NCBI GenBank assembly: GCA_038046385.1
Contig: JBBSWH010000009.1
Span: 1-64,000 of the forward strand
Length of the DNA stretch: 64,000 nt
Reading direction: 5' to 3'
Source: Nanobdellota archaeon
Lineage (GTDB): Archaea > Nanobdellota > Nanobdellia > Woesearchaeales > GW2011-AR4
Shown in pieces: positions 1 through 64,000 of this stretch. Numbering within the stretch: position 1 is the stretch's first letter; each line of letters begins with the position of its first letter. The position numbers and the translations under genes are program-made. The notes below the pieces were generated by a model that saw only the letters and a list, made by a program, of their open reading frames with translations, was not told the DNA's origin and did no database searches.

Positions 1-135
1 GCGTATGATGGCAAGGGGTTTGCAATCCTGGGGTTGATTATCAGCACTCTTATCTTAATATTTACCTTTACAGGATTCGGGATGTGCCTTTCCGGAAACA
101 TGGAAATATGCACTGCCATGGGGCTGCGTTTTTGA
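1..135 (+). CDS. 3' end of a membrane protein (DUF4190-like), partial
   Basis: Frame 1 reads AYDGKGFAILGLIISTLILIFTFTGFGMCLSGNMEICTAMGLRF* with a GKGxAIxGLI hydrophobic helix; open to the window edge. Confidence 0.55.
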   Translation, partial: AYDGKGFAILGLIISTLILIFTFTGFGMCLSGNMEICTAMGLRF

Positions 136-201
136 TTTTTATTGCCGTCTAGCACATAGAAACTTTTAAATAGGTTCTTGGCTTTTTTAACTGGGTTTTT
201 G

Positions 202-1452
202 ATGCAAATGAAAGAAGCGATAATGTTGTTCTCAAGCGGGCTATTTGGAATACTTTTTCTTTTTCTTATTTTCATATTTTCCATATTTATCATATCCAGG
301 TTTATCAAAAGAAAATACCCTGATTTTGAGCCGAATGTAAGTGTGATTGTTCCTGCTTACAATGAGCAGGCTAACATAAAAGAGTGCATAGATTCAATTT
401 ATTCTCTTGACTATCCTAAAAACAAAATTGAAGTTATAGTTGTTGATGACGGCTCAACTGACAGGACTCTCGAAATAGTAAAAAAATACGGAAAAGTGAG
501 GATACTTACTCAAAATCACCTTGGAAAGGTTGAAGCACTTAACCTAGGATGCGCAAAGGCAAAGCATGATTTTGTGCTCACAATAGATGCAGACACTTCA
601 ATAGACAGGAAGCTGCTAAAGGAGATGATAGCCCCGTTTTCAATCCCAAAGATAGGCGCAACTTCAGGAAACAATGTGGTCAAAAACAAAGAGTCCATTA
701 TTTCGGCTTTCCAGAATGTTGAGTACCATTTCAGCAACCTCATAAGAAACAGCTTCTCAACAGTTTTCAACAACGGAATATGGTTTTCAGGATCATTGGC
801 ATGCTATAGAAAATCCTCTTTGCAGAAAATAAAATACTTCAAGAAAGACACGATGGCTGAAGACCAGGATGTGTCGCTTGAATTAAGGAAATCAGGGTAC
901 ATATCACTTAATGTCCCAAATGCATTTGGGCATACAATTGTTCCTTCAAGCATAAAATCCCTCTACAAACAGAGAAAAAGATGGTGGATAGGGACTTTGC
1001 AGGCAATAGTCAAAAACAAAAGCCTTTTTTCAAGGAAATCGTCGCCTTCCATACTTTTTCTTTACATCAACCAGTTTTGGTGGTCATTTTATGCATTTTT
1101 GTCATTGCCGCTTATAATCTACCAGATTAATTACTGGCTGCCTTATAACTCACAAAATGCCATAAGCATTGGAAAATATTTTTTCCTCTGGTTCAGCATG
1201 ATGGGGCCAATATATGTGATTTACAGAATACCGGAGTTTGGGATATCAATATACAGCATCTTTGGGGTGCTTTCCGGCATAATTACAACAATACTCAGCA
1301 TATCTGCGCTTAGGATATACAAAGACAGGGTAAGCATAAGGAACATTTTTGCAATATTCTTTTATTTTCCATATACAATAGTTTTAAATATAATCATTTT
1401 AGTCAGTCTATTAAGGCACAAATTTTGGGCCAAAAGCTTTTACATAAAATGA
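202..1452 (+). CDS. Processive GT2 glycosyltransferase (cellulose synthase/PgaC-like)
   Basis: VIVPAYNE, VVDDGS, DAD, AED and QRKRW motifs; TM helices at both ends; ATG at 202/208 preferred over TTG 178. Confidence 0.9.
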   Translation: MQMKEAIMLFSSGLFGILFLFLIFIFSIFIISRFIKRKYPDFEPNVSVIVPAYNEQANIKECIDSIYSLDYPKNKIEVIVVDDGSTDRTLEIVKKYGKVRILTQNHLGKVEALNLGCAKAKHDFVLTIDADTSIDRKLLKEMIAPFSIPKIGATSGNNVVKNKESIISAFQNVEYHFSNLIRNSFSTVFNNGIWFSGSLACYRKSSLQKIKYFKKDTMAEDQDVSLELRKSGYISLNVPNAFGHTIVPSSIKSLYKQRKRWWIGTLQAIVKNKSLFSRKSSPSILFLYINQFWWSFYAFLSLPLIIYQINYWLPYNSQNAISIGKYFFLWFSMMGPIYVIYRIPEFGISIYSIFGVLSGIITTILSISALRIYKDRVSIRNIFAIFFYFPYTIVLNIIILVSLLRHKFWAKSFYIK

Positions 1453-1459
1453 AGATAAA

Positions 1460-2815
1460 ATGAGCATCATTGACTTTTTAATAAACCTAAATAATGAATA
1501 CTCCGGTGAAATTGTAAGCTTTTTTACATGGTATAATTCCATGGGCAGAAAAGTGCTTGATTTTCTTTATACTGTATTTAACAGCGCATTTAATGTTCTT
1601 TTGGCTATTGCAGTCATTGTCTCTGCGCTTTACATTGTGATGACCGTTTACACCGTTATAAGAAAAAAGAATGAAAAAAATCTCACAGTTAATGAAGAAA
1701 AATTGCCATTCGTCACAGTACAAATACCGACATTCAATGAACTTGCGGCAATAAGATGCGCAAAGGCATGTATGGAGTTTGACTATCCAAAGGATAAATA
1801 TGAGATAATCATAGGAGATGACAGCAATAAAGCAGAAATATCCAGAAAAATCAAAGAATTTGCAAGCCACCACAGCATGATAAAGGTGACTAAGAGAGAG
1901 AGCAACTATGGCTACAAGCCGGGAAACCTTAACAATATGCTAAAACACTCAAAAGGAGAGTTTCTTGTCATATTCGACTCTGATTTTATCCCTGAACAGG
2001 ATTTCCTCAAAAAAATAATAAGCCCATTTTCAGATGACAAAAAATTAGCAGCAGTCCAGGCAAGGTGGAAAATAATAAACTCAAACCAGAATATCATAAC
2101 CTCTCTTGGATCAACTATACTTTCTGTTTATCATCATATCTCAATTCCATTCGTTTACGGAAACAGGAGAATAGTCTTTCTTTGCGGCTCAGCAGAGGCT
2201 GTCAGAAAAGACATACTTATCAAGCTTGGCGGCTGGGACGATGGCAACCTTACAGAAGACATTGAATTTTCCTTAAGGCTTCTTGAAAGAGGATATAAAA
2301 TAAAATATTTAGAAAACCTTGAATGCGATTGTGAAGTCCCATATACTCTTAAGGACCTCTACAGGCAGCAGATGAGGTGGGCATATGGAGTTATACATTC
2401 ATCAAAAAAACATTTCAGAAGCATAATTGCAAGCAAACACATCGATTTTAAAGACAAATTCTGCATTTACGGGCTTTACAATACAGGGGGATACCTGCTT
2501 TCTGTACTTCTTGCCGGGCTGTTCATAACAGGAACATTAAGTTTCATAACCCACCCGCCAGCACCGGTGCAGTGGGGGATGTTTTTCAAGGATTTGCTAA
2601 GAAACATTCTTCTTACCAGCGGACTGCTGATAGCAAGCATTGTCGCATTGTTCAAAGCAAAGAAATCAAACCTTACATTCAAGATGCTTGCTTCATCATT
2701 TAGCTACGGCCTTGTTGTAACTTATTACGTCAATGTAGGCATTTTCAAGGCAATAGCAAAAATACCAATGCAGTGGTATATGCTCAATAAGAAGGGCAAC
2801 AAGATAGCTGAATAG
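1460..2815 (+). CDS. Processive GT2 glycosyltransferase (cellulose synthase-like)
   Basis: VQIPTFNE, DDS, GYKPGNLN, DSD, TED and QQMRW motifs; TM helices. Confidence 0.9.
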   Translation: MSIIDFLINLNNEYSGEIVSFFTWYNSMGRKVLDFLYTVFNSAFNVLLAIAVIVSALYIVMTVYTVIRKKNEKNLTVNEEKLPFVTVQIPTFNELAAIRCAKACMEFDYPKDKYEIIIGDDSNKAEISRKIKEFASHHSMIKVTKRESNYGYKPGNLNNMLKHSKGEFLVIFDSDFIPEQDFLKKIISPFSDDKKLAAVQARWKIINSNQNIITSLGSTILSVYHHISIPFVYGNRRIVFLCGSAEAVRKDILIKLGGWDDGNLTEDIEFSLRLLERGYKIKYLENLECDCEVPYTLKDLYRQQMRWAYGVIHSSKKHFRSIIASKHIDFKDKFCIYGLYNTGGYLLSVLLAGLFITGTLSFITHPPAPVQWGMFFKDLLRNILLTSGLLIASIVALFKAKKSNLTFKMLASSFSYGLVVTYYVNVGIFKAIAKIPMQWYMLNKKGNKIAE

Positions 2816-2831
2816 ATTTAACATTCTGCTT

Positions 2832-4202
2832 ATGTTTTCCAAAAAAGCAATTAAGGATCATAAATGGATTGCCATCATAATTTTGGCATTTCTGGCGCTA
2901 AAAATAGCGACTTTGCACCTATACAGGGAGACTTGGTGGGACCCTGCGGTTTACATAGGGATGGGCAAATATATTTTTTCACTCGGCTCTGCAGGATTCT
3001 GGGAAGATGCAAGGCCGATTGCGTGGCCAATAATGCTCGGGTTTTTGTGGAAAATCGGGCTGAATACAGCACTTTTTGGAAGAATTATTGATGTTATTTT
3101 TGGAGCACTTGCCGTATATTTGACTTACAGGATTGGGGATAAAATATTTGGCAGAAGAACAGCTTTGATTGCATCTGTTTTCATGGCATTCTCTCCGACA
3201 TTCTTCTTTTTTACAGGAATAATGATAACAGAAACAGTATCCACATTTTTTACATTACTTGCAGTTTATTTTATTATTACAAAAAAGAGCCTCCTTTCTG
3301 GATTGTTTTTTGGGATAGCATTCATGACGAGATTCCTGCAGATATTTGCATTTATTGCTGCGGTATCTTACATATTAGCACAAAAAAATAGAAATAAAAC
3401 ACTTCCAAAATTATTTTTAGGATTTTTAATTGGAATCATTCCATATCTTGCGCTTAACGCGTTTCTTTACTCAAATTCTTTTTACCCTTTTGTTTATCAC
3501 GTTGACCTTACGAAGAACAGCGGATGGGATAACTATCATAATATTGATTTTTACTTCAATTCTTTATTCAAGGAAAATATTTTCTACTTCCTTTCGGCTA
3601 TTGGATTATTTTTTTCTTTCAAAAATAAGGATAAAAAAAGATTAATTGCCATGCCATTAATTATTTTTTTCATATTTTTTATTTTAATAAAACAAAAAGA
3701 GATGAGATTTCTCATAATAATGATGCCTTACATGTACTTATTTTTATCGTCTTCATTGACTAGGATATCCAACATCAAAAATTCAAAAACATTACTTATA
3801 TTTTTGATGATAATGACAATTATAATTTCCTTTGACACTACACTGAATTATTACAAATCAGAATCTTCAAGAATCAATCAGTATACTCAATTGCAGGAAT
3901 CATACAATGAGGCAAAAGGAAATTTATGGATATCGAGCCCAATGATTGCAGTATACAGCGACAATAAGGCGTCCAATTTAATTTATTATCCGTACTTTGA
4001 TGATTTTAAAAAAGAAGAATTAAAAAATGGAATAAACAATGCGGACTACATATTTATCGATTCATGCGATATAGGATGCAGGCCAAATGACAACGAATGC
4101 GAATCTAAAAAAGAAGAGCTTTGGAATTATTTTGCATCGAGGATGAAAACAATGTACTCGTCAAAACACGATAAATGCTCCCAGTATATATTTAAGAAAT
4201 GA
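2832..4202 (+). CDS. GT-C fold (PMT/ArnT-like) membrane glycosyltransferase
   Basis: Polytopic; WWD after TM1, RP motif, KEMRF loop, soluble C-terminal domain. Confidence 0.8.
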   Translation: MFSKKAIKDHKWIAIIILAFLALKIATLHLYRETWWDPAVYIGMGKYIFSLGSAGFWEDARPIAWPIMLGFLWKIGLNTALFGRIIDVIFGALAVYLTYRIGDKIFGRRTALIASVFMAFSPTFFFFTGIMITETVSTFFTLLAVYFIITKKSLLSGLFFGIAFMTRFLQIFAFIAAVSYILAQKNRNKTLPKLFLGFLIGIIPYLALNAFLYSNSFYPFVYHVDLTKNSGWDNYHNIDFYFNSLFKENIFYFLSAIGLFFSFKNKDKKRLIAMPLIIFFIFFILIKQKEMRFLIIMMPYMYLFLSSSLTRISNIKNSKTLLIFLMIMTIIISFDTTLNYYKSESSRINQYTQLQESYNEAKGNLWISSPMIAVYSDNKASNLIYYPYFDDFKKEELKNGINNADYIFIDSCDIGCRPNDNECESKKEELWNYFASRMKTMYSSKHDKCSQYIFKK

Positions 4203-4688
4203 TTATTGCTTTTTTCTTACTTTAATGAAATCTCCCAATGTAAAGCCGCCTTCCTTTCCTTTTTTGATTTGCTCATGCTTTTCTTCATGCTGCCCAACAA
4301 GTTTTACTCCCAAAATCTTTTCAAGCTTTCTTGCAAGATCAATTGGGGGCTCCATATGGCCGGTTTCCATCTTATGGACTGTTGACTCTTTTTCATTTAT
4401 CCTGCTTGCAAAGTCCTTTTGCGTCATCCCAAGAGACTCGCGCTTATTTTTTATTATTAAAGAATAATCTTCAACTATCATCTCTATTTTTTCCTCTTTT
4501 TGCTCCTGCATAATGTGCCTGTGCATTACCTGCTTATGCTGCTCTTTAGGGCTTGGCCTGCTAACGGCTCGTATTACTTTCCCAAATTTTGAGCATGCAG
4601 AGCATACATCAATCTCAACACCTTCAACCAGGGTCCTTGCAAGGGTTTCCTCTGTTTTGCCGCACAAGTCGCAGTTTATTTTTATCAC
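4203..4688 (-). CDS. mbf1: Archaeal multiprotein bridging factor 1 (Zn ribbon + HTH)
   Basis: CDLCG...VCSAC zinc ribbon, RESLGMTQKDFA HTH, C-terminal TLGD motif; start at GTG 4688 or ATA 4679, not 4814. Confidence 0.9.
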   Translation of the reverse strand: MIKINCDLCGKTEETLARTLVEGVEIDVCSACSKFGKVIRAVSRPSPKEQHKQVMHRHIMQEQKEEKIEMIVEDYSLIIKNKRESLGMTQKDFASRINEKESTVHKMETGHMEPPIDLARKLEKILGVKLVGQHEEKHEQIKKGKEGGFTLGDFIKVRKKQ

Positions 4689-4743
4689 CAGTATTCTAAG
4701 CAATTTACTGAACATATTTAAATATATTGCACTTTGCCGTGAA

Positions 4744-5241
4744 ATGATGAAAACAATAGCAGTTACTGGAACGCCCGGAACCGGGAAAACAACCATATCA
4801 AAAAAACTTGCCAAAATAACTGGTTTTTGCTATATTGACGTAAATCAGCTAATAACAAAATATAAAATTTATGAAGGATACGATAAAAAAAGAAAAACAA
4901 AGCTAGTCGATACAAAAAAACTCAACCAAAGCCTTATCAAAGAAATAAATACAATAAAAAAATCAAAGAAATATGGGGGAATTATAATAGATTCCCACCT
5001 TTCACACTATCTTCCCAAAAAATACATTACTTTTTGCATTGTGGCCAAATGCAATATAAAAGAGCTTAGCAAAAGAATGAAGAAAAAAGGATTTCATAAA
5101 GAAAAAATCATCGAGAACCTGCAGGCAGAGATATTTGACATATGCCTTAATGAGGCAAAACGAATGAAGCAGAGGATTATAATCCTAGACACAGCAAAAA
5201 GCTTTAATATCAGAAGTTTAGCCAAGAAGCTGGGTGGTTAA
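4744..5241 (+). CDS. Adenylate kinase AK6/Fap7 family
   Basis: GTPGTGKTT P-loop, DSHL, ENLQAEIFD; ATG 4744/4747. Confidence 0.9.
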   Translation: MMKTIAVTGTPGTGKTTISKKLAKITGFCYIDVNQLITKYKIYEGYDKKRKTKLVDTKKLNQSLIKEINTIKKSKKYGGIIIDSHLSHYLPKKYITFCIVAKCNIKELSKRMKKKGFHKEKIIENLQAEIFDICLNEAKRMKQRIIILDTAKSFNIRSLAKKLGG

Positions 5242-6399
5242 ATGCTTTCAAAAAGAATAATGAACATAGCGCCAAGCGCAACTCTTGCAATAGATTCCAA
5301 GGCAAAGCAGATGAAGAAAGACGGAAAAGATGTCGTCATATTCGGCGCAGGAGAGCCGGATTTTAACACGCCGGAAAACATAAAGCAGGCTGCGATAAAA
5401 TCAATAGAAAATAATTTTACAAGATACACTCCTGTAAGCGGAATTCCAGAGCTAAAGAAAGCGGTTGCAGAGAAGCTCAAGAGGGATAATGGGCTTTCTT
5501 ATGATGCATCTGAAATACAAATAAGCTGCGGCGGCAAGCACTCACTTTACAATATCTGCATGGCTGTCTTGGAAGAAGGAGACGAGGCAATACTTCCTGT
5601 GCCATACTGGGTCAGCTATGACGAGATGATAAAATTAACTGGCGCAAAGACAGTATTCTGCAACACAGATGAAAAATTCAAACTGACATCGGCAATGGTT
5701 GAAGAAAAAATAACAAATAGAACAAAACTACTTATTCTGAACAGCCCAAGCAACCCGACTGGCGCCATAATAGAGCCAGAAGAAGTTGCTAGGATAGCAG
5801 AACTTGCGGTAAAGCATAAATTTTATGTTATATCTGACGAAGTTTATGAGCATTTTGTATACGGCAACAGGAAAAACGTGAGCATAGCTTCATTTGGAGA
5901 AGAGATAAAAAAACTTACAATAATATCCAATTCTGTTTCAAAGACATATGCAATGACCGGCTGGAGAATAGGGTATAGTGTCGGCGCTTTAAATATCATA
6001 AAGGCAATGGACAATTTCCAGGGGCACTCGACTTCCAATCCTTCCAATCCAGCGCAGATGGCCGCGCTTGAGGCATTAAGCGGACCGCAGGATTCTGTTA
6101 AACTAATGGTCCAGGCATTTGATGAAAGGAGGAAGTTCATACACAAAAGACTAAATGAAATTCCAGGAATATCATGTGTGGAGCCGGAAGGCGCATTTTA
6201 CGCATTCCCAGATATAAGCGGAACAGGAATGAAATCAATGGAATTCTCATCAAAACTGCTTGATGAAGCGCTTGTGGCTGTTGTCCCGGGAATTGCATTT
6301 GGCTCAGATAATCATGTAAGGTTAAGCTACGCAACCTCATTAAAAGAAATTGAGAGGGGGCTTGACAGGATTGAGAAGTGGGTCAAGCAGAAAACATAG
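5242..6399 (+). CDS. aspC: Aspartate aminotransferase (class I/II PLP)
   Basis: GEPDF, NSPSNPTG, DEVY, SKTYAMTGWRIG. Confidence 0.92.
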   Translation: MLSKRIMNIAPSATLAIDSKAKQMKKDGKDVVIFGAGEPDFNTPENIKQAAIKSIENNFTRYTPVSGIPELKKAVAEKLKRDNGLSYDASEIQISCGGKHSLYNICMAVLEEGDEAILPVPYWVSYDEMIKLTGAKTVFCNTDEKFKLTSAMVEEKITNRTKLLILNSPSNPTGAIIEPEEVARIAELAVKHKFYVISDEVYEHFVYGNRKNVSIASFGEEIKKLTIISNSVSKTYAMTGWRIGYSVGALNIIKAMDNFQGHSTSNPSNPAQMAALEALSGPQDSVKLMVQAFDERRKFIHKRLNEIPGISCVEPEGAFYAFPDISGTGMKSMEFSSKLLDEALVAVVPGIAFGSDNHVRLSYATSLKEIERGLDRIEKWVKQKT

Positions 6400-6430
6400 G
6401 AATAAATACTCTTAAATAATTAGAACCCAA

Positions 6431-7273
6431 ATGAACAGGAGAGATTCTCTAAGACTCTTAGCTGCATTACCCTTTCTCGATTTGGAATCTTTGGCATCTT
6501 CATTTTTAGAAAGAAGAAGCGCAAGGATACTTATAAATCCAGGACACAACAAAGATTCCAATAATTCAAAAAAACTGCGTTTTCTTCCGGATGTTGGGTA
6601 TGAATACGACATAAACACCCAAATTGCCCAAAAATTACAGCAGGAATTAAAACACGCTTCACCCAGTGGGCTTGAAGTAATCTTATCAAGAAACAAGACA
6701 GATTACATTGATCAATTTCAGTTATACTTTTCACAGCATAAATCGGACTTTGAAGATGAAGTAAGAAACTACAGAATATCTCACAAAGGCCATACAGACA
6801 TATCTCTGCAGGAAGCAGCTTTGCAGCTGGCTTTGATTAGGTGGGCAGAAACAAATGCAGATTTGGTTGTTAATGTTCATATCAATTTTTACAGCGAGAA
6901 AGACAAGCTAAGGCGTGCGTCTGGATTTTCTGTAGTATTCAGCGACATTAGCCAGTATCCAAAAGAAAATGAGGGCATTGCACTAAGAATCCACAAATCA
7001 TTGGAAGGGAGTTTTGCTCCAAGCAATAGCAAATGGGAAAGGTTAACCATTAATGACGGAACTTCCAGCAGGACAGTGCCTGGGCTTATGATGAAGCACC
7101 TTGTGATGATAGGTTCAGAACTCCATACTGTGCAAATACCTTCAGTAATCGTAGAATGCGGGTATCTTGGGCAGAAGTACGAAGGCAGAAAGACCATTGC
7201 AGATGAATGGGTACAAAGAAGATATGCAGGGCAGATTGCCAAAGGAGTTCTTGATTATTTAAGCCATCACTAA
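6431..7273 (+). CDS. N-acetylmuramoyl-L-alanine amidase (Amidase_3) with twin-arginine leader
   Basis: ILINPGH, EYDIN, NVHIN, VIVECGYL (H-E-H Zn ligands and catalytic E); N-terminal MNRRDSLRLL. Confidence 0.8.
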   Translation: MNRRDSLRLLAALPFLDLESLASSFLERRSARILINPGHNKDSNNSKKLRFLPDVGYEYDINTQIAQKLQQELKHASPSGLEVILSRNKTDYIDQFQLYFSQHKSDFEDEVRNYRISHKGHTDISLQEAALQLALIRWAETNADLVVNVHINFYSEKDKLRRASGFSVVFSDISQYPKENEGIALRIHKSLEGSFAPSNSKWERLTINDGTSSRTVPGLMMKHLVMIGSELHTVQIPSVIVECGYLGQKYEGRKTIADEWVQRRYAGQIAKGVLDYLSHH

Positions 7274-7319
7274 TACTCTCATTACAAAAATTTAAAAACA
7301 GCATTGAGATTGTATATAT

Positions 7320-7685
7320 ATGAAAATAAAAATATTCTTCGGACACCATGAGATAGAAGCCGTTCTTGACAAAACTCCTACAGCAAAGGCAATATACGAA
7401 GCGCTTCCATTTGACGGAGCGGCAAGCAGATGGGGAGATGAAATATATTTTCCAATACCTGTAAGCTTAAAAGCAGAAAAAAGCGCGACAGAAAATGTTA
7501 AAGAAGGGGATGTAGCATATTGGCCGGAAGGCCATTGCTTCTGCGTATTCTTCGGCAAAACACCGGCTTCAACAGAAAACCAGATAAGGGCAGCATCAAA
7601 AGTCAATGTAGTCGGAAAAATAAAAGAAACTTCAATGTTTCATGAGATAAAAGACGGCGATTTAATAATAGTTGAGCAGGCATGA
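7320..7685 (+). CDS. Cyclophilin-like fold protein (DUF369/TM1367 family)
   Basis: RWGDEIYF, GDVAYWPEG, FFGKTP. Confidence 0.85.
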   Translation: MKIKIFFGHHEIEAVLDKTPTAKAIYEALPFDGAASRWGDEIYFPIPVSLKAEKSATENVKEGDVAYWPEGHCFCVFFGKTPASTENQIRAASKVNVVGKIKETSMFHEIKDGDLIIVEQA

Positions 7686-8785
7686 AAAAACAATTATCGT
7701 CTGTAGATTTGCATTTTATTGCAGAAGAGCTGAAAGCTTTAGAGGGATCAAGAGTTGATAAGATATATCACCCCGAAAAAGATCTCCTGATATTCAGCCT
7801 GCGCAAGCCAAATGAAGGAAAAAAGCTGGTTAATATCACAATCGGCACTTCTATGTATATTGTTCAGGACAAGGAGACGGCAGAAGCAATACTCGGATTC
7901 GGGCAGCTTCTGAGGAAACACATTGACGGATGGTTTCTTTATGAAATAAGCCAGATTGAGCCTGAAAGAATTGTAAAACTGTCTTTCAGCATGAAGGGTG
8001 AGAAAAAACACCTTTACATAGAGTTTTTCGGCGGTGGAAATGCAATACTCTGCGATGATAAAAACACAATAATCAATGCAATTGAACATCACGAATTCAA
8101 GGACAGGTCAATAAAGCCAAAGAATGAGTACAAGCACCCATCGATGAAATGCAATATGTTCAGCATGAGTTCAAAAGACATGTCGGAATTGTTTGCCAAT
8201 TCTAAGAAAGATTATATTGTAACCTGCCTCGCAATAGAACTCGGGTTAGGTGGGGTTTATTCAGAAGAAGTGTGCACTCTTGCAGAAATTGACAAAAAAA
8301 CAAGCCCAAAAGAGATTAAAGATGTAAAACCAATTTACAATTCAATCAAAAAAATTATAGAGTCAAAACTGAAGCCCATTGTAGTATATGAAAATGGGAA
8401 TGTTATTGACGCTGTCCCATTTCAGGTTAAAATATACAATGGCAAGGAAACCAAACAATTTGAAACGTTCAGCTCCGCGCTTGAGTTTTTTTATTCAAAC
8501 TTTAAGGAAGTAAAGGAGAATGAGCATGACAAAGCGCTGGGCAGGCTTAATAGGATAATAGAAGAGCAAAAAACATCGCTGGAGTCGCTTAAGTCAGAAG
8601 AAAAAGAAGCAAGGGAGAAAGCAGAGGGCATATACCACAAATATGCCGTGATTAATGAGATACTTGAAGAGCTGAACAAAGCTTCAAAAAAGCATACATG
8701 GAAAGAAATCAAAGAGAAGCTGAAAGGGCACAAGACTATCTTAGAAATCAACGAGAAAGAAAGGAAAGCCGTTATTGAGATATAG
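7682..8785 (+). CDS. Rqc2/RqcH (NFACT-N, HhH, coiled coil), lacking C-terminal domains
   Basis: LSSVDL, RVDKIY, LRKHI, ERIV, EFFGGGNAIL, GLGGVYSEE. Confidence 0.8.
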   Translation: MKKQLSSVDLHFIAEELKALEGSRVDKIYHPEKDLLIFSLRKPNEGKKLVNITIGTSMYIVQDKETAEAILGFGQLLRKHIDGWFLYEISQIEPERIVKLSFSMKGEKKHLYIEFFGGGNAILCDDKNTIINAIEHHEFKDRSIKPKNEYKHPSMKCNMFSMSSKDMSELFANSKKDYIVTCLAIELGLGGVYSEEVCTLAEIDKKTSPKEIKDVKPIYNSIKKIIESKLKPIVVYENGNVIDAVPFQVKIYNGKETKQFETFSSALEFFYSNFKEVKENEHDKALGRLNRIIEEQKTSLESLKSEEKEAREKAEGIYHKYAVINEILEELNKASKKHTWKEIKEKLKGHKTILEINEKERKAVIEI

Positions 8786-8859
8786 AATAGAAATCTTTAT
8801 ATAGCTGGATTTTCAGAGCATTTCAATCAAATCAAATCAGTAAACTAAAAGGTGATAAA

Positions 8860-8991
8860 ATGAAGATTTTCAAGAGCAAGAAAGGAATTGTAACGCATCC
8901 GGTATCGTTGTTTATTTTCGGAATTATACTAGGACTTGTGCTTGCATACCTTTGGATAAAATATGTAAATGTGCCAAACCCATTCTGTTAA
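8860..8991 (+). CDS. 43-aa membrane peptide with class III signal-like N-terminus (absent from the ORF track)
   Basis: TATA-like box at ~8795, GGTGA RBS at 8851; MKIFKSKKG-IVTHPVSLFIFGIILGLVLAYLWIKYVNVPNPFC*. Confidence 0.7.
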   Translation: MKIFKSKKGIVTHPVSLFIFGIILGLVLAYLWIKYVNVPNPFC

Positions 8992-9000
8992 TTTTTTATT

Positions 9001-9363
9001 TTACAATTCCATTGCAAAAGTGGCCATGGCAAGAAATATCCCTTCTATAACTAGCACTATTTTGTAAATTACGTCTCCGATCCACGAGAACGATGCCCAT
9101 GTTCCAAACGCTCCAAGGTCGTTCAAGACAGGGAGAAATGAAATTAACAATATCACTAATCCTGCTATAAGGCTCACAGTCCCCATCACATTGCTGTTTG
9201 TTATCTCGACAATTGAAGCGTAAAGAAGAATGAATCCCGCTATTGCAGCAATCCAGAGCATCAATGCTCTTGGAAGGTCAAACATTCCCATCAAAGACAG
9301 CACTCCAAGAGCGCCGATTGCCACGCCGATAAGTCCGATAATCCAATCACGGGCCTGCATCAT
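9001..9363 (-). CDS. Hypothetical 4-TM membrane protein
   Basis: Four hydrophobic segments; GAGGT RBS upstream. Confidence 0.75.
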   Translation of the reverse strand: MMQARDWIIGLIGVAIGALGVLSLMGMFDLPRALMLWIAAIAGFILLYASIVEITNSNVMGTVSLIAGLVILLISFLPVLNDLGAFGTWASFSWIGDVIYKIVLVIEGIFLAMATFAMEL

Positions 9364-9391
9364 TTTTATAACCTCTTTTTTAAAGAATTAT

Positions 9392-10381
9392 TTAGGCTGC
9401 TCTTGCTCTTTTTGTTCGTGCAACTGCCTGTATTTGCTGTGCAAGAGCTTCAGCTTCTTTTTCAGCAGAGAAAATTCTTCTCATTCCCTGGGCAAGTACG
9501 TGCATATCTTCACTAAACTCATGCTTTAATTTTTCTATATCTTTTATTCTTTCATCTTCTGGAATCTTAGGCATTACATGAGCAATATAATATTCTTCCA
9601 TTTTTCCTTCTTCGTCATTCAAATATTTTAAGGTCAAAATTACTAATAAAAAGTCTCTTTTTGCAACAAGTGCATCACTATGGAGAGTTGCTTCTATATC
9701 TTTTTTTGTCTGTGCTAAAACATCTCTTAGGTAACCTTCTGCCCTTGGCTTATCTTTATGAGTATCCCATAAAGCCAATCCTTTTTTAATTGCGGCTTTA
9801 TCAGCCCTCAACTTTGGTATTCCTTTTCCAGACGCCCTTATATCTAGCCTTAATGCAATTGATGCAAATAAATTTGTTTGAGTAGATCCAAGAAGCCTAA
9901 CTATTTCCCTTACAGTTTCTCTGTCTCCAGATTTTTCAGCTAATTTTATGATAGGCTCCAAATATGTAAAATAGATATCTCTCTCAGCCTCATTTTCTGA
10001 AATTAATACGTCAAGAACATCTTTTCCAAATTCCGCTTCATACCCTATCGATCCGTGCTGTTCTTCATGCCGGAGCAAAGTTGTTTCTATTTCTTTAACT
10101 TCTTTTAATGTAAGTGTTTCTTCAACTTGCTCGTCAAAACCCAAATCGGTTTCAGCCCTTTCAACCTTTTTCCCTTCTTTAACCAACGTTACCTGGTCTT
10201 TCATAGCCTTTGTAACGCGATGCTCTCTTAAGACTTCATCTGGAATTTTTTCATAGATTAAGGATTTCATACGGGGCAATAAATGTTCAATAATTCTTCC
10301 TCTTTTTCTCATCTGCCTTCTTAAGAAAAAAGGAATTTTAATAAATTTAGAATACCATCGCGTTAACCATCCTTCTGTCAT
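9392..10381 (-). CDS. Hypothetical helical/coiled-coil protein
   Basis: 329-aa charged ORF with GAGGT RBS; no recognised motif. Confidence 0.7.
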   Translation of the reverse strand: MTEGWLTRWYSKFIKIPFFLRRQMRKRGRIIEHLLPRMKSLIYEKIPDEVLREHRVTKAMKDQVTLVKEGKKVERAETDLGFDEQVEETLTLKEVKEIETTLLRHEEQHGSIGYEAEFGKDVLDVLISENEAERDIYFTYLEPIIKLAEKSGDRETVREIVRLLGSTQTNLFASIALRLDIRASGKGIPKLRADKAAIKKGLALWDTHKDKPRAEGYLRDVLAQTKKDIEATLHSDALVAKRDFLLVILTLKYLNDEEGKMEEYYIAHVMPKIPEDERIKDIEKLKHEFSEDMHVLAQGMRRIFSAEKEAEALAQQIQAVARTKRARAA

Positions 10382-10447
10382 TTTTGTAACCTCTTTAAAT
10401 TTGATAATTATTTCCTTGATTGCAGTTATTTAAATCTTTCCTTTTTG

Positions 10448-10563
10448 TCAAGAACCGCCATCACTATTAAGTAAATGCGGATAGTATAGCCTATTCCAGC
10501 GGTTCTTGAGCATGATCAAAAATTACGACAGTTTATTATATATTTTTGGTAATTTTTGACATG
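10448..10563. repeat. Tandem pair of inverted repeats (REP-like)
   Basis: tcaagaaccgc (10448-58)/gcggttcttga (10499-509); tcaaaaattac (10516-26)/gtaatttttga (10549-59); 6-nt spacer gcatga. Confidence 0.75.
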
Positions 10564-10663
10564 TTTAGTTTTTGGAAGTGGTAAATAAGATAATATGTAA
10601 AAAATAATTTCAATCACAAACTATAAATAGCGTGCAGGCATACCAATCCCGAGGTGTTTTAAC

Positions 10664-11266
10664 ATGTATACATTGCCAGCATTGCCATACGATTATAATG
10701 CTCTTGAGCCGTTTATTGATGAGCAGACTATGAGGATTCATCACACAAAGCACCATCAGGCTTACATTGACAAGCTTAACGGAGTGATAAAAGGCACGGA
10801 GTTTGAGAATTTGACTGTAAATGAGCTTCTCAGAAGAACAAACGAACTGCCGGAAAGCATGAAGGCTGTTGTAAGAAACCATGGCGGTGGACATTCTAAT
10901 CATTCATTCTTTTGGCAGATAATGGCCCCAAATGCAGGGGGAATCCCAACAGATAATCTTGCTGAAGCAATAACAAGCTCTTTTGGATCTTTTGATAAGT
11001 TTAAAGAAGAGTTTCAGAATGCAGGCATTAACAGATTTGGCTCAGGATGGGCATGGCTAATTGCAAATAATGGCAAATTAAGCATCATAAGCACTCCAAA
11101 CCAAGACAGTCCAATAATGGAGGGCAAAACCCCTATATTAGGGGTTGATGTGTGGGAACATGCTTATTATCTCAAATACCAGAATAAAAGGGCAGATTAC
11201 CTTGCAGCATGGTGGAACATAGTTAATTGGAAGAAAGTAAATGAATTATTCGAGCAACATAAGTAA
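10664..11266 (+). CDS. sod: Fe/Mn superoxide dismutase
   Basis: [30 protein letters not shown]. Confidence 0.96.
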
Positions 11267-11350
11267 ACTGATGATTTTTCTATCCCAGTATACATATTTA
11301 TGCAAAGATTTAAATATTAGTTCTTAGATGAATATTTAAAAAGAGGCATT

Positions 11351-11797
11351 ATGAGCGTTCACGTTAAAAAAGCACAAGCAGCTATTGAGTTTTTGATGAC
11401 TTATGGCTGGGCAGTCTTAAGTGTGCTAGCGGCGATTGCGATACTCGCATATTTTGGGATATTAAGCCCAGAAAAGCTTCTTCCGGAGAAATGCATAATT
11501 GATCAGGGCATAACCTGCATCGGCACCAAAATAGAATCTTCGCAGATAACGCTTGTATTGTTAAATTCAGCTGAAAACAGGCCAATAACAATCAGCAACA
11601 TTAATGTTGAAGGATGCAGCAACAGTTTCAATCAGGAAATGGTTAGCGGAGTCAAGAACACATTTTTGCTTGACAAGTCATGCAGCAACGGAGAACAAAA
11701 AGACAAATTCAAAGGCAGCATAAAAATAAATTACTTTGATAAGGCATCAGGGCTGGAAAAAACAGCATACGGAAGCCTGAATTCAAGGGTAGAATAA
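11351..11797 (+). CDS. Archaeal type IV pilin-like protein
   Basis: Class III signal KKA/QAAIEFLMTYGWA with E+5 and hydrophobic helix. Confidence 0.88.
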   Translation: MSVHVKKAQAAIEFLMTYGWAVLSVLAAIAILAYFGILSPEKLLPEKCIIDQGITCIGTKIESSQITLVLLNSAENRPITISNINVEGCSNSFNQEMVSGVKNTFLLDKSCSNGEQKDKFKGSIKINYFDKASGLEKTAYGSLNSRVE

Positions 11798-11861
11798 TAA
11801 TTAAATTTAAATACACGCTAAACAAAGAACAGATAAATAATAATTTAAGAGGTGAAAGGAA

Positions 11862-12287
11862 ATGGAAAGGAAAGGACAAGCAGCCCTTGAATTCATAATG
11901 ACCTATGGATGGGCTATCCTGGTCGTATTGGTTGCTATTGGAGCATTAGCTTATTTCGGTGTCTTGAGCCCGGACAAATTTTTGCCGGCAAAATGTACTT
12001 TACAGGCTGGAGTAGCATGTCTTGATCATAAGGCGACAGCAACACAGCTGCAAGTAAGGGTGCAAAACAGCTTGGGATATGATGTTACAGTTGACGCAGT
12101 TAAGGCAGACCAGTGTACAGCATTAGGAACTCAGGGAGTATGGAAAAACGGAGACCCGGTAACTTATACTTTGACATGCTCTAATCTTGGTTCAAAATAT
12201 AACGGCGATCTTAACATAACATACACAAACTCTGTGACATTAATACAGCACAATAACCAAGGAGAAATAACAACAAGAGTAGAATAA
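11862..12287 (+). CDS. Archaeal type IV pilin-like protein (paralogue)
   Basis: RKG/QAALEFIMTYGWA; strong GAGGTGA RBS. Confidence 0.9.
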   Translation: MERKGQAALEFIMTYGWAILVVLVAIGALAYFGVLSPDKFLPAKCTLQAGVACLDHKATATQLQVRVQNSLGYDVTVDAVKADQCTALGTQGVWKNGDPVTYTLTCSNLGSKYNGDLNITYTNSVTLIQHNNQGEITTRVE

Positions 12288-12325
12288 ATCTATTCTTTAT
12301 TTTTTTCTTTTTTAATTTTTATTTA
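12288..12325 (+). terminator. T-rich archaeal terminator after the pilin pair
   Basis: Several oligo-T runs directly after the stop codon. Confidence 0.5.
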
Positions 12326-12437
12326 TAATCATTAGATTACACTGTAAACTTATTAATATTTTAAATGATTATAACAATGTTATAGGAATATTTGTAATCT
12401 GTATATTGTTATAAATAAGCAAAAAAGAATAATAAAT

Positions 12438-15400
12438 TTACTTAGAAGACTTCTTCTTTATTATTGCATAAACCATAAGCACCAATACTATAATTATAGA
12501 TGCTATTATTGCTGTCATAAGCATGCTATTTGATTTACCGCTGTCAGCCTTGCTATCATCTACTACAGCTGCCTGGCAATCAGAATCTGCTGAATCTACA
12601 AGTCCGTCACCGTCATTATCAAGAGTGTCATCACAAAGTTCTACCATAGCAACAGGTACCACATCTGGAGCAGCCCCTTCTCTTGAGCCTATTACATCTG
12701 GAGCAGCCCCTTCTCTTGAGCCTATTGCAAATGTGCTGAATCCAGGAGTTGTTGCCTGATACATTGCATTATTGTCATCAGAGCTTAATATTGAAGTGGG
12801 AAGCATGTTCCATGCGCTGTTGCTGTATCTGTAAAGTACAACATCTGCTTCAGCAACACCGTTGCTTAAAAGCCATGATTTTTGAACTTTGAATGCTATA
12901 GTTATGCTAGCAGTTGATGCATCTGGCAGGTTTGTTTTGGTAAACTGCAAGTACTGATAAATTTTAGATGATGCAGCAGTGACTAATGGATTTTCCTTTA
13001 GACTTTCAACTTTTATTTCAGGGTTTGCAAGGTTGTCTTTAGCTTCAATGATTATTTCAGTTACTGCTATCTGGCTATTGCTTATGCTCATTTTTGCTTC
13101 TGCGCCTGCATCTATCTTGTCCCATGCTTTTGCTGTTGAAGCTTGTGTGTTACTTGTTGTTGCAACTGCCCCTCCACCGCCTGAAGAAGAACTAGATGAA
13201 GATGAGCTTGACGAAGAGCTAGCTGCATCAGTTGTGAAGTTAAAAGTTCCATTTACTGCGCAGTTTCCGTTGAAATCACATACAGAGACATTAAAGTAAT
13301 AGGTTGTGTTTGCAGTTAAGCTGCTTATTGATATTGATTTGGATTTGTTGAATTGAACATTGTTTGCAACAGAAGCCAAAGAGCTTACAGATGTCCCATA
13401 TAGCACAGTTGCATTAACAGACTCGTTCATGCCGTTGATGGTCATTGTGCCTGATGTTGTGCTAAAGCTTGTTGATACTCTCGAAAGGTTCGGAGTGTTT
13501 GAAGGAGTTGTGTCAGATACTGTAAAGTTCAACAAGTACCTGTTTATGTTTCCGCTTGTGTCAACAACTGTGAATGTAATATTATACATTCCGTTTAGAA
13601 GATGCTCAACACTGCTTGCAGTACAAGTGGTTCCAGACAAGTCCATTGATCTGTTAGCAGTTGCAGGCATGCTTGAATCATTCATATGGTAAGAACAGCT
13701 TGCTGCATCAGAAGACACAGTTATATTCGGGCTGAATGAGCTTACATTCTGGATTGGAGCAGGGATTGTTACGTTAATTGTAGGGGCGTTTGAGTCGTTG
13801 ACTACAGCAATAATACTGAAATGCGATACGTAAATATCTACAGACCTATTGCCGTTTGTTGCATTCCAGCAAGGCAATCCTGATTCCAATGATTGGCTTA
13901 AGTCCAATGATGCTGAACATTGATTTATGCTTGTTTTTGAGGCAAGGTTTGATTCATCTGGGAAATACCATATCTGGAATGTTCCGCTTCCGCCTATATT
14001 TGTTGCATTTAATGAAGGCAGCCTCAATTTGGCAAAATAGCTGTCGTTATTAGGAAGAAATTTTGAAAAACTCCTGTTGATATAAAGCATATCTACTACA
14101 TTCGCAGTCTGGTTGTTAAGTATATGCCTAGCTGCGGTTCTTCCAGCAGTGCTTGAAGTATTCAGCAATGTTACATAAATCTCATCAGTTTTATTCCAAT
14201 TAGCAGCAGAACCATTAAAGTTTATAGTTAGGTTTATTCCATTATCTCCGCCTAAAGCGGTTCTATTTGTACCTAAAAACAATTCGATAGTCTGAGCTGT
14301 GTTTAACTCCCCTTCTACTTTTGCGCCGGTTGAATCAAAGAAACTAATGTTAGTCAGATTGTAATTGTTACTATCTCTTATAGTCAAATTCGTACCAACT
14401 GTATTTACTGATCCAGTAACGGTTATAGTTATGATGCTGCTATTCACAGCATTTCCAACAGTATCATTTGCGGTGAATTTTATTGTGTGAGTGCCTGCGC
14501 TTAGGTTTGCGCTCACATTTCCATAGAATGCAGATGCAGTTTGCCCAAGACCAGCTGAACTTATCCTGATATGCTTAACAGAATCTTCATCTAGATAATA
14601 ACCAATTGCCCCTATTTTTAAAAAGTTATCAGTTACACTTGCATTTAACCCAGATATATTCAGTGAGCTTGCATAATTATCTCCATTTGATGGAGCAACT
14701 ATAGTTAAAGTAGGCGCGGTATTATCAATTCCAAAAAAGAATTGAGTACTATTTGAAGTTCCAAGTGAATCTGTAGCGTTTACAGTCAAGATTCTTAGTG
14801 AAGCGCCTGTGCATGAGCCGAATGGGAAGAATGCAGCACCACTTGAGAATGTTCCACTCTGACTGCAGCTAGATGACCATTGCATTGATGTAACATTAGT
14901 GAAAGTATCTGCAACAGTTACTGTAACACTTAAGTTTGAAGTGCCGTTAGTGTTGTTAGTTGGCGAAGTCAAGGTAAAACCAGGACCTGTAAGATCAACT
15001 GTGAAGTTGTACTTCAAAGATTCTCCTATATTTCCTGAGTTATCGGTGCATGTTACATTCCATTTGTGATACCCTTGTGCTAATGGAAGTGTTGTGTTTG
15101 ATTGAAGAGTGCCGCTTGTTACATTCATATTAGAAATGTTTTTTACGTTATCTATTGATACATTACACAAAAAGTTGCTATCCACATTATCAGTTGCAGT
15201 GAAATTAAAGTTGGGAGTTGCTGATGAAGTGTTTGACCCATTACCAGGCGCGTTTAAGGTTATAGTTGGCGCTGTTCCATCACTTCCTACCACAAATACC
15301 ATGGCTGAGGAGTTTACCCTGTTATTAACGCTATCATTTACTTCGAATATAAAGCCTAAAACTTGATTTGTTTGGTTAGTAGGTATCGCAAAACTCAAGT

Positions 15401-16952
15401 TTGCAGACTGGCCATTTTGTACACTGTGTGTGATATTAACTTCATTGCTGCTTGTTCCGGAAATATTTACGAAGAGTCTAACTGAGCTCACCTTGGTTAG
15501 ATTATCAGACACATTAACACCCACTTTTACAATCTCCCCAGTTGCCACAGACGAATCACCCGTACTGTTACTTAAGTTACTTAAAACAGGATTGATTTGA
15601 TCAATAGTAAAGTTTATTGTGGCGCTTGTGTTAGTATAACCAGGACTATCAGAGCAATTTACATTCCAGCCATAAGTTCCGTTGGATAAAACTGTGCTGT
15701 TTAAATGGTTGCTACCATTAGTTACGTTTAAATCAGGAATTGCAGCAACAGCAATTCCAGCAGAAGATATGTTAACGGCACAAATTAAGCTTGTGTCGTT
15801 ATTGTCAAACGCTGTGAAATTAAAAGTCATTGTAGCACTTGTCTGGTTGAATAAATCTGCCGGTGCATTCAATGTTATGGGTCCTGGCTTAGTTCTATCT
15901 TCTCCAACAACAAATACCATAGTTGAAGATATAATCTTATTTCCAAGTGAATCGTTTGCCTCGAATGTGAAATTTAAATGTTGATTTAACTGGTCTACAG
16001 GTATTTTATAAGTCAAATTTACAGACTGATAATTATTAACACTTCTCGTAATATTAACTTCATTATTAGAAACTCCTGAAATATTGACAAACAACCTTAC
16101 TGTGCTGACCCCTGTTAAATTATCTGAAACGTTTACTCCAATAGCAACTACTTCTTCAGTTCCTATAACAGAATCTGCTGTACTGTTGCTTAGATTAACA
16201 AATACCGGCGGAATCTGATCAATAGTAAAAGTTCTTGACGCACTAGTGTTTGTATTGCCAACTTCGTCTGAACAGTTTACATTCCATGAATAAGTCCCAT
16301 TAGATAAAACAGTACCATTTACTTGAAGAACGCCGCTCGTTGTGTTGATGTCAGGTATAGATGTAAAAGGCTGCCCTCCAGCTGAAATATTAACATTACA
16401 TTTTTGCAACCTTACATCGATAGCAGTAAAACCAAAAGTCATTATAGAGCTCGTCTGGTTGAACAAGTCTGCTGGGCTGTTTAGACTAATGGTGCCTGGA
16501 GGCGTTGCATCAACTATTAAACTTCTATTACTTGTAAAATTTAAATATTCGCTTCCATCACTCGTGGTTGCGTTGTAGCATCCAACTGCCCAGTTAAATA
16601 AGGCGTCCACTCCAAGCGTAGTGCTAATATGGCTAAAACCTAGGCTACCATTCACAATATTGCTTGTTGAAGTGTTAACTGCTGTTTCCGCCCAAGTTCC
16701 TGTTATGTTGGTCCAGATACTGCAGTTGCTGATGCTTCCATTATCATGGGCGCCATTCCATGTTACATTAAAAGTAAAGTTTGTATTTCTTGAAGTGTTT
16801 ATTGCCCCGTTTGTAGGCGAATTTTGAGTGATAATAAATGCTTGAGCAAATAAAACACTCAAAACAAAAACCAAGACTATAGAAACCAGCAGAGCTATAT
16901 TTATTCTTCCATCTTTAGATAAAAATAAACCTTTCAAACCCTCTTTTTTCAT
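12438..16952 (-). CDS. Large cell-surface glycoprotein with Ig-like repeats, PGF-pre-PGF domain and C-terminal anchor
   Basis: Signal peptide, dense N-x-S/T sequons, poly-Ser/Gly linker, TTPGFSTFAIG, CDDxxDNDGDGLVDxxDxDC motif, TM plus KKK tail. Confidence 0.88.
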   Translation of the reverse strand: MKKEGLKGLFLSKDGRINIALLVSIVLVFVLSVLFAQAFIITQNSPTNGAINTSRNTNFTFNVTWNGAHDNGSISNCSIWTNITGTWAETAVNTSTSNIVNGSLGFSHISTTLGVDALFNWAVGCYNATTSDGSEYLNFTSNRSLIVDATPPGTISLNSPADLFNQTSSIMTFGFTAIDVRLQKCNVNISAGGQPFTSIPDINTTSGVLQVNGTVLSNGTYSWNVNCSDEVGNTNTSASRTFTIDQIPPVFVNLSNSTADSVIGTEEVVAIGVNVSDNLTGVSTVRLFVNISGVSNNEVNITRSVNNYQSVNLTYKIPVDQLNQHLNFTFEANDSLGNKIISSTMVFVVGEDRTKPGPITLNAPADLFNQTSATMTFNFTAFDNNDTSLICAVNISSAGIAVAAIPDLNVTNGSNHLNSTVLSNGTYGWNVNCSDSPGYTNTSATINFTIDQINPVLSNLSNSTGDSSVATGEIVKVGVNVSDNLTKVSSVRLFVNISGTSSNEVNITHSVQNGQSANLSFAIPTNQTNQVLGFIFEVNDSVNNRVNSSAMVFVVGSDGTAPTITLNAPGNGSNTSSATPNFNFTATDNVDSNFLCNVSIDNVKNISNMNVTSGTLQSNTTLPLAQGYHKWNVTCTDNSGNIGESLKYNFTVDLTGPGFTLTSPTNNTNGTSNLSVTVTVADTFTNVTSMQWSSSCSQSGTFSSGAAFFPFGSCTGASLRILTVNATDSLGTSNSTQFFFGIDNTAPTLTIVAPSNGDNYASSLNISGLNASVTDNFLKIGAIGYYLDEDSVKHIRISSAGLGQTASAFYGNVSANLSAGTHTIKFTANDTVGNAVNSSIITITVTGSVNTVGTNLTIRDSNNYNLTNISFFDSTGAKVEGELNTAQTIELFLGTNRTALGGDNGINLTINFNGSAANWNKTDEIYVTLLNTSSTAGRTAARHILNNQTANVVDMLYINRSFSKFLPNNDSYFAKLRLPSLNATNIGGSGTFQIWYFPDESNLASKTSINQCSASLDLSQSLESGLPCWNATNGNRSVDIYVSHFSIIAVVNDSNAPTINVTIPAPIQNVSSFSPNITVSSDAASCSYHMNDSSMPATANRSMDLSGTTCTASSVEHLLNGMYNITFTVVDTSGNINRYLLNFTVSDTTPSNTPNLSRVSTSFSTTSGTMTINGMNESVNATVLYGTSVSSLASVANNVQFNKSKSISISSLTANTTYYFNVSVCDFNGNCAVNGTFNFTTDAASSSSSSSSSSSSSGGGGAVATTSNTQASTAKAWDKIDAGAEAKMSISNSQIAVTEIIIEAKDNLANPEIKVESLKENPLVTAASSKIYQYLQFTKTNLPDASTASITIAFKVQKSWLLSNGVAEADVVLYRYSNSAWNMLPTSILSSDDNNAMYQATTPGFSTFAIGSREGAAPDVIGSREGAAPDVVPVAMVELCDDTLDNDGDGLVDSADSDCQAAVVDDSKADSGKSNSMLMTAIIASIIIVLVLMVYAIIKKKSSK
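12661..12726. repeat. Perfect 33-bp tandem duplication (IGSREGAAPDV x2)
   Basis: acatctggagcagccccttctcttgagcctatt at 12661-12693 and 12694-12726. Confidence 0.95.
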
Positions 16953-17118
16953 TTACACCCTCTATAAAACCCACGTAAAATTGAATTAAAACATAGTCAC
17001 CTTTTATCTTGTATTTAAGCTTTTCGATTAGCATGGAAAAACAGGGATAAAAAGAAGAATGTTCCGGATAAATTACACATCACCATTTGGAGATAACTAT
17101 ATATTATAGTAATAGAGA

Positions 17119-17475
17119 ATGATTTCCAATATGCCTGTCAAAAATTCAACTAATAATAAAATAATCCAAAACAATGCTAAATTCTGCAACAGTGTATTTT
17201 CAAGATTCAAAGGGCTTATGTTCTCAAGAAAACAGAATATTGCTTTAATCTTTAAATTCAGCAGAGAATCAAAAATCGCTTTGCATCAGTGTTTTGTCTT
17301 TTATTCTATTGATGTTTTGTTTCTTGACAAAAACAGAATAGTTGTTGACATAAAAGAAAACTTCAAGCCATTTACGTTTTATACATCTAAAAAGAAAGCC
17401 GTCTATGCAATAGAATTGCCGGAAGGAGCTATTAATCACAGCAAAACCAAGATAGGCGACAGGATAAAGTTCTGA
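17119..17475 (+). CDS. DUF192 family protein
   Basis: RFKGLMF, IDVLFLD, AIELPEG, KIGDRI. Confidence 0.88.
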   Translation: MISNMPVKNSTNNKIIQNNAKFCNSVFSRFKGLMFSRKQNIALIFKFSRESKIALHQCFVFYSIDVLFLDKNRIVVDIKENFKPFTFYTSKKKAVYAIELPEGAINHSKTKIGDRIKF

Positions 17476-17503
17476 ACAACAATAACCACTGGACATCCTC
17501 ACC

Positions 17504-17517
17504 TAAGATATATAAAC
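17504..17517 (+). promoter_or_regulatory. BRE/TATA-like promoter upstream of the fold-back element and nuclease
   Basis: taagatatataaac, about 25 nt before the first stem at 17539. Confidence 0.5.
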
Positions 17518-17538
17518 TAATTCTGCTTCTGAAAACTG

Positions 17539-17718
17539 AAAAGAGAACACGCAAAACTGCCAAATAATGATTACTTGAACAGAGTTCAAGTTCCCAAAAT
17601 CTTTGATTTTTGAGGATTCGCTAAAGCTGAAAATCAATTATGCAGTTTCGCTTAACATGTCAGAAATCGAAGATTTCTGAGCATCATCAAAAATCTTTGA
17701 TTTTTGAGATTCTCTTTT
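17539..17718. repeat. Multi-branched fold-back element (nested stems plus triloop hairpins)
   Basis: Outer stem aaaagagaa/ttctctttt; gcaaaactgc/gcagtttcgc; ataatgatt/aatcaattat; hairpins acttgaac-aga-gttcaagt, aaaatc-ttt-gatttt, tcagaaatc-gaa-gatttctga, tcaaaaatc-ttt-gatttttga. Confidence 0.75.
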
Positions 17719-17726
17719 TACTATAA

Positions 17727-17760
17727 CTCCAAAGTTCCAAAAGCCAGAAACTTTGGAGGT
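17727..17760 (+). promoter_or_regulatory. Hairpin sequestering the nuclease Shine-Dalgarno
   Basis: ctccaaagtt (17727-36) pairs with aactttggag (17749-58), covering GGAG of GGAGGT upstream of ATG 17767. Confidence 0.6.
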
Positions 17761-17766
17761 ATTAAT

Positions 17767-18501
17767 ATGAAAAATCACTTAAAATTGGATGAAAAGAGGG
17801 AGATTGTTAGGGATTTTATCAAAACAAATCCCAACTGTACTTATTTGGATATAAAACGAGGTACTAGGATTAAAGTTGAAAGAATTTATAAAAACATGAG
17901 TGAGGCTTATGAAGATGCAGGCGTAGTATTCTCTAAAAATTTGACTAGGAGAACTTTAATTGAACAGAAAAGAGATGTTATAGCATTTATAAAAAATCAT
18001 CCCAATTGCTCTGTAACCGAAATACAAAAGAATACTGGTGTAAATACTATGAGAATTTTTGGGAGTGTTGTAACTGCATATAAGGAAGCTGGTATCAACT
18101 ACCCAGAAAGGCAAGTGACGTCCGGAGTTATGAACCCTCTCGTTATAAAAAGATGCAACGAATTCGAAAAGAACATAATCAGTGCCTTAAGAGATTTAGG
18201 CGAGGTAATACCCAAAGTTAGGACTCCGGCAGGCATAGTCGATTGCATTTTTATCTACCAAAATAAAAAATTTGTAGTTGAAATTAAGGATTTCAGGGGC
18301 AAAAACAACATAACAATGTATGAGCTAAATCAGCTTGCAAGATATATGAAATCATTGGCTTACAAGAATGGAATCTTAGTGTGCCCAAAAGACAAAATAC
18401 CAAAAAGAAATGCTTGCAGAAACGTTTATATAGACGGCATGGAAATCTCATTCTTGTCCGAAGAGGATTTACGGGGACGTCGTATAAAGGGTTTTCAATA
18501 A
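17767..18501 (+). CDS. PD-(D/E)XK endonuclease with two N-terminal homing-endonuclease-associated-like repeats
   Basis: Two ~60-aa repeats ending RIYKNMSEAYEDAGV and RIFGSVVTAYKEAGI; C-terminal FE...VD...VEIKD...QLARY (Mrr-like); GGAGGT RBS. Confidence 0.75.
   Translation: MKNHLKLDEKREIVRDFIKTNPNCTYLDIKRGTRIKVERIYKNMSEAYEDAGVVFSKNLTRRTLIEQKRDVIAFIKNHPNCSVTEIQKNTGVNTMRIFGSVVTAYKEAGINYPERQVTSGVMNPLVIKRCNEFEKNIISALRDLGEVIPKVRTPAGIVDCIFIYQNKKFVVEIKDFRGKNNITMYELNQLARYMKSLAYKNGILVCPKDKIPKRNACRNVYIDGMEISFLSEEDLRGRRIKGFQ
18418..18433 (+). promoter_or_regulatory. Putative tRNA promoter inside the nuclease ORF
   Basis: agaaacgtttatatag BRE/TATA, about 40 nt upstream of tRNA G1. Confidence 0.55.
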
Positions 18502-18585
18502 TCCGTACAGCCTGGCTATTATCACCGCCTCCAGTTAATTTTTAGGCGTCAGCGGTTAATCGGGGTTCAAATCCTCGCGTCCCCA
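18473..18585 (+). tRNA. trnW: tRNA-Trp(CCA) with two introns (15/16: 18488-18510; 37/38: 18535-18550)
   Basis: Acceptor GGGGACG/CGTCCCC+A; anticodon stem ACCGC/GCGGT with loop CT-CCA-G|A; T arm CGGGG-TTCAAAT-CCTCG; BHB-like motifs at both introns; CCA end not encoded. Confidence 0.88.
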
Positions 18586-18623
18586 CTTTATTTTAAATTA
18601 AATAATAAGAAAAAAAATAAAAT

Positions 18624-21017
18624 CTAATAATAACTTTCCCCAACTTCGCTGTCAGGAATCTCGTCGCTGAAGCTGCCCGATTCAGAGCTTGAAGCACTCC
18701 TTACACCAAAAATAATTCCTGCTGCGCCAAGTATTACCACAAGCACAATCAGCATCGTTTTCAATGTATCCTTGAAAGGGAAAGGGAATACAGATGAGCT
18801 TCCGAGCACATTCAAGTCAAGGGCAACTTTTCCAAGCACCTTGTCAGAGCTTTTCACGGTTGCAATCATATCCTGCTTTCCTGCATTTTCCGAAGATGCG
18901 TAGACTGTTATAGTCTTTGATTCCTGTGATTTTAGTATGAACACATTAGAGTCGCTTAATCTTGCATCTGCATCAGCGTCAAGCAATAAAGTGTAAGTGT
19001 TCGCTTCTGTTCCCTGGTTTTCGAATGTTATCGGATATGCCGCTTCCTTGCCAATATTTGCGCTTTGGCTTGTAACAGGCACTTTGATTACTAACCTATC
19101 TTTTGGAGCGACATTTACCTGGCTCTCAACAATATTCACTGGAACTTCCTTTGATTCTGAATCTGTTCCAAACTGCGAGAATATTTCTACCCTTACAGTA
19201 TAAGCTCCGCTTGGAGTATTCTCCGGAATCTTCAATACAGCCTCTTCCATCGATTCTGAAAAGCTTTTGATATTGCTTATCTGCTTTGTTGAAGCTATCT
19301 CAAGTTCCGGAATGCTAACTCTCATCTTCAGAATTTCTGAAGGAGATACTCCTATGTTCCTAAAACCAACATCAACTACAAGATTCTTTCCTGCGCCGGC
19401 ATTGTCTTCAGGGTTAAGCAGTATTTTTGTGATTACAAACGGGAAATTAGTTCTGCTAACTCTTAGCAAGTATTCTTTTTCTGCAAAATTTCCGTCTTCA
19501 TCCCTTATCTTTATTTTTAATCTTAAGTTGCCGTTTTCTATTTTCCATATTAAAGGGAAGTTAAGCTTCTTTGAAGTGTCCCTGTCCTTTAGCAAGTCGA
19601 ATTTTGAGGTTATATCAGATACAACATCTCCATTCTCAAATACAAGAGTTCCTTCGACAACAGCATCATTCATGTTTTCAAGGGCCGTAAACTTGATTTT
19701 TACATCAAGCTCTTCGTCGTTCTGCGCCAAAGTTATGAAATTGCTCTCATCTTCTATAACAATAATGCTTTCAACTTCAACACCGTCAAATCCTGCATCA
19801 AGGCCTCCGTTTAGTGAGTTGCCGCTTTCCATGACAAGCCCATATGATTTTTCAACAATGCCCTCTTCGGTGTCTGTTATTTTTACAGTAAGCTCAAGAA
19901 GATTGCTGTTCTTTAATGAGTCTATGAGCTGCAAGTTTAGTGTTCTTGAAGAGCTTGCTACTGCATTCAAATCAAAGTTTGCAGTTGAATCTGCAACAAC
20001 AACGCCTGTTGCAACATCTCTTAAAACAGCTTCAACTCTTGCATCATCAAGATCTCCAAGTGCTGTAAAATCAATCACTGCATTGAAATCGTCATTCTCT
20101 TCTATGAAATTTGTGTTTGAAGATGCAACAATCTTATTGTTTACACGAACCCTGTCTATTGATGCATCAAGGCTGTTCATTCCAGTTTTCTGCCTTGTCC
20201 TTAATCCGTAACTCTTTTGCTCTGAACGCCCTATTGCGTCAGATATCTTGACAGTTACATCATAATCATCATCTCTTGTCATTCCGTCAACTAAATTCAA
20301 AAGCATTGCAACGTTCATGCTCTGGTTTTTTGCCAGGTCAAGATTGCTGACTGCATTTGAAACAGTATTTCCTGTTCTTCTTGACCTTAAGTTAGCTTCT
20401 ACAATTGCGTTTTCCAAAGTATCGACTGCTGTAAAATCAATTGATATTGTGAAATTGTTCGCATCATCTACGAGGGTTGTTCTCGATTGGGCAAGCACAT
20501 TAGTATTTGCTGCAACTCTGTCTATTGATACATCAAAAGGAGTTTTTATGTTTGCAAGCGTTTTCTGCACCGCAGGAACATTCCCGAATGTAACAGAATA
20601 TAATTTTTGTTTTAGCACAACATTAGGATAAATCACATTAATCTGAAGATTATAGTTTGAATTATTTGCAAGATTTCCAAGGCTCATATTCAAAGGAACA
20701 TTAGTTTTCTGCATTACTGTTGAGCTGAATGTATCACTAGTCTTTGAAACAGTAAAACCCGTCTTTACATCAGTAAACACAGCCTGCACTCTAATATTAT
20801 TTGTAAATTCCTTGAATGAAGTCAGGTCTATTCCAATTAAAAAAGAGTTTGATATCGGAATGAGGTTTATTCTGTTTTCAGCCACGTCATTGCCGTTTAT
20901 CCTTACTCTGTCAATTGAAGCGTCAGGAGAAACTGGAACTGCAGCTATGGCAAATGCACTAGCCAGAACTGAAAATACAGCCAAAAATACTAACATTCCT
21001 ATTTTTTTGTTTATCAT
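18624..21017 (-). CDS. Secreted, C-terminally anchored surface protein with repeated Ig-like domains (putative S-layer-associated)
   Basis: Signal peptide; about four repeats beginning D(A/V)SIDRV; CARDB-like C-terminal domains; TM plus acidic tail. Confidence 0.8.
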   Translation of the reverse strand: MINKKIGMLVFLAVFSVLASAFAIAAVPVSPDASIDRVRINGNDVAENRINLIPISNSFLIGIDLTSFKEFTNNIRVQAVFTDVKTGFTVSKTSDTFSSTVMQKTNVPLNMSLGNLANNSNYNLQINVIYPNVVLKQKLYSVTFGNVPAVQKTLANIKTPFDVSIDRVAANTNVLAQSRTTLVDDANNFTISIDFTAVDTLENAIVEANLRSRRTGNTVSNAVSNLDLAKNQSMNVAMLLNLVDGMTRDDDYDVTVKISDAIGRSEQKSYGLRTRQKTGMNSLDASIDRVRVNNKIVASSNTNFIEENDDFNAVIDFTALGDLDDARVEAVLRDVATGVVVADSTANFDLNAVASSSRTLNLQLIDSLKNSNLLELTVKITDTEEGIVEKSYGLVMESGNSLNGGLDAGFDGVEVESIIVIEDESNFITLAQNDEELDVKIKFTALENMNDAVVEGTLVFENGDVVSDITSKFDLLKDRDTSKKLNFPLIWKIENGNLRLKIKIRDEDGNFAEKEYLLRVSRTNFPFVITKILLNPEDNAGAGKNLVVDVGFRNIGVSPSEILKMRVSIPELEIASTKQISNIKSFSESMEEAVLKIPENTPSGAYTVRVEIFSQFGTDSESKEVPVNIVESQVNVAPKDRLVIKVPVTSQSANIGKEAAYPITFENQGTEANTYTLLLDADADARLSDSNVFILKSQESKTITVYASSENAGKQDMIATVKSSDKVLGKVALDLNVLGSSSVFPFPFKDTLKTMLIVLVVILGAAGIIFGVRSASSSESGSFSDEIPDSEVGESYY

Positions 21018-21208
21018 AAAACCCCCACGTTTTATCTCTTTTTGTTATTGTACAGTAAGTACAATTTAAGGTATAAATTGGAGGTTATATATAAATCTTT
21101 CGCTATTTGCCAGTAACAACAAAATTATACTATACACTACACTATATATAATATCTATGTAATAGGCATACTATAGGTTATTTAAATATAGGCAAACCCC
21201 CCCAATAC

Positions 21209-22300
21209 ATGGTATTAATAGTTGGTGCAGGACCTGCAGGTAGCTATCTTGGCTATTTATTGGCCAAAAACGGCCAGAACGTTACTATATTAGAAGATCA
21301 TGATACTATAGGCAAGCCAGTGCAATGCACAGGGATAGTTACCCATTCTATAGAAAATTTCTTCAAACTGAAAAATGAAGTGATTGCCAAAAGGCTGAAC
21401 AAAGTAATTGTTGCAGGGAAAAACAGCAGGATTGAAGTTAATGTTGATGAGATTGTAATGTGGCGTGACAAGTTTGATCAGTTTGTTGCGCAAATGGCAC
21501 AAGATGCAGGCGCAAAAATACTGCTTAATCACCAGTTTACTGGATTTAATGGCAAAAATACAATAAAAGCAAAGGACAAGAAAAACAACAGGACAAAAGA
21601 AATCAAAACTGACATTATAATAGGTGCTGACGGACCATACTCAAAGGTTGCTAGAGAAGCCGGAATCCTGCAAAATGACAGGAACTACATCGGAATGCAG
21701 GCCAAAGTCAAACTGAAAATGGATACAAATTCTTTTGAGACGCATTTTGGCGAAGATTTTCCAAATTTCTTTGGATGGGTTGTGCCGGAATCTGAGGACA
21801 CTGCAAGAATCGGGATAGGGTGCTTTGAAAACGCACAGCACTATTTCTACAAGTTTCTAAAAAAAATCACAGGAACTGATAAAATAATTTGCTGGGAGTC
21901 CGGATTAATTCCGTTGTATAATCCAAAGCGCACAATACAGAAAGATAATACCTATCTTATCGGAGATGCAGCGACGCAGGTAAAGGCGACAACAGGCGGG
22001 GGGATAATCCCCTCATTAAAAGCTGCACATACCCTGTGCGATTGCATAATAAACAAAAAAAATTACCAGAAGGAATTCAGAAGAAAATCAGGAAGAGAGC
22101 TGCTTTTGCATCTCAAGATAAGGAACATTCTTAACAAGTTCACGGACGCTGATTATGACAGGCTCATAAGCATGATGAATCAGGATAAAGTAAGAAAACT
22201 GCTGAAAAAATACGACAGGGATACTCCGATTCCCTTGGTTACAAATTTATTGCTGAAGGAGCCAAGATTCCTTTATTTTTCAAAAGTTATGTTCAGATAG
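21209..22300 (+). CDS. Geranylgeranyl reductase family FAD oxidoreductase
   Basis: VGAGPAG, PVQCTG, GADG, FGWVVP, GDAA...TGGGI. Confidence 0.88.
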   Translation: MVLIVGAGPAGSYLGYLLAKNGQNVTILEDHDTIGKPVQCTGIVTHSIENFFKLKNEVIAKRLNKVIVAGKNSRIEVNVDEIVMWRDKFDQFVAQMAQDAGAKILLNHQFTGFNGKNTIKAKDKKNNRTKEIKTDIIIGADGPYSKVAREAGILQNDRNYIGMQAKVKLKMDTNSFETHFGEDFPNFFGWVVPESEDTARIGIGCFENAQHYFYKFLKKITGTDKIICWESGLIPLYNPKRTIQKDNTYLIGDAATQVKATTGGGIIPSLKAAHTLCDCIINKKNYQKEFRRKSGRELLLHLKIRNILNKFTDADYDRLISMMNQDKVRKLLKKYDRDTPIPLVTNLLLKEPRFLYFSKVMFR

Positions 22301-22365
22301 CAAAATAACAAAAGCTTTTTAAAACATCAAAATTTCATCATTTTGATTATACTAGGGGTAAATTC

Positions 22366-25300
22366 ATGAATGAAAAAGAAGACGACATAGAAATAGACTT
22401 TGGGAAGATAAAGAATTTCTTCAAATCAAAGGAGAAAAATGAAGAAAGAAAATCTGAAACTGTAGCTATTGAGAAAATAAGCGACAGAGAGACAATAATA
22501 GACATCAAAAAGGATGACGACGAAATAAAGATAGATTTGAAAAAAAATCAGGACAGAGACATAAAAATTGATGTAAAAGACGATAACGACGAAATCAACA
22601 TAGACTTCAGCAAGATAAAAAAAATATTCAAAAGTGATGATTCTGGGCACAAAACAGAAAAACACCATTCAAAAGACGATGATGAAATATCCATTGACTT
22701 TGGCAAAATAAAGAATTTCTTCAAGCCTGAAACAGGCACGGATAAGATGCCCCATGATGATATTAATATTGACTGGGGCAAATTTGCAGCGTTCTTCAGA
22801 AAATATGGAGTTATATTTCTCGCATTAATACCAATAATTCTTTCAATATACATCAGGATGCAAGCAGGATACTTGCCGATTACTGATGAATGGGCTGCGA
22901 ACAGCGTGATAAGCAGCATAAGATCTCAGGTTAAATCCGGCATTGACCAGCAGTATCCAAATCTGCCGGATGCCAATAAAAATTCTTTGATAGATGTGCA
23001 GATGCAAAAGACTATAAGCCAAAACAAGGCGCAGATAGACCAGCAGGTTGCGGCAACATCACAATACTTCAAGGATTTCTTCCAGGACCCTGACGGCAAA
23101 AATTACATGCCGGACATAGACCCATATTATTGGTTTAGGTATGCTAAAAATATAGTTGAGCACGGGTACCCTGGCGATGAAATAAGGAACGGCATCCAAT
23201 ATGACAAACTTCAGCTCGCGCCAATGGGGAGGCCAATATATGGGGACTTATTTCACTCTTACTCTTTAGCTTATTTTTATAAAACTATACACTTGATTAT
23301 ACCAAGCATGACCATTATGAGGTCAACATTTTATCTTCCGGTTTTGGTGGCTTCTTTATGCGTACTGCTAGTATTTCTCATTGCAAGAAATATAGCTGGA
23401 AATCTTGGCGGTTTTTTTGCAGCCACTATAATGGCAGTCAACACTTCCTTTCTTGGAAGAACATTGTTTGGTCATGCAGATAATGATATATGGGTTATTT
23501 TTTTCCCTCTTATAATCACTTGGATGTTCCTTTTAACAGAAGAATCAGAAAGTACACTCAAAACGTCTGTTTATGCTTCAATCGCAGGATTTTTTACTGC
23601 TGTTTATGTAACTGCATGGAGCGGATGGTGGCACATATTTGATTTCCTTCTGGTAGCACTTTCAATGACATTCGCATATATCCTTATAGGAAAAATAATG
23701 AAACACGGAATTAAATTAAAAATTATTTTTTCAGATATTCAAATTCGCCATTACATAATAATTTTTGTGGCATATGTTGCAGCTACCGCAATCTTTACTA
23801 CATTATTCCTAAGCTGGGCAGAGTTTTCAAACAGTTTTCTTGGCCCATTGAGTTTTAATACAATAAAGTCACCAGTTACAAAATACCTTTGGCCCAATGT
23901 TCTTACAACAGTTGCAGAGCTAAATGAAGGCTCGATAAACGGCATAGTTAATTCTGTGGGAGGCCCTTTTTTCCTATTCATTAGCCTTTTGGGGTTAATT
24001 TTATCCGTATCGAGAGAAGGCGGCTTAAAAAGATTTGATTTTATCTACATCGTATGTTCAGCTTTATATTATGCAGCTCTATTCATAAAAATAGGAGGTT
24101 CAGCAATATACCAGCAAATTCCTGTAATTACCCTGATAATAATGATAATGATTCCTCTGCTATTTTTAATATTAATAAGCCTGTACAGGAGAGACGAATC
24201 CTACGATTTTAAGCTTTCATTGTTATTGTCACTGTGGATAGTGTCTACAATATTCGCAAGCATCAAGGGAGTACGATTTACCATACTCCTCGCTCCACCA
24301 TTCAGCGTATCATTTGGAATTGCTCTGGCAAAGATATACAACATTGTTTCAAGATGGTCAATAAAAGGATTAAAAATACACAAATATATAGCAAATACAA
24401 TAATAATACTCTCATTGCTGTTTATCTTTTATGCAGACCCTATAAACGGCGCAATTAATGCAGCAAGTTCAGATCTCCCTCTTATAAATGACGCATGGTA
24501 TAATACTTTGACATTTATAAAAGACAATTCAACTGAAACTGCAATAATAACTTCGTGGTGGGACTTTGGCCACCATTTCAAGGCTATTGCAGAAAGGCCG
24601 GTCACGTTTGACGGCACAACACAGACAGATCAGGCAGCTCATTGGGTTGGGAGGATGTTCATGACAGATAATGAGGCAGAGGCAGTTGGAATATTAAGAA
24701 TGCTTGACTGCAGCCACAGTAAAGCTTTCAACACATTAATGGAATTGACCAATAAAGACTCCCACAAATCATTGAAAATTGTCAGGGAAATAATACTTCT
24801 CGATAAGGAAAAAGCAAGAAAAAAACTAAAAGAGTATAATATATCTGCAGAGAAGATTGATGAAATAATTCCGTATACTCACTGCAATCCTCCGGAAGGA
24901 TATGCAATTGCATCAGAAGACATGATAGGAAAAAGCGGAGTCTGGTCACACTTTGGAAGCTGGAATTTTGAAAGAGCAGACATATGGTACAATGCAAGAA
25001 ACCTTCCTCAAGAAGAAGCTGTAAAGTTCATGGCAGATCATTTTGGATATACAAAAGAAAAAGCTGAAAATATTTATTATGAAGTGCAGTCAATAACCAG
25101 CGACAGCGAAGCAAATTCATGGGTGGCCCCATGGCCTGGATACGGCGGGACAATAAGCTGCAGCAAGAAGGCAGAAGGATATTTCCTATGCGATAACGGA
25201 CTTATGGTCAACATGAGTACTTATGATATTTTTGCAACCTCAAAAGACGGCATAACAAGGCCTAAATCAGTTGCATTTGTGACTGAAAAGGGGATGATGA

Positions 25301-25623
25301 GGAAAAACAACAATGGCACAACAATTGACGTTGGAGTTACAATAATTCCAAGAGGCGACAATGAGCTTGAAGGGGTTTTGTCAAGCAAAGAACTTACCGG
25401 AAGCATGTTCACAAGAATGTTTTACACAAACGGCCATGGATTAAAATACTTTAAGCTAGTTGACCATCAGCGCGGCCTGACGGGAACAGACATCTACACT
25501 TACAAGGTTGATTGGGAAGGAAAAGAAACAACAATAGTGCCTGATTTTGCACCAAAGCCAAAAACAGAGGACAAAGAAGAATCCAACCAAGCCACATCAG
25601 ATGCTCCAAAATCAAATTCTTAA
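22366..25623 (+). CDS. aglB: Oligosaccharyltransferase AglB/STT3
   Basis: DIDPYY, GHADND, TVAEL, WWDFG and DMIGK motifs; many TM helices. Confidence 0.95.
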   Translation: MNEKEDDIEIDFGKIKNFFKSKEKNEERKSETVAIEKISDRETIIDIKKDDDEIKIDLKKNQDRDIKIDVKDDNDEINIDFSKIKKIFKSDDSGHKTEKHHSKDDDEISIDFGKIKNFFKPETGTDKMPHDDINIDWGKFAAFFRKYGVIFLALIPIILSIYIRMQAGYLPITDEWAANSVISSIRSQVKSGIDQQYPNLPDANKNSLIDVQMQKTISQNKAQIDQQVAATSQYFKDFFQDPDGKNYMPDIDPYYWFRYAKNIVEHGYPGDEIRNGIQYDKLQLAPMGRPIYGDLFHSYSLAYFYKTIHLIIPSMTIMRSTFYLPVLVASLCVLLVFLIARNIAGNLGGFFAATIMAVNTSFLGRTLFGHADNDIWVIFFPLIITWMFLLTEESESTLKTSVYASIAGFFTAVYVTAWSGWWHIFDFLLVALSMTFAYILIGKIMKHGIKLKIIFSDIQIRHYIIIFVAYVAATAIFTTLFLSWAEFSNSFLGPLSFNTIKSPVTKYLWPNVLTTVAELNEGSINGIVNSVGGPFFLFISLLGLILSVSREGGLKRFDFIYIVCSALYYAALFIKIGGSAIYQQIPVITLIIMIMIPLLFLILISLYRRDESYDFKLSLLLSLWIVSTIFASIKGVRFTILLAPPFSVSFGIALAKIYNIVSRWSIKGLKIHKYIANTIIILSLLFIFYADPINGAINAASSDLPLINDAWYNTLTFIKDNSTETAIITSWWDFGHHFKAIAERPVTFDGTTQTDQAAHWVGRMFMTDNEAEAVGILRMLDCSHSKAFNTLMELTNKDSHKSLKIVREIILLDKEKARKKLKEYNISAEKIDEIIPYTHCNPPEGYAIASEDMIGKSGVWSHFGSWNFERADIWYNARNLPQEEAVKFMADHFGYTKEKAENIYYEVQSITSDSEANSWVAPWPGYGGTISCSKKAEGYFLCDNGLMVNMSTYDIFATSKDGITRPKSVAFVTEKGMMRKNNNGTTIDVGVTIIPRGDNELEGVLSSKELTGSMFTRMFYTNGHGLKYFKLVDHQRGLTGTDIYTYKVDWEGKETTIVPDFAPKPKTEDKEESNQATSDAPKSNS

Positions 25624-26292
25624 ATGGCAGCAAAAAAAATCTGGGCAGTAATACCTGCGTATAATGAAGAGAAAAGCATAAAGAACATAGTTTCAAATAC
25701 GCAAAAATATGTTGATGAAGTTGTTGTTGTTGATGACGGAAGCAGGGATAATACAAAAAAATCAGCAGAAAAATCCGGCGCTGTGGTGCTGAGTCATGTA
25801 ATAAATCTCGGCAAAGGCGCAACATTAAGGACAGGATGCGACTTCGCAGCATCAAAAGGGGCAAAACATATCGTAGTCCTTGATGCAGACGCCCAGCACG
25901 ACCCTGCAGATATTCCAAGATTTACAGAGAAGCTTGGCAAATATGACATTGTTTTCAGCTACAGGAAAAGAAGCAGCCAGATGCCATTTGTGCTAAGATT
26001 CGGCAATTGGTTTATATCGAGAGCAGTATTCTTTTTGTACGGAATAAGCCTGAATGACACGCAATCGGGATACAGGGCATTTTCAACAGAAGCTTATAAA
26101 AAAATAAGATGGAATGCCTCAGATTATTCAATGGAAACAGAGATGATATCCAAGGCAGGAAAGCAAAAATTAAAATATGTGCAGATTCCAATAGGCACAA
26201 TATACTCTGATAAGTATAAAGGAACAACAATAATTGACGGAATCAAGATAGTGCTTAACATGGTTTGGTGGAAAATTTTTAACGGAAGGTAG
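25624..26292 (+). CDS. GT2, polyprenol-phosphate glycosyltransferase (DPM synthase-like)
   Basis: IPAYNE, DDGS, GKG, DADAQH, DTQSGYR. Confidence 0.9.
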   Translation: MAAKKIWAVIPAYNEEKSIKNIVSNTQKYVDEVVVVDDGSRDNTKKSAEKSGAVVLSHVINLGKGATLRTGCDFAASKGAKHIVVLDADAQHDPADIPRFTEKLGKYDIVFSYRKRSSQMPFVLRFGNWFISRAVFFLYGISLNDTQSGYRAFSTEAYKKIRWNASDYSMETEMISKAGKQKLKYVQIPIGTIYSDKYKGTTIIDGIKIVLNMVWWKIFNGR

Positions 26293-26293
26293 A

Positions 26294-26635
26294 ATGGCAA
26301 TCGGAACAACAATCGGGCAGACACTGGGGCTGATGTTTGGAATATTTATGATGTACTACACTTTTCTCAACTACAAAAGAAAGCAGTTTACTGGAAATGA
26401 ATTTGCGTTTTGGACTATATTATGGATAATCTTCATATCTATAGCTATGTTTCCGGCAATGTTGGACCCACTACTCCCATTGACAGGAGCTTTAAGGGCT
26501 CTTGATCTTCTTACAATCGTAGGATTTGCTTTCCTCATGCTTTCAGTCTTTTATAACTATACCCTTACAAGGAGAAACCAGAGGCAGCTTGAGGCTATTG
26601 TAAGCAGCATGGCAACAAACAAAAGAAAGAAATGA
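26294..26635 (+). CDS. DUF2304 family small membrane protein
   Basis: 3 TM helices plus C-terminal helix, directly after a DPM-like GT2. Confidence 0.7.
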   Translation: MAIGTTIGQTLGLMFGIFMMYYTFLNYKRKQFTGNEFAFWTILWIIFISIAMFPAMLDPLLPLTGALRALDLLTIVGFAFLMLSVFYNYTLTRRNQRQLEAIVSSMATNKRKK

Positions 26636-26674
26636 GAGTATAGATTTAAATAAGGATATAGCTAACTTCTGCAT

Positions 26675-27811
26675 ATGGTTTTGGCGATAAAATTTGCTGA
26701 CAAGTATATAGGAGGATTGCTCTGCAAACTGCTGGGCATTTTCAGCAGAAAGAAAGCAATAGTGGAAGCAAAAAAGATACTTGTTATTCAGCTTTGGGGG
26801 ATTGGAGAGACTGTACTTGTACTGCCATCATTAGGAGCCTTAAGAAAAAAATATCCCAAGGCGACAATAGATGTTCTTGCTACAAAAAGGAACAGTGATG
26901 TTTTCTTCAGCAACAAGCATGCTGACAATATACTGACCATAGAAACAGGCCCATTATCACTTCTTAAGTTCATAATAAAAAATTTCAAGAAATATGACCT
27001 TGTGATAGACATGGAAGAGTATCTTAACATATCTGCAATAATATCATTTTTCACAGGAAAAAATTCAATTGGGTATTCCCACGGAGTAAGATCGAAGATG
27101 TACAGTGTAAAAATAAAATATAATGATCAGCAGCACATATCAGAAACTTTCCTGGATTTAATAAGGGCGCTTGATGACCAGCCAAATATCAAAGCGCTTC
27201 CAAACCTGCAATACTCAAAAAAAGACAAGACAAATGCAGATAAATTTCTCGAAAAAAGCGGAATTAAAAAAAATGATTTTGTCGTGTGCGTAGCCCCTGG
27301 GGTTGCAGAGTCAGCAAAATCAAGAATATGGCCGTTTGAAAGATATGCTGAGCTTTGCGACGAGATAATATCAAAACACAATGCAAAAATAATCTTTGTC
27401 GGGACATCAGACGAAACACAGCTGGTTGAAATTATAATAAAAGGCATAGAAAAAAAATCCAGCGCAATAAACTCTGCAGGCAAAATAACACTTAGGGAGC
27501 TTTTTTATCTGATAAAAACATCCAAACTTTTTATAGGAAACGATTCAGGCCCGATGCACATAGCAGCAGCGCAGGGGATAAAAACACTTGGGCTTTTCGG
27601 ACCAAATATACCTCTTAGGTTTGGCCCTGTTGGAGACGGCAACATAGGGCTTTACAAGAGATACAACTGCGAATTCAGCCCGTGCATCAATGTCCATAAA
27701 GGACAAGTCCCAGACTGCATGTATCCAAAGAGCAGCAATGATTATCAGAAATGCATGAAGAACATAAGCGTTAACGATGCGCTGAAAGAAGTTGAGAAAT
27801 TAATAATCTAA
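26675..27811 (+). CDS. GT9 ADP-heptose transferase family
   Basis: GIGE, RIWP, GNDSGPMHIAAA, LFGP. Confidence 0.9.
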   Translation: MVLAIKFADKYIGGLLCKLLGIFSRKKAIVEAKKILVIQLWGIGETVLVLPSLGALRKKYPKATIDVLATKRNSDVFFSNKHADNILTIETGPLSLLKFIIKNFKKYDLVIDMEEYLNISAIISFFTGKNSIGYSHGVRSKMYSVKIKYNDQQHISETFLDLIRALDDQPNIKALPNLQYSKKDKTNADKFLEKSGIKKNDFVVCVAPGVAESAKSRIWPFERYAELCDEIISKHNAKIIFVGTSDETQLVEIIIKGIEKKSSAINSAGKITLRELFYLIKTSKLFIGNDSGPMHIAAAQGIKTLGLFGPNIPLRFGPVGDGNIGLYKRYNCEFSPCINVHKGQVPDCMYPKSSNDYQKCMKNISVNDALKEVEKLII

Positions 27812-27825
27812 TGCTAATAACCTAA

Positions 27826-28404
27826 TTACCAGAATCCTTTTCTTATTTTGACAGCCTCGTCGTCATTCTCATCTGCTGCAACTTTCTTTGAAACAACAAT
27901 GACGGCGTGCCAGAATGGTATATGAATTGAAAGCAGGTTGCGAAAGCCATTTCTCCTGAAAAGCCACCTTACAGAAATTTTTGTAACCGGCCTTGTGTGG
28001 TCAGGAACATTGTAAAATTCTTTTGTAAGATAAGAGCTGATTGTTATTACAATCCCATTTGACAATGATGCCATTCTTTTGATGAATTTTTCCTGGTCAT
28101 CCATATGCTCAAGGATGAAGCTGTTGAAAACAACATCATATTTTCCCTTCATTTTCCACAAATCTTTTATCATGACATTCTTCGCTTTGTATCTTTCATC
28201 AGCGTCAACACCGTAAGCTTTGAATCCCATAGATTCTGCGGTTTTCATGAAATGCCCTGGCCCGCAGGCAACATCAAGAACGGTTTTGCAGTTTTTGCAG
28301 TATTTTCTAAGAAGCCACCTGTAGAACGAATCCCTGACAGAATACTTTATTTTGCTCTTGAAGTTCAGCTTGTTTTTCCACGGATTGCTGTAAAGCCTTG
28401 GCAT
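27826..28404 (-). CDS. Class I SAM methyltransferase
   Basis: VLDVACGPG, ILEH, PDH; ATG 28404. Confidence 0.85.
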   Translation of the reverse strand: MPRLYSNPWKNKLNFKSKIKYSVRDSFYRWLLRKYCKNCKTVLDVACGPGHFMKTAESMGFKAYGVDADERYKAKNVMIKDLWKMKGKYDVVFNSFILEHMDDQEKFIKRMASLSNGIVITISSYLTKEFYNVPDHTRPVTKISVRWLFRRNGFRNLLSIHIPFWHAVIVVSKKVAADENDDEAVKIRKGFW

Positions 28405-28444
28405 AGCCTTCAAGAAAAATTATCAATATATAAATCTTGTTTTG

Positions 28445-29197
28445 TCAGCCGATAAAATGCAGGTATTCTCCGTAAGTAAAGAAGCCTGCAAGCTGCTTTA
28501 GCCTTGCAATCCTCGGGAAAAGGTCTTTTTCAAGGGAAACAACGCCATCAAAAAGCTCAAAGATTTCAGGCTTGAAAATGTATATTCCGGCGTTTACAAT
28601 GTTTGTCGATGAATGCTTCGGTTTTTCTTCGAAATCCACAACAAGATCGCCGTCAAGAATAGCTGTGCCGTAGCTGCTGGATTTTTCCCTTGTCATTAGC
28701 CCCATTGTAGCCAGCTTTTCAGATGCAGAGTGCTTTTTTATCATCTTTGCAAGGTCAAAATTATTGTAAGTGTCGCCGGACATCACTATGAAACTGCTGC
28801 TTATTTTATCTTTTATTGCCAGCAATGCTTCTGCATTTCCTTTTACTTGTTTTTCAACAATTTCGACGCTTATGCTTGATTTTGAGGCTTCATTAAGAAT
28901 AGCATTCATGTTTTTTGTGTACTGGGTTACAATATACACTTTTTTAATTCCAAATTTGGAAAAAAATTCCAGCTGCTGGCTTATCAATGAAGTCCCATGC
29001 ACAGGCTTAAGGGCCAGCTGCTGATGGTTGCCTCTCAGAAGCAATACTGCAGTGTCAACAGAGCCTTCCTGCAGCCCCTTTCTGAGAAAAAATTCAATAG
29101 CCTGAGACCTGCTCCTGATTATGGAGTTATCTACTTTGGAATCCACTGCCTTTAACAATTCAGTATCCAATGATATGGCTATTTTTGCTTTTTTCAT
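28445..29197 (-). CDS. Ribbon-helix-helix domain fused to a degenerate sugar-phosphate nucleotidyltransferase domain
   Basis: KIAISLDTELLKAVD...SRSQAIEFFL (CopG/NikR-type RHH); MSGD, FEEKP, NAGIY, LEKD; GxGTR loop missing. Confidence 0.85.
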   Translation of the reverse strand: MKKAKIAISLDTELLKAVDSKVDNSIIRSRSQAIEFFLRKGLQEGSVDTAVLLLRGNHQQLALKPVHGTSLISQQLEFFSKFGIKKVYIVTQYTKNMNAILNEASKSSISVEIVEKQVKGNAEALLAIKDKISSSFIVMSGDTYNNFDLAKMIKKHSASEKLATMGLMTREKSSSYGTAILDGDLVVDFEEKPKHSSTNIVNAGIYIFKPEIFELFDGVVSLEKDLFPRIARLKQLAGFFTYGEYLHFIG

Positions 29198-29267
29198 TTT
29201 AAGTAATCGAATTGCAAAGCAATTCTTTTATTTTTTGGTCAAGCTTTTTAACTTGTTTAAAAAGGTT

Positions 29268-29387
29268 GTAGTATTACTAAGTATAATAAAGTATGACTAT
29301 TTAACTATTTATATTCTAGAGTATATACTTTTAACCGAAAGATTTATATATAGATAACTAAATTAGAAAGTATGAATAGTGCATACT
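29268..29387. promoter_or_regulatory. Divergent promoter region with repeated AGTAT half-sites and dyads
   Basis: tagtattacta, aagtataat, aagtatgact, agtatatact palindrome, TATA tttatata (~29343), AGTATG-N7-CATACT (29369-87). Confidence 0.6.
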
Positions 29388-29418
29388 AATTAAGGAAAAT
29401 AATAAAAAACAAACAAAA

Positions 29419-29991
29419 ATGGAAAAAATAATAAAATCAATGATAGAAGAAGGCATTGATACGAAGAAAAAATCAATGAAACTGGCACCGCAGATAAGGG
29501 AAGCGGCAAATTTAGTCATAAACACACTAAAAAACAAAAGGAAAATTTTGCTTGCAGGAAATGGGGGAAGCGCATCACAGGCGTCTCATATAGCTGCTGA
29601 ATTTACAGGAAGATACAAACTTGAAAGAAAAGGAATGCCTGCAATTTCATTATCATCTGATTTGTCTGCAATAACTGCGATAGGGAATGACTACGGCTTT
29701 GATGCAATATTTGAGAGACAAATTGAAGCGCTTGGAAATGAAGGCGATGTTTTGATATTGCTTTCAACAAGCGGCAATTCTGCAAACATCATAAAAGCCG
29801 CAGAAAAAGCAAAGAAGATGAAAATTAAAATAATTTCCCTTCTCGGCAAGAACGGGGGGAAAATGAAAAACAAGTCAGATGTTGAAATCATAATTCCGTC
29901 TGACAATACTCCAAGGATACAGGAAGCGCACATAATGATTATGCACATAATATGCGAGATTGCAGACGAAAAATTATTTGGGAAGAAATAA
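29419..29991 (+). CDS. gmhA: D-sedoheptulose-7-phosphate isomerase
   Basis: GNGGS, TAIGNDYG, STSGNS, RIQEAH. Confidence 0.93.
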   Translation: MEKIIKSMIEEGIDTKKKSMKLAPQIREAANLVINTLKNKRKILLAGNGGSASQASHIAAEFTGRYKLERKGMPAISLSSDLSAITAIGNDYGFDAIFERQIEALGNEGDVLILLSTSGNSANIIKAAEKAKKMKIKIISLLGKNGGKMKNKSDVEIIIPSDNTPRIQEAHIMIMHIICEIADEKLFGKK

Positions 29992-30004
29992 TAAAAACAA
30001 CAAA

Positions 30005-30910
30005 ATGGGAAAAATGATTGTAACCGGGGGAGCAGGCTTCATCGGCTCAAACCTCGCATTAAAGCTCGAAGAGCTTGGACACGAAGTTGTCGTGCTTGAT
30101 AACTTTCTCATGGGCAACATGAAAAATCTTGGCGGCTTCAAGGGAAAAGTGATAAAGGGAAACGAATCAGAGCTTTCAAAAATAAAAAATGATTTTGACG
30201 CTGTTTTTCATCAGGCTGCTATAACAGATACAACAATCACAGACAAAGACAAAATGTTTGGCAATAACGTCGAAGGATTCAAAAAAATAATTGCATTCTG
30301 CGAAAAAAACAATTCAAAACTGGTTTATGCATCTTCTGCAGCAGTCTATGGTGCATGCAAGGCTTCGATGAAAGAGAATCAGCCGCTTCAGCCGCTTAAT
30401 GTCTATGGCCAGTCAAAGGTGGAGATGGACAAAATAGCAAAAGAAAGCTACAAAAAAGGAACTTTAGTTGGATTAAGATATTTTAACGTATTCGGCCCAA
30501 GGGAAAAATACAAGGGAAAAATGTCCAGTATGATTTACCAGCTTGCCTTGCAGATGAAATCAGGAAAAAGGCCAAGAATTTTCAAATACGGCGAGCAGGA
30601 ACGCGATCATGTATACGTCAAGGACATAGTCAAAGCTAACTTAAAGGCAATAGAATACCGCGGCTTTGGAATATTCAACGCAGCAACAGGAACCAAGACA
30701 AGTTTTAATCATATAGTAGACTGTCTGAACAAGGCACTCCACACAAACCTAAAGCCAGAGTATTTTGACAATCCTTACACTGGCAAATATCAGGATACAA
30801 CTGTTGCTGACATGGAAAACTCAGAAAAAAATCTCAAGTTTAAGCATGACTATAGCATTATGGAAGGCATAAAGGATTATGTAGAATATATGAATGAGAA
30901 TGGATGGTGA
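30005..30910 (+). CDS. hldD: ADP-L-glycero-D-manno-heptose 6-epimerase
   Basis: GGAGFIG, HQAAITDT, YASSAAVYG, LRYFNVFGPRE...KGKM; ATG 30005. Confidence 0.88.
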   Translation: MGKMIVTGGAGFIGSNLALKLEELGHEVVVLDNFLMGNMKNLGGFKGKVIKGNESELSKIKNDFDAVFHQAAITDTTITDKDKMFGNNVEGFKKIIAFCEKNNSKLVYASSAAVYGACKASMKENQPLQPLNVYGQSKVEMDKIAKESYKKGTLVGLRYFNVFGPREKYKGKMSSMIYQLALQMKSGKRPRIFKYGEQERDHVYVKDIVKANLKAIEYRGFGIFNAATGTKTSFNHIVDCLNKALHTNLKPEYFDNPYTGKYQDTTVADMENSEKNLKFKHDYSIMEGIKDYVEYMNENGW

Positions 30911-30914
30911 CCAA

Positions 30915-31880
30915 ATGGAAAGCAAATTCATGAAAATATTAAACAGCTTCAAATCAAAAAAAATACTTGTAATAGGGGACATAATGCTGGATAAATATAT
31001 CTGGGGAGATGTTTCCAGAATAAGCCCTGAAGCGCCTGTGCAGATAGTCAATGCAGTAAACGAAACATATGCTCCTGGCGGGGCATCAAATGTTGCAAAT
31101 AATATTTCTGCACTTTCCGGAAAAGCCTACATGATAGGAATAGTTGGAAATGACGATGCCAGAACAATACTTATCAATGATCTGAAATCAAAAAGCATAA
31201 ACACAGATGGAATTATAATTGATAATGACAAACCAACAATACAGAAAATAAGGATTATGGGGAGGGGCCAGCAGCTTCTAAGGGTAGATTATGAAAAAAA
31301 AGAGCATGTTCATAAAAAAATAGAATTACAAATAAAAGATTTTATTTCATTGAAAATAAAAGACACTGATGTAGTTGTCATATCAGATTATGCAAAGGGA
31401 GTTATAACGAAGGAAATTGCAGAGCACATTGTAAAATTAGCAATAAAGCACAATAAACCGCTTATAGTTGATCCAAAGCCTGCCCACAGAGAATTTTACA
31501 GAGGAGCAACACTAATAACTCCTAATAATGCAGAAGCCAGCGAGATGTCTGGAATTGATGACGGCTCTGACGAGTCTTCATCCAAAATAGGAAAAAAACT
31601 CCTGAAGGATATGGGTACAAATGTGCTTTTGACAAGAGGAGAAAAAGGAATGTCTCTTTTTGAGAAGAATGGAAACACAACAAACATACCTGCAAAGGCA
31701 AAGGAAGTCTATAGCCTTACTGGGGCAGGAGACACTGTTGTTGCTACTGCAGCGCTTGCATTGGCATCCGGAGCTACAATGAAAGAAGCAGCATATCTTG
31801 CAAACATCGCAGCCGGGATAAAGGTAGGGAAAATAGGAACCGCTACAGTAACGCTTGAAGAGATAAAAAAAGAGCTCTGA
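30915..31880 (+). CDS. hldA: D-glycero-beta-D-manno-heptose-7-phosphate kinase (RfaE domain I)
   Basis: GDIMLDKY, RISPEAPV, SDYAKG, GAGDT; GGTGA RBS before ATG 30915. Confidence 0.92.
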   Translation: MESKFMKILNSFKSKKILVIGDIMLDKYIWGDVSRISPEAPVQIVNAVNETYAPGGASNVANNISALSGKAYMIGIVGNDDARTILINDLKSKSINTDGIIIDNDKPTIQKIRIMGRGQQLLRVDYEKKEHVHKKIELQIKDFISLKIKDTDVVVISDYAKGVITKEIAEHIVKLAIKHNKPLIVDPKPAHREFYRGATLITPNNAEASEMSGIDDGSDESSSKIGKKLLKDMGTNVLLTRGEKGMSLFEKNGNTTNIPAKAKEVYSLTGAGDTVVATAALALASGATMKEAAYLANIAAGIKVGKIGTATVTLEEIKKEL

Positions 31881-31884
31881 GCAA

Positions 31885-32424
31885 ATGAAGCCTGCAGTAT
31901 TTCTTGACAGAGACGGAACACTGAATGAAGACACAATGTACCCTCATAAGATTCATCATTTTAAGATGCTCCCGGGCGTAATTGATGGACTAAAAAAACT
32001 TTCAAAGAAATATATATTTGTGATAATAACCAATCAATCAGGAATAGGCAGAGGAGTTTTCAAGGAAGAAGATTTTCAGAATTTTAACAATCATCTTATA
32101 ACCACGCTAAAAAAAGAAGGCATTGAAATCAAAAAAACATACCACTGCCCGCACACTTCGGAGCAGGTATGTGAATGCAGGAAACCAAGCGCAAAATACA
32201 TAAATGATGCTGCTGAAGAGTTTGGAATAGACATAAAAAAATCCTGGGTAATCGGAGACCACCTTCATGACTTGGAAATGGGGATAAACGCAGGATGCAG
32301 AAGCGTGTATATGCTGACGGGGCACGGAAAAATGCACATAAATGACATAGAAAAAAGCAAAACAAAGCCTGATTTCACAGCAAATAATTTTTTGGAAGCT
32401 GCAAATTTCATAATGGGGCAATAA
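31885..32424 (+). CDS. gmhB: Heptose-1,7-bisphosphate phosphatase (HAD)
   Basis: DRDGT, TNQSG, CPH...CECRKP, IGD. Confidence 0.9.
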   Translation: MKPAVFLDRDGTLNEDTMYPHKIHHFKMLPGVIDGLKKLSKKYIFVIITNQSGIGRGVFKEEDFQNFNNHLITTLKKEGIEIKKTYHCPHTSEQVCECRKPSAKYINDAAEEFGIDIKKSWVIGDHLHDLEMGINAGCRSVYMLTGHGKMHINDIEKSKTKPDFTANNFLEAANFIMGQ

Positions 32425-32425
32425 A

Positions 32426-32917
32426 ATGGCAATAAAAAACAAAATAGTAAAAATCAATGAACTTAAAAAGATAGCTGAAAGGCTGAAAAAACAGAAAAAG
32501 AAAATAGTGACAACCAACGGCGTTTTTGACATACTGCATTACGGCCACGTGAGCTATCTTGAAGAGGCGAAGGCGCTTGGAGATGTTCTTATAGTTGGCG
32601 TGAATTCAGACGCTTCTGTAAAAACAAATAAAGGAGACAAAAGGCCGATAAACGATGAAAAATCAAGATTAAGCATAATTGCTGCACTGCAGAGCGTTGA
32701 TTATGCTGTTCTTTTTAATGATAAAGACCCCAGGAAACTTCTTTCCCTCATCAAGCCCGATTTTCATGTCAAGGCAGGAGACTACAAGCCAAGCCAGATA
32801 ATAGAAAAAGGAATCGTTGAGAAGAACGGAGGAAAAATAGTAATAGCAAAGGCGCACAGGCCGTATTCAACAACTTCAATAATAGCCAAAATTCTTAATG
32901 CATATAAAAAACAATAA
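32426..32917 (+). CDS. hldC: Heptose-1-phosphate adenylyltransferase (RfaE domain II)
   Basis: [22 protein letters not shown]. Confidence 0.9.
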
Positions 32918-32948
32918 TTTTTTAAAGAATTTTCCAAAATCATCCTTA

Positions 32949-33644
32949 ATGAAGCTTTCAATCATAATTCCGGCTTATAATGAGGAAAAAACTATATCAA
33001 AAATAATATCAAAAGTCAAAAAATCAAATTCTTTAGGGCTTTCAAAAGAGATAATAGTTGTTGATGATTATTCTACAGACAATACAGGAAGAATACTAAG
33101 AAAATTGAATGACAGGTCAATAATAACCGTTTACCATGCCAAAAATATGGGGAAAGGGGCAGCAATAAGAACCGGCTTATTGCGAGCAACAGGCGACGTT
33201 ATTCTTATACAAGATGCCGACATGGAGTATGACCCGAAAGAATACCCAAAACTGCTTAAGCCGATATTAAGCGGAGAGGCAAAAGTCGTTTACGGCTCAA
33301 GGTTTGAGAAAATAAGCAAAAATCTCAAAAATATGTACAAGCTGCACTACTTTGGAAACATATTCCTGACAATCGCAACAAATGTCCTGTATGGAGTTAG
33401 AATAAAGGATATGGAAACCGGGTACAAGGTTTTCAGAAAAGAAGCAATAAAAAACATAAATCTGCGCGCAAGAAGATTTGACTTTGAGCCGGAGATAACG
33501 GCAAAACTTATTAAGAATGGATACAAGATCAGGGAAGTTCCGATAGATTTCAGGGCAAGGAAATTTGAGGAAGGCAAAAAAATAACATGGAAAGACGGCA
33601 TTAAGGCCATGTTTTATCTTGTAAGGTACAGATTTTCGGATTGA
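32949..33644 (+). CDS. GT2, DPM synthase-like
   Basis: [30 protein letters not shown]. Confidence 0.9.
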
Positions 33645-33708
33645 AATTGTTTTATAGAATACACAACACCGAAGCATTTTTAAACGCTTTTTATTTATTC
33701 ACCCACAA

Positions 33709-36261
33709 ATGAAAATCAAGATTATTCATATTATTCTTGCAATTTATCTTACAGCCATCTCAATAGTTACAAAAAACGCAAAACTTGCCCCGTGGGTATT
33801 TTTAATAATAACCTTTGTAATTTTCTATTTTCTGGGAAAAAATAAGGTATTCACTTCAATTGAAAATCTGCTGTACATCTTAATTGCGCTGACCCCTTTT
33901 TTGCATCTGCTGCTGTTATTTATTATATATCTTCCATTCGCTGTATTCGGGCTCCTGACACACAAAAAAAGTTTCCTGAAGAACTATATTTTTGGATTTG
34001 GAATATCCTACATTCCGTCTATATTTATCTATCTCATATCTACCTACCTTTCAATCCCGTTAAATCTTATCTCCATACTGGCTATTTTTTACATATTGCC
34101 GATAATGGGGATTTTTGCATTAAAGAAAATCCCGATAGAGGCTTTTGAGATAGACAATAAAGAAAGCATTTTCATTTTAATTATACTGTTTTTTACAATA
34201 TTCATAGCCATCGGAATAGTGGATAATGAAAGACTGTTCATCTCCAACAGTGTTAGGGAGTTTTCAAGGCTCCAGCCTGCTGTTGAGGGACTGGAATCCG
34301 ACGGTCTGATTCCAATCTATAATCCAGGCACGGGGCAGGGGGATGCAACTTACTTATGGCTCCCTCCAGGGCATATTTCACATTTCTTCACATCAAATTT
34401 CCTGCTCAAAGATTTTTTCCCTAGCATCTTATTCTTTAATGCCTATTCTGTATTCATCTTGCTGCTCTCAACACTATCATTAGGCCTGCTTTTTGAGCCC
34501 ATCCTTAACAGGGATAAGTCAACTTTAAGCTGGCTGGCTATAACTTCCATATCCCTTATTGTAGGGCTTAATTTTTATTTCATCCAGAAATTAGAGTCCA
34601 TCAAGGAGTTCTCCGCATTTCCGCTTGCTTATTTAACATTAAGCATGATTCTTTACAATCCTAAAAAATTCAATGATTTTTTCTTTTTGATGTTTTTTTC
34701 CCTAATTTTAATTACAATACATTCTGCATACGGAACTGAGATTATTGTGCTTTCCTTTTGGCTGTTTTTATTCACAAAAATTTATTATGTAAGGGACAGA
34801 AGCGAACCAAAACTTTTTTTTAAATGGGCCATCTCCAATAAAATCAGGATTTTGGCTACCCTAGCAATAATATCGCTATTGCCTCTTTTTTACATCTTAA
34901 ACGGGGTTATCTACAAGGATTTTATCGTAGCCTCTCAGGAAGACAGCTTTAGCATTCTCGGCATAAAAGAAAATTTTATCGGATACACTAAGAATTACTA
35001 TGAGGATCATCTGCATTTCCTTTCCTTGAGTTACCCGGATGTCACCAGAAATGATGACCATAAAAGCGGTTTTTTCCCTTTAGTTTTAGGCACGATGTCT
35101 CTTTTTTTCTTAATTATCATGTATAAGCGAAGCGACACAAAAAATTTCAGAATATTTGCATTTGCAGCTTTATTTCAGGTATTAACTTTTGCATTGTTTT
35201 TAAATAAATACAGCTACCGTTTCGGAGGGCTTTTCAGGACAGCCAAGCCGCTTTTGATTATCCTGTTAGGGGCATCTATTCTTGTTTTCATGTACTCGTT
35301 TAAAAATAAATATTTAAAGGCAGTTTTCATAGCGATTACGTTTGCTGCATTCCTGCATACGGTCCCTTACGCTAAAGATAACCTCAGCAACATCCACCGG
35401 GAATTTTTTATGAGCGGAACTGTATATCAAGACGAAATGAATTTTATCAGCCTGCTGCCTAAAGACGGGAGGATAATAACTTATGGCGTCTTTGGCAATG
35501 CAATAGATTATGGCGGAAACCAGCTCACCGGCAGATACTTCTCCAGAGAAGACTGGGAAGTATTTGAATACCATAACAGAAATATATACAACACAAAAAT
35601 ACACAGTGCAAATTCATTTGGCCAGGCTGATATTGTCTTCAATAAATCCGCTGTAGAACTTCATAATTATCTAAGGCTCGGGGGCTATGGATATATTTTT
35701 GCAAATGTGTGCCATCCGGCCGGCAATTTTATAGCCAGCAGACTTTATCCTGATTTTTCCCGGGTTATTTACCAAAACCAGCAGAATAAGTGCATGGTAA
35801 TATTTACCGTTAACGGCGTTAATTATATCGAAAAAGTAAACATCTTAAAAGATGTGAACGACGATGTATACAAGAGCAGAGACGGGTATAAATATTTCAC
35901 GCTAAACAAGCACTATGATTTTGGAGATGATATTCCTTATTCCACAAAAGCTGCAGAACCAGCCGGACTCAATTTCACAAGGGACAAACCTGCAGAAGTC
36001 AAAATTTATGGGAATTTCAACGACAATGAATGGGTATCCTTTAAGGAAACTTATTGGCCAAGATGGAAAGCGTACATGAATAACAATGAAGTGCCGATTT
36101 ATGCCGACAATAACGAGCAAATCCTGATTAGGACAGTTAAAGGAAACAGCCTGCTTCTCAAATATTCCATTCTTCCGATTGAAAAAAATTTTGGTATTTT
36201 ATCGGCTATTGGATTTTTAGGCTTGAGCGTCTTTTTGCTGCTCCTGCTGAAAAAACAATAA
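33709..36261 (+). CDS. Large polytopic GT-C-like membrane protein with YfhO-like C-terminus
   Basis: Many TM helices; LWLPPGH loop; ETYWPRWKAY C-terminal domain. Confidence 0.7.
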   Translation: MKIKIIHIILAIYLTAISIVTKNAKLAPWVFLIITFVIFYFLGKNKVFTSIENLLYILIALTPFLHLLLLFIIYLPFAVFGLLTHKKSFLKNYIFGFGISYIPSIFIYLISTYLSIPLNLISILAIFYILPIMGIFALKKIPIEAFEIDNKESIFILIILFFTIFIAIGIVDNERLFISNSVREFSRLQPAVEGLESDGLIPIYNPGTGQGDATYLWLPPGHISHFFTSNFLLKDFFPSILFFNAYSVFILLLSTLSLGLLFEPILNRDKSTLSWLAITSISLIVGLNFYFIQKLESIKEFSAFPLAYLTLSMILYNPKKFNDFFFLMFFSLILITIHSAYGTEIIVLSFWLFLFTKIYYVRDRSEPKLFFKWAISNKIRILATLAIISLLPLFYILNGVIYKDFIVASQEDSFSILGIKENFIGYTKNYYEDHLHFLSLSYPDVTRNDDHKSGFFPLVLGTMSLFFLIIMYKRSDTKNFRIFAFAALFQVLTFALFLNKYSYRFGGLFRTAKPLLIILLGASILVFMYSFKNKYLKAVFIAITFAAFLHTVPYAKDNLSNIHREFFMSGTVYQDEMNFISLLPKDGRIITYGVFGNAIDYGGNQLTGRYFSREDWEVFEYHNRNIYNTKIHSANSFGQADIVFNKSAVELHNYLRLGGYGYIFANVCHPAGNFIASRLYPDFSRVIYQNQQNKCMVIFTVNGVNYIEKVNILKDVNDDVYKSRDGYKYFTLNKHYDFGDDIPYSTKAAEPAGLNFTRDKPAEVKIYGNFNDNEWVSFKETYWPRWKAYMNNNEVPIYADNNEQILIRTVKGNSLLLKYSILPIEKNFGILSAIGFLGLSVFLLLLLKKQ

Positions 36262-36292
36262 TCTTTTAAAGATTTTAGTTTTTTTGATTCTT

Positions 36293-36985
36293 ATGGTTAA
36301 ACTCTCAATACTGATTCCGGCTTATAATGAAGAGAAAACAATAGGCATGATTCTGGATAAAGTCAAGGGAGTCAAGCTTAATGGAATAACCAAAGAGATA
36401 ATTGTAGTTGACAATGCATCTACCGACAAAACATTTGACATTCTAAAAAAATATTCACGAAAAGGCGTAAAGGTCATAAGGCACAGTAAGAACATGGGCA
36501 AAGGGACGTCCATAAGAACCGCTTTAAGCCACGCAACCGGCGACATAATCCTGGTGCAGGATGCGGACCTTGAGTATGATCCAAAAGACTATCCAAAGCT
36601 TATAAAACCAATAATAGAACACAAAGCAAAGGTTGTTTACGGCTCAAGGCTGCTTGGCAGGGACAATAAGTATACGAGATTTGCCTATTATGTCGGAGGA
36701 GTTTCTCTAACGAAATTTTTTAGCCTGCTGTACCAAAAAAATGTAAGCGACGTGTGCTGCGGCTATAAGGTATTCAGCTCCGATGTCATCAAAAACATCA
36801 GGCTCGAGTGCAAAGAATTTGAATTCGACTGCGAGGTTACTGCAAAAATTTCCAAAAAGGGAATCAGGGTATGCAATATCCCAATTTCTTACATTCCAAG
36901 ATCCAGGGAAGAAGGGAAAAAAATAAATTTTAATGATTGGATGAAGTCAGTTTATGTAATGCTGAAATACAGGTTTAAAAATTGA
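36293..36985 (+). CDS. GT2, DPM synthase-like
   Basis: IPAYNE, QDADLEYDP, EGKKI; paralogue of 32949. Confidence 0.9.
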   Translation: MVKLSILIPAYNEEKTIGMILDKVKGVKLNGITKEIIVVDNASTDKTFDILKKYSRKGVKVIRHSKNMGKGTSIRTALSHATGDIILVQDADLEYDPKDYPKLIKPIIEHKAKVVYGSRLLGRDNKYTRFAYYVGGVSLTKFFSLLYQKNVSDVCCGYKVFSSDVIKNIRLECKEFEFDCEVTAKISKKGIRVCNIPISYIPRSREEGKKINFNDWMKSVYVMLKYRFKN

Positions 36986-39330
36986 CTCATTTTAACGAAA
37001 TGTTTTCAAAAATAAAAGCCAGAACAATTGAAAATAAAAATGACATTTTTGCCCTTTTGGCAATATTCATAATTTCCATTTTCTTTTTTCACAATTTTCT
37101 TGGAGCAGAAACCCTGATGCTTAACGGGCATTACCTTCATGAGCAGACATTTTTCAGCTATAATTACCTAGCCGCACACGAAAAAGGAGCATTGCCTTTC
37201 TGGACACCGTATTGGTACAGCGGACAGCCGTTTTTTGCGGACAGCCAGGTTTTTTTCCTTAACTTAACCCACATTTTCATAATTTTGTTCGGAAACATTT
37301 TCCTGTCGATAAACCTGTCGTCGCTGATTTATTTTTTTATCAGCGGCGCCGGAATGTATTTCCTTGTAAGGCATTTGACAAATTACAGGAGCGCAGCATT
37401 TGTATCGGCAATAATATACATGTTCAACGGGCTTATAAACGGATTTATTGTTTCCGGAAACCCAAGCATACTGGAGCCATATTCACTTATCCCTTTTATC
37501 TTTCTTTCAATAATCAAGGCAAAGAAAGCGCAGAACCCTATAAATTACTCCATAATTGCAGGAACACTGCTGGCATTTCAGGTGTTTTCAGGCGGAGCGC
37601 TGATGCTCGTTTATACTTTCCTGATTATATTCCCTTATCTTGCATTTGATGCGATAAGCCAAGGCATTAAATCCAAAATAGCAAAATCTGCGATTATAGC
37701 ATGCACCATGGTTCTGATATTATTCGGATTATCTGCTGTAAAACTTCTTCCAAATATGGATTTTATAAAAGAGACTAACAGGTCAAATGGATTGTCTTAT
37801 CAGGAATACCTTGGAGAAGATGTTTTTGTTTTCAAGGACTTTTTCAAAATTTTTGTGCTCACAGGCTACACATCAAGCCTTAAAATACATCTGGGTTTTG
37901 CTGCCTTTATACTTGTCATATCCTCATTTTTTTTCATAAGAAAAAGGATAGTGCTTTATTTTTTATCCCTGTCAGTTTTCCTTGCCATTCTTGCCAGCGG
38001 CGGCTTTCTGGCAGAGATATTCTTCAAGTATGTGCCTGAATTTTCAAAGACAAGGCATATTGCAAGGGTTCTTTTTGCCGTGGCATTTTCAGCTTCAATT
38101 CTTGCAGGATATGGGTTTCTTTTTATTTCAAACTTTATCAAAGGCAAATTCAAATTTAATGGCTTTACAAAGAAAACCCTCTTTTTTATCTTATGTATCA
38201 TAATTCTTGTTGAATTGATTATTCCCAACGGAATTCCAAATGGATTCAACATAAACAACGAGCTTGAGCAGAATGAGCTTGCAAAATATCTGCAGCAGGA
38301 GCGGGAAAAAACACCTTTTAGGATAACAACTTTTGATATAGATGACATAATATCCTTCTACGGCAGCAGCTATTACGCCCAATACGGGCTTGAGACTCTT
38401 TCTGGAGGGGGGGGCTTATGGATTGACGATTTCGTAAGGTACCTTTCCATAGCAAAAAACACAAACAAATCCAAACTACTCGGAATACTGAATTTAAAAT
38501 ATGCAACATCAACAAAAGAAGCTGATTTTTTAGGATTTAGCGAAGCAAAAAAATTCAATGAATGCGCGCCATGCAAGGAAAATGACTGGACAAGCTGGAT
38601 AGGCGGCCCATATCTCTATGAAAACAAAAATTTTCTGCCAAGATATTATTTTGTCAACAATTCAATATTAATAGTGGGGGACATGAATCAAGCCCGAGAT
38701 ATAACCTACAATTTGCTCCTCAGCAGAAAATTTGACCCCAAAAAAGCGATAATAGTGCAAGGAAACGGAAAAATAAGCGATTATAATGTAGAACTGCTAA
38801 AAAAATTCAATGCAATAGTGCTGCTTCAGGGGTCTGTAGATTCAAACTCCCTCCCTATCCTGGATCAGTACAAAAAATCAGGAGGAAAAATATTTCCAGA
38901 TATACTTGAAAATAAAAATTCAGTTGAAACTTCAGAAATTGAAAACCTTATGGAATCATTCAAGGGAGAAGTCAAAGAAGTGGAATTCAATTCAATATCG
39001 CCAAACGAGATAGAACTGCATCCAAAAAACAAGGGATTCCTAGTAATGAGCGAAAAATATTCACTTTTTGATGAATGGCGCGCAACTAAAGACGGCCAAA
39101 ATGTAGAAATTCTGAGGGCAGACAATGTTATAAGCGCAGTTTATGCGGATGGGCCAGGGGCAATTAATTTTAAATTCACACCTAAATCATTTTGGAAAGG
39201 CGCAATAATCTCCATGGCAACTGCAATTCTGATTGCCGCATATTTTATATCTCATTTCATAATAACCAACAGGAGAAAAAATAAATCCAGAGTCAACGCT
39301 CTGCAACAAGCACGCCCTGATAATCCTTGA
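36982..39330 (+). CDS. YfhO-family GT-C membrane protein
   Basis: PFWTPYWYSGQPF, LYENxxFLPR; C-terminal TM; start TTG 36982 or ATG 37000. Confidence 0.8.
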   Translation: MTHFNEMFSKIKARTIENKNDIFALLAIFIISIFFFHNFLGAETLMLNGHYLHEQTFFSYNYLAAHEKGALPFWTPYWYSGQPFFADSQVFFLNLTHIFIILFGNIFLSINLSSLIYFFISGAGMYFLVRHLTNYRSAAFVSAIIYMFNGLINGFIVSGNPSILEPYSLIPFIFLSIIKAKKAQNPINYSIIAGTLLAFQVFSGGALMLVYTFLIIFPYLAFDAISQGIKSKIAKSAIIACTMVLILFGLSAVKLLPNMDFIKETNRSNGLSYQEYLGEDVFVFKDFFKIFVLTGYTSSLKIHLGFAAFILVISSFFFIRKRIVLYFLSLSVFLAILASGGFLAEIFFKYVPEFSKTRHIARVLFAVAFSASILAGYGFLFISNFIKGKFKFNGFTKKTLFFILCIIILVELIIPNGIPNGFNINNELEQNELAKYLQQEREKTPFRITTFDIDDIISFYGSSYYAQYGLETLSGGGGLWIDDFVRYLSIAKNTNKSKLLGILNLKYATSTKEADFLGFSEAKKFNECAPCKENDWTSWIGGPYLYENKNFLPRYYFVNNSILIVGDMNQARDITYNLLLSRKFDPKKAIIVQGNGKISDYNVELLKKFNAIVLLQGSVDSNSLPILDQYKKSGGKIFPDILENKNSVETSEIENLMESFKGEVKEVEFNSISPNEIELHPKNKGFLVMSEKYSLFDEWRATKDGQNVEILRADNVISAVYADGPGAINFKFTPKSFWKGAIISMATAILIAAYFISHFIITNRRKNKSRVNALQQARPDNP

Positions 39331-40105
39331 CTTTTTTTATAGTGCAGGAAAATCCTGCTTTCTTCAGATACTTTAAAAGATTATCAAGATTAAGTTTCTT
39401 GTTTTTGATTCCAAAATAGTCTGGATTATGGTACTCAATAACCATCTTTTTTATTTTTTTGAGGATTTTCAGAGGAGTATTGAGCAGTATGTTATATTCA
39501 GCACCTTCACAGTCCATCTTAAGAAAATCGCAGTTTTTTATGCTGTTTTCAGTGAAAATTTTCTGAAGAGACACTGATGATATCTCAACTGAGCGCCCTT
39601 TGTTGTCATAAATCGTATTAAGGGCAGAATTAATCGGATTAATGTATATCCTGACCGGCTTACTGCCAGAAGTAACTGCTTTGTTGAATATTATTATATT
39701 TCCGGATTGGTTTAATTCTATATTTTTCTTCAGGACAGCGTAAGTTGAAGGAGACGGCTCAAACGAATAGATTTTGCATTTTGGGCATTTTTTGGAAGCA
39801 AAAAGAGAAAACGAGCCCAAATGCGCGCCGACATCAATTATGGATCCATTTTTATTGCTAAGGCTGTTTATCTTGTAGTCATCACGGACAATGCACTCAT
39901 AAATCATTGATATATCGGTGGCCTTTGAAAATATATTTCCGGTCCTTACAACGAGCTTTATCTCTTTGACATTTATTATAGTCTCTTTATCGAAGGTTGT
40001 CCAGAAATGCAGCCATTCTTGAAACGTCCAGACGGATGCAAGATAAGCAGAGACTTTTATGACTTCATAAGCCCTTACAATGTTACGGTAAAATTTTGCA
40101 AGCAT
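39293..40105 (-). CDS. FkbM family methyltransferase
   Basis: IDVGAHLG, FEP, LKMDCEGAE. Confidence 0.9.
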   Translation of the reverse strand: MLAKFYRNIVRAYEVIKVSAYLASVWTFQEWLHFWTTFDKETIINVKEIKLVVRTGNIFSKATDISMIYECIVRDDYKINSLSNKNGSIIDVGAHLGSFSLFASKKCPKCKIYSFEPSPSTYAVLKKNIELNQSGNIIIFNKAVTSGSKPVRIYINPINSALNTIYDNKGRSVEISSVSLQKIFTENSIKNCDFLKMDCEGAEYNILLNTPLKILKKIKKMVIEYHNPDYFGIKNKKLNLDNLLKYLKKAGFSCTIKKVKDYQGVLVAER

Positions 40106-40204
40106 TTAATCATGTTAAACAGTCCAATTTATTAAATTTTTTATTGTTATGCGGCAAAACAGCGTTTGGAAAATTTAATAAACAGGCAAATGCCACATTG
40201 GAAA

Positions 40205-41839
40205 ATGAACATAGAAAAGCCGTACCTGCTGCTGTTTTTTGGCTTAATGCTTTTTCTTGGAGTCTCAAATCTTATGGACCATAGGGTTCAGCATGATTTT
40301 CCATATGCCTATCTGGCTTCAGATACATTCCAGCAGCAGACAAGGGCAGATGGGATAGCAGACGCAGGCAACTACAGGAATGAACCATTTTATATTGTCA
40401 AGGGTTTCAAGGATGTAGTGGGGTATTACCCTCCTTTGGTGCACCATCTTGGCGTCCTCTTGCATTTTACAACCGGCATTCCAGCATACGATACAGTCTA
40501 TTTTATGGTTTTTTTCAGTGCCATATTAGCGGCTTTTGTGATGTATATTATAATAAGGAGCTACAACAAGAATATTGCAATACTTTCTTTGCCGCTGTCA
40601 ATACTCATATTCTCCGATAAGTCTTATATAGGCTTCGTATGGGGCCACTGGGCATCAATAACCGGCCAGCTGTTCCTGCTTTGCATATTCTGGTCAATAA
40701 CAAGATTTGACATTGCAAAATCAGAAGCCCTTCTCGGGATATTCATGGGATCCCTTGCACTTGCTCACACTTCCGAATTAATTTACGGCATTGCTTTTGT
40801 CGGGCTTTATGGTGTTTGGCTTTTATCAAACAAAAAACTCAATACTAAATTTTTCAAAAAGACAATAATTGCTGCAGTAATTGCAATTGTTATATCGGCA
40901 TACAGCCTTTACATATTCTACAACAGTTTTATGGTTGTGAATCCCTATACATTCGAAGTATCAAAGTACTGGGGAGGGACGCCAATATTTGAAATAACAG
41001 ACTTCAGCTTGCTTTTGATTTTTATGGTTATAGGGCTGATAGCCGGCATTTTAATGATAAAAAAAATAGATGTTCCTGTGCTGGCAGGAATATTCATGCT
41101 GCTTGTAGGATACACAAATTATATCGGCTTTGGGATAAGGGCATTCCAGCCAAGGCTTTTCTGGCCGATTTATTTTTCAATTTTCCTTGGGATAGGGCTG
41201 CATACGCTGGTAAAATACATGCCATTCAATTCAAAGGCAATCCTTGCATTTTGCTTAAGCGCATTTTTTGTATTGGCAATTTCCAACACTATTTCAATAC
41301 CAAATATCCCGACATATTCAAAATTGTCAAACCCCGGGATTATGGACACTTGGCACTGGCAGATGTTTCAGTGGATAAGCAAAAATACAGATACAGATTC
41401 AAAAATATACTTTTTTTATGGAGACATTTACGGCCAGGATGCAATTCTCAGAAACTCCAAGAGGCTGCACGTTCAGGTCATACCTGATGACTTTATTGCG
41501 GCTCTTCAAAACAGGACAGTAAAAAGAGTGTACTGGACAGAAGCGCCAGCAGACCATGGTGCAGGATTCCCGCACTTCAGCCCGTTTCCAAAGATAAAAC
41601 TATATTTAAAAGAAGACACAGACTACTGGCTTTTGAAATCCCCAAATATAGACATATGCAAGTTTGACTATCTTGTATTTGACAGGGCGACAAGGCAGGA
41701 AGTGCTTGCGCAATACAACCTAGTCATAGCAAACCAGATGATGAAAAAAGATGCACAAGTGGTATTTCAGAACGAAGTTTCAATAATATTAAAAAATAAT
41801 AAGGTCAACGGCGACTGCATTGAAGAGGGGACTTTTTAG
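40205..41839 (+). CDS. GT-C-like polytopic membrane protein
   Basis: SD...YYPPLVH loop, WGHW, many TM helices, soluble C-terminal domain. Confidence 0.7.
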   Translation: MNIEKPYLLLFFGLMLFLGVSNLMDHRVQHDFPYAYLASDTFQQQTRADGIADAGNYRNEPFYIVKGFKDVVGYYPPLVHHLGVLLHFTTGIPAYDTVYFMVFFSAILAAFVMYIIIRSYNKNIAILSLPLSILIFSDKSYIGFVWGHWASITGQLFLLCIFWSITRFDIAKSEALLGIFMGSLALAHTSELIYGIAFVGLYGVWLLSNKKLNTKFFKKTIIAAVIAIVISAYSLYIFYNSFMVVNPYTFEVSKYWGGTPIFEITDFSLLLIFMVIGLIAGILMIKKIDVPVLAGIFMLLVGYTNYIGFGIRAFQPRLFWPIYFSIFLGIGLHTLVKYMPFNSKAILAFCLSAFFVLAISNTISIPNIPTYSKLSNPGIMDTWHWQMFQWISKNTDTDSKIYFFYGDIYGQDAILRNSKRLHVQVIPDDFIAALQNRTVKRVYWTEAPADHGAGFPHFSPFPKIKLYLKEDTDYWLLKSPNIDICKFDYLVFDRATRQEVLAQYNLVIANQMMKKDAQVVFQNEVSIILKNNKVNGDCIEEGTF

Positions 41840-41840
41840 A

Positions 41841-42221
41841 ATGAACGAAGAAACAATGAACAAACTGAAGAAAGAATCAGCTTACCTTGCAATCACATTT
41901 GCAGCATTCCTGATGATCTTTAAGATTGCTTTCTACAATGAAAGCGCTTTCAATGCCGTTAAAATAACTGCATCCATATTCTGGATGTTTGTGCTGCCTG
42001 GGTTCTTGATTATGTTTTACTGGCATGAAAACCTTGAATTCATCGAAAGGCTTGTGATAGGGACTGCACTCGGGCTTGGCATAATGGGGTCTGCAAGCTA
42101 TTACCTTGGGTTGATTGGCCTTAATATAAACCACCAAACCATACTGCTGCCGCTTAGCTTTATAGTGATAGGATTATTGACAAGCATCAGAAGTAAAAAT
42201 TTTAACAATCAGCAAAAATGA
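41841..42221 (+). CDS. Small 4-TM protein (DUF1616 N-terminus-like)
   Basis: FVLPG...IERLV pattern. Confidence 0.65.
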   Translation: MNEETMNKLKKESAYLAITFAAFLMIFKIAFYNESAFNAVKITASIFWMFVLPGFLIMFYWHENLEFIERLVIGTALGLGIMGSASYYLGLIGLNINHQTILLPLSFIVIGLLTSIRSKNFNNQQK

Positions 42222-43825
42222 CAAAAAAATCCAAAAAAATCCTCCGAAGCACTGAATTTAAGATATTTTTGACAGCATGGATTGTTTATGCATTTTACTT
42301 ACAGATGTATGGCAGCAGCTGCATGGCAAACTCCCAGTCTGCCCTCACTGCAGCAATTGTAAACGAGGGAAGATTGCAGATAGACACATACCAAAAAGTC
42401 AGCTGCGATATATCTTTTTATAATGGCCATTATTACTCAGGCCAGCCACCAGGGATATCTTTTATTTCAGCGCCGCTCTACATTGCGGCCAAGCCGGCTT
42501 TTAGCCTAATACCGGACAGCACCATCGACTCACTTTATCAAAAACTCGAGAATTATGGAGATAAGCTGCCTCCTGATTATTGGGGAAATAAAAAAACCAT
42601 ATCCAGCTATTTTTCCAGCCTAAGCAAAAGGCAAATACTGGAATATCTTTTTATTTCCGGATTTATTCTGCCTCTGTTCACAACTGCATTAATCAGCGCG
42701 CTGTCTGTTGCTGTATTCTACATGTTCATAAAAAACTTCACAAAAAAAGAATATTTAAGGCTGCTTTCCACAGCACTTTATGCTTTCGGCACAATAGGCT
42801 TTCACCTGTCAACATTATTTTTTGAAAGGCCAATTGCCATAGCAGTATTCTTTATGGCTTTTTTTATCATATTCAGAATAAGGCACGGCCAGCTAAATCC
42901 AAATTTAACTATGCTATTTTTGACAGGGCTGCTTGCAGGCTCATCTGCGGCATTTGACTATTTTCATGCGCTTGCATTGCCGCTGCTGGCTGTTTATTTG
43001 GCGTTATTCTTCACAGAATACAAAAAATCCAAAGACGGCGGCATAAAAAAACTTTTCAGCATCAGAATTTCCAAGCCAAACATATCCCTAATTCTGGCTT
43101 TTGCCATAGGGATGTCAATACCCCTATTGATGCTCGGGTGGTACCATTACGCAACATTCGACAGCCCATTTGCAATTTCTTATTCGCACAGGATTGTTGA
43201 AACAAGCGACGCAAAAATTTCCGACATAGCCAATGCAAAACTTCCAGCCATGTCTACAATATATTATGTACTTGAATTTTTTCTGAATTCTCCAATAATG
43301 ATTCTTGCAATTCTTGCCCCATATGCAGCTCTGAGGAGAAAAGACATGTTTTTTTATGATTTTGCCTTTATTGGAATACTAATAGCCGCTTCTTTTGTTT
43401 TTGCTTTGGCGCTGGCTCTGGTTTACCCGACTGTCGCCCCTCAATTTAACAGGCACATGACTCCAATAATACCTTACTGCTTTTTGGCTCTGCCTTATCT
43501 TATTCCCCAAAAAAAGAACAATAAAAGCAGAAGAATGCTGAGGATTATTGTAGCTATAGGGATTTTATCAATATTCTTCAACTGGATAAACACAATGTAC
43601 GAAGATGCGGATAATTTTGACTTAAGAAACAAAAGAGCCGATTTTCTACCTTATTTTTTCAGCCATGGCCCATCATCCCCTTTTACTTCAGCGCTATCAG
43701 GCATATTCAGAATAAACAACCTAATCTTAAACTTAGCAGGGCTTGCCGCACTTGTATGTATCCTTCTCTTCATATGGAAACGCCACTGGAATTTGAAATA
43801 TTTTATGAATACAAAAAAGCAATAA
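42218..43825 (+). CDS. GT-C-like polytopic membrane protein
   Basis: D...GHYYSGQPPG.S loop, YAFGT, RH.TP. Confidence 0.7.
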   Translation: MTKKSKKILRSTEFKIFLTAWIVYAFYLQMYGSSCMANSQSALTAAIVNEGRLQIDTYQKVSCDISFYNGHYYSGQPPGISFISAPLYIAAKPAFSLIPDSTIDSLYQKLENYGDKLPPDYWGNKKTISSYFSSLSKRQILEYLFISGFILPLFTTALISALSVAVFYMFIKNFTKKEYLRLLSTALYAFGTIGFHLSTLFFERPIAIAVFFMAFFIIFRIRHGQLNPNLTMLFLTGLLAGSSAAFDYFHALALPLLAVYLALFFTEYKKSKDGGIKKLFSIRISKPNISLILAFAIGMSIPLLMLGWYHYATFDSPFAISYSHRIVETSDAKISDIANAKLPAMSTIYYVLEFFLNSPIMILAILAPYAALRRKDMFFYDFAFIGILIAASFVFALALALVYPTVAPQFNRHMTPIIPYCFLALPYLIPQKKNNKSRRMLRIIVAIGILSIFFNWINTMYEDADNFDLRNKRADFLPYFFSHGPSSPFTSALSGIFRINNLILNLAGLAALVCILLFIWKRHWNLKYFMNTKKQ

Positions 43826-43858
43826 CTATTTAAAATAAGGGGGATTTTTTGAGCTATA

Positions 43859-44545
43859 ATGGGCAGCAATAAAAATAAGGTTACTGCAGTCATCCCGGCA
43901 TATAACGAGGAGGAAACAATAAGGGACGTTATAAAATCCGTGAGGCCGCATGTTGATAAAATTCTTGTAGTCCTCTCAAAAAATTCAAGCGACGGAACAG
44001 AAAGAATCCTAAAATCAATGAAAATTGACTATGTCATTGATCACGGCAAGGGCAAAGGAGATGCATTAAGGCAAGGCGCAATGGAAGTTACAACTGGAAT
44101 AACTCTTTTTATAGATGCTGACGGCTCCCACGAAACAAACGACATACCAAAACTGCTTAACCCAATTAAGAACGGCTCTGCTGATATGGTTGTCGGCTCA
44201 AGGGCAACCGGAGGAAGCGACGAACTGCACGGAACGCTTTATATGTTCCTGAAGCACATTGCAACAGGGCTCATTATGCTAATAATAAATTACCGCTGGG
44301 GCGTCAGGCTTACAGAATGCGAGAATGGCTTCAGGGCAATAAGAACAAGCGTTTTGAGAAGCCTTGGCCTAAAGGCAAACCATTTTGACATCGAGCAGGA
44401 GATGGTTATGAAGGCACTAAAGAAAAAAATACACATAAAAGAAGTTTCATCACATGAATACGAGCGCAAAGGCGGCCAGTCGAAGCTCTTTATATTAAGA
44501 AGCGGATGGAGGTTTTTTTGGCGCCTCCTGATTGATATCTGGTAA
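43859..44545 (+). CDS. GT2, DPM synthase-like
   Basis: IPAYNE, DADGSH, NGFRA, RxGGQSK. Confidence 0.9.
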   Translation: MGSNKNKVTAVIPAYNEEETIRDVIKSVRPHVDKILVVLSKNSSDGTERILKSMKIDYVIDHGKGKGDALRQGAMEVTTGITLFIDADGSHETNDIPKLLNPIKNGSADMVVGSRATGGSDELHGTLYMFLKHIATGLIMLIINYRWGVRLTECENGFRAIRTSVLRSLGLKANHFDIEQEMVMKALKKKIHIKEVSSHEYERKGGQSKLFILRSGWRFFWRLLIDIW

Positions 44546-44548
44546 AAA

Positions 44549-45472
44549 ATGAAAGTTTTTATTTCAGGAGTCAACGGTTTTGTCGGCGAACACCTTTCCA
44601 GCTTTTTTTTATCAAAAGGATTTCAAGTTTATGGGAATGGGCGCTCAAATTTCAAGAAAGACGGGGTTAAATATTATAAGCTCGACGTTCTAGACAGTAA
44701 AAAGCTAAAATCAATTATTGCAGAAATAAATCCTGATATTATAGTGCATCTTGCAGCATTCAGCTCTGTAAAGGGATGCAATGAAAATCCCGGCGTATGC
44801 GAAGAAATAAACGTCACCGGCACTAAAAATATCCTTGATTCAGCAGCCGCGCTTAAAAAGAAACCGAAGATCCTTGTTGTGAGCTCCGGAGAGGTTTACG
44901 GAAACCAGAAGCCACCGTTCAGGGAAACGCTGGAGCTTTGCCCGATAAGCCCATATGGACAGATTAAAAAGAAACAGGAAGAAGCGTGCATGTATTATTT
45001 CAAAAAACACAGGCTTAGGATAATAATCGCAAGAAGCTTTCAACATGCCGGCCCTGGCCAGCAGCCAATATATGCAATCTCTGATTTTGCAAAGCAGATA
45101 GCCGAGATAGAAAAAAAAATCAGGGAACCGGTAATAAAAGCCGGAAATCTTGATGTCAAAAGAGATTTTACTGACATAAGGGATGTAGTCAGGGCATATT
45201 TGCTTGCGATAGAGAAATGCACAGACGGAGAAACATATAATATCTGCTCAGGCAAACCGCACTCAATAAGGGAAATACTTCAAAAGATAGTATCATACAC
45301 AGATACAAAAATAAAAATTATCCAGGACCCTGCAAAAATCAGGCCAAACAACATACCGATACTGCAGGGAGACTGCACAAAATTTACTGAGTGCACTGGA
45401 TGGCGCCCTGAAATACCTATTGAAGATACATTAAAAGATACTTTGAATTACTGGAGAAACAAGATAAAATAA
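44549..45472 (+). CDS. NDP-sugar reductase/dehydratase (Rmd/Gmd-like SDR)
   Basis: GVNGFVG, SSGEVYG, YxxxK, GNLDVKRDFTD. Confidence 0.85.
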   Translation: MKVFISGVNGFVGEHLSSFFLSKGFQVYGNGRSNFKKDGVKYYKLDVLDSKKLKSIIAEINPDIIVHLAAFSSVKGCNENPGVCEEINVTGTKNILDSAAALKKKPKILVVSSGEVYGNQKPPFRETLELCPISPYGQIKKKQEEACMYYFKKHRLRIIIARSFQHAGPGQQPIYAISDFAKQIAEIEKKIREPVIKAGNLDVKRDFTDIRDVVRAYLLAIEKCTDGETYNICSGKPHSIREILQKIVSYTDTKIKIIQDPAKIRPNNIPILQGDCTKFTECTGWRPEIPIEDTLKDTLNYWRNKIK

Positions 45473-45514
45473 CAGCATAACTACATTAAGTTCTAAAAAT
45501 ACAAACGGCTACAA

Positions 45515-45844
45515 TCACCTGCGCCTGAAGTGCTTTGCCGCAAATCCAGACGCTGTCATAATAATAAAAGCCAGAAAGATTGACAGTTTAAATGATATAA
45601 ACATTCCGAGCCAGTACACTATTGAAGGGAATATTCCAACTCCAATAAAAAATGCAAAGACAAGCATTTCTTCATGGTTCAAATCAAAATTCCCTAAAAT
45701 AATGTAACTCGGTACAATGAAAAAAAGAATGATTCCCAATACCGACATTGCTCCAGATATTCCCAGTATGAAATAAAAAAATACCAGTATCAAAGCTATA
45801 ATAATTCCAATAAATCCGAAATTTTCATTCTTAGGAAGGCTCAT
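45515..45844 (-). CDS. Small 4-TM protein, paralogue of 41841
   Basis: FIVP...EEMLV pattern; follows a GT-C-like gene as 41841 does. Confidence 0.65.
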   Translation of the reverse strand: MSLPKNENFGFIGIIIALILVFFYFILGISGAMSVLGIILFFIVPSYIILGNFDLNHEEMLVFAFFIGVGIFPSIVYWLGMFISFKLSIFLAFIIMTASGFAAKHFRRR

Positions 45845-47447
45845 ATTTGTACACCCTTATGTTGTTTTTATTGTATAACAGCGTGTGGTTTCCCATATAC
45901 TGCTGCTCAAATGCGAGCCATTGATCCACAAATCTTCTTTCTTGAAGCATCCCAATTTGAGAATAATCAAACATGATATAATCATTCAAAAGGTGGTATC
46001 TTGCGATTTCCGGATTATCTTTGTACTTTTTCCAAGTCAGGAATCCTTCAAAAGGAAGGCTTATCCTAAGCGAGTAAGAAGATATCCAATACACCATCTG
46101 GCCCATCCCATCCCAAGGGGGGCCCATCACAGACACATTCATATCTTCAGGGACGTTTTGCTTTATCCACTCGCTGGCTTCCATTTGAGGCGGAATAAGC
46201 CTTATTATTGGCGAGTTATAGGCTCCTGCAAGGGTAGACTGCGCCATGGGAAAATTATAGCTTAAAGCCAGAAACACAAACACAGCAGCCCCTATATATT
46301 TCAAAATATTCTGGTATTTTTTCAAAAAAACAAGAAACGACGGAATGGACAGAATACCTATTGCAGTTATAGGCACGAAAATATGAGCAGAAGCCGACAA
46401 AGACCTGTGGAGGAAGAAATATTTCCCAATGAAATCCCTGTGCAATATCAAATAAAGGCTTATGAGCCATGCCAAAAGGAACAAATCCCTGTTTTCCCTC
46501 CTTATAACAAGTACCAGGATTCCAATGAGCAGGAAAGGAAGCGTCCAATTGCCATGCATTTCGCTGAATGAAAAATAAGATGCAGGAACAGAGCCGATAA
46601 AATCTTTTGGGTCAGGGGCCCATTGAAAGAGCCTGGAGACAGAAGGATAATCATGCTTCTTCTTGGATTTCTCCATGAATGATTTTATTACATTTCCAGT
46701 CTGGTAAGGGAATATTGACAGCAGGAAAATAAAAAGCACAAGCGCAATGCCAATATGCTTGAAATTCAACGGGAGTTTTTTGTTTTTGATTAAGAGGAAT
46801 ATTCCAAGAACAAGCAACCCGACCATAGAATGAAAGAAAGAAAGCGGATGCACCATCATCTGGACAGCAAGAAGAATACCCATAATGTAAAGATAATGCG
46901 GCTTGCTTGACTCTTTAGTGTACGATAAATAATACTCATAAAAACAATAAAGAATCAGAGGAATGAATGCATATCCAAACCTTTCAGGCCACTGCCCCCA
47001 TAAATACGGCATTATATCTCTCATGGAAAAAGAAAGCAGGAAAGAAGAAAGTATTGCAGGCAAAAATCCATACAGGCTTCTTATAACAAAAAACAAGGAT
47101 ACCAATATCGCTGTTGCAAATATTGCATTGGTAAGGTAAACAGGAACAACCCTTTCAGGAGCAAATGATGATATTATTGCAAGGTCTGTGTGAAAAGGAG
47201 GAGGGTACCATAATGTATGCGGCCTGAATGAATTCTGGCCGCCATAAGAATAATCTATAAAAGGGGGAAGATCTATAAATGTTTTATCTGTCTCGGCAAT
47301 ATAATCTGACAGTTCCCAGTGGGAGATTGCATCAAACTCTCCGTAAGGGGTCCTGTTTTTCTGGAAAGGCAATGTCCACATGTATAATGCAAAAAGATAA
47401 ACTGCAAGAAAGATTATAGACTCTACATGGCTTTTTTTTATCTTCAT
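45831..47447 (-). CDS. GT-C-like polytopic membrane protein, paralogue of 40205
   Basis: EFD...WYPPPFH, WGQWP. Confidence 0.7.
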   Translation of the reverse strand: MKIKKSHVESIIFLAVYLFALYMWTLPFQKNRTPYGEFDAISHWELSDYIAETDKTFIDLPPFIDYSYGGQNSFRPHTLWYPPPFHTDLAIISSFAPERVVPVYLTNAIFATAILVSLFFVIRSLYGFLPAILSSFLLSFSMRDIMPYLWGQWPERFGYAFIPLILYCFYEYYLSYTKESSKPHYLYIMGILLAVQMMVHPLSFFHSMVGLLVLGIFLLIKNKKLPLNFKHIGIALVLFIFLLSIFPYQTGNVIKSFMEKSKKKHDYPSVSRLFQWAPDPKDFIGSVPASYFSFSEMHGNWTLPFLLIGILVLVIRRENRDLFLLAWLISLYLILHRDFIGKYFFLHRSLSASAHIFVPITAIGILSIPSFLVFLKKYQNILKYIGAAVFVFLALSYNFPMAQSTLAGAYNSPIIRLIPPQMEASEWIKQNVPEDMNVSVMGPPWDGMGQMVYWISSYSLRISLPFEGFLTWKKYKDNPEIARYHLLNDYIMFDYSQIGMLQERRFVDQWLAFEQQYMGNHTLLYNKNNIRVYKYEPS

Positions 47448-47448
47448 T

Positions 47449-48669
47449 TTAAATAATCTTTTTTACTGTTTTATATACTTTTTCAACTTCAATGCTTTTG
47501 AGGCACAGATTGTCATTGCACGGGCTTAATCTCTGGTTGAATGCAGAAACGCAAGGGCTGCATGCATAATTTGAGTACATGACGGTGCAATTATCAGTCA
47601 AAGGCCTGTAAAGCTCCGGTGTTTCAGGCCCAAAAAACACAATTATGTGTATATTTGTCAATGACGCAAAATGAGCAGGCCCGCTGTCGTTTGTTATCAA
47701 TACGCTTCCTATATTGAACAGGTCAACAAGCTGCCTTAAAGTCGTTTTTCCGGTCAAATCAATGACCCTTTTGCTTTTTACATAGCCGGTTATGTACTCT
47801 GCATCTGATTTTTCATTTGCCACTCCGGTTATTACAGCATAGACATCTTTGTCCTCAACTAATTTTTTCACAAGCTTTGCGTAATTTTCCAGTGGCCATT
47901 TTCTTATGCTTATCAGCTTGCTGGCATTTGGGTTCACAAGAACAATTTTTTTATTTTCGCTTATTTCCGGATTTATTTCTTTAAGCATTTTCCATATATT
48001 CTGCTTTGATTTGCTGTCAGAAACTATTTTTGGCACTTCAAGTTTTTCATTTGATATGGAAAATTTTGCCATTGGAATTTCGTTTACCGGAGACTGCAAA
48101 GAGCTGACCAAAGCAATAAATGAGTGCGCAGTGTGTATGTGCGGGTTGTATATCACTTTATGAGTTACAAAATTTCCTATGTAAAGCCCCTCCTGACTGT
48201 ACCTGTAGAAGCTTACTCTTTTTCCTGCCCCGCTCAAGTAACCCAGTATTGCGCTGTACCTTGCAAACATTTCTAAATTTATTGCAGTATCAATATTTTT
48301 TTGCCTGCATATAATCATAAACTTAATAGTGTCTCTTACCAGAGTAAATACTGACTTAACTTCTATAGTTATGACATTTTCTTTCGGCACAACATCAAGC
48401 AAATCCATGCTTGCTTCTATATGCTTGAAAAGCAGAAAGTAAACATTGGAGTTTGGATAATTTTTCTTCAGCTTTTTGATTGCAGGATAAGCCAGAACAG
48501 TGCTTCCCATCTCTGCTAACTCTATCAGCAGTATGTTTTTTGGCTTCTCGCTGTATTTTGGGCTTTTTAATCCAATAAGCCTTTGTACTTTATACATAAC
48601 TGACAAAATAAAGCATATTGGCATGCCTATCCAATAATCAAATCTCCTCATAGTGTTTGGCTCAATCAC
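47449..48669 (-). CDS. GT9 ADP-heptose transferase family
   Basis: EMGS, RKWP, TNDSGPAH, FFGPETP, CSPC. Confidence 0.9.
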   Translation of the reverse strand: MIEPNTMRRFDYWIGMPICFILSVMYKVQRLIGLKSPKYSEKPKNILLIELAEMGSTVLAYPAIKKLKKNYPNSNVYFLLFKHIEASMDLLDVVPKENVITIEVKSVFTLVRDTIKFMIICRQKNIDTAINLEMFARYSAILGYLSGAGKRVSFYRYSQEGLYIGNFVTHKVIYNPHIHTAHSFIALVSSLQSPVNEIPMAKFSISNEKLEVPKIVSDSKSKQNIWKMLKEINPEISENKKIVLVNPNASKLISIRKWPLENYAKLVKKLVEDKDVYAVITGVANEKSDAEYITGYVKSKRVIDLTGKTTLRQLVDLFNIGSVLITNDSGPAHFASLTNIHIIVFFGPETPELYRPLTDNCTVMYSNYACSPCVSAFNQRLSPCNDNLCLKSIEVEKVYKTVKKII

Positions 48670-48775
48670 TTCAGCTTAAAATCCGAAATTTGTTTTTAAA
48701 GGTTTGCTTTGGAAAAGGGGTAATTTGAGCACACTCTAAAAACATTTTTAAAGCACTGTTCATAAGTTTTAGACT

Positions 48776-49780
48776 ATGAAAATAGCTATTTTGACACCGA
48801 CTTTTAGCTATCACAGCGGAATAGACAGAGTTGTGCAGCAGCAGGCAGAAGACTATGCGAGAAAAGGCAGCAAAGTGACTGTTATAGCGCTTGAGGCAGA
48901 TATAAAGCCGAAAAACTACAGTGTAGAGATTCTCGGCACACCAAAAAACCAATTATTGCAGCGCCTTCATAGGCTGCTTTTTTTCCTTGACTTCGGCAAA
49001 ATGCAATATTACAAGAAACTTGCAGATTATGATCTTGTGATAAGCCATTTCTATCCAATGAACTGGCTAGCTTACAAAGCAAAAAAACATTTTAAAGTCA
49101 AATATTTTTATTTTAATCACGGCATAAACACAGAAGAGCTTGGAAGCCCTCTGCAGAAAGTTTACATGAAATTATTTTCTTTTTTCAATAACATCACACT
49201 GAAAAACGTAGATGAAGCGTTTTCCGTGAGCAAATATGTTCAACAATCTTTGAAAAAAGAATCAGGGATGGACAGCAAAGTTGTTTACAACAAAATTGAC
49301 ACTCAAAAATTCAATCCAAAAGTAAGCGGAGACAAGATAAGAAAAAAATACAATATTCAATCTAAAAAAGTGCTGCTGTATGTCGGCAGGATTGCTCCGC
49401 ATAAGGGCATTCACCTCCTTATCGAAGCGTTCAAAGTCATTAAATCAAAGATTCCAGATGCTGTACTTCTTATTGTTGGCAAGCCGACATTTAGCAATTA
49501 TTTCAACAAACTAAAAAAAACTGCAGGAGATGGAGTTGTATTTGCAGGATTTGTTGCTGATAAGGATTTGCCAAATTACTATGCAGCATGCGATGTTTAT
49601 GCGACAGCATCATTATGGGAGGGATTTGATTTGCCGGCAGCAGAGGCACAGGCCTGCGGGAAAAGAGTTGTTGCATTCAATATAGGATCACATCCGGAGA
49701 TAGTAAAGAATGGAATTCTCGTTGAAAAAGCCAACGCGGAGAATTTTTCAAATGCCGTAATTAAACTGCTTTCACTATAG
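48776..49780 (+). CDS. GT4 glycosyltransferase
   Basis: VGRIAPHKG, EGFDLPAAEA. Confidence 0.92.
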   Translation: MKIAILTPTFSYHSGIDRVVQQQAEDYARKGSKVTVIALEADIKPKNYSVEILGTPKNQLLQRLHRLLFFLDFGKMQYYKKLADYDLVISHFYPMNWLAYKAKKHFKVKYFYFNHGINTEELGSPLQKVYMKLFSFFNNITLKNVDEAFSVSKYVQQSLKKESGMDSKVVYNKIDTQKFNPKVSGDKIRKKYNIQSKKVLLYVGRIAPHKGIHLLIEAFKVIKSKIPDAVLLIVGKPTFSNYFNKLKKTAGDGVVFAGFVADKDLPNYYAACDVYATASLWEGFDLPAAEAQACGKRVVAFNIGSHPEIVKNGILVEKANAENFSNAVIKLLSL

Positions 49781-49835
49781 AGAATTTTGAATCTAATATA
49801 TAATCCAGATAGGTTATTCAAAGTTCTCTATAATT

Positions 49836-50549
49836 TTATATTTTTTTTATATTTTCCATCCATAGGATTATTCTTAGCATTATTAAGTCAGAAAATGCCT
49901 TGAAAGTCCTCAATACTATGCTTTTTTTCCTTTTTCTTTCTTCATGCACTATTATATCTCTTTCTATTATCCTAAGATTGCGGTACTGGGCTCTGATTAT
50001 GACCTCGCTTGAAAATACCGATCTTCCCATAACTGCGAGTTTTATTATATTGGCTACCTTTTTCCTATTATAGACTATTAAACTATGGGTGTCAGTCACT
50101 TTCAGCCCGAAAAGCGTTTTAAGCGCAAAATTATATCCGTGAGATATCACTCTTCTGAATATCGGCCTTTGGTCGCAGCCCGGCCTTGACTTGGTTCCGA
50201 CTACAATATCATTTTTCTTGAGCAGGGGCATTGAGGATTTTATGAATTCTACATCATACCAGTCCACAGAGGCGTTCGCAAGATATTTTCCGGTTGCACT
50301 CAGATAACCCTGCCTGAGCGCTTTTCCAATGTTAGCTTCTGCAATGCTGCTTACTTTTATTTCCGGCCGCTTGATTTCAATCCTGCGGAGAATCTCAAGC
50401 GTTCTGTCGCTGCTCCCGTTTTCAGAGCATATTATTTCAAACGAGTTTCCAAAAACACCCTTCATTTTTTTGTCTATATCCAGTATTATCTTTTCAACGA
50501 TTTTTTCCTCGTTGTGAATTGGTATAACCAAAGAAATTTTAGGTTTCAT
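49836..50549 (-). CDS. GT2, polyprenol-phosphate glycosyltransferase-like (divergent)
   Basis: IPIHNE, ENGSSD, TDT. Confidence 0.8.
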   Translation of the reverse strand: MKPKISLVIPIHNEEKIVEKIILDIDKKMKGVFGNSFEIICSENGSSDRTLEILRRIEIKRPEIKVSSIAEANIGKALRQGYLSATGKYLANASVDWYDVEFIKSSMPLLKKNDIVVGTKSRPGCDQRPIFRRVISHGYNFALKTLFGLKVTDTHSLIVYNRKKVANIIKLAVMGRSVFSSEVIIRAQYRNLRIIERDIIVHEERKRKKSIVLRTFKAFSDLIMLRIILWMENIKKI

Positions 50550-50576
50550 TTTTTATCCGCTCATAGCATGAATTTC

Positions 50577-51590
50577 CTAAACGGCTTTTAAACTTTGCTG
50601 TTGTTTTTTTTCTGCAAGAAGAAGGAAAAGAGGCAGAATCCCTGTAATTGCGAACAGCATTAAGGACAAGGTATGGACAGCAACCGCATAGGCAACCGCG
50701 CTGCTCTGGCCTATTCCGAATGAGATAAGCGGAAGGGCTATTCCGGTCTCATAAGTCCCGAAATTCGCAATTCCCTGCAATGGAATCACAACCGCAAAGC
50801 CCAGCACAACAAGTACAATTATAGATTGTATTATGCCAAGGGAGCCCAGGTTGACGCTCCTGAAAAGCGCCAGGAGCAGCAAAGCCTGCAGTGCCCATAT
50901 CAGAATGCTAATGACTGCAACTCTGAATAGCACAATAGCCCCGAGCTTTGAGAAAGACTCTACAGATATTCTTAGCCTTTTAAGCACATAATCGGCTGCT
51001 TTTATTTTGTAGAAGGGAGTTTTCCTTATTACTGCCTTTAGCATCCCCAATGCCCATTTTCCCCTCGTAATCAGCAAAAAGAGCAGTGTTATCATCGCTA
51101 AAACAACTATTGCAAGCGGCACTTTGACAGAATTAATTAAAAGATTATTCGAAGGAAAAGCCAAAACTGCCATCAAAAAAAGAATGCCAAGAGATATGAA
51201 ATCAAAAATTCTTGACGCTGCCCAGCTGACTATTCTTTCTCCTGTTTTGAGCCCGCCTCTTTTTCTGGTCAACAGCAAGTATGAAATTTCTCCAGACTTA
51301 AGCGGCATTACATTTGAAAGGAAATTGTAGGAAGCAGTTATCTTGAACAGCTCTGCAAAAGGAATATCTTTGGTGAGAAGCATTCGGAATCGAAATGTCT
51401 TAAGGATTAAAATGCCAGTGTACATAACAAGGCACAGGGCAAAAAATGGAAAAGATAATTGGGAAAGAATATTCGCTATTGTATGAATATCTGTTTTTGA
51501 AAAAAGGTAAATAAATAATATAATGCTCCCAATCATGCTGGCCAATATTTTTATTTTATGCGTCAATTCAGTTTGCACCTTATTTTTCAT
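50577..51590 (-). CDS. Lysylphosphatidylglycerol synthase TM / flippase-like protein
   Basis: PLKSGE, RIFD, GIANFGTYE. Confidence 0.85.
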   Translation of the reverse strand: MKNKVQTELTHKIKILASMIGSIILFIYLFSKTDIHTIANILSQLSFPFFALCLVMYTGILILKTFRFRMLLTKDIPFAELFKITASYNFLSNVMPLKSGEISYLLLTRKRGGLKTGERIVSWAASRIFDFISLGILFLMAVLAFPSNNLLINSVKVPLAIVVLAMITLLFLLITRGKWALGMLKAVIRKTPFYKIKAADYVLKRLRISVESFSKLGAIVLFRVAVISILIWALQALLLLALFRSVNLGSLGIIQSIIVLVVLGFAVVIPLQGIANFGTYETGIALPLISFGIGQSSAVAYAVAVHTLSLMLFAITGILPLFLLLAEKKQQQSLKAV

Positions 51591-51736
51591 GACAAAGACA
51601 TATTAGGATAATAATCTATGTTAAGACTGGCAATTGAATGCCTGCTAAAAAATAACTTAATTATAAAAATAATAAAACTTAACTTTGTTAATGCAATACT
51701 TTTATTCTTATGATTTGATAGGAAAACCATAGACTC

Positions 51737-53398
51737 TTAGTTTCTGATTACTTTATAGATATAAACCTCATCTTTGCGTTTTGGATCTTCCTCATCGTAA
51801 AATTGGCTATAATCTTCTTGGATAGTCGCAATAAGCTTGAATTTGTCAGGGTTGTTTTTAACATATTCTACAGTTTCAAGCTTATAACGGCTTTTTTGGC
51901 CGTAAGTGTAGTAGTATCCGAATATGTAATAGCTTACATTATAATATTCAATCATGTAATCTAATTTAGCCGGATCCGGATAAGATCCTACAAGTTTATT
52001 GTCTGTCAGGTAGATTAATTTTACTTCATACCCCTGAAAGCCCATCAACACCGCTTTACTGTCGATATTTTTGTTTATATAATCTATAGTATTCTTGGAT
52101 GTCGGATAGACATCATTAAAAAAAACAAAGTGCGGATTATTTAAAATCCAGAATGGCACCAGCATTAACAGCAAAACAGCTATTACTGCAATAATCTTAT
52201 CTATCTTTTTGCTTAATCCTAATTTATTTAATAGCAAAAATAATCCAAGGGCAAGCAGATAATAAAAAGTTATATAGGAGATATACAAATATCTTGGAGA
52301 GATATAGGAAGCCTGGAACAGCGGGATAATAAATATGCTAAAGATTCCAAGCACATATAAATTGCCGTTATTATGGATTTTTCTTTTTCGGATAAAACTA
52401 AAAACTAGGTGAAAGATTCCGTAAGATACTATTAATGCAAGCGGCAGGTAAACCAAAAACATATAGGCAATATGGAACGGGTGCAAGAGATACTTCATTG
52501 AACTGAAATTAAGCCCGAGAGGTATGGGGACCGGCTGCAAATTAAAGAGGTATCCAAAATTAAATGCCAATCTTTTAACTGTCGGAACAGTCCCCTCAGG
52601 GAAATCAAAAGAAGAGCTAAAGTCCTTAAAAAATCCAGGGTAGGTTGCAGATAGCAAGCTTAGGTCATCGGTTTTTATCGGAGTTCCGCCTGGGCCGTTT
52701 GGATAGTATTCATATTGGGAATACTGATAGTATTTTACAAGAATCCATGAGCCAAAAAATAATGATGTCACTATTAATGGAAGGATTGCATAAGCTATGC
52801 TCGTCTTTTTATTTCTAAAGAACAGGTAGGACAATACAAATGCCGGAAAAAGGAAAAGGGTGTGGTCTGTGGTTATTCCCACCAAGCCGCCAAACAACGA
52901 AGAGGCGACAATTGATTTGTGATTGTTGAATTTAAGCCCCTTAACATAATAATATAGGGCCGACATTATCAGCATAATGGCAAAAGACTCCATTAATACC
53001 TGGGTAGAAGCGATTATCAACGGCACAGATAATGTATAGAATACCAATACCATAAAAGTCAGGTTAAAATTATCAGTCAGCATCATAAAAAATTTATACA
53101 AAACAAAGAACAGGATTACTGAAGAAAGAAAACTGACCAGCATAGCTGCTGTATAGTCCTGCGGAACAAAAAAATCAAATATATGTATGGCATACGGATA
53201 TAAAGGCGAATGAAGCAGGTACATCTGATCGTTGTATAATTTATGATAAGGAAACTGCTTTGCAGTTTCCAGCCATTTATAATTATCAGACCCAAACAAA
53301 AAAGTAGGGAAATCCACAAACAATCTCAGAAGAACAAATACCAGAAATAATGCAATAAGAAGGTTTCTTTTACTATAAAATGCAGATAATCTTTTCAT
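51737..53398 (-). CDS. GT-C (PMT/ArnT-like) membrane glycosyltransferase
   Basis: D after TM1, HSPLYP, PRY; polytopic. Confidence 0.75.
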   Translation of the reverse strand: MKRLSAFYSKRNLLIALFLVFVLLRLFVDFPTFLFGSDNYKWLETAKQFPYHKLYNDQMYLLHSPLYPYAIHIFDFFVPQDYTAAMLVSFLSSVILFFVLYKFFMMLTDNFNLTFMVLVFYTLSVPLIIASTQVLMESFAIMLIMSALYYYVKGLKFNNHKSIVASSLFGGLVGITTDHTLFLFPAFVLSYLFFRNKKTSIAYAILPLIVTSLFFGSWILVKYYQYSQYEYYPNGPGGTPIKTDDLSLLSATYPGFFKDFSSSFDFPEGTVPTVKRLAFNFGYLFNLQPVPIPLGLNFSSMKYLLHPFHIAYMFLVYLPLALIVSYGIFHLVFSFIRKRKIHNNGNLYVLGIFSIFIIPLFQASYISPRYLYISYITFYYLLALGLFLLLNKLGLSKKIDKIIAVIAVLLLMLVPFWILNNPHFVFFNDVYPTSKNTIDYINKNIDSKAVLMGFQGYEVKLIYLTDNKLVGSYPDPAKLDYMIEYYNVSYYIFGYYYTYGQKSRYKLETVEYVKNNPDKFKLIATIQEDYSQFYDEEDPKRKDEVYIYKVIRN

Positions 53399-53477
53399 GT
53401 AAAAATAAGGATTAACCCAATATAAAAATCTTTTCCTTTTTTCGGTTTTTCTGAAAATTTTTAGATTTTTGGTAAAT

Positions 53478-54734
53478 CTAATTTATAATTCTTGGCTCAG
53501 GCAACGGCACAATGAATTTTCCCTTAAATCCTTTTGCTTTTAGTTTTGGAATAAGCTCGTCTGCAATATGCCAAGAAAGCAAAAGCGCGTAATCCGGCTG
53601 GTCATCAAATAACCTTGATTCCTCTACAACCGGTATTAATGTCCCCGGCATGTATTTTCCAGTCTTGTGCGAGCCCTTGACTTCCAGGACACAGTCAATA
53701 ATCCCGTCATCCAGCCCAACATAATTGATAAGGGTGCTTGCCCTTGACGGGGCTCCAATTGCATAAATCTTCTGCCCTTTGCCTTTTATCCCGAGCAAAA
53801 GCGAATAAAGCTGCATTTTCGACAAAACAACCCTGTTTTTGAATTCCATCAATTTTTCTTTTTTAAGAACTACATTTTTTTCCTTATCGAGAATTTTTTT
53901 AACAGAATCCCTGGCAGGATATATCCCCTTTCTTGATGCATAAACCATTATTGAGCCGCCGTGAGTAGGAATCTCTTTTGCATGAATCACTTCAAGCCCA
54001 TGTTTTTCAAGAAGGAACTTCAGGCTGTGCAGAGAATAATACCTTAAGTGCTCATGATAAATTGTATCATACTGAAGAGTCTCTATAAGCGGCAGCAGAT
54101 AATGGGATTCTGAGATGAAAATTCCATCTTTTTCAAGAATTTCCAGCACCAGTTCGGTTATTTCATTTATGTTCTCGATATGCGCAAAAACATTTGTAGC
54201 TGTTATTGCCTTAGCCTTTCCGTGCTCATTTTTTGCTTTATCAACAACTTCTTTTCTGAAATAATCAATTATTGTCGGTATTCCTTTTTCAATTGCAATC
54301 TTCCCAATCTCTTCAGGGGTTATTCCAAGAACTCTGTGATTGCCTTTAAAATTACTCAGGAGGTTTCCGTCATTTGAGCCGATGTCTATGACTAGGTCAT
54401 TTTTTTGGAGATTTACTATTATTTTGCATTCCTGATAAAGCTCTGCAAAATTCTCTCTCAATATTTTTGTCGTGCTGCTTGTATAAGGGTAGCTTGCTGG
54501 AAACAATATCTTTGGGTCCACTATCAATCCGAGCTGGACAAGATGGCAGTTTGTGCAGTATAAGACTTCAGCAGGATAGCTTGGCTGCTCATCCGGCCTT
54601 TCGCCTATTGTTCGCATCTGGTTTACAGGCGGCATGTAGCCAAGGAACATAATAGATTCTAATTGCGTGCTTTCACACACTTGGCACTTTACCACTACAA
54701 TGCTAGATCCTGAGCCGAAAGCTTTTTTTCCCAT
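53478..54734 (-). CDS. NDP-sugar C-methyltransferase (Zn-binding, EryBIII/TcaB9-like)
   Basis: CQVC...CTNC, YPY, DIGSNDG, IYHEH, THGGS, LLSW. Confidence 0.88.
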   Translation of the reverse strand: MGKKAFGSGSSIVVVKCQVCESTQLESIMFLGYMPPVNQMRTIGERPDEQPSYPAEVLYCTNCHLVQLGLIVDPKILFPASYPYTSSTTKILRENFAELYQECKIIVNLQKNDLVIDIGSNDGNLLSNFKGNHRVLGITPEEIGKIAIEKGIPTIIDYFRKEVVDKAKNEHGKAKAITATNVFAHIENINEITELVLEILEKDGIFISESHYLLPLIETLQYDTIYHEHLRYYSLHSLKFLLEKHGLEVIHAKEIPTHGGSIMVYASRKGIYPARDSVKKILDKEKNVVLKKEKLMEFKNRVVLSKMQLYSLLLGIKGKGQKIYAIGAPSRASTLINYVGLDDGIIDCVLEVKGSHKTGKYMPGTLIPVVEESRLFDDQPDYALLLSWHIADELIPKLKAKGFKGKFIVPLPEPRIIN

Positions 54735-54745
54735 AAGATTAAGAT

Positions 54746-55285
54746 TTATTTTTTAAAATCCCATACCCCAAGATAATACCTTTTCAATAAATATGTTTTT
54801 TCCTGTGCAGGCTCTCCCAAGTATACTCTCAAGGCAGAAGGGGTTATTGCCCATAAATGCCCCTGTTCCCATATTAAAAACCTGAACAAAGTAAAGAAAG
54901 GCTCATTTGGCACAGTGATTATCAGCCTTTTTTTTGTTACTCTTTTTAATTCCTGCATCGCTTTAATCGGGTTTTCAACATGCTCTAAAACTTCAGAGCA
55001 GATTACATAATCAAAAGAATTGTCTTTGTAAGGGAGCTTATGGATATCCCCATACTCAACTCCCTCAGAAGGATCAATATCTACAGCCCTGTATTCCATT
55101 CCCTTCATCTGCACTTGGTCCTTTAAGTAAGGTGTCCTGCAGCCAATATCCAATACATTTTTTCCCTTTACGACAAACTCCATTAATTTTCTTCTTCTTA
55201 TTGTCGATATAGCATCGGATATCAGTCTAAATAACGGAGTGACTATCTTATATATCAATGGAATTTTTTGTTTACTTTTTACCAT
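54746..55285 (-). CDS. Class I SAM methyltransferase
   Basis: VLDIGC, LPY...FD, EVLEH. Confidence 0.85.
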   Translation of the reverse strand: MVKSKQKIPLIYKIVTPLFRLISDAISTIRRRKLMEFVVKGKNVLDIGCRTPYLKDQVQMKGMEYRAVDIDPSEGVEYGDIHKLPYKDNSFDYVICSEVLEHVENPIKAMQELKRVTKKRLIITVPNEPFFTLFRFLIWEQGHLWAITPSALRVYLGEPAQEKTYLLKRYYLGVWDFKK

Positions 55286-55345
55286 AAGCTACCTCATAAA
55301 TATAAATCCTTTTCAGCCCTTCTTGTATAAATCCGGCAGTTATTT

Positions 55346-56347
55346 TTAAATCTTCCCGCTATTCCAATTTATCTTTCTGGCTTTTTCAGCATTGTCATTA
55401 TACCATTTGACTGTTCTGGCCAAGCCGTTATCAAAAGATATTTTTGGCTTATATCCCATCTTTTTTAATTTTACTATGTCGGGGCATCTTCTTGGAGTGC
55501 TTCCCTTCAGAACATCTGAAGGCATAATTTCAACATCTTTTCCAAAGCATTTTCCGATTTTTTTAGCAACATCTGTAATTGAAATCTCTTCCATTGTCCC
55601 TATGTTGTATGTATTAAGATGCATTCCCTTTTTGAGCATAATCATAAGGCCGTCTGTAAAGTCATCAATGTAAACAAAAGCCCTTGTCTCTTTTCCGCTG
55701 CCCTGTATTGTAAATTTTATTTTTTTTGAAGTGTCCTTTTTACACAAATCCTTCATTCTCAATGACATTTGCGGTATTACATGCTCCCATCCCATGTCGG
55801 GCCCATAAACATTGTGCGGCCTGAAAATCAAAACCCTGTTAAAATGTTTTCTTCCATAATTTATTGCCATCATCTCGCTTATTATCTTGCCTGCGCCATA
55901 AGAATATCTTGGATTGGCAGAGTCTGGCACAACCAAAGCCGCATTCTCATCTGTAGGCACTTTTTTTGGTGTCTGGTAAACCTCAGAGCTTGAAGCAAGA
56001 ACAAGCTCCTTAACATTTTCTTTCATACAGCCGTCAATTACGTTAATAATCCCCTTTACTCCGACTTCAAGCACGAGTTCCGGCATCTTATAGAAATATT
56101 CTGTTCCGTTTATGTAAGCAAGATGTATTACGCTGTCCATTCCCCTGCATGCCTTCTGCACTTCATCTGGATTTCTTATGTCTCCTGCAACAAGCTCAAT
56201 TTTATCCTTGATGCCCGCAAGCCTTGAGGATACACCGCGTAAATCATTGTCAAATACCCTTACAAAGTTTTTTTCCTTAACGAGCCTTTTTACAAGAGCG
56301 CTTCCTATAAAGCCCGTGCCGCCAGTCACTAGATATTTTTTAGCCAT
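55346..56347 (-). CDS. NAD-dependent epimerase/dehydratase
   Basis: GGTGFIG, SSSEVY, RYSYGAGK, HNVYGP. Confidence 0.9.
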   Translation of the reverse strand: MAKKYLVTGGTGFIGSALVKRLVKEKNFVRVFDNDLRGVSSRLAGIKDKIELVAGDIRNPDEVQKACRGMDSVIHLAYINGTEYFYKMPELVLEVGVKGIINVIDGCMKENVKELVLASSSEVYQTPKKVPTDENAALVVPDSANPRYSYGAGKIISEMMAINYGRKHFNRVLIFRPHNVYGPDMGWEHVIPQMSLRMKDLCKKDTSKKIKFTIQGSGKETRAFVYIDDFTDGLMIMLKKGMHLNTYNIGTMEEISITDVAKKIGKCFGKDVEIMPSDVLKGSTPRRCPDIVKLKKMGYKPKISFDNGLARTVKWYNDNAEKARKINWNSGKI

Positions 56348-56374
56348 CTTATTTTATGTTTTAACTTCATTATT

Positions 56375-57154
56375 CTATCTTGCTGTGCTTTTTGGAATCC
56401 TGACTATTGTTTTTTTTATTCCGGTTCTTTTCATGTTTTTTATTCCCCAGAAAAACCATTTTAAATATTCCTTGAACCACGGACCTAGGGAAAATGTTGA
56501 GCTTCCTCCGTAGAGCCGGTCTATTGATACTATCGGAACTTCTCCAAGCTTCATGCCGGCAGCCTGCGCTTTTATTGCAAGCTCAAAGACAACTGCCCAG
56601 CCTACAGGGCTGGCTTCCAGCCTGATTGTGTTAAATATGGATTTTCTGAACATTTTGATTCCCGTAGTTGAGTCTGTAAGAACAGAACCCGACATCAGCC
56701 GGAAAATTCTGTTTCCTGCCCTTGACAAAAGCCCCCCGATAAAAGATCCTCCAAGGCGCCTGCCTCCGTAAGCGTATCTGGTGCAGCTTACAAGATCGCA
56801 CCCTTCGTCCATTAATTCAAGCATTTCTTCTATTGCGAGGGCAGGCCCTACTTCATCGACTGCAAAAATAAGGATATATTTTCCTTTTGCCCTGTTTACT
56901 CCGGACCTTATTGCATTTGCAACTCCTCTTCCAAGGCTGTTATAAACGAGATTTACGTTGCTAAACCTTGGCCTTAGCCTGCTGACTGTGGCAATGCAGT
57001 CATCATCTTTTGAATCATAGATAACAAGAATTTCATGGGGAACCTCTATGACAACAGAGAGTATCTTCAGCATTATCTCTACATTTATGCCTTCATTTCT
57101 TACAGGCAATAATATAGACAGCTTAGCTTTTTCCTTCACATACTGCATTAACAT
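56375..57154 (-). CDS. GT2, DPM synthase-like
   Basis: LPVRNE, TRY..GG, DSTTG. Confidence 0.85.
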   Translation of the reverse strand: MLMQYVKEKAKLSILLPVRNEGINVEIMLKILSVVIEVPHEILVIYDSKDDDCIATVSRLRPRFSNVNLVYNSLGRGVANAIRSGVNRAKGKYILIFAVDEVGPALAIEEMLELMDEGCDLVSCTRYAYGGRRLGGSFIGGLLSRAGNRIFRLMSGSVLTDSTTGIKMFRKSIFNTIRLEASPVGWAVVFELAIKAQAAGMKLGEVPIVSIDRLYGGSSTFSLGPWFKEYLKWFFWGIKNMKRTGIKKTIVRIPKSTAR

Positions 57155-57158
57155 TCAC

Positions 57159-58253
57159 CTATTTAAGAAATTTCCTAATATGGCTGCAAACTTCATTTAT
57201 ATCTTCATCTGAAAGCGTGAATGCGGACGGAAGCCACAATGCTTTTTTCGAAAGCGATGTGCTGTTTGGAAATTTGTCATCAGGAAGCCTGTATGGCTTT
57301 TGCGTGTGAATCGGGTGCCAGAATCTTCTGCATATAATTTTTTTTGACAGCAAATAAGAGTCAAGATCATCTCTTTTTTCTACAATGGCGTCAGTCCACT
57401 GTGGAACTTCCCCGTTTTTTATGTCAAAATCAAATAACTTAATGCCTTTAACCCCTTCAAGGCCTTTCCTGTAAATCTCATTTATTTTTGCCTGCCTTTT
57501 TACCCTTTTATCAAGATAATGCAGCTGCCCCAAGCCGACAGCAGCCTGCAGATCAGTGAATTTGAAGTTATATCCTATTGAGTTATGCATGTCATCCCCG
57601 CCAGTGCCCCTCACAGGCCTGCCGTGGTCCTTTATCTCGATGAGCCTTTTATGAAGCGCATCGTCATTTGTTACGATAACTCCTCCCTGTCCCATTGTTA
57701 TCGTCTTGTGGGCCGAAAAGGAAAAACATCCTGTTGCGCCGAAAGTTCCGAGATACTTATTATTGTGCTTTGACATTAGGGCCTCTGCAGCATCCTCAAC
57801 AACATGCACATTATTTTTTTTGGCTATTTCTATAATCTCTTCCATGGGTGCGGCCCTTCCTGTCACGTGCACCGGAACGACAGCTTTTGTCTTTTTGCTT
57901 ATTGCATCCCTGAAGGATTTTGCGCTTATGTTAAGATCTTCTTTATTGACATCAACCAGCACCGGCTTTGCGCCTGTCATTTCCACTGCATTTGCAGTTG
58001 CTATGAATGTGATATCAGGCACGATAACCTCGTCGCCATGGCCGACGCCCAACGCCTTCAGCGAAACATAAATTGCAGCAGTGCAGCTTGTCACAACAAC
58101 CGCGTGTTTGCAATTGACAAGCTTACATATTTCTTGCTCAAATCTTGCAGACATCGGGCCTTCGTTCGGGAAGCTGCTGTCAAGAACTTCTTTTATGTAT
58201 TTGTGCTCTTCTTTCCCTATTTCAGGAACCCACCATTTTATAGGATTTGGCAT
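57159..58253 (-). CDS. DegT/DnrJ/EryC1/StrS sugar aminotransferase
   Basis: TFIAT, EDAAEA, SFSAHK, GYN. Confidence 0.92.
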   Translation of the reverse strand: MPNPIKWWVPEIGKEEHKYIKEVLDSSFPNEGPMSARFEQEICKLVNCKHAVVVTSCTAAIYVSLKALGVGHGDEVIVPDITFIATANAVEMTGAKPVLVDVNKEDLNISAKSFRDAISKKTKAVVPVHVTGRAAPMEEIIEIAKKNNVHVVEDAAEALMSKHNNKYLGTFGATGCFSFSAHKTITMGQGGVIVTNDDALHKRLIEIKDHGRPVRGTGGDDMHNSIGYNFKFTDLQAAVGLGQLHYLDKRVKRQAKINEIYRKGLEGVKGIKLFDFDIKNGEVPQWTDAIVEKRDDLDSYLLSKKIICRRFWHPIHTQKPYRLPDDKFPNSTSLSKKALWLPSAFTLSDEDINEVCSHIRKFLK

Positions 58254-58774
58254 TATAATATTTTCTTCAGCTTATTATGCTGTTTCAGCACATTTGCTTT
58301 ATTTCTTTTTCTGATGAATCTTATCGGAATCCCTGCATATACTGACCAAGGCTTAAACTTAAAATTCGACGGCACAAAACTCAATGCCCCTATAACGGTG
58401 CCGTCCGGTATGGTGTTTTTCGGCATAATAACTGAATTTGACCCAACAGCGCACATATTGCCTATTTTAACATTTCCGGCTATTAAATTTGATTTTATAT
58501 TTTTTGCATTCTTAGGCACAATAATCACCATATCATTAACAAAATCGTCGCTTGTACACCATATTTTTACTCCAGACGACAAGCTGCAGAAATCTCCCAA
58601 GCTGAACTGCATTTCTTTGCCACCGGCAATGCTGCAGCCAGAGGCGATATGGGAACACTTGCCCACTTTAACCTTTGCTGAAAAATAGCAATAATCGTCA
58701 ATTATTGAATAATCTCCAACAAAGAAATTTTCAGGGCACCTTATTCTGATATTTTTTGATATAATCGGTTTCAT
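58253..58774 (-). CDS. Hexapeptide-repeat acyltransferase
   Basis: Left-handed beta-helix repeats; YAGIP. Confidence 0.88.
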   Translation of the reverse strand: MKPIISKNIRIRCPENFFVGDYSIIDDYCYFSAKVKVGKCSHIASGCSIAGGKEMQFSLGDFCSLSSGVKIWCTSDDFVNDMVIIVPKNAKNIKSNLIAGNVKIGNMCAVGSNSVIMPKNTIPDGTVIGALSFVPSNFKFKPWSVYAGIPIRFIRKRNKANVLKQHNKLKKIL

Positions 58775-58778
58775 AAAA

Positions 58779-59963
58779 TCAATTCCTTTTTATGGTGTTC
58801 CACAGGTCGATTACAACTTTGCCTTTAGGAATAAAAGTGGATTTGTATGCCGAGTGAGGGACTCCAATGATTATAATTTCACATTCCTTAATGAGCTTTT
58901 CTTTAGTGATAAAAGTAGCATCTTTCACGAATTCATCAGAATAGTAAACCTTAGCCCCATGAAATCTAAGTATCTTGCCGAGCTTGTAAGACAAAGAGTC
59001 TCTTATGTCGTCTATGTCCGCTTTAAATGCCATTCCAAGTATGCCGACTTTTTTCTTTGAAATGTCATATTTTTTTCTCAAATCGTCAACAATGAAATTT
59101 GGAAGCCCCTCATTTACCATCATTGCAGCGTGCCCAAGAAGAAAATTATTGCTGCTGAAAGCAGAAAGCTGCATTGTGTCTTTGAGAAGGCATGGGCCTG
59201 CTGCAAATCCAGCCCCGGGCAATGAATGCGCCCTTTCATAGCTTTCTCTCATTGCATACCTTACCTTGTCGTAATCAACCCCAAAGTTATTTGAAATAAT
59301 GTAGAACTGGTTGGCAACTGCAAATTGGATATAGCGCCATGCATTTGAGAAAAGCTTTACAAGCTCGGCTTCTCCCATTGAAGCCGGTATTATTTTTGGA
59401 GATATTCTTCCGAATAGTTCAGAAGCTTCTTTTACAGCATTGCCGCTCATGCCTGCAACTACCTGCGGCAGCCCGTTTAATTCCTTGACAGCATATCCCT
59501 GCACGATTCTTTCCGGGCAATATGCTATGTTCCAATCTTTTCCCAGAAGATTCTGGATTTGCCTGCATGTGTTTGGATATACAGTGCTCCTTATGACTAT
59601 AATCTGGTCTTTATTCAGATGTTTGCTTATTTTCTGGAAGAATTCAAGAAACTGTCTGGTTTTTGGATTGAGATATTCATCAACAGGAGTGCCAATCGCA
59701 ACAATAACACATTTTGCCTTTGAGATGGATTTTTCGTCAAGAGAAATGCTTAATTTTTTGTTTTGCAGGACTTTTTTCAATATAGAATCTGCACCATATT
59801 CTATGAAAGGCATAATCCCATTTTTTACAGATTCTGCCTTTTTCGGGTCAATGTCATAGAGGCATACACTTATTCCTTTGTCTGCAAAAACTATTCCAAG
59901 CGGCAGACCTACGTGGCCAAGACCGCCAACAATGACGACATCATATTCATAATTTTTAACCAT
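58779..59963 (-). CDS. Nucleotide-sugar dehydrogenase (UDP-Glc/UDP-ManNAc DH family)
   Basis: GGLGHVG, RST, CPER, GPCLLKD. Confidence 0.9.
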   Translation of the reverse strand: MVKNYEYDVVIVGGLGHVGLPLGIVFADKGISVCLYDIDPKKAESVKNGIMPFIEYGADSILKKVLQNKKLSISLDEKSISKAKCVIVAIGTPVDEYLNPKTRQFLEFFQKISKHLNKDQIIVIRSTVYPNTCRQIQNLLGKDWNIAYCPERIVQGYAVKELNGLPQVVAGMSGNAVKEASELFGRISPKIIPASMGEAELVKLFSNAWRYIQFAVANQFYIISNNFGVDYDKVRYAMRESYERAHSLPGAGFAAGPCLLKDTMQLSAFSSNNFLLGHAAMMVNEGLPNFIVDDLRKKYDISKKKVGILGMAFKADIDDIRDSLSYKLGKILRFHGAKVYYSDEFVKDATFITKEKLIKECEIIIIGVPHSAYKSTFIPKGKVVIDLWNTIKRN

Positions 59964-60087
59964 AAACCAACCAAATTAGCACTATATCAACTCATTTTTG
60001 AATATAAGTATTCCTTTAAAAAACTTATGATTGACGCTTTCAGCTTAAAGCGAAAGTCTTTTAATAAACAAATTTTTTACATTATCA

Positions 60088-61383
60088 ATGGCAAAAACAA
60101 TTACTGTAGTGGGGCTGGGATACGTTGGATTGCCGGTTGCATGCCTTTGCGCAGAAAAAGGGCTTAAGGTCTACGGATTTGAAATAAGCAGCGAAAAAGT
60201 TTCTTCTATAAACAAATGGGAAAGCCCGATAAAAGATGACTACATCTCTGGCAAGCTTCTCCAGCTAAAAAGCCACGGCATAAAAATACACGCTACAACA
60301 AACCCGGCAGAGTGCATTCCATTTTCAGATGCAGTAATAATCTGCGTTCCAACGCCAATTGACAGGCACAACTCTCCAGATTTAACCGCATTGATGGAAT
60401 CAACAGCATCTGTTTCGAAACATATTAAGAAGGGAACTCTTCTTGTGATAGAGTCAACAATATATCCGGGAACAATTGAGGAGATTGTTTTGCCTATACT
60501 GGAAAAGCAAAAATTCGATTCCCATAATGATGATGTTTTTGTAGCTCACTGCCCTGAAAGGATAGACCCAGGCAACAGAAAATGGACAATAGAAATGCTA
60601 CCAAGAGTTGTTGGCGGAGTTACAAAAGAATCCACAAAAAAAGCAGCTGAATTTTACAGAAGCATAATCGAAGCTGATGTGATTGAGCTCAGCAGCGTAA
60701 AGGCAGCTGAAGCAACTAAGATAATGGAAAATACATTCAGGGATATAAACATAGCATTTGTCAACGAGATGGCGCAGAGCTTTGACAAAGCCGGAATCGA
60801 TATAATGGAAGTAATCAAAGGAGCATCAACAAAACCGTTTGCATTCATGCCGCATTATCCTGGTGCCGGAGTTGGCGGGCACTGCATACCTGTAGACCCT
60901 TATTATCTAATCGAAAAAGCCAAGCAAATAGGATTCAACCATAAATTCCTAAGCCTGGCAAGAGAGATAAATAACAGCATGCCGCATTATACGATACAGC
61001 TGCTCGAAAACGAGCTGCATAAGCTGAAAAAATCAATAAAAGGCGCAAAAGTCGGCGTTCTTGGGCTTGCGTACAAATCCAATGTGGACGACATAAGGGA
61101 AAGCCCGTCAGTTGAAGTAATAAATATTTTGAAGACAAAAGGCGCAGAAGTTTTAGTATATGATCCATACATTGCCAAGGAGAGCACAGCCTCAAGCCTG
61201 GATGAACTTTTGAGCCACAGCGACTATATTGTTCTGGTTACAGACCACGAAGAATTCAAAAGCATTGATCCAAAAAAATTAAAGGACAAGAAGATACATA
61301 TAGTAATAGACGGAAGAAACTGCCTTGACAAGGAAAAAATCAAGTCCATGGGAATATCTTATCACGGAATCGGAAGATACTAG
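60088..61383 (+). CDS. UDP-HexNAc 6-dehydrogenase (WbpA/WecC-like)
   Basis: GLGYVG, CPERIDPG, GVGGHCIPVDP, RESP. Confidence 0.92.
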   Translation: MAKTITVVGLGYVGLPVACLCAEKGLKVYGFEISSEKVSSINKWESPIKDDYISGKLLQLKSHGIKIHATTNPAECIPFSDAVIICVPTPIDRHNSPDLTALMESTASVSKHIKKGTLLVIESTIYPGTIEEIVLPILEKQKFDSHNDDVFVAHCPERIDPGNRKWTIEMLPRVVGGVTKESTKKAAEFYRSIIEADVIELSSVKAAEATKIMENTFRDINIAFVNEMAQSFDKAGIDIMEVIKGASTKPFAFMPHYPGAGVGGHCIPVDPYYLIEKAKQIGFNHKFLSLAREINNSMPHYTIQLLENELHKLKKSIKGAKVGVLGLAYKSNVDDIRESPSVEVINILKTKGAEVLVYDPYIAKESTASSLDELLSHSDYIVLVTDHEEFKSIDPKKLKDKKIHIVIDGRNCLDKEKIKSMGISYHGIGRY

Positions 61384-61388
61384 ATAAA

Positions 61389-62243
61389 ATGGCAAAAATA
61401 TGCATAGCCTGCAACAGCAAAAACAGCATAAAATTATTCAAAAAAACATCATTTCTAAAATATCCTCTTTATATCTGCGCATCATGCGGACTTTCTTTTT
61501 ACTATGCAGATGACAAAGACGTAGAAAAAAAATGCGATGAGTACTACAATTCCGCATACTGGGGCAGCGTAAGAAAAGATTGGGATGACCAGAGAAAGCT
61601 GATACTACCGATAATAAAAATAATGAGGATAATGAAGACAAAGCCGCTGCAGCAGATGTGGCATCACAGGCTTATGCAGAAGCACTCGGCATCGAAAGGC
61701 AAGCTTTTGGACATAGGCTGCGGCAAGGGAGAATTCATGATGTTCTTTCATCAAATGGGATATGATGTTGCAGGCATAGAGCCGGACAGAAACAATGCAG
61801 AACTTATCAACAAAAAGTTCAAAAGAGATGTGTGCATAAACAGCATTGCAGAAAAAGCAAAGCTAAAGGGCAAATACGACATTGTTTACCTGTGTCACGT
61901 ATTTGAGCACCTTATAAGGCCGGATAATTTCCTGAAGAACATGAAGAAAAACATATCAAAGAATGGAATGGTATTCATTGAGGTGCCAAACTGCGAAAAT
62001 CCAAGAATACTGGATAATTCAATAAAGCACCACCCGCATGTGTACAACTTCACTGCAAAATCACTGAAGAATCTTTTTGAAAACTGCGGCTATGAAATAC
62101 TCGAGATAGGGCCATATTCAGAAAAAAGAGGCAATTATGCATTGAAATTTTTTTTAATGGCGATGCAGCTTAATAATTATAGAAAAGCAAGCAACAAAGA
62201 CGGAGAAATGCTCATAGTGCTGGCAAAGCCAAAAAGACAATGA
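61389..62243 (+). CDS. Class I SAM methyltransferase with N-terminal Zn ribbon
   Basis: CIAC...CASC, LLDIGCGKG, HVFEH, EVPN. Confidence 0.88.
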   Translation: MAKICIACNSKNSIKLFKKTSFLKYPLYICASCGLSFYYADDKDVEKKCDEYYNSAYWGSVRKDWDDQRKLILPIIKIMRIMKTKPLQQMWHHRLMQKHSASKGKLLDIGCGKGEFMMFFHQMGYDVAGIEPDRNNAELINKKFKRDVCINSIAEKAKLKGKYDIVYLCHVFEHLIRPDNFLKNMKKNISKNGMVFIEVPNCENPRILDNSIKHHPHVYNFTAKSLKNLFENCGYEILEIGPYSEKRGNYALKFFLMAMQLNNYRKASNKDGEMLIVLAKPKRQ

Positions 62244-62244
62244 A

Positions 62245-63429
62245 ATGACAATTTTAAAATATCTAAATTATTCATATTCGCTTATTGCAAAAGGCTCGCC
62301 TTTTTTTCTTGCAAACGAAATATCGAAGGATTTTCTCGGAATCAGAAACAAAACAGAAAAAAATTCTATCCATATAAAATCAGCTGTTGAATGGATTTTG
62401 AATGCGCAAAAAGCAAACAGCGACGGCGGGGTTTCTGAAATGTATTCTCTGTACAGGGGATGGCACGGATCTTATTCAGAGACAACCGGATACATAATCC
62501 CGACAATGTACAACTATTACAATAAAACAAAAAACCCAATAATAAAAGAGTCTGCAATCAGAATGGCAGAATGGGAACTGACAAAACAGCTTGATTGCGG
62601 CGCATTTCCAGGCGGAGCAACTGCGGACGGAAAAGAATTTCCCATTATATTCAACACAGGCCAGGTTCTTTTTGGAATGTCAAGGGCGTTTCAGGAGACT
62701 AAAGAAGAAAAGTACAGAAAATCTGCTGCAATGGCTGCAGACTGGCTTGTAAAAATACAGAACGCAAAAGGGCATTGGCAAAAATCAGAGTATCTTGAGA
62801 CAATACACACTTACAACACAAGAACAGCATGGGCGCTGCTGAAAGCATATGAAATAACCGGCAATAAAAATTATGCAAAATCATCAGCAAAAAACATAGA
62901 CTGGGCGCTGAATCAGCAGAATGAAAACGGATGGTTTGAAAACAATGCATTTCATAAAAATCAGGAGCCTTTGCTGCATACAATAGCATACACAATACAG
63001 GGAATTCTCGAATGCGGAATTTCTCTGCAAAACGACAAATACATTAATTCTGCAAAGCTATCATCAGACAAGATTATTGGCATGATGAAAGAAGACGGCT
63101 CAATTGCAGGAAGCTTTGACAGCAAATGGAAAAGCAGCGTTTCATGGTCATGCCTGACAGGAAACTGCCAGATGTCAATTGTATGGCTCAGGCTTTATTA
63201 TATTACAAAAGACAGGAAATACCTTGAAGCTGCAAAAAAATCCAACAATTTTGTAAAATCAACACAAAACATAAATTCAGGCCATGGCGGAATAAGGGGA
63301 GGTATAAAGGGCGCTTACCCGATTTACGGCTGGTATGCGCCGTTCTGCTACATAAACTGGGGCGCGAAATTTTTTGTTGATGCTTTAATGCTGGAAGAAT
63401 ACAAAAAAATCGGAAACTTTTTGTCATAG
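62245..63429 (+). CDS. Alpha/alpha-toroid protein (prenyltransferase/squalene cyclase-type QxxxGxW repeats)
   Basis: Repeated WL...Q...G.W/F units; SYSETTGY, HTIAY, CLTG. Confidence 0.7.
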   Translation: MTILKYLNYSYSLIAKGSPFFLANEISKDFLGIRNKTEKNSIHIKSAVEWILNAQKANSDGGVSEMYSLYRGWHGSYSETTGYIIPTMYNYYNKTKNPIIKESAIRMAEWELTKQLDCGAFPGGATADGKEFPIIFNTGQVLFGMSRAFQETKEEKYRKSAAMAADWLVKIQNAKGHWQKSEYLETIHTYNTRTAWALLKAYEITGNKNYAKSSAKNIDWALNQQNENGWFENNAFHKNQEPLLHTIAYTIQGILECGISLQNDKYINSAKLSSDKIIGMMKEDGSIAGSFDSKWKSSVSWSCLTGNCQMSIVWLRLYYITKDRKYLEAAKKSNNFVKSTQNINSGHGGIRGGIKGAYPIYGWYAPFCYINWGAKFFVDALMLEEYKKIGNFLS

Positions 63430-64000
63430 CTGCCTGTTAAGGACAATTCTAGAAAATATCTTGTCCATAATCTTTGCAAAAGGCTTAAAGTATTTTATGA
63501 AAGGGTAAATTGCTATATTGAAAATCTTGAAGGCACCGTCATTTCTCAGGAAAAAATAAGGGTCCTTGCCGAGGAGATTAGTTCCTTCCTCAAACAGTTT
63601 GGAAGATTCAACTGCAATAATCTTTCCATTGCCAAGCTGCACTTCTTTCATAGTCTTATTTTTAATTAAGCAATTTTCAAACTTTGCCAATGAAGTGAAG
63701 AAATAGCTGTATTTCTCGTAGTATTTTATACTGCAGTCTTTTGGTTTTTTATTTTCAATCATTTTTCCCTTTATTTTTACAATATTCCTGTAAGGAACCC
63801 CGTGCATCTGCTCGATATAATGCGCAAATGTAAGCGACTGAAAAGGAGCGCCTAGAAACACAACCTTGCCGTTGCTCATGTGCAATTTTGCAAACACAGA
63901 ATCAGGCCCAAACGTATCTTCGCCTTTTTCAGAAAAATAATCTTTTAGGTTTCCCCAAACAGCAACAGAATGTGTTGGATGCAATGTTCTTTTTACTCCT
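63424..64000 (-). CDS. AAC(3)-family acyltransferase, 5'-partial
   Basis: GVKRTLHPTHSVAVWG, FG..S, TFAHYIE; frame open to the window edge. Confidence 0.8.
   Translation of the reverse strand, partial: GVKRTLHPTHSVAVWGNLKDYFSEKGEDTFGPDSVFAKLHMSNGKVVFLGAPFQSLTFAHYIEQMHGVPYRNIVKIKGKMIENKKPKDCSIKYYEKYSYFFTSLAKFENCLIKNKTMKEVQLGNGKIIAVESSKLFEEGTNLLGKDPYFFLRNDGAFKIFNIAIYPFIKYFKPFAKIMDKIFSRIVLNRQL

What the first reader, a model, noticed from the sequence alone, without database searches (positions are those of the whole stretch)
17504..18585. Candidate tRNA-targeting mobile unit: homing-type nuclease whose stop codon lies inside a non-canonical tRNA intron
Seen in sequence: the nuclease ORF (17767-18501) reads through the putative tRNA-Trp TATA box (18425) and the whole 5' exon (18473-18487). 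It ends at TAA 18499-18501, inside the 15/16 intron, so an intron-less allele would lack this stop. The protein has two repeats resembling the homing-endonuclease-associated repeat (R.FGS...A...AG) and a PD-(D/E)XK domain. Established: free-standing homing endonucleases can spread together with an adjacent intron that disrupts their target (collaborative homing in phages). Inference: the nuclease cuts intron-less trnW alleles and co-converts itself and the intron. This would be a mechanism for gaining non-canonical archaeal tRNA introns. I do not know of such a system being described.
Basis: partly seen in the sequence, partly recalled or inferred. Interest (0 to 1): 0.85.

Follow-up and report, generated by a model that had tools for sequence, protein, structure and literature searches.

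The report
Homing-type nuclease gene abutting archaeal tRNA-Trp
A rare nuclease gene of the selfish "homing" kind sits right against the tryptophan tRNA gene of a small groundwater archaeon, as do all its relatives found, and it occurs far more often than expected beside tRNA copies with an unusual extra intron.

Summary
ORF 17767-18501 (244 aa) runs through a TATA box and 29 nt into a tRNA-Trp(CCA) gene (18473-18585). That gene has a 23-nt intron at 15/16 and a 16-nt canonical intron. The TAA lies in the first intron.

The protein has two HTH-like repeats and a PD-(D/E)XK nuclease domain. It is single-copy here.

All 37 related loci fetched from public contigs abut tRNA-Trp, at 29-77% identity. 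The gene was found in only 6 of 401 genomes of the order, spread over five families. One copy is a decayed remnant. One variant has a LAGLIDADG domain in place of the nuclease domain. This is the signature of a free-standing homing endonuclease gene aimed at the tRNA-Trp gene.

The stop-in-intron detail is incidental: it holds in 11 of 25 co-oriented loci, and without the intron the ORF ends 7 codons later. The link to the intron is real but partial. The nuclease lies beside 5 of 29 intron-bearing and 1 of 205 intron-less tRNA-Trp genes. However, 8 of 28 nuclease loci lack the intron, and 17 of 19 intron-bearing genomes in the genus lack this nuclease.

Cleavage and co-conversion are untested. 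PF18780 membership was not confirmed.

The parts
17487..17495 (+). CACTGGACA promoter-proximal motif upstream of the nuclease gene's TATA box
   Evidence: Found 32 times in the genome against about 9.6 expected. Most of the 32 listed sites show a TATA-like box just downstream. A similar motif lies upstream of many nuclease homologues.
17505..17517 (+). TATA-box region (AAGATATATAAAC) of the nuclease gene
   Evidence: Conserved in the shared upstream cassette (alignment). Promoter function is inferred.
17518..17766 (+). Long structured leader shared with other HEG-like genes of the genome. In this copy it carries two 19-nt hairpin repeats (17596-17614, 17690-17708) and a hairpin (17723-17762) that covers the Shine-Dalgarno motif.
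   Evidence: blastn segments of 83-97% identity upstream of ORFs on C4, C5 and C6; alignment; repeats. Its role is unknown.
17767..18501 (+). Nuclease ORF, 244 aa
   Evidence: 58 homologues were found, mostly about 244 aa.
17767..18120 (+). N-terminal module: two tandem HTH-like repeats (aa 1-118), the presumed DNA-targeting part
   Evidence: Helical repeats in the model and a weak HTH_24 hit. The same module (71-75% identity over 114 aa) is fused to a LAGLIDADG domain in G007/P0056.
18160..18387 (+). PD-(D/E)XK nuclease core (aa 132-207). D159 = 18241-18243; E172-I-K174 = 18280-18288.
18425..18432 (+). TTTATATA, the presumed TATA box of tRNA-Trp, embedded in the ORF (motif RNVYID)
   Evidence: A TATA-like heptamer lies at -52..-34 from tRNA +1 in 29 of 30 co-oriented loci. 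No TATA-like heptamer at the homologous codons in the 2 convergent loci examined (L038 has an unrelated TTTAAAA about 20 nt downstream).
18473..18585 (+). tRNA-Trp(CCA) gene with two introns. Exons: 18473-18487, 18511-18534, 18551-18585.
   Evidence: ARAGORN after in-silico splicing.
18488..18510 (+). Non-canonical 23-nt intron at tRNA position 15/16, of relaxed H-B-h' type. It holds the ORF's stop codon TAA at 18499-18501.
   Evidence: The structural model holds in 37-38 of 40 distinct homologous introns, with different stem sequences.
18535..18550 (+). Canonical 37/38 intron, 16 nt

Best explanation
The ORF is a free-standing homing-endonuclease-type gene. It belongs to a family in Woesearchaeota-type DPANN archaea whose genomic home is the tRNA-Trp gene.

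Proposed mechanism. The N-terminal double-HTH module recognises DNA of the tRNA-Trp gene, and the PD-(D/E)XK domain cuts it. Repair from a nuclease-bearing copy drags the nuclease gene along. The gene lies as close to the target as possible: it overlaps the tRNA's 5' end and carries the tRNA's promoter inside its own 3' end. In some lineages it instead converges on the tRNA's 3' end.

Self-immunity. The host's own tRNA-Trp gene must resist the enzyme. I infer that the target lies in the D-arm around position 15/16. It would be protected either by the 15/16 intron or by D-arm sequence variants. The intron would therefore tend to travel and persist with the nuclease, in the manner of collaborative homing.

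Shown: the anatomy, the family-wide abutment to tRNA-Trp, the sporadic distribution, the decay and domain swap, and the statistical link to the intron.

Inferred: cleavage, the position of the target, immunity and co-conversion.

My odds: about 0.7 that it is a tRNA-Trp-directed selfish nuclease gene, and about 0.35 that it actually spreads the 15/16 intron.
For: 1. Abutment. All 9 genome loci and all 28 metagenome loci (29-77% identity) carry a tRNA with a CTCCA(G/A) anticodon loop at the ORF's end (32 found by script, 5 by eye; layout). After removing duplicates and adding the window, G140 and G398, there are 28 distinct full-length loci. Of these, 25 are co-oriented and overlap the tRNA's 5' end, and 3 are convergent at its 3' end.

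2. Sporadic distribution. One copy in the window's own genome. In the genus, the PD-(D/E)XK gene is at 2 of 27 tRNA-Trp loci. In the order, 8 of 401 genomes match at E<=1e-5. Five are full-length, one is a remnant, and two belong to another, longer family. The six lie in five different families.

3. Decay. G305 keeps only frameshifted C-terminal pieces next to tRNA-Trp, and these include the embedded TATA box. L035's tblastn match (719 nt) is not a whole number of codons and in-frame translation across it meets stops: possible frameshift or assembly error.

4. Module swap. G007/P0056 has the same N-terminal 114 aa (71% identity) fused to LAGLIDADG_3. It is convergent on tRNA-Trp and overlaps its 3' end.

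5. Active site. D159, E172 and K174 are invariant in 15 sequences. The fold matches PD-(D/E)XK nucleases.

6. Element boundary at tRNA +1. Genomes without the nuclease have a different, conserved native promoter. Loci with the nuclease have a TATA box at about -48 inside the ORF (29 of 30 loci). In the genus, the two loci where the tRNA is inverted relative to DUF192 are both nuclease-bearing.

7. Intron link. In the order sample the nuclease lies beside 5 of 29 intron-bearing tRNA-Trp genes and 1 of 205 intron-less ones (Fisher p=1.2e-4).

8. D-arm variants. None of the 8 nuclease loci without the intron has the common D-arm string GTATAACCTGGCTA. By my own count by eye, 73 of 135 listed intron-less rows have it.

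9. Independent sample. A contig from a second study bridges ORF, tRNA and the downstream gene without a single difference.
Against: - No biochemical evidence exists, and no nuclease-less allele of this same population was seen. Logan contigs drop rare variants.
- The intron is far commoner than the nuclease in the genus: 19 of 25 genomes carry it, and 2 carry the PD-(D/E)XK gene. The nuclease-less intron-bearing loci keep the native promoter and show no ORF remnant. They are therefore not simple 'nuclease lost' states.
- Among 22 intron-bearing loci of the order without the gene, only one weak possible remnant was seen (G410, E=7e-4, partly explained by the tRNA-coded tail).
- Intron-less and intron-bearing states are interleaved on the nuclease tree. 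Examples are L045/L036 and L047/L055.
- The G000-G015 nuclease identity (77%) is about the same as that of MCM (80%), so it does not by itself show recent transfer.
- The own protein's Pfam scores are below cut-off.
- The D-arm-variant argument is post hoc, rests on small numbers, and includes two close relatives (L039, L067).
- The Fisher test ignores relatedness and the limits of pattern detection. Only 234 of 401 genomes could be typed.
Confidence: 0.6

Rival explanations
1. It is a vertically inherited host gene. It would be a tRNA-Trp-linked DNA-binding nuclease or regulator with some cellular role, kept in old synteny with DUF192 and tRNA-Trp and lost in most lineages. The overlap with the tRNA would simply reflect genome compaction.
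For: The DUF192/tRNA-Trp neighbourhood is old and is shared by many nuclease loci. Homologues keep their length and catalytic residues. The G000-G015 identity (77%) is similar to that of MCM (80%). The embedded tRNA promoter gives the 3' end of the gene a host function.
Against: Presence in 6 of 401 genomes of the order, spread over five families, would require very many independent losses. The gene can sit at either end of the tRNA, and in either orientation relative to DUF192. The nuclease domain is swapped for LAGLIDADG on the same N-terminal module. The native promoter is replaced rather than shared.
Confidence: 0.13
2. It is a homing-type nuclease tied to tRNA-Trp, but its target is not the 15/16 site and the intron plays no part. 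The excess of intron-bearing neighbours would come from shared ancestry or from the limits of detection.
For: 8 of 28 loci lack the intron. The stop position varies. Intron-bearing genomes in the genus mostly lack the nuclease and keep native promoters. A second HEG type (LAGLIDADG without the HTH module) sits at the tRNA's 3' end beside both kinds of allele. It was found complete in 3 and partial in 1 of 22 intron-bearing loci, and complete in 1 and partial in 1 of 40 intron-less loci.
Against: 5 of 29 against 1 of 205, across five families. All 8 intron-less nuclease loci have non-consensus D-arms. Co-oriented copies lie within 15 nt of the intron site.
Confidence: 0.2
3. It is a defence or restriction-type (Mrr-like) nuclease, or the border gene of a larger element integrated at tRNA-Trp.
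For: Weak Mrr_cat, NERD and PDDEXK_9 matches. Foldseek hits include McrC and FokI. tRNA genes are common integration sites; this is general knowledge, and integration of mobile elements at tRNA genes is mentioned in PMC4033280 (passage seen).
Against: The insert between DUF192 and the tRNA is a single gene. No ORF with integrase features and no tRNA-fragment duplicate was noticed in 16000-20500 (no integrase family search was run). Relatives show the same single-gene layout. No partner methylase or ATPase gene was seen among the neighbours examined.
Confidence: 0.05

Closest known systems
Phage T4 SegB (free-standing GIY-YIG homing endonuclease in the T4 tRNA gene cluster; PMC2330249, title and start of abstract as printed in the search listing)
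   Same: A free-standing homing-type nuclease gene placed among or next to tRNA genes, whose activity favours inheritance of the tRNA gene region that carries it.
   Different: SegB belongs to a phage, not a cell, and to the GIY-YIG family, not PD-(D/E)XK. No tRNA intron is involved and there is no ORF/tRNA overlap. Activity here is untested.
Collaborative homing and trans homing in phages (a free-standing endonuclease plus an endonuclease-less group I intron; Discussion passages of PMC2790892; F-CphI abstract in PMC6083498, listing)
   Same: A free-standing nuclease gene lies next to an intron-bearing gene. The intron interrupts the presumed target, and its closeness would allow co-conversion.
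   Different: Those introns are self-splicing group I introns in phage protein-coding genes. Here the intron is a 17-32-nt protein-spliced BHB-type intron in an archaeal tRNA. The link here is statistical only (5 of 29 against 1 of 205), and 8 of 28 loci lack the intron.
I-Ssp6803I, the PD-(D/E)XK homing endonuclease of cyanobacteria (passages of PMC3384342). That it lies in a tRNA-fMet group I intron is recalled, not seen here.
   Same: A PD-(D/E)XK fold used for homing, and a tRNA gene as home.
   Different: It is intron-encoded, a small tetramer without HTH repeats, and bacterial. No sequence match was found (one search lists no such chain).
Archaeal LAGLIDADG homing endonucleases in rRNA introns (PMC6125680, passages)
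   Same: Homing endonuclease genes occur in Woesearchaeota and related DPANN archaea and target stable-RNA genes. A LAGLIDADG variant of the present family exists.
   Different: Those are encoded inside rRNA introns. These genes are free-standing and flank a tRNA gene.
tRNA intron 'transposition' in Thermoproteales, and the idea that disrupted tRNA genes hinder mobile elements (Fujishima 2010; Randau and Soll 2008; both as cited in passages of PMC4033280)
   Same: Both concern how non-canonical archaeal tRNA introns are gained, and whether they protect tRNA genes from mobile DNA.
   Different: In the passages I saw, no nuclease was linked to such introns ('homing' occurs 0 times in that review).

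Membership tests
PD-(D/E)XK nuclease superfamily (Mrr_cat / PDDEXK_9-like) | Profile match above the family's curated cut-off | tested here: inconclusive
   For the own protein: PDDEXK_9 19.4 bits (cut-off 25.5) and Mrr_cat 18.9 bits (cut-off 21). Seven of the 58 homologues carry precomputed PF04471 and one PF08011.
PD-(D/E)XK nuclease superfamily (Mrr_cat / PDDEXK_9-like) | Catalytic D ... (D/E)-X-K residues conserved | tested here: met
   D159, E172 and K174 (and E134) are invariant in 15 sequences. The codons were checked in the window.
PD-(D/E)XK nuclease superfamily (Mrr_cat / PDDEXK_9-like) | Restriction-endonuclease-like alpha/beta fold | tested here: met
   The model has pLDDT 81.5 with order helix, three strands, helix, strand. 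The Foldseek hits listed at the top (ranks 1-24) are PD-(D/E)XK-fold nucleases or proteins that contain such a domain, such as McrC, Bax1, FokI, Hjc, the R2 protein and Can2. E-values are only 1e-3 to 1e-2.
Homing endonuclease genes (functional class) | Site-specific cleavage of the allele that lacks the gene | not testable with these tools
   Needs enzyme assays.
Homing endonuclease genes (functional class) | Sporadic distribution among close relatives | tested here: met
   2 of 27 tRNA-Trp loci in the genus. 6 of 401 genomes of the order, in five families.
Homing endonuclease genes (functional class) | Always at the same conserved genomic site | tested here: met
   37 of 37 fetched loci abut tRNA-Trp, as do G140, G398 and the G305 remnant.
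Homing endonuclease genes (functional class) | Degenerate copies (gain and decay cycle) | tested here: met
   G305 has frameshifted C-terminal remnants. L035's tblastn match is not a whole number of codons (possible frameshift or assembly error).
Pfam PF18780 (HNH_repeat, homing endonuclease associated repeat) | Match to the family profile | tested here: not met
   No hit at E<=10 for either repeat (at E<=1). The profile run over the whole genome does not hit this gene. The ESM Atlas lists PF18780 clusters at score 0.79, which is only a lead.
Collaborative homing (free-standing nuclease plus intron) | Nuclease gene adjacent to an intron that interrupts a conserved gene | tested here: met
   The intron starts 15 nt into the tRNA that the ORF overlaps.
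Collaborative homing (free-standing nuclease plus intron) | Nuclease and intron occur together across genomes | tested here: inconclusive
   Enriched in the order sample: 5 of 29 against 1 of 205. However, 8 of 28 nuclease loci lack the intron, and 17 of the 19 intron-bearing genus genomes lack this nuclease.
Collaborative homing (free-standing nuclease plus intron) | [quoted passage not shown] | not testable with these tools
   There is only the indirect D-arm-variant pattern: 0 of 8 against 73 of 135.
Archaeal BHB-type tRNA intron | Removal restores a standard cloverleaf | tested here: met
   ARAGORN calls tRNA-Trp only after 18488-18510 is removed.
Archaeal BHB-type tRNA intron | Helix, 3-nt bulge, helix geometry at the splice sites, kept by compensating changes | tested here: met
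   The 4-bp helix between D-stem GUAU and intron GUAC is intact in 37 of 40 distinct introns. The inner helix has at least 3 bp in 38 of 40, with unrelated stem sequences. No outer exon-exon helix was seen by my own reading of the window's pre-tRNA (not tested by a call), so this is the relaxed H-B-h' form.
Archaeal BHB-type tRNA intron | Splicing endonuclease encoded by the organism; splicing observed | tested here: inconclusive
   An EndA domain (PF01974, 97.5 bits) is present in the genome. No RNA run was listed, so splicing itself was not observed.

The most novel reading that the evidence does not exclude
Free-standing homing endonucleases drive the gain and spread of non-canonical, protein-spliced (BHB-type) introns in archaeal tRNA genes. 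The nuclease would cut the uninterrupted D-arm DNA of tRNA-Trp, and repair would copy in both the nuclease gene and a 15/16 intron that makes the gene uncuttable. After the nuclease decays, the intron stays behind.

More broadly, the heavily interrupted tRNA genes of these DPANN archaea would record an arms race with a guild of tRNA-flanking homing endonucleases. tRNA-Trp has up to four introns in this genus. The guild includes the PD-(D/E)XK gene on the 5' side of tRNA-Trp and LAGLIDADG genes on its 3' side. Others lie beside tRNA-Cys, Ile, His and a probable tRNA-Gly in this same genome.
Probability: 0.3. Interest if true: 0.9.

Novelty: new variant of a known kind. Interest (0 to 1): 0.72.

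Why it matters
How archaeal tRNA genes acquire introns at non-canonical positions is an open question. The passages I read offer sequence-similarity evidence for intron 'transposition', and the idea that disrupted tRNA genes resist mobile DNA (PMC4033280). Neither names an enzyme.

This family gives a concrete, testable candidate. It is a sporadic nuclease gene that is always tied to one tRNA gene. It is forty-fold enriched beside copies with one particular intron, and it has a swappable nuclease module.

If the enzyme cuts intron-less tRNA-Trp DNA and spares intron-bearing DNA, it would extend collaborative homing from phage group I introns to protein-spliced archaeal introns. It would also give a mechanism for intron gain. 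If it does not, it is still the first family I could find, in the four literature searches listed, of cellular archaeal free-standing homing-type genes with a tRNA gene as home. It would also be a possible source of a long-target DNA-binding module.

Tried and rejected
Annotation tools. ARAGORN and Rfam on the raw window found no tRNA. The only sign was a tmRNA-model match at 18473-18588, far below threshold (15.1 bits, E=0.0016). The tRNA appeared only after in-silico splicing.

PF18780. No HMM hit. The profile search against PDB sequences gave nothing useful (best hit FapR, E=0.056).

'The stop codon needs the intron': rejected.

'The ORF tail LRGR.. is a conserved protein motif': rejected. 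It is the translation of the tRNA acceptor stem. In two loci the frame differs (..GGVV*), and in convergent loci the tail is the antisense of the T-arm.

'The 3' end of the ORF is the native tRNA upstream region read through': rejected. Nuclease-less relatives have a different, conserved promoter.

'A displaced tRNA 5' fragment lies upstream of the ORF, as at integration sites': none was seen in 17476-17766.

Recent transfer between G000 and G015. MCM identity (80%) is about equal to nuclease identity (77%), so there is no verdict. DUF192 is only 54% identical but is short.

Nuclease remnants beside intron-bearing, nuclease-less tRNA-Trp genes. Of 22 loci fetched, none is convincing. G410 is weak (E=7e-4), and most short hits are only the tRNA-coded tails.

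LAGLIDADG genes at the tRNA 3' end against intron state. They were found complete in 3 and partial in 1 of 22 intron-bearing loci, and complete in 1 and partial in 1 of 40 control loci. There is no clear difference.

Sequencing runs. No RNA holder is listed. Laid Logan contigs show no joint that skips the nuclease. The joints listed at 17534-17725 come from other copies of the shared leader cassette.

Weak longer relatives. G094, G266, G023 and G006 (frames of 408-447 aa, 22-30% identity) have no tRNA-Trp in the stretches held. I left them out of the family counts.

Rows dropped before counts:
- Duplicates L046, L050, L054, L059, L061, L066 and L068.
- Partial ORFs L041, L058, L064, L065 and L069, which are counted apart.
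- The spurious pattern row G434:C14.
- G056 and G357, which were not fetched.

Literature. Papers describing such a system were sought and none turned up. Supplements were not consulted.

Unpublished genomes. The tallies include genomes flagged as unpublished: G357 (one of the 29 intron-bearing) and G377, G225, G287, G250, G174 and G163 (among the listed intron-less rows). G415, G345, G379, G411 and G154 were also flagged and scored a match. Their rows were not listed, and by exclusion they count among the 205 intron-less genomes. No DNA was fetched from any of them. Leaving them all out changes 29 to 28 and lowers 205 by eleven.
Full report
**What is in the window.**
The stretch 17487-18585 holds one compact unit on the + strand. 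It begins with a promoter region: the motif CACTGGACA at 17487, then AAGATATATAAAC at 17505. A leader of about 250 nt follows. Next comes ORF 17767-18501, with GGAGG seven bases before the ATG. Last is a tRNA gene at 18473-18585 that the ORF overlaps by 29 nt. Upstream lies a DUF192 gene (17119-17475; Pfam E=1e-15). Downstream, on the other strand, lies a 797-aa surface-type protein gene.

**The tRNA.**
ARAGORN and Rfam report no tRNA anywhere in the 64-kb window. A permissive Rfam search gives only a tmRNA-model match, far below threshold, at 18473-18588. When 18488-18510 is removed in silico, ARAGORN calls a normal 75-nt tRNA-Trp(CCA). It also carries a 16-nt canonical intron at 18535-18550. 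Removing the canonical intron alone gives nothing.

The organism clearly uses many tRNA introns. With introns allowed, ARAGORN finds only 24 tRNAs in the 1.28-Mb, 85%-complete genome, and 19 of them are interrupted. A splicing-endonuclease domain is encoded (PF01974, 97.5 bits).

**The intron is structured.**
I tested a relaxed bulge-helix-bulge model. The D-stem 5' strand (GUAU) pairs with GUAC near the intron's 3' end. A 3-nt bulge holds the 5' splice site. An inner hairpin follows. Among 40 distinct homologous introns from stored loci, the 4-bp helix is intact in 37. The inner helix has at least 3 contiguous pairs in 38. The stem sequences are unrelated from one intron to another (for example GGA/UCC, CCAUC/GAUGG, UCAUCUUC/GAAGAUGA). 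No outer exon-exon helix was seen by my own reading of the window's pre-tRNA (not tested by a call), so this is the H-B-h' form.

**The protein.**
The first 118 residues form two HTH-like repeats. These appear as helical repeats in the model and give a weak HTH_24 hit. The C-terminal part is a PD-(D/E)XK nuclease domain.
- Pfam matches are below cut-off for this protein (PDDEXK_9, Mrr_cat and NERD at E about 1e-3). Seven homologues carry precomputed PF04471.
- D159, E172 and K174 are invariant in 15 sequences.
- The AlphaFold model (pLDDT 81.5) matches McrC, Bax1, FokI, Hjc and similar PD-(D/E)XK-fold nucleases.
The ESM Atlas does list PF18780 clusters for the N-terminal part at 0.79, which by the tool's own calibration is only a lead.

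**Relatives always abut tRNA-Trp.**
The protein has 58 database relatives. Most are about 244 aa long and 47-77% identical, and they come from Woesearchaeota-type MAGs. In the alignment the C-terminal tail '..SEEDLRGRSI' looked conserved. It is in fact the translation of the tRNA's acceptor stem.

DNA confirms this. The 9 loci from species-representative genomes and the 28 loci from metagenome contigs all carry a tRNA with a CTCCA(G/A) anticodon loop at the ORF's end. That makes 37 of 37 (32 by script, the other 5 by eye; layout). G140 and G398, found by a profile search of the order, show the same.

After removing duplicates there are 28 distinct full-length loci. Of these, 25 are co-oriented and run into the tRNA's 5' end. 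Three are convergent at its 3' end. The tRNA's TATA box sits inside the ORF at a fixed distance. A TATA-like heptamer lies at -52..-34 in 29 of 30 co-oriented loci. It is encoded by the motif RN(I/V)YI(D/E), and there is no TATA-like heptamer at the same codons of two convergent loci.

**The gene is sporadic, decays and swaps modules.**
- It is single-copy in the window's own genome.
- In the genus, 27 tRNA-Trp loci from 25 genomes were examined with 1.5-kb flanks. Two carry the gene: the window's genome and G015, at 77% identity.
- In an even sample of 401 genomes of the order (257 genera), a profile of the family matches 8 at E<=1e-5. Five are full-length (G000, G140, G408, G339, G398). G305 holds two frameshifted C-terminal pieces next to its tRNA-Trp, and these still include the embedded TATA box. 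Two (G094, G266) belong to a longer, weakly related family with no tRNA-Trp nearby. The six family members lie in five different taxonomic families.
- L035's tblastn match is not a whole number of codons, so it may be frameshifted or misassembled.
- In G007 the same N-terminal 114 residues (71% identity) are fused to a LAGLIDADG_3 domain. That gene converges on tRNA-Trp and overlaps its 3' end in antisense.

Together these features are what a free-standing homing endonuclease gene looks like in comparative data. Its shared N-terminal module would be aimed at the tRNA-Trp gene.

**Where the element ends.**
Genus genomes without the gene share a native promoter (AACAACAATCTTTAAATAACG, at roughly -45 to -25). 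They also share the backbone DUF192(+), small membrane protein(-), tRNA-Trp(+). Loci with the nuclease have no trace of that promoter between the ORF and the tRNA. The junction therefore lies at or inside the tRNA.

In G015 an inverted remnant of the native promoter lies downstream of the tRNA. G015 and G007 are the only two genus loci where the tRNA is inverted relative to DUF192. In the window the membrane-protein gene is missing, and it is not found elsewhere in the genome. Every nuclease-bearing locus in the genus is thus rearranged right at the tRNA.

**The stop codon.**
The stop lies in the 15/16 intron in 11 of the 25 co-oriented loci, which is 11 of the 17 that have the intron. Elsewhere it varies.
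- It is the UAA formed by tRNA positions 13-15 in L037, L039, L062 and L067.
- It lies in the exon-2 D-loop or D-stem in L052, L055, L056 and L076.
- It lies near position 26/27 in L036.
- It lies in the canonical intron in L035, L040, L044 and L063.
- It is beyond the contig end in L057.

In the window, deleting the intron moves the stop only 7 codons on (251 aa). The overlap is a by-product of the gene being pressed against the tRNA. It is not a device.

**The intron link.**
Within the genus the intron looks independent of the nuclease. 19 of 25 genomes carry it and 6 lack it, yet the PD-(D/E)XK gene is present in 2 and the LAGLIDADG fusion in 1.

At order level the picture changes. Two pattern scans type tRNA-Trp in 234 of the 401 genomes: 205 without the intron and 29 with it. 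One spurious row was dropped, and G408 was added from its locus. The intron-bearing genomes are scattered over more than 20 families. The nuclease or its remnant sits beside 5 of the 29 (G000, G140, G408, G339, G305) and beside 1 of the 205 (G398). The odds ratio is 42 and Fisher p=1.2e-4. Relatedness is ignored, and 167 genomes could not be typed.

Across all distinct nuclease loci, 20 of 28 have the intron. The 8 without it are spread over the nuclease tree. None of the 8 has the commonest D-arm string GTATAACCTGGCTA. By my own count by eye, 73 of 135 listed intron-less rows have it. This fits the expectation that a nuclease-bearing genome must have an uncuttable target, either interrupted or mutated. 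It points to the D-arm as the target. The argument is post hoc and the numbers are small.

**Points against co-mobility.**
- Nuclease-less intron-bearing loci keep native promoters.
- Only one weak possible remnant was found among 22 such loci of the order.
- A contig from an independent study reproduces the ORF-tRNA junction exactly, but no nuclease-less joint was seen.

**A wider guild.**
The 291-nt spacer upstream of the ORF is a mosaic of a promoter-plus-leader cassette. The same cassette precedes other nuclease-type genes of this genome. Pfam confirms LAGLIDADG_3 in three of them, and a fourth carries a LAGLIDADG-like motif but has no Pfam hit. Their positions relative to tRNA genes are:
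- the LAGLIDADG_3 gene at C5:89981-90691 ends on tRNA-Cys;
- the gene with the LAGLIDADG-like motif at C4:57183-57971 converges on tRNA-Ile;
- the LAGLIDADG_3 gene at C10:6171-7010 runs antisense through what reads as a tRNA-Gly;
- the LAGLIDADG_3 gene at C1:60315-60938 follows tRNA-His.

LAGLIDADG genes without the HTH module also sit convergent at the 3' end of tRNA-Trp in other genomes. They are complete in G202, G121 and G234 and partial in G126, out of 22 intron-bearing loci. They are complete in G426 and partial in G033, out of 40 intron-less control loci. tRNA genes of this lineage are thus common homes for homing-type genes.

**Comparison with what is known.**
- Phage T4 SegB is a free-standing homing endonuclease in a tRNA gene cluster (PMC2330249, start of the abstract seen in the listing).
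- Collaborative homing and trans homing pair a free-standing nuclease with a neighbouring group I intron (PMC2790892, Discussion passages).
- I-Ssp6803I shows that the PD-(D/E)XK fold can serve homing (PMC3384342, passages).
- Archaeal LAGLIDADG genes are known inside rRNA introns, including in Woesearchaeota (PMC6125680, passages).

Four full-text searches turned up no archaeal free-standing nuclease family tied to a tRNA gene or to a BHB intron. A 2014 review of tRNA gene diversity does not contain the word 'homing'. I therefore file this as a new variant of a known kind.

**Verdict.**
The locus is very probably a tRNA-Trp-directed homing-type nuclease gene. Its stop in the intron is incidental. 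Its association with the 15/16 intron is statistically real at order level but incomplete. Cleavage, the target position and co-conversion remain to be shown.

Noticed in passing
window 17476-17766; also G000:C5:89793-89972, C4:45518-45699, C4:56994-57175, C4:35084-35196, C6:49880-49942: A cassette of about 180 nt precedes at least six different nuclease-type genes of this genome. It comprises a promoter and a long structured leader, including a hairpin that covers the Shine-Dalgarno motif. It is also seen upstream of the nuclease in G015, L042, L035 and L056. No Rfam family matches it. It could be a shared regulatory RNA or a recombination module.
   Followed up: partly
window 17487-17495 and 31 other sites in G000: The motif CACTGGACA occurs 32 times against about 9.6 expected. 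Most of the listed sites show a TATA-like box just downstream. By my reading of the N-termini (no Pfam run), the genes that follow include MCM, a XerC-like recombinase, a Cas4-like nuclease, toxin-antitoxin-like genes and the HEG-like genes. It looks like a regulon operator.
   Followed up: partly
G000:C5:89981-90691, C4:57183-57971, C10:6171-7010, C1:60315-60938 (outside the window): Three Pfam-confirmed LAGLIDADG_3 genes (C5, C10, C1) and one with a LAGLIDADG-like motif but no Pfam hit (C4) abut or overlap tRNA genes in the same genome. The tRNAs are tRNA-Cys, tRNA-Ile (convergent), a probable tRNA-Gly (read antisense, not called by ARAGORN) and tRNA-His.
   Followed up: partly
L006-L032 (genus tRNA-Trp loci): tRNA-Trp genes of the genus carry up to four introns. 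These are at 15/16, at the canonical position (about 50 nt, with what look like box C/D-type motifs, a reading from memory of the Haloferax case), in the variable loop, and in the T-loop. The window's copy has only two, and its canonical intron is shrunk to 16 nt.
   Followed up: no
genus genomes, MCM gene: In many genus members the MCM match is split in two within open frames of 1063-1252 aa. The breaks fall near residues 327 and 409. This suggests inteins at two sites, absent from the window's genome.
   Followed up: no
L088, L093, L109, L117 (G202, G121, G234, G426): LAGLIDADG genes without the HTH module converge on the 3' end of tRNA-Trp. Two of them read antisense into or through the tRNA.
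   Followed up: partly
G000:C4:35249-36355; G094, G266, G023, G006: A weakly related, longer family combines HTH repeats with an Mrr-like nuclease domain. Frames are 408-447 aa; in G000 it is split into two ORFs. In G000 it is preceded by the same cassette, but it is not next to tRNA-Trp.
   Followed up: partly
whole window and genome: Standard tRNA finders see no tRNA in this 64-kb window. They find only 24 tRNAs in the genome even with introns allowed. Many tRNA genes are probably hidden by non-canonical introns, so completeness measures based on tRNAs will be too low for this lineage.
   Followed up: no
L035 (contig titled as an uncultured Methanosarcinales MAG): A Woesearchaeota-type nuclease / tRNA-Trp / DUF192 locus sits on a contig binned under another order, which is probably a binning error. 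Its tblastn match is not a whole number of codons, so the copy may be frameshifted.
   Followed up: no
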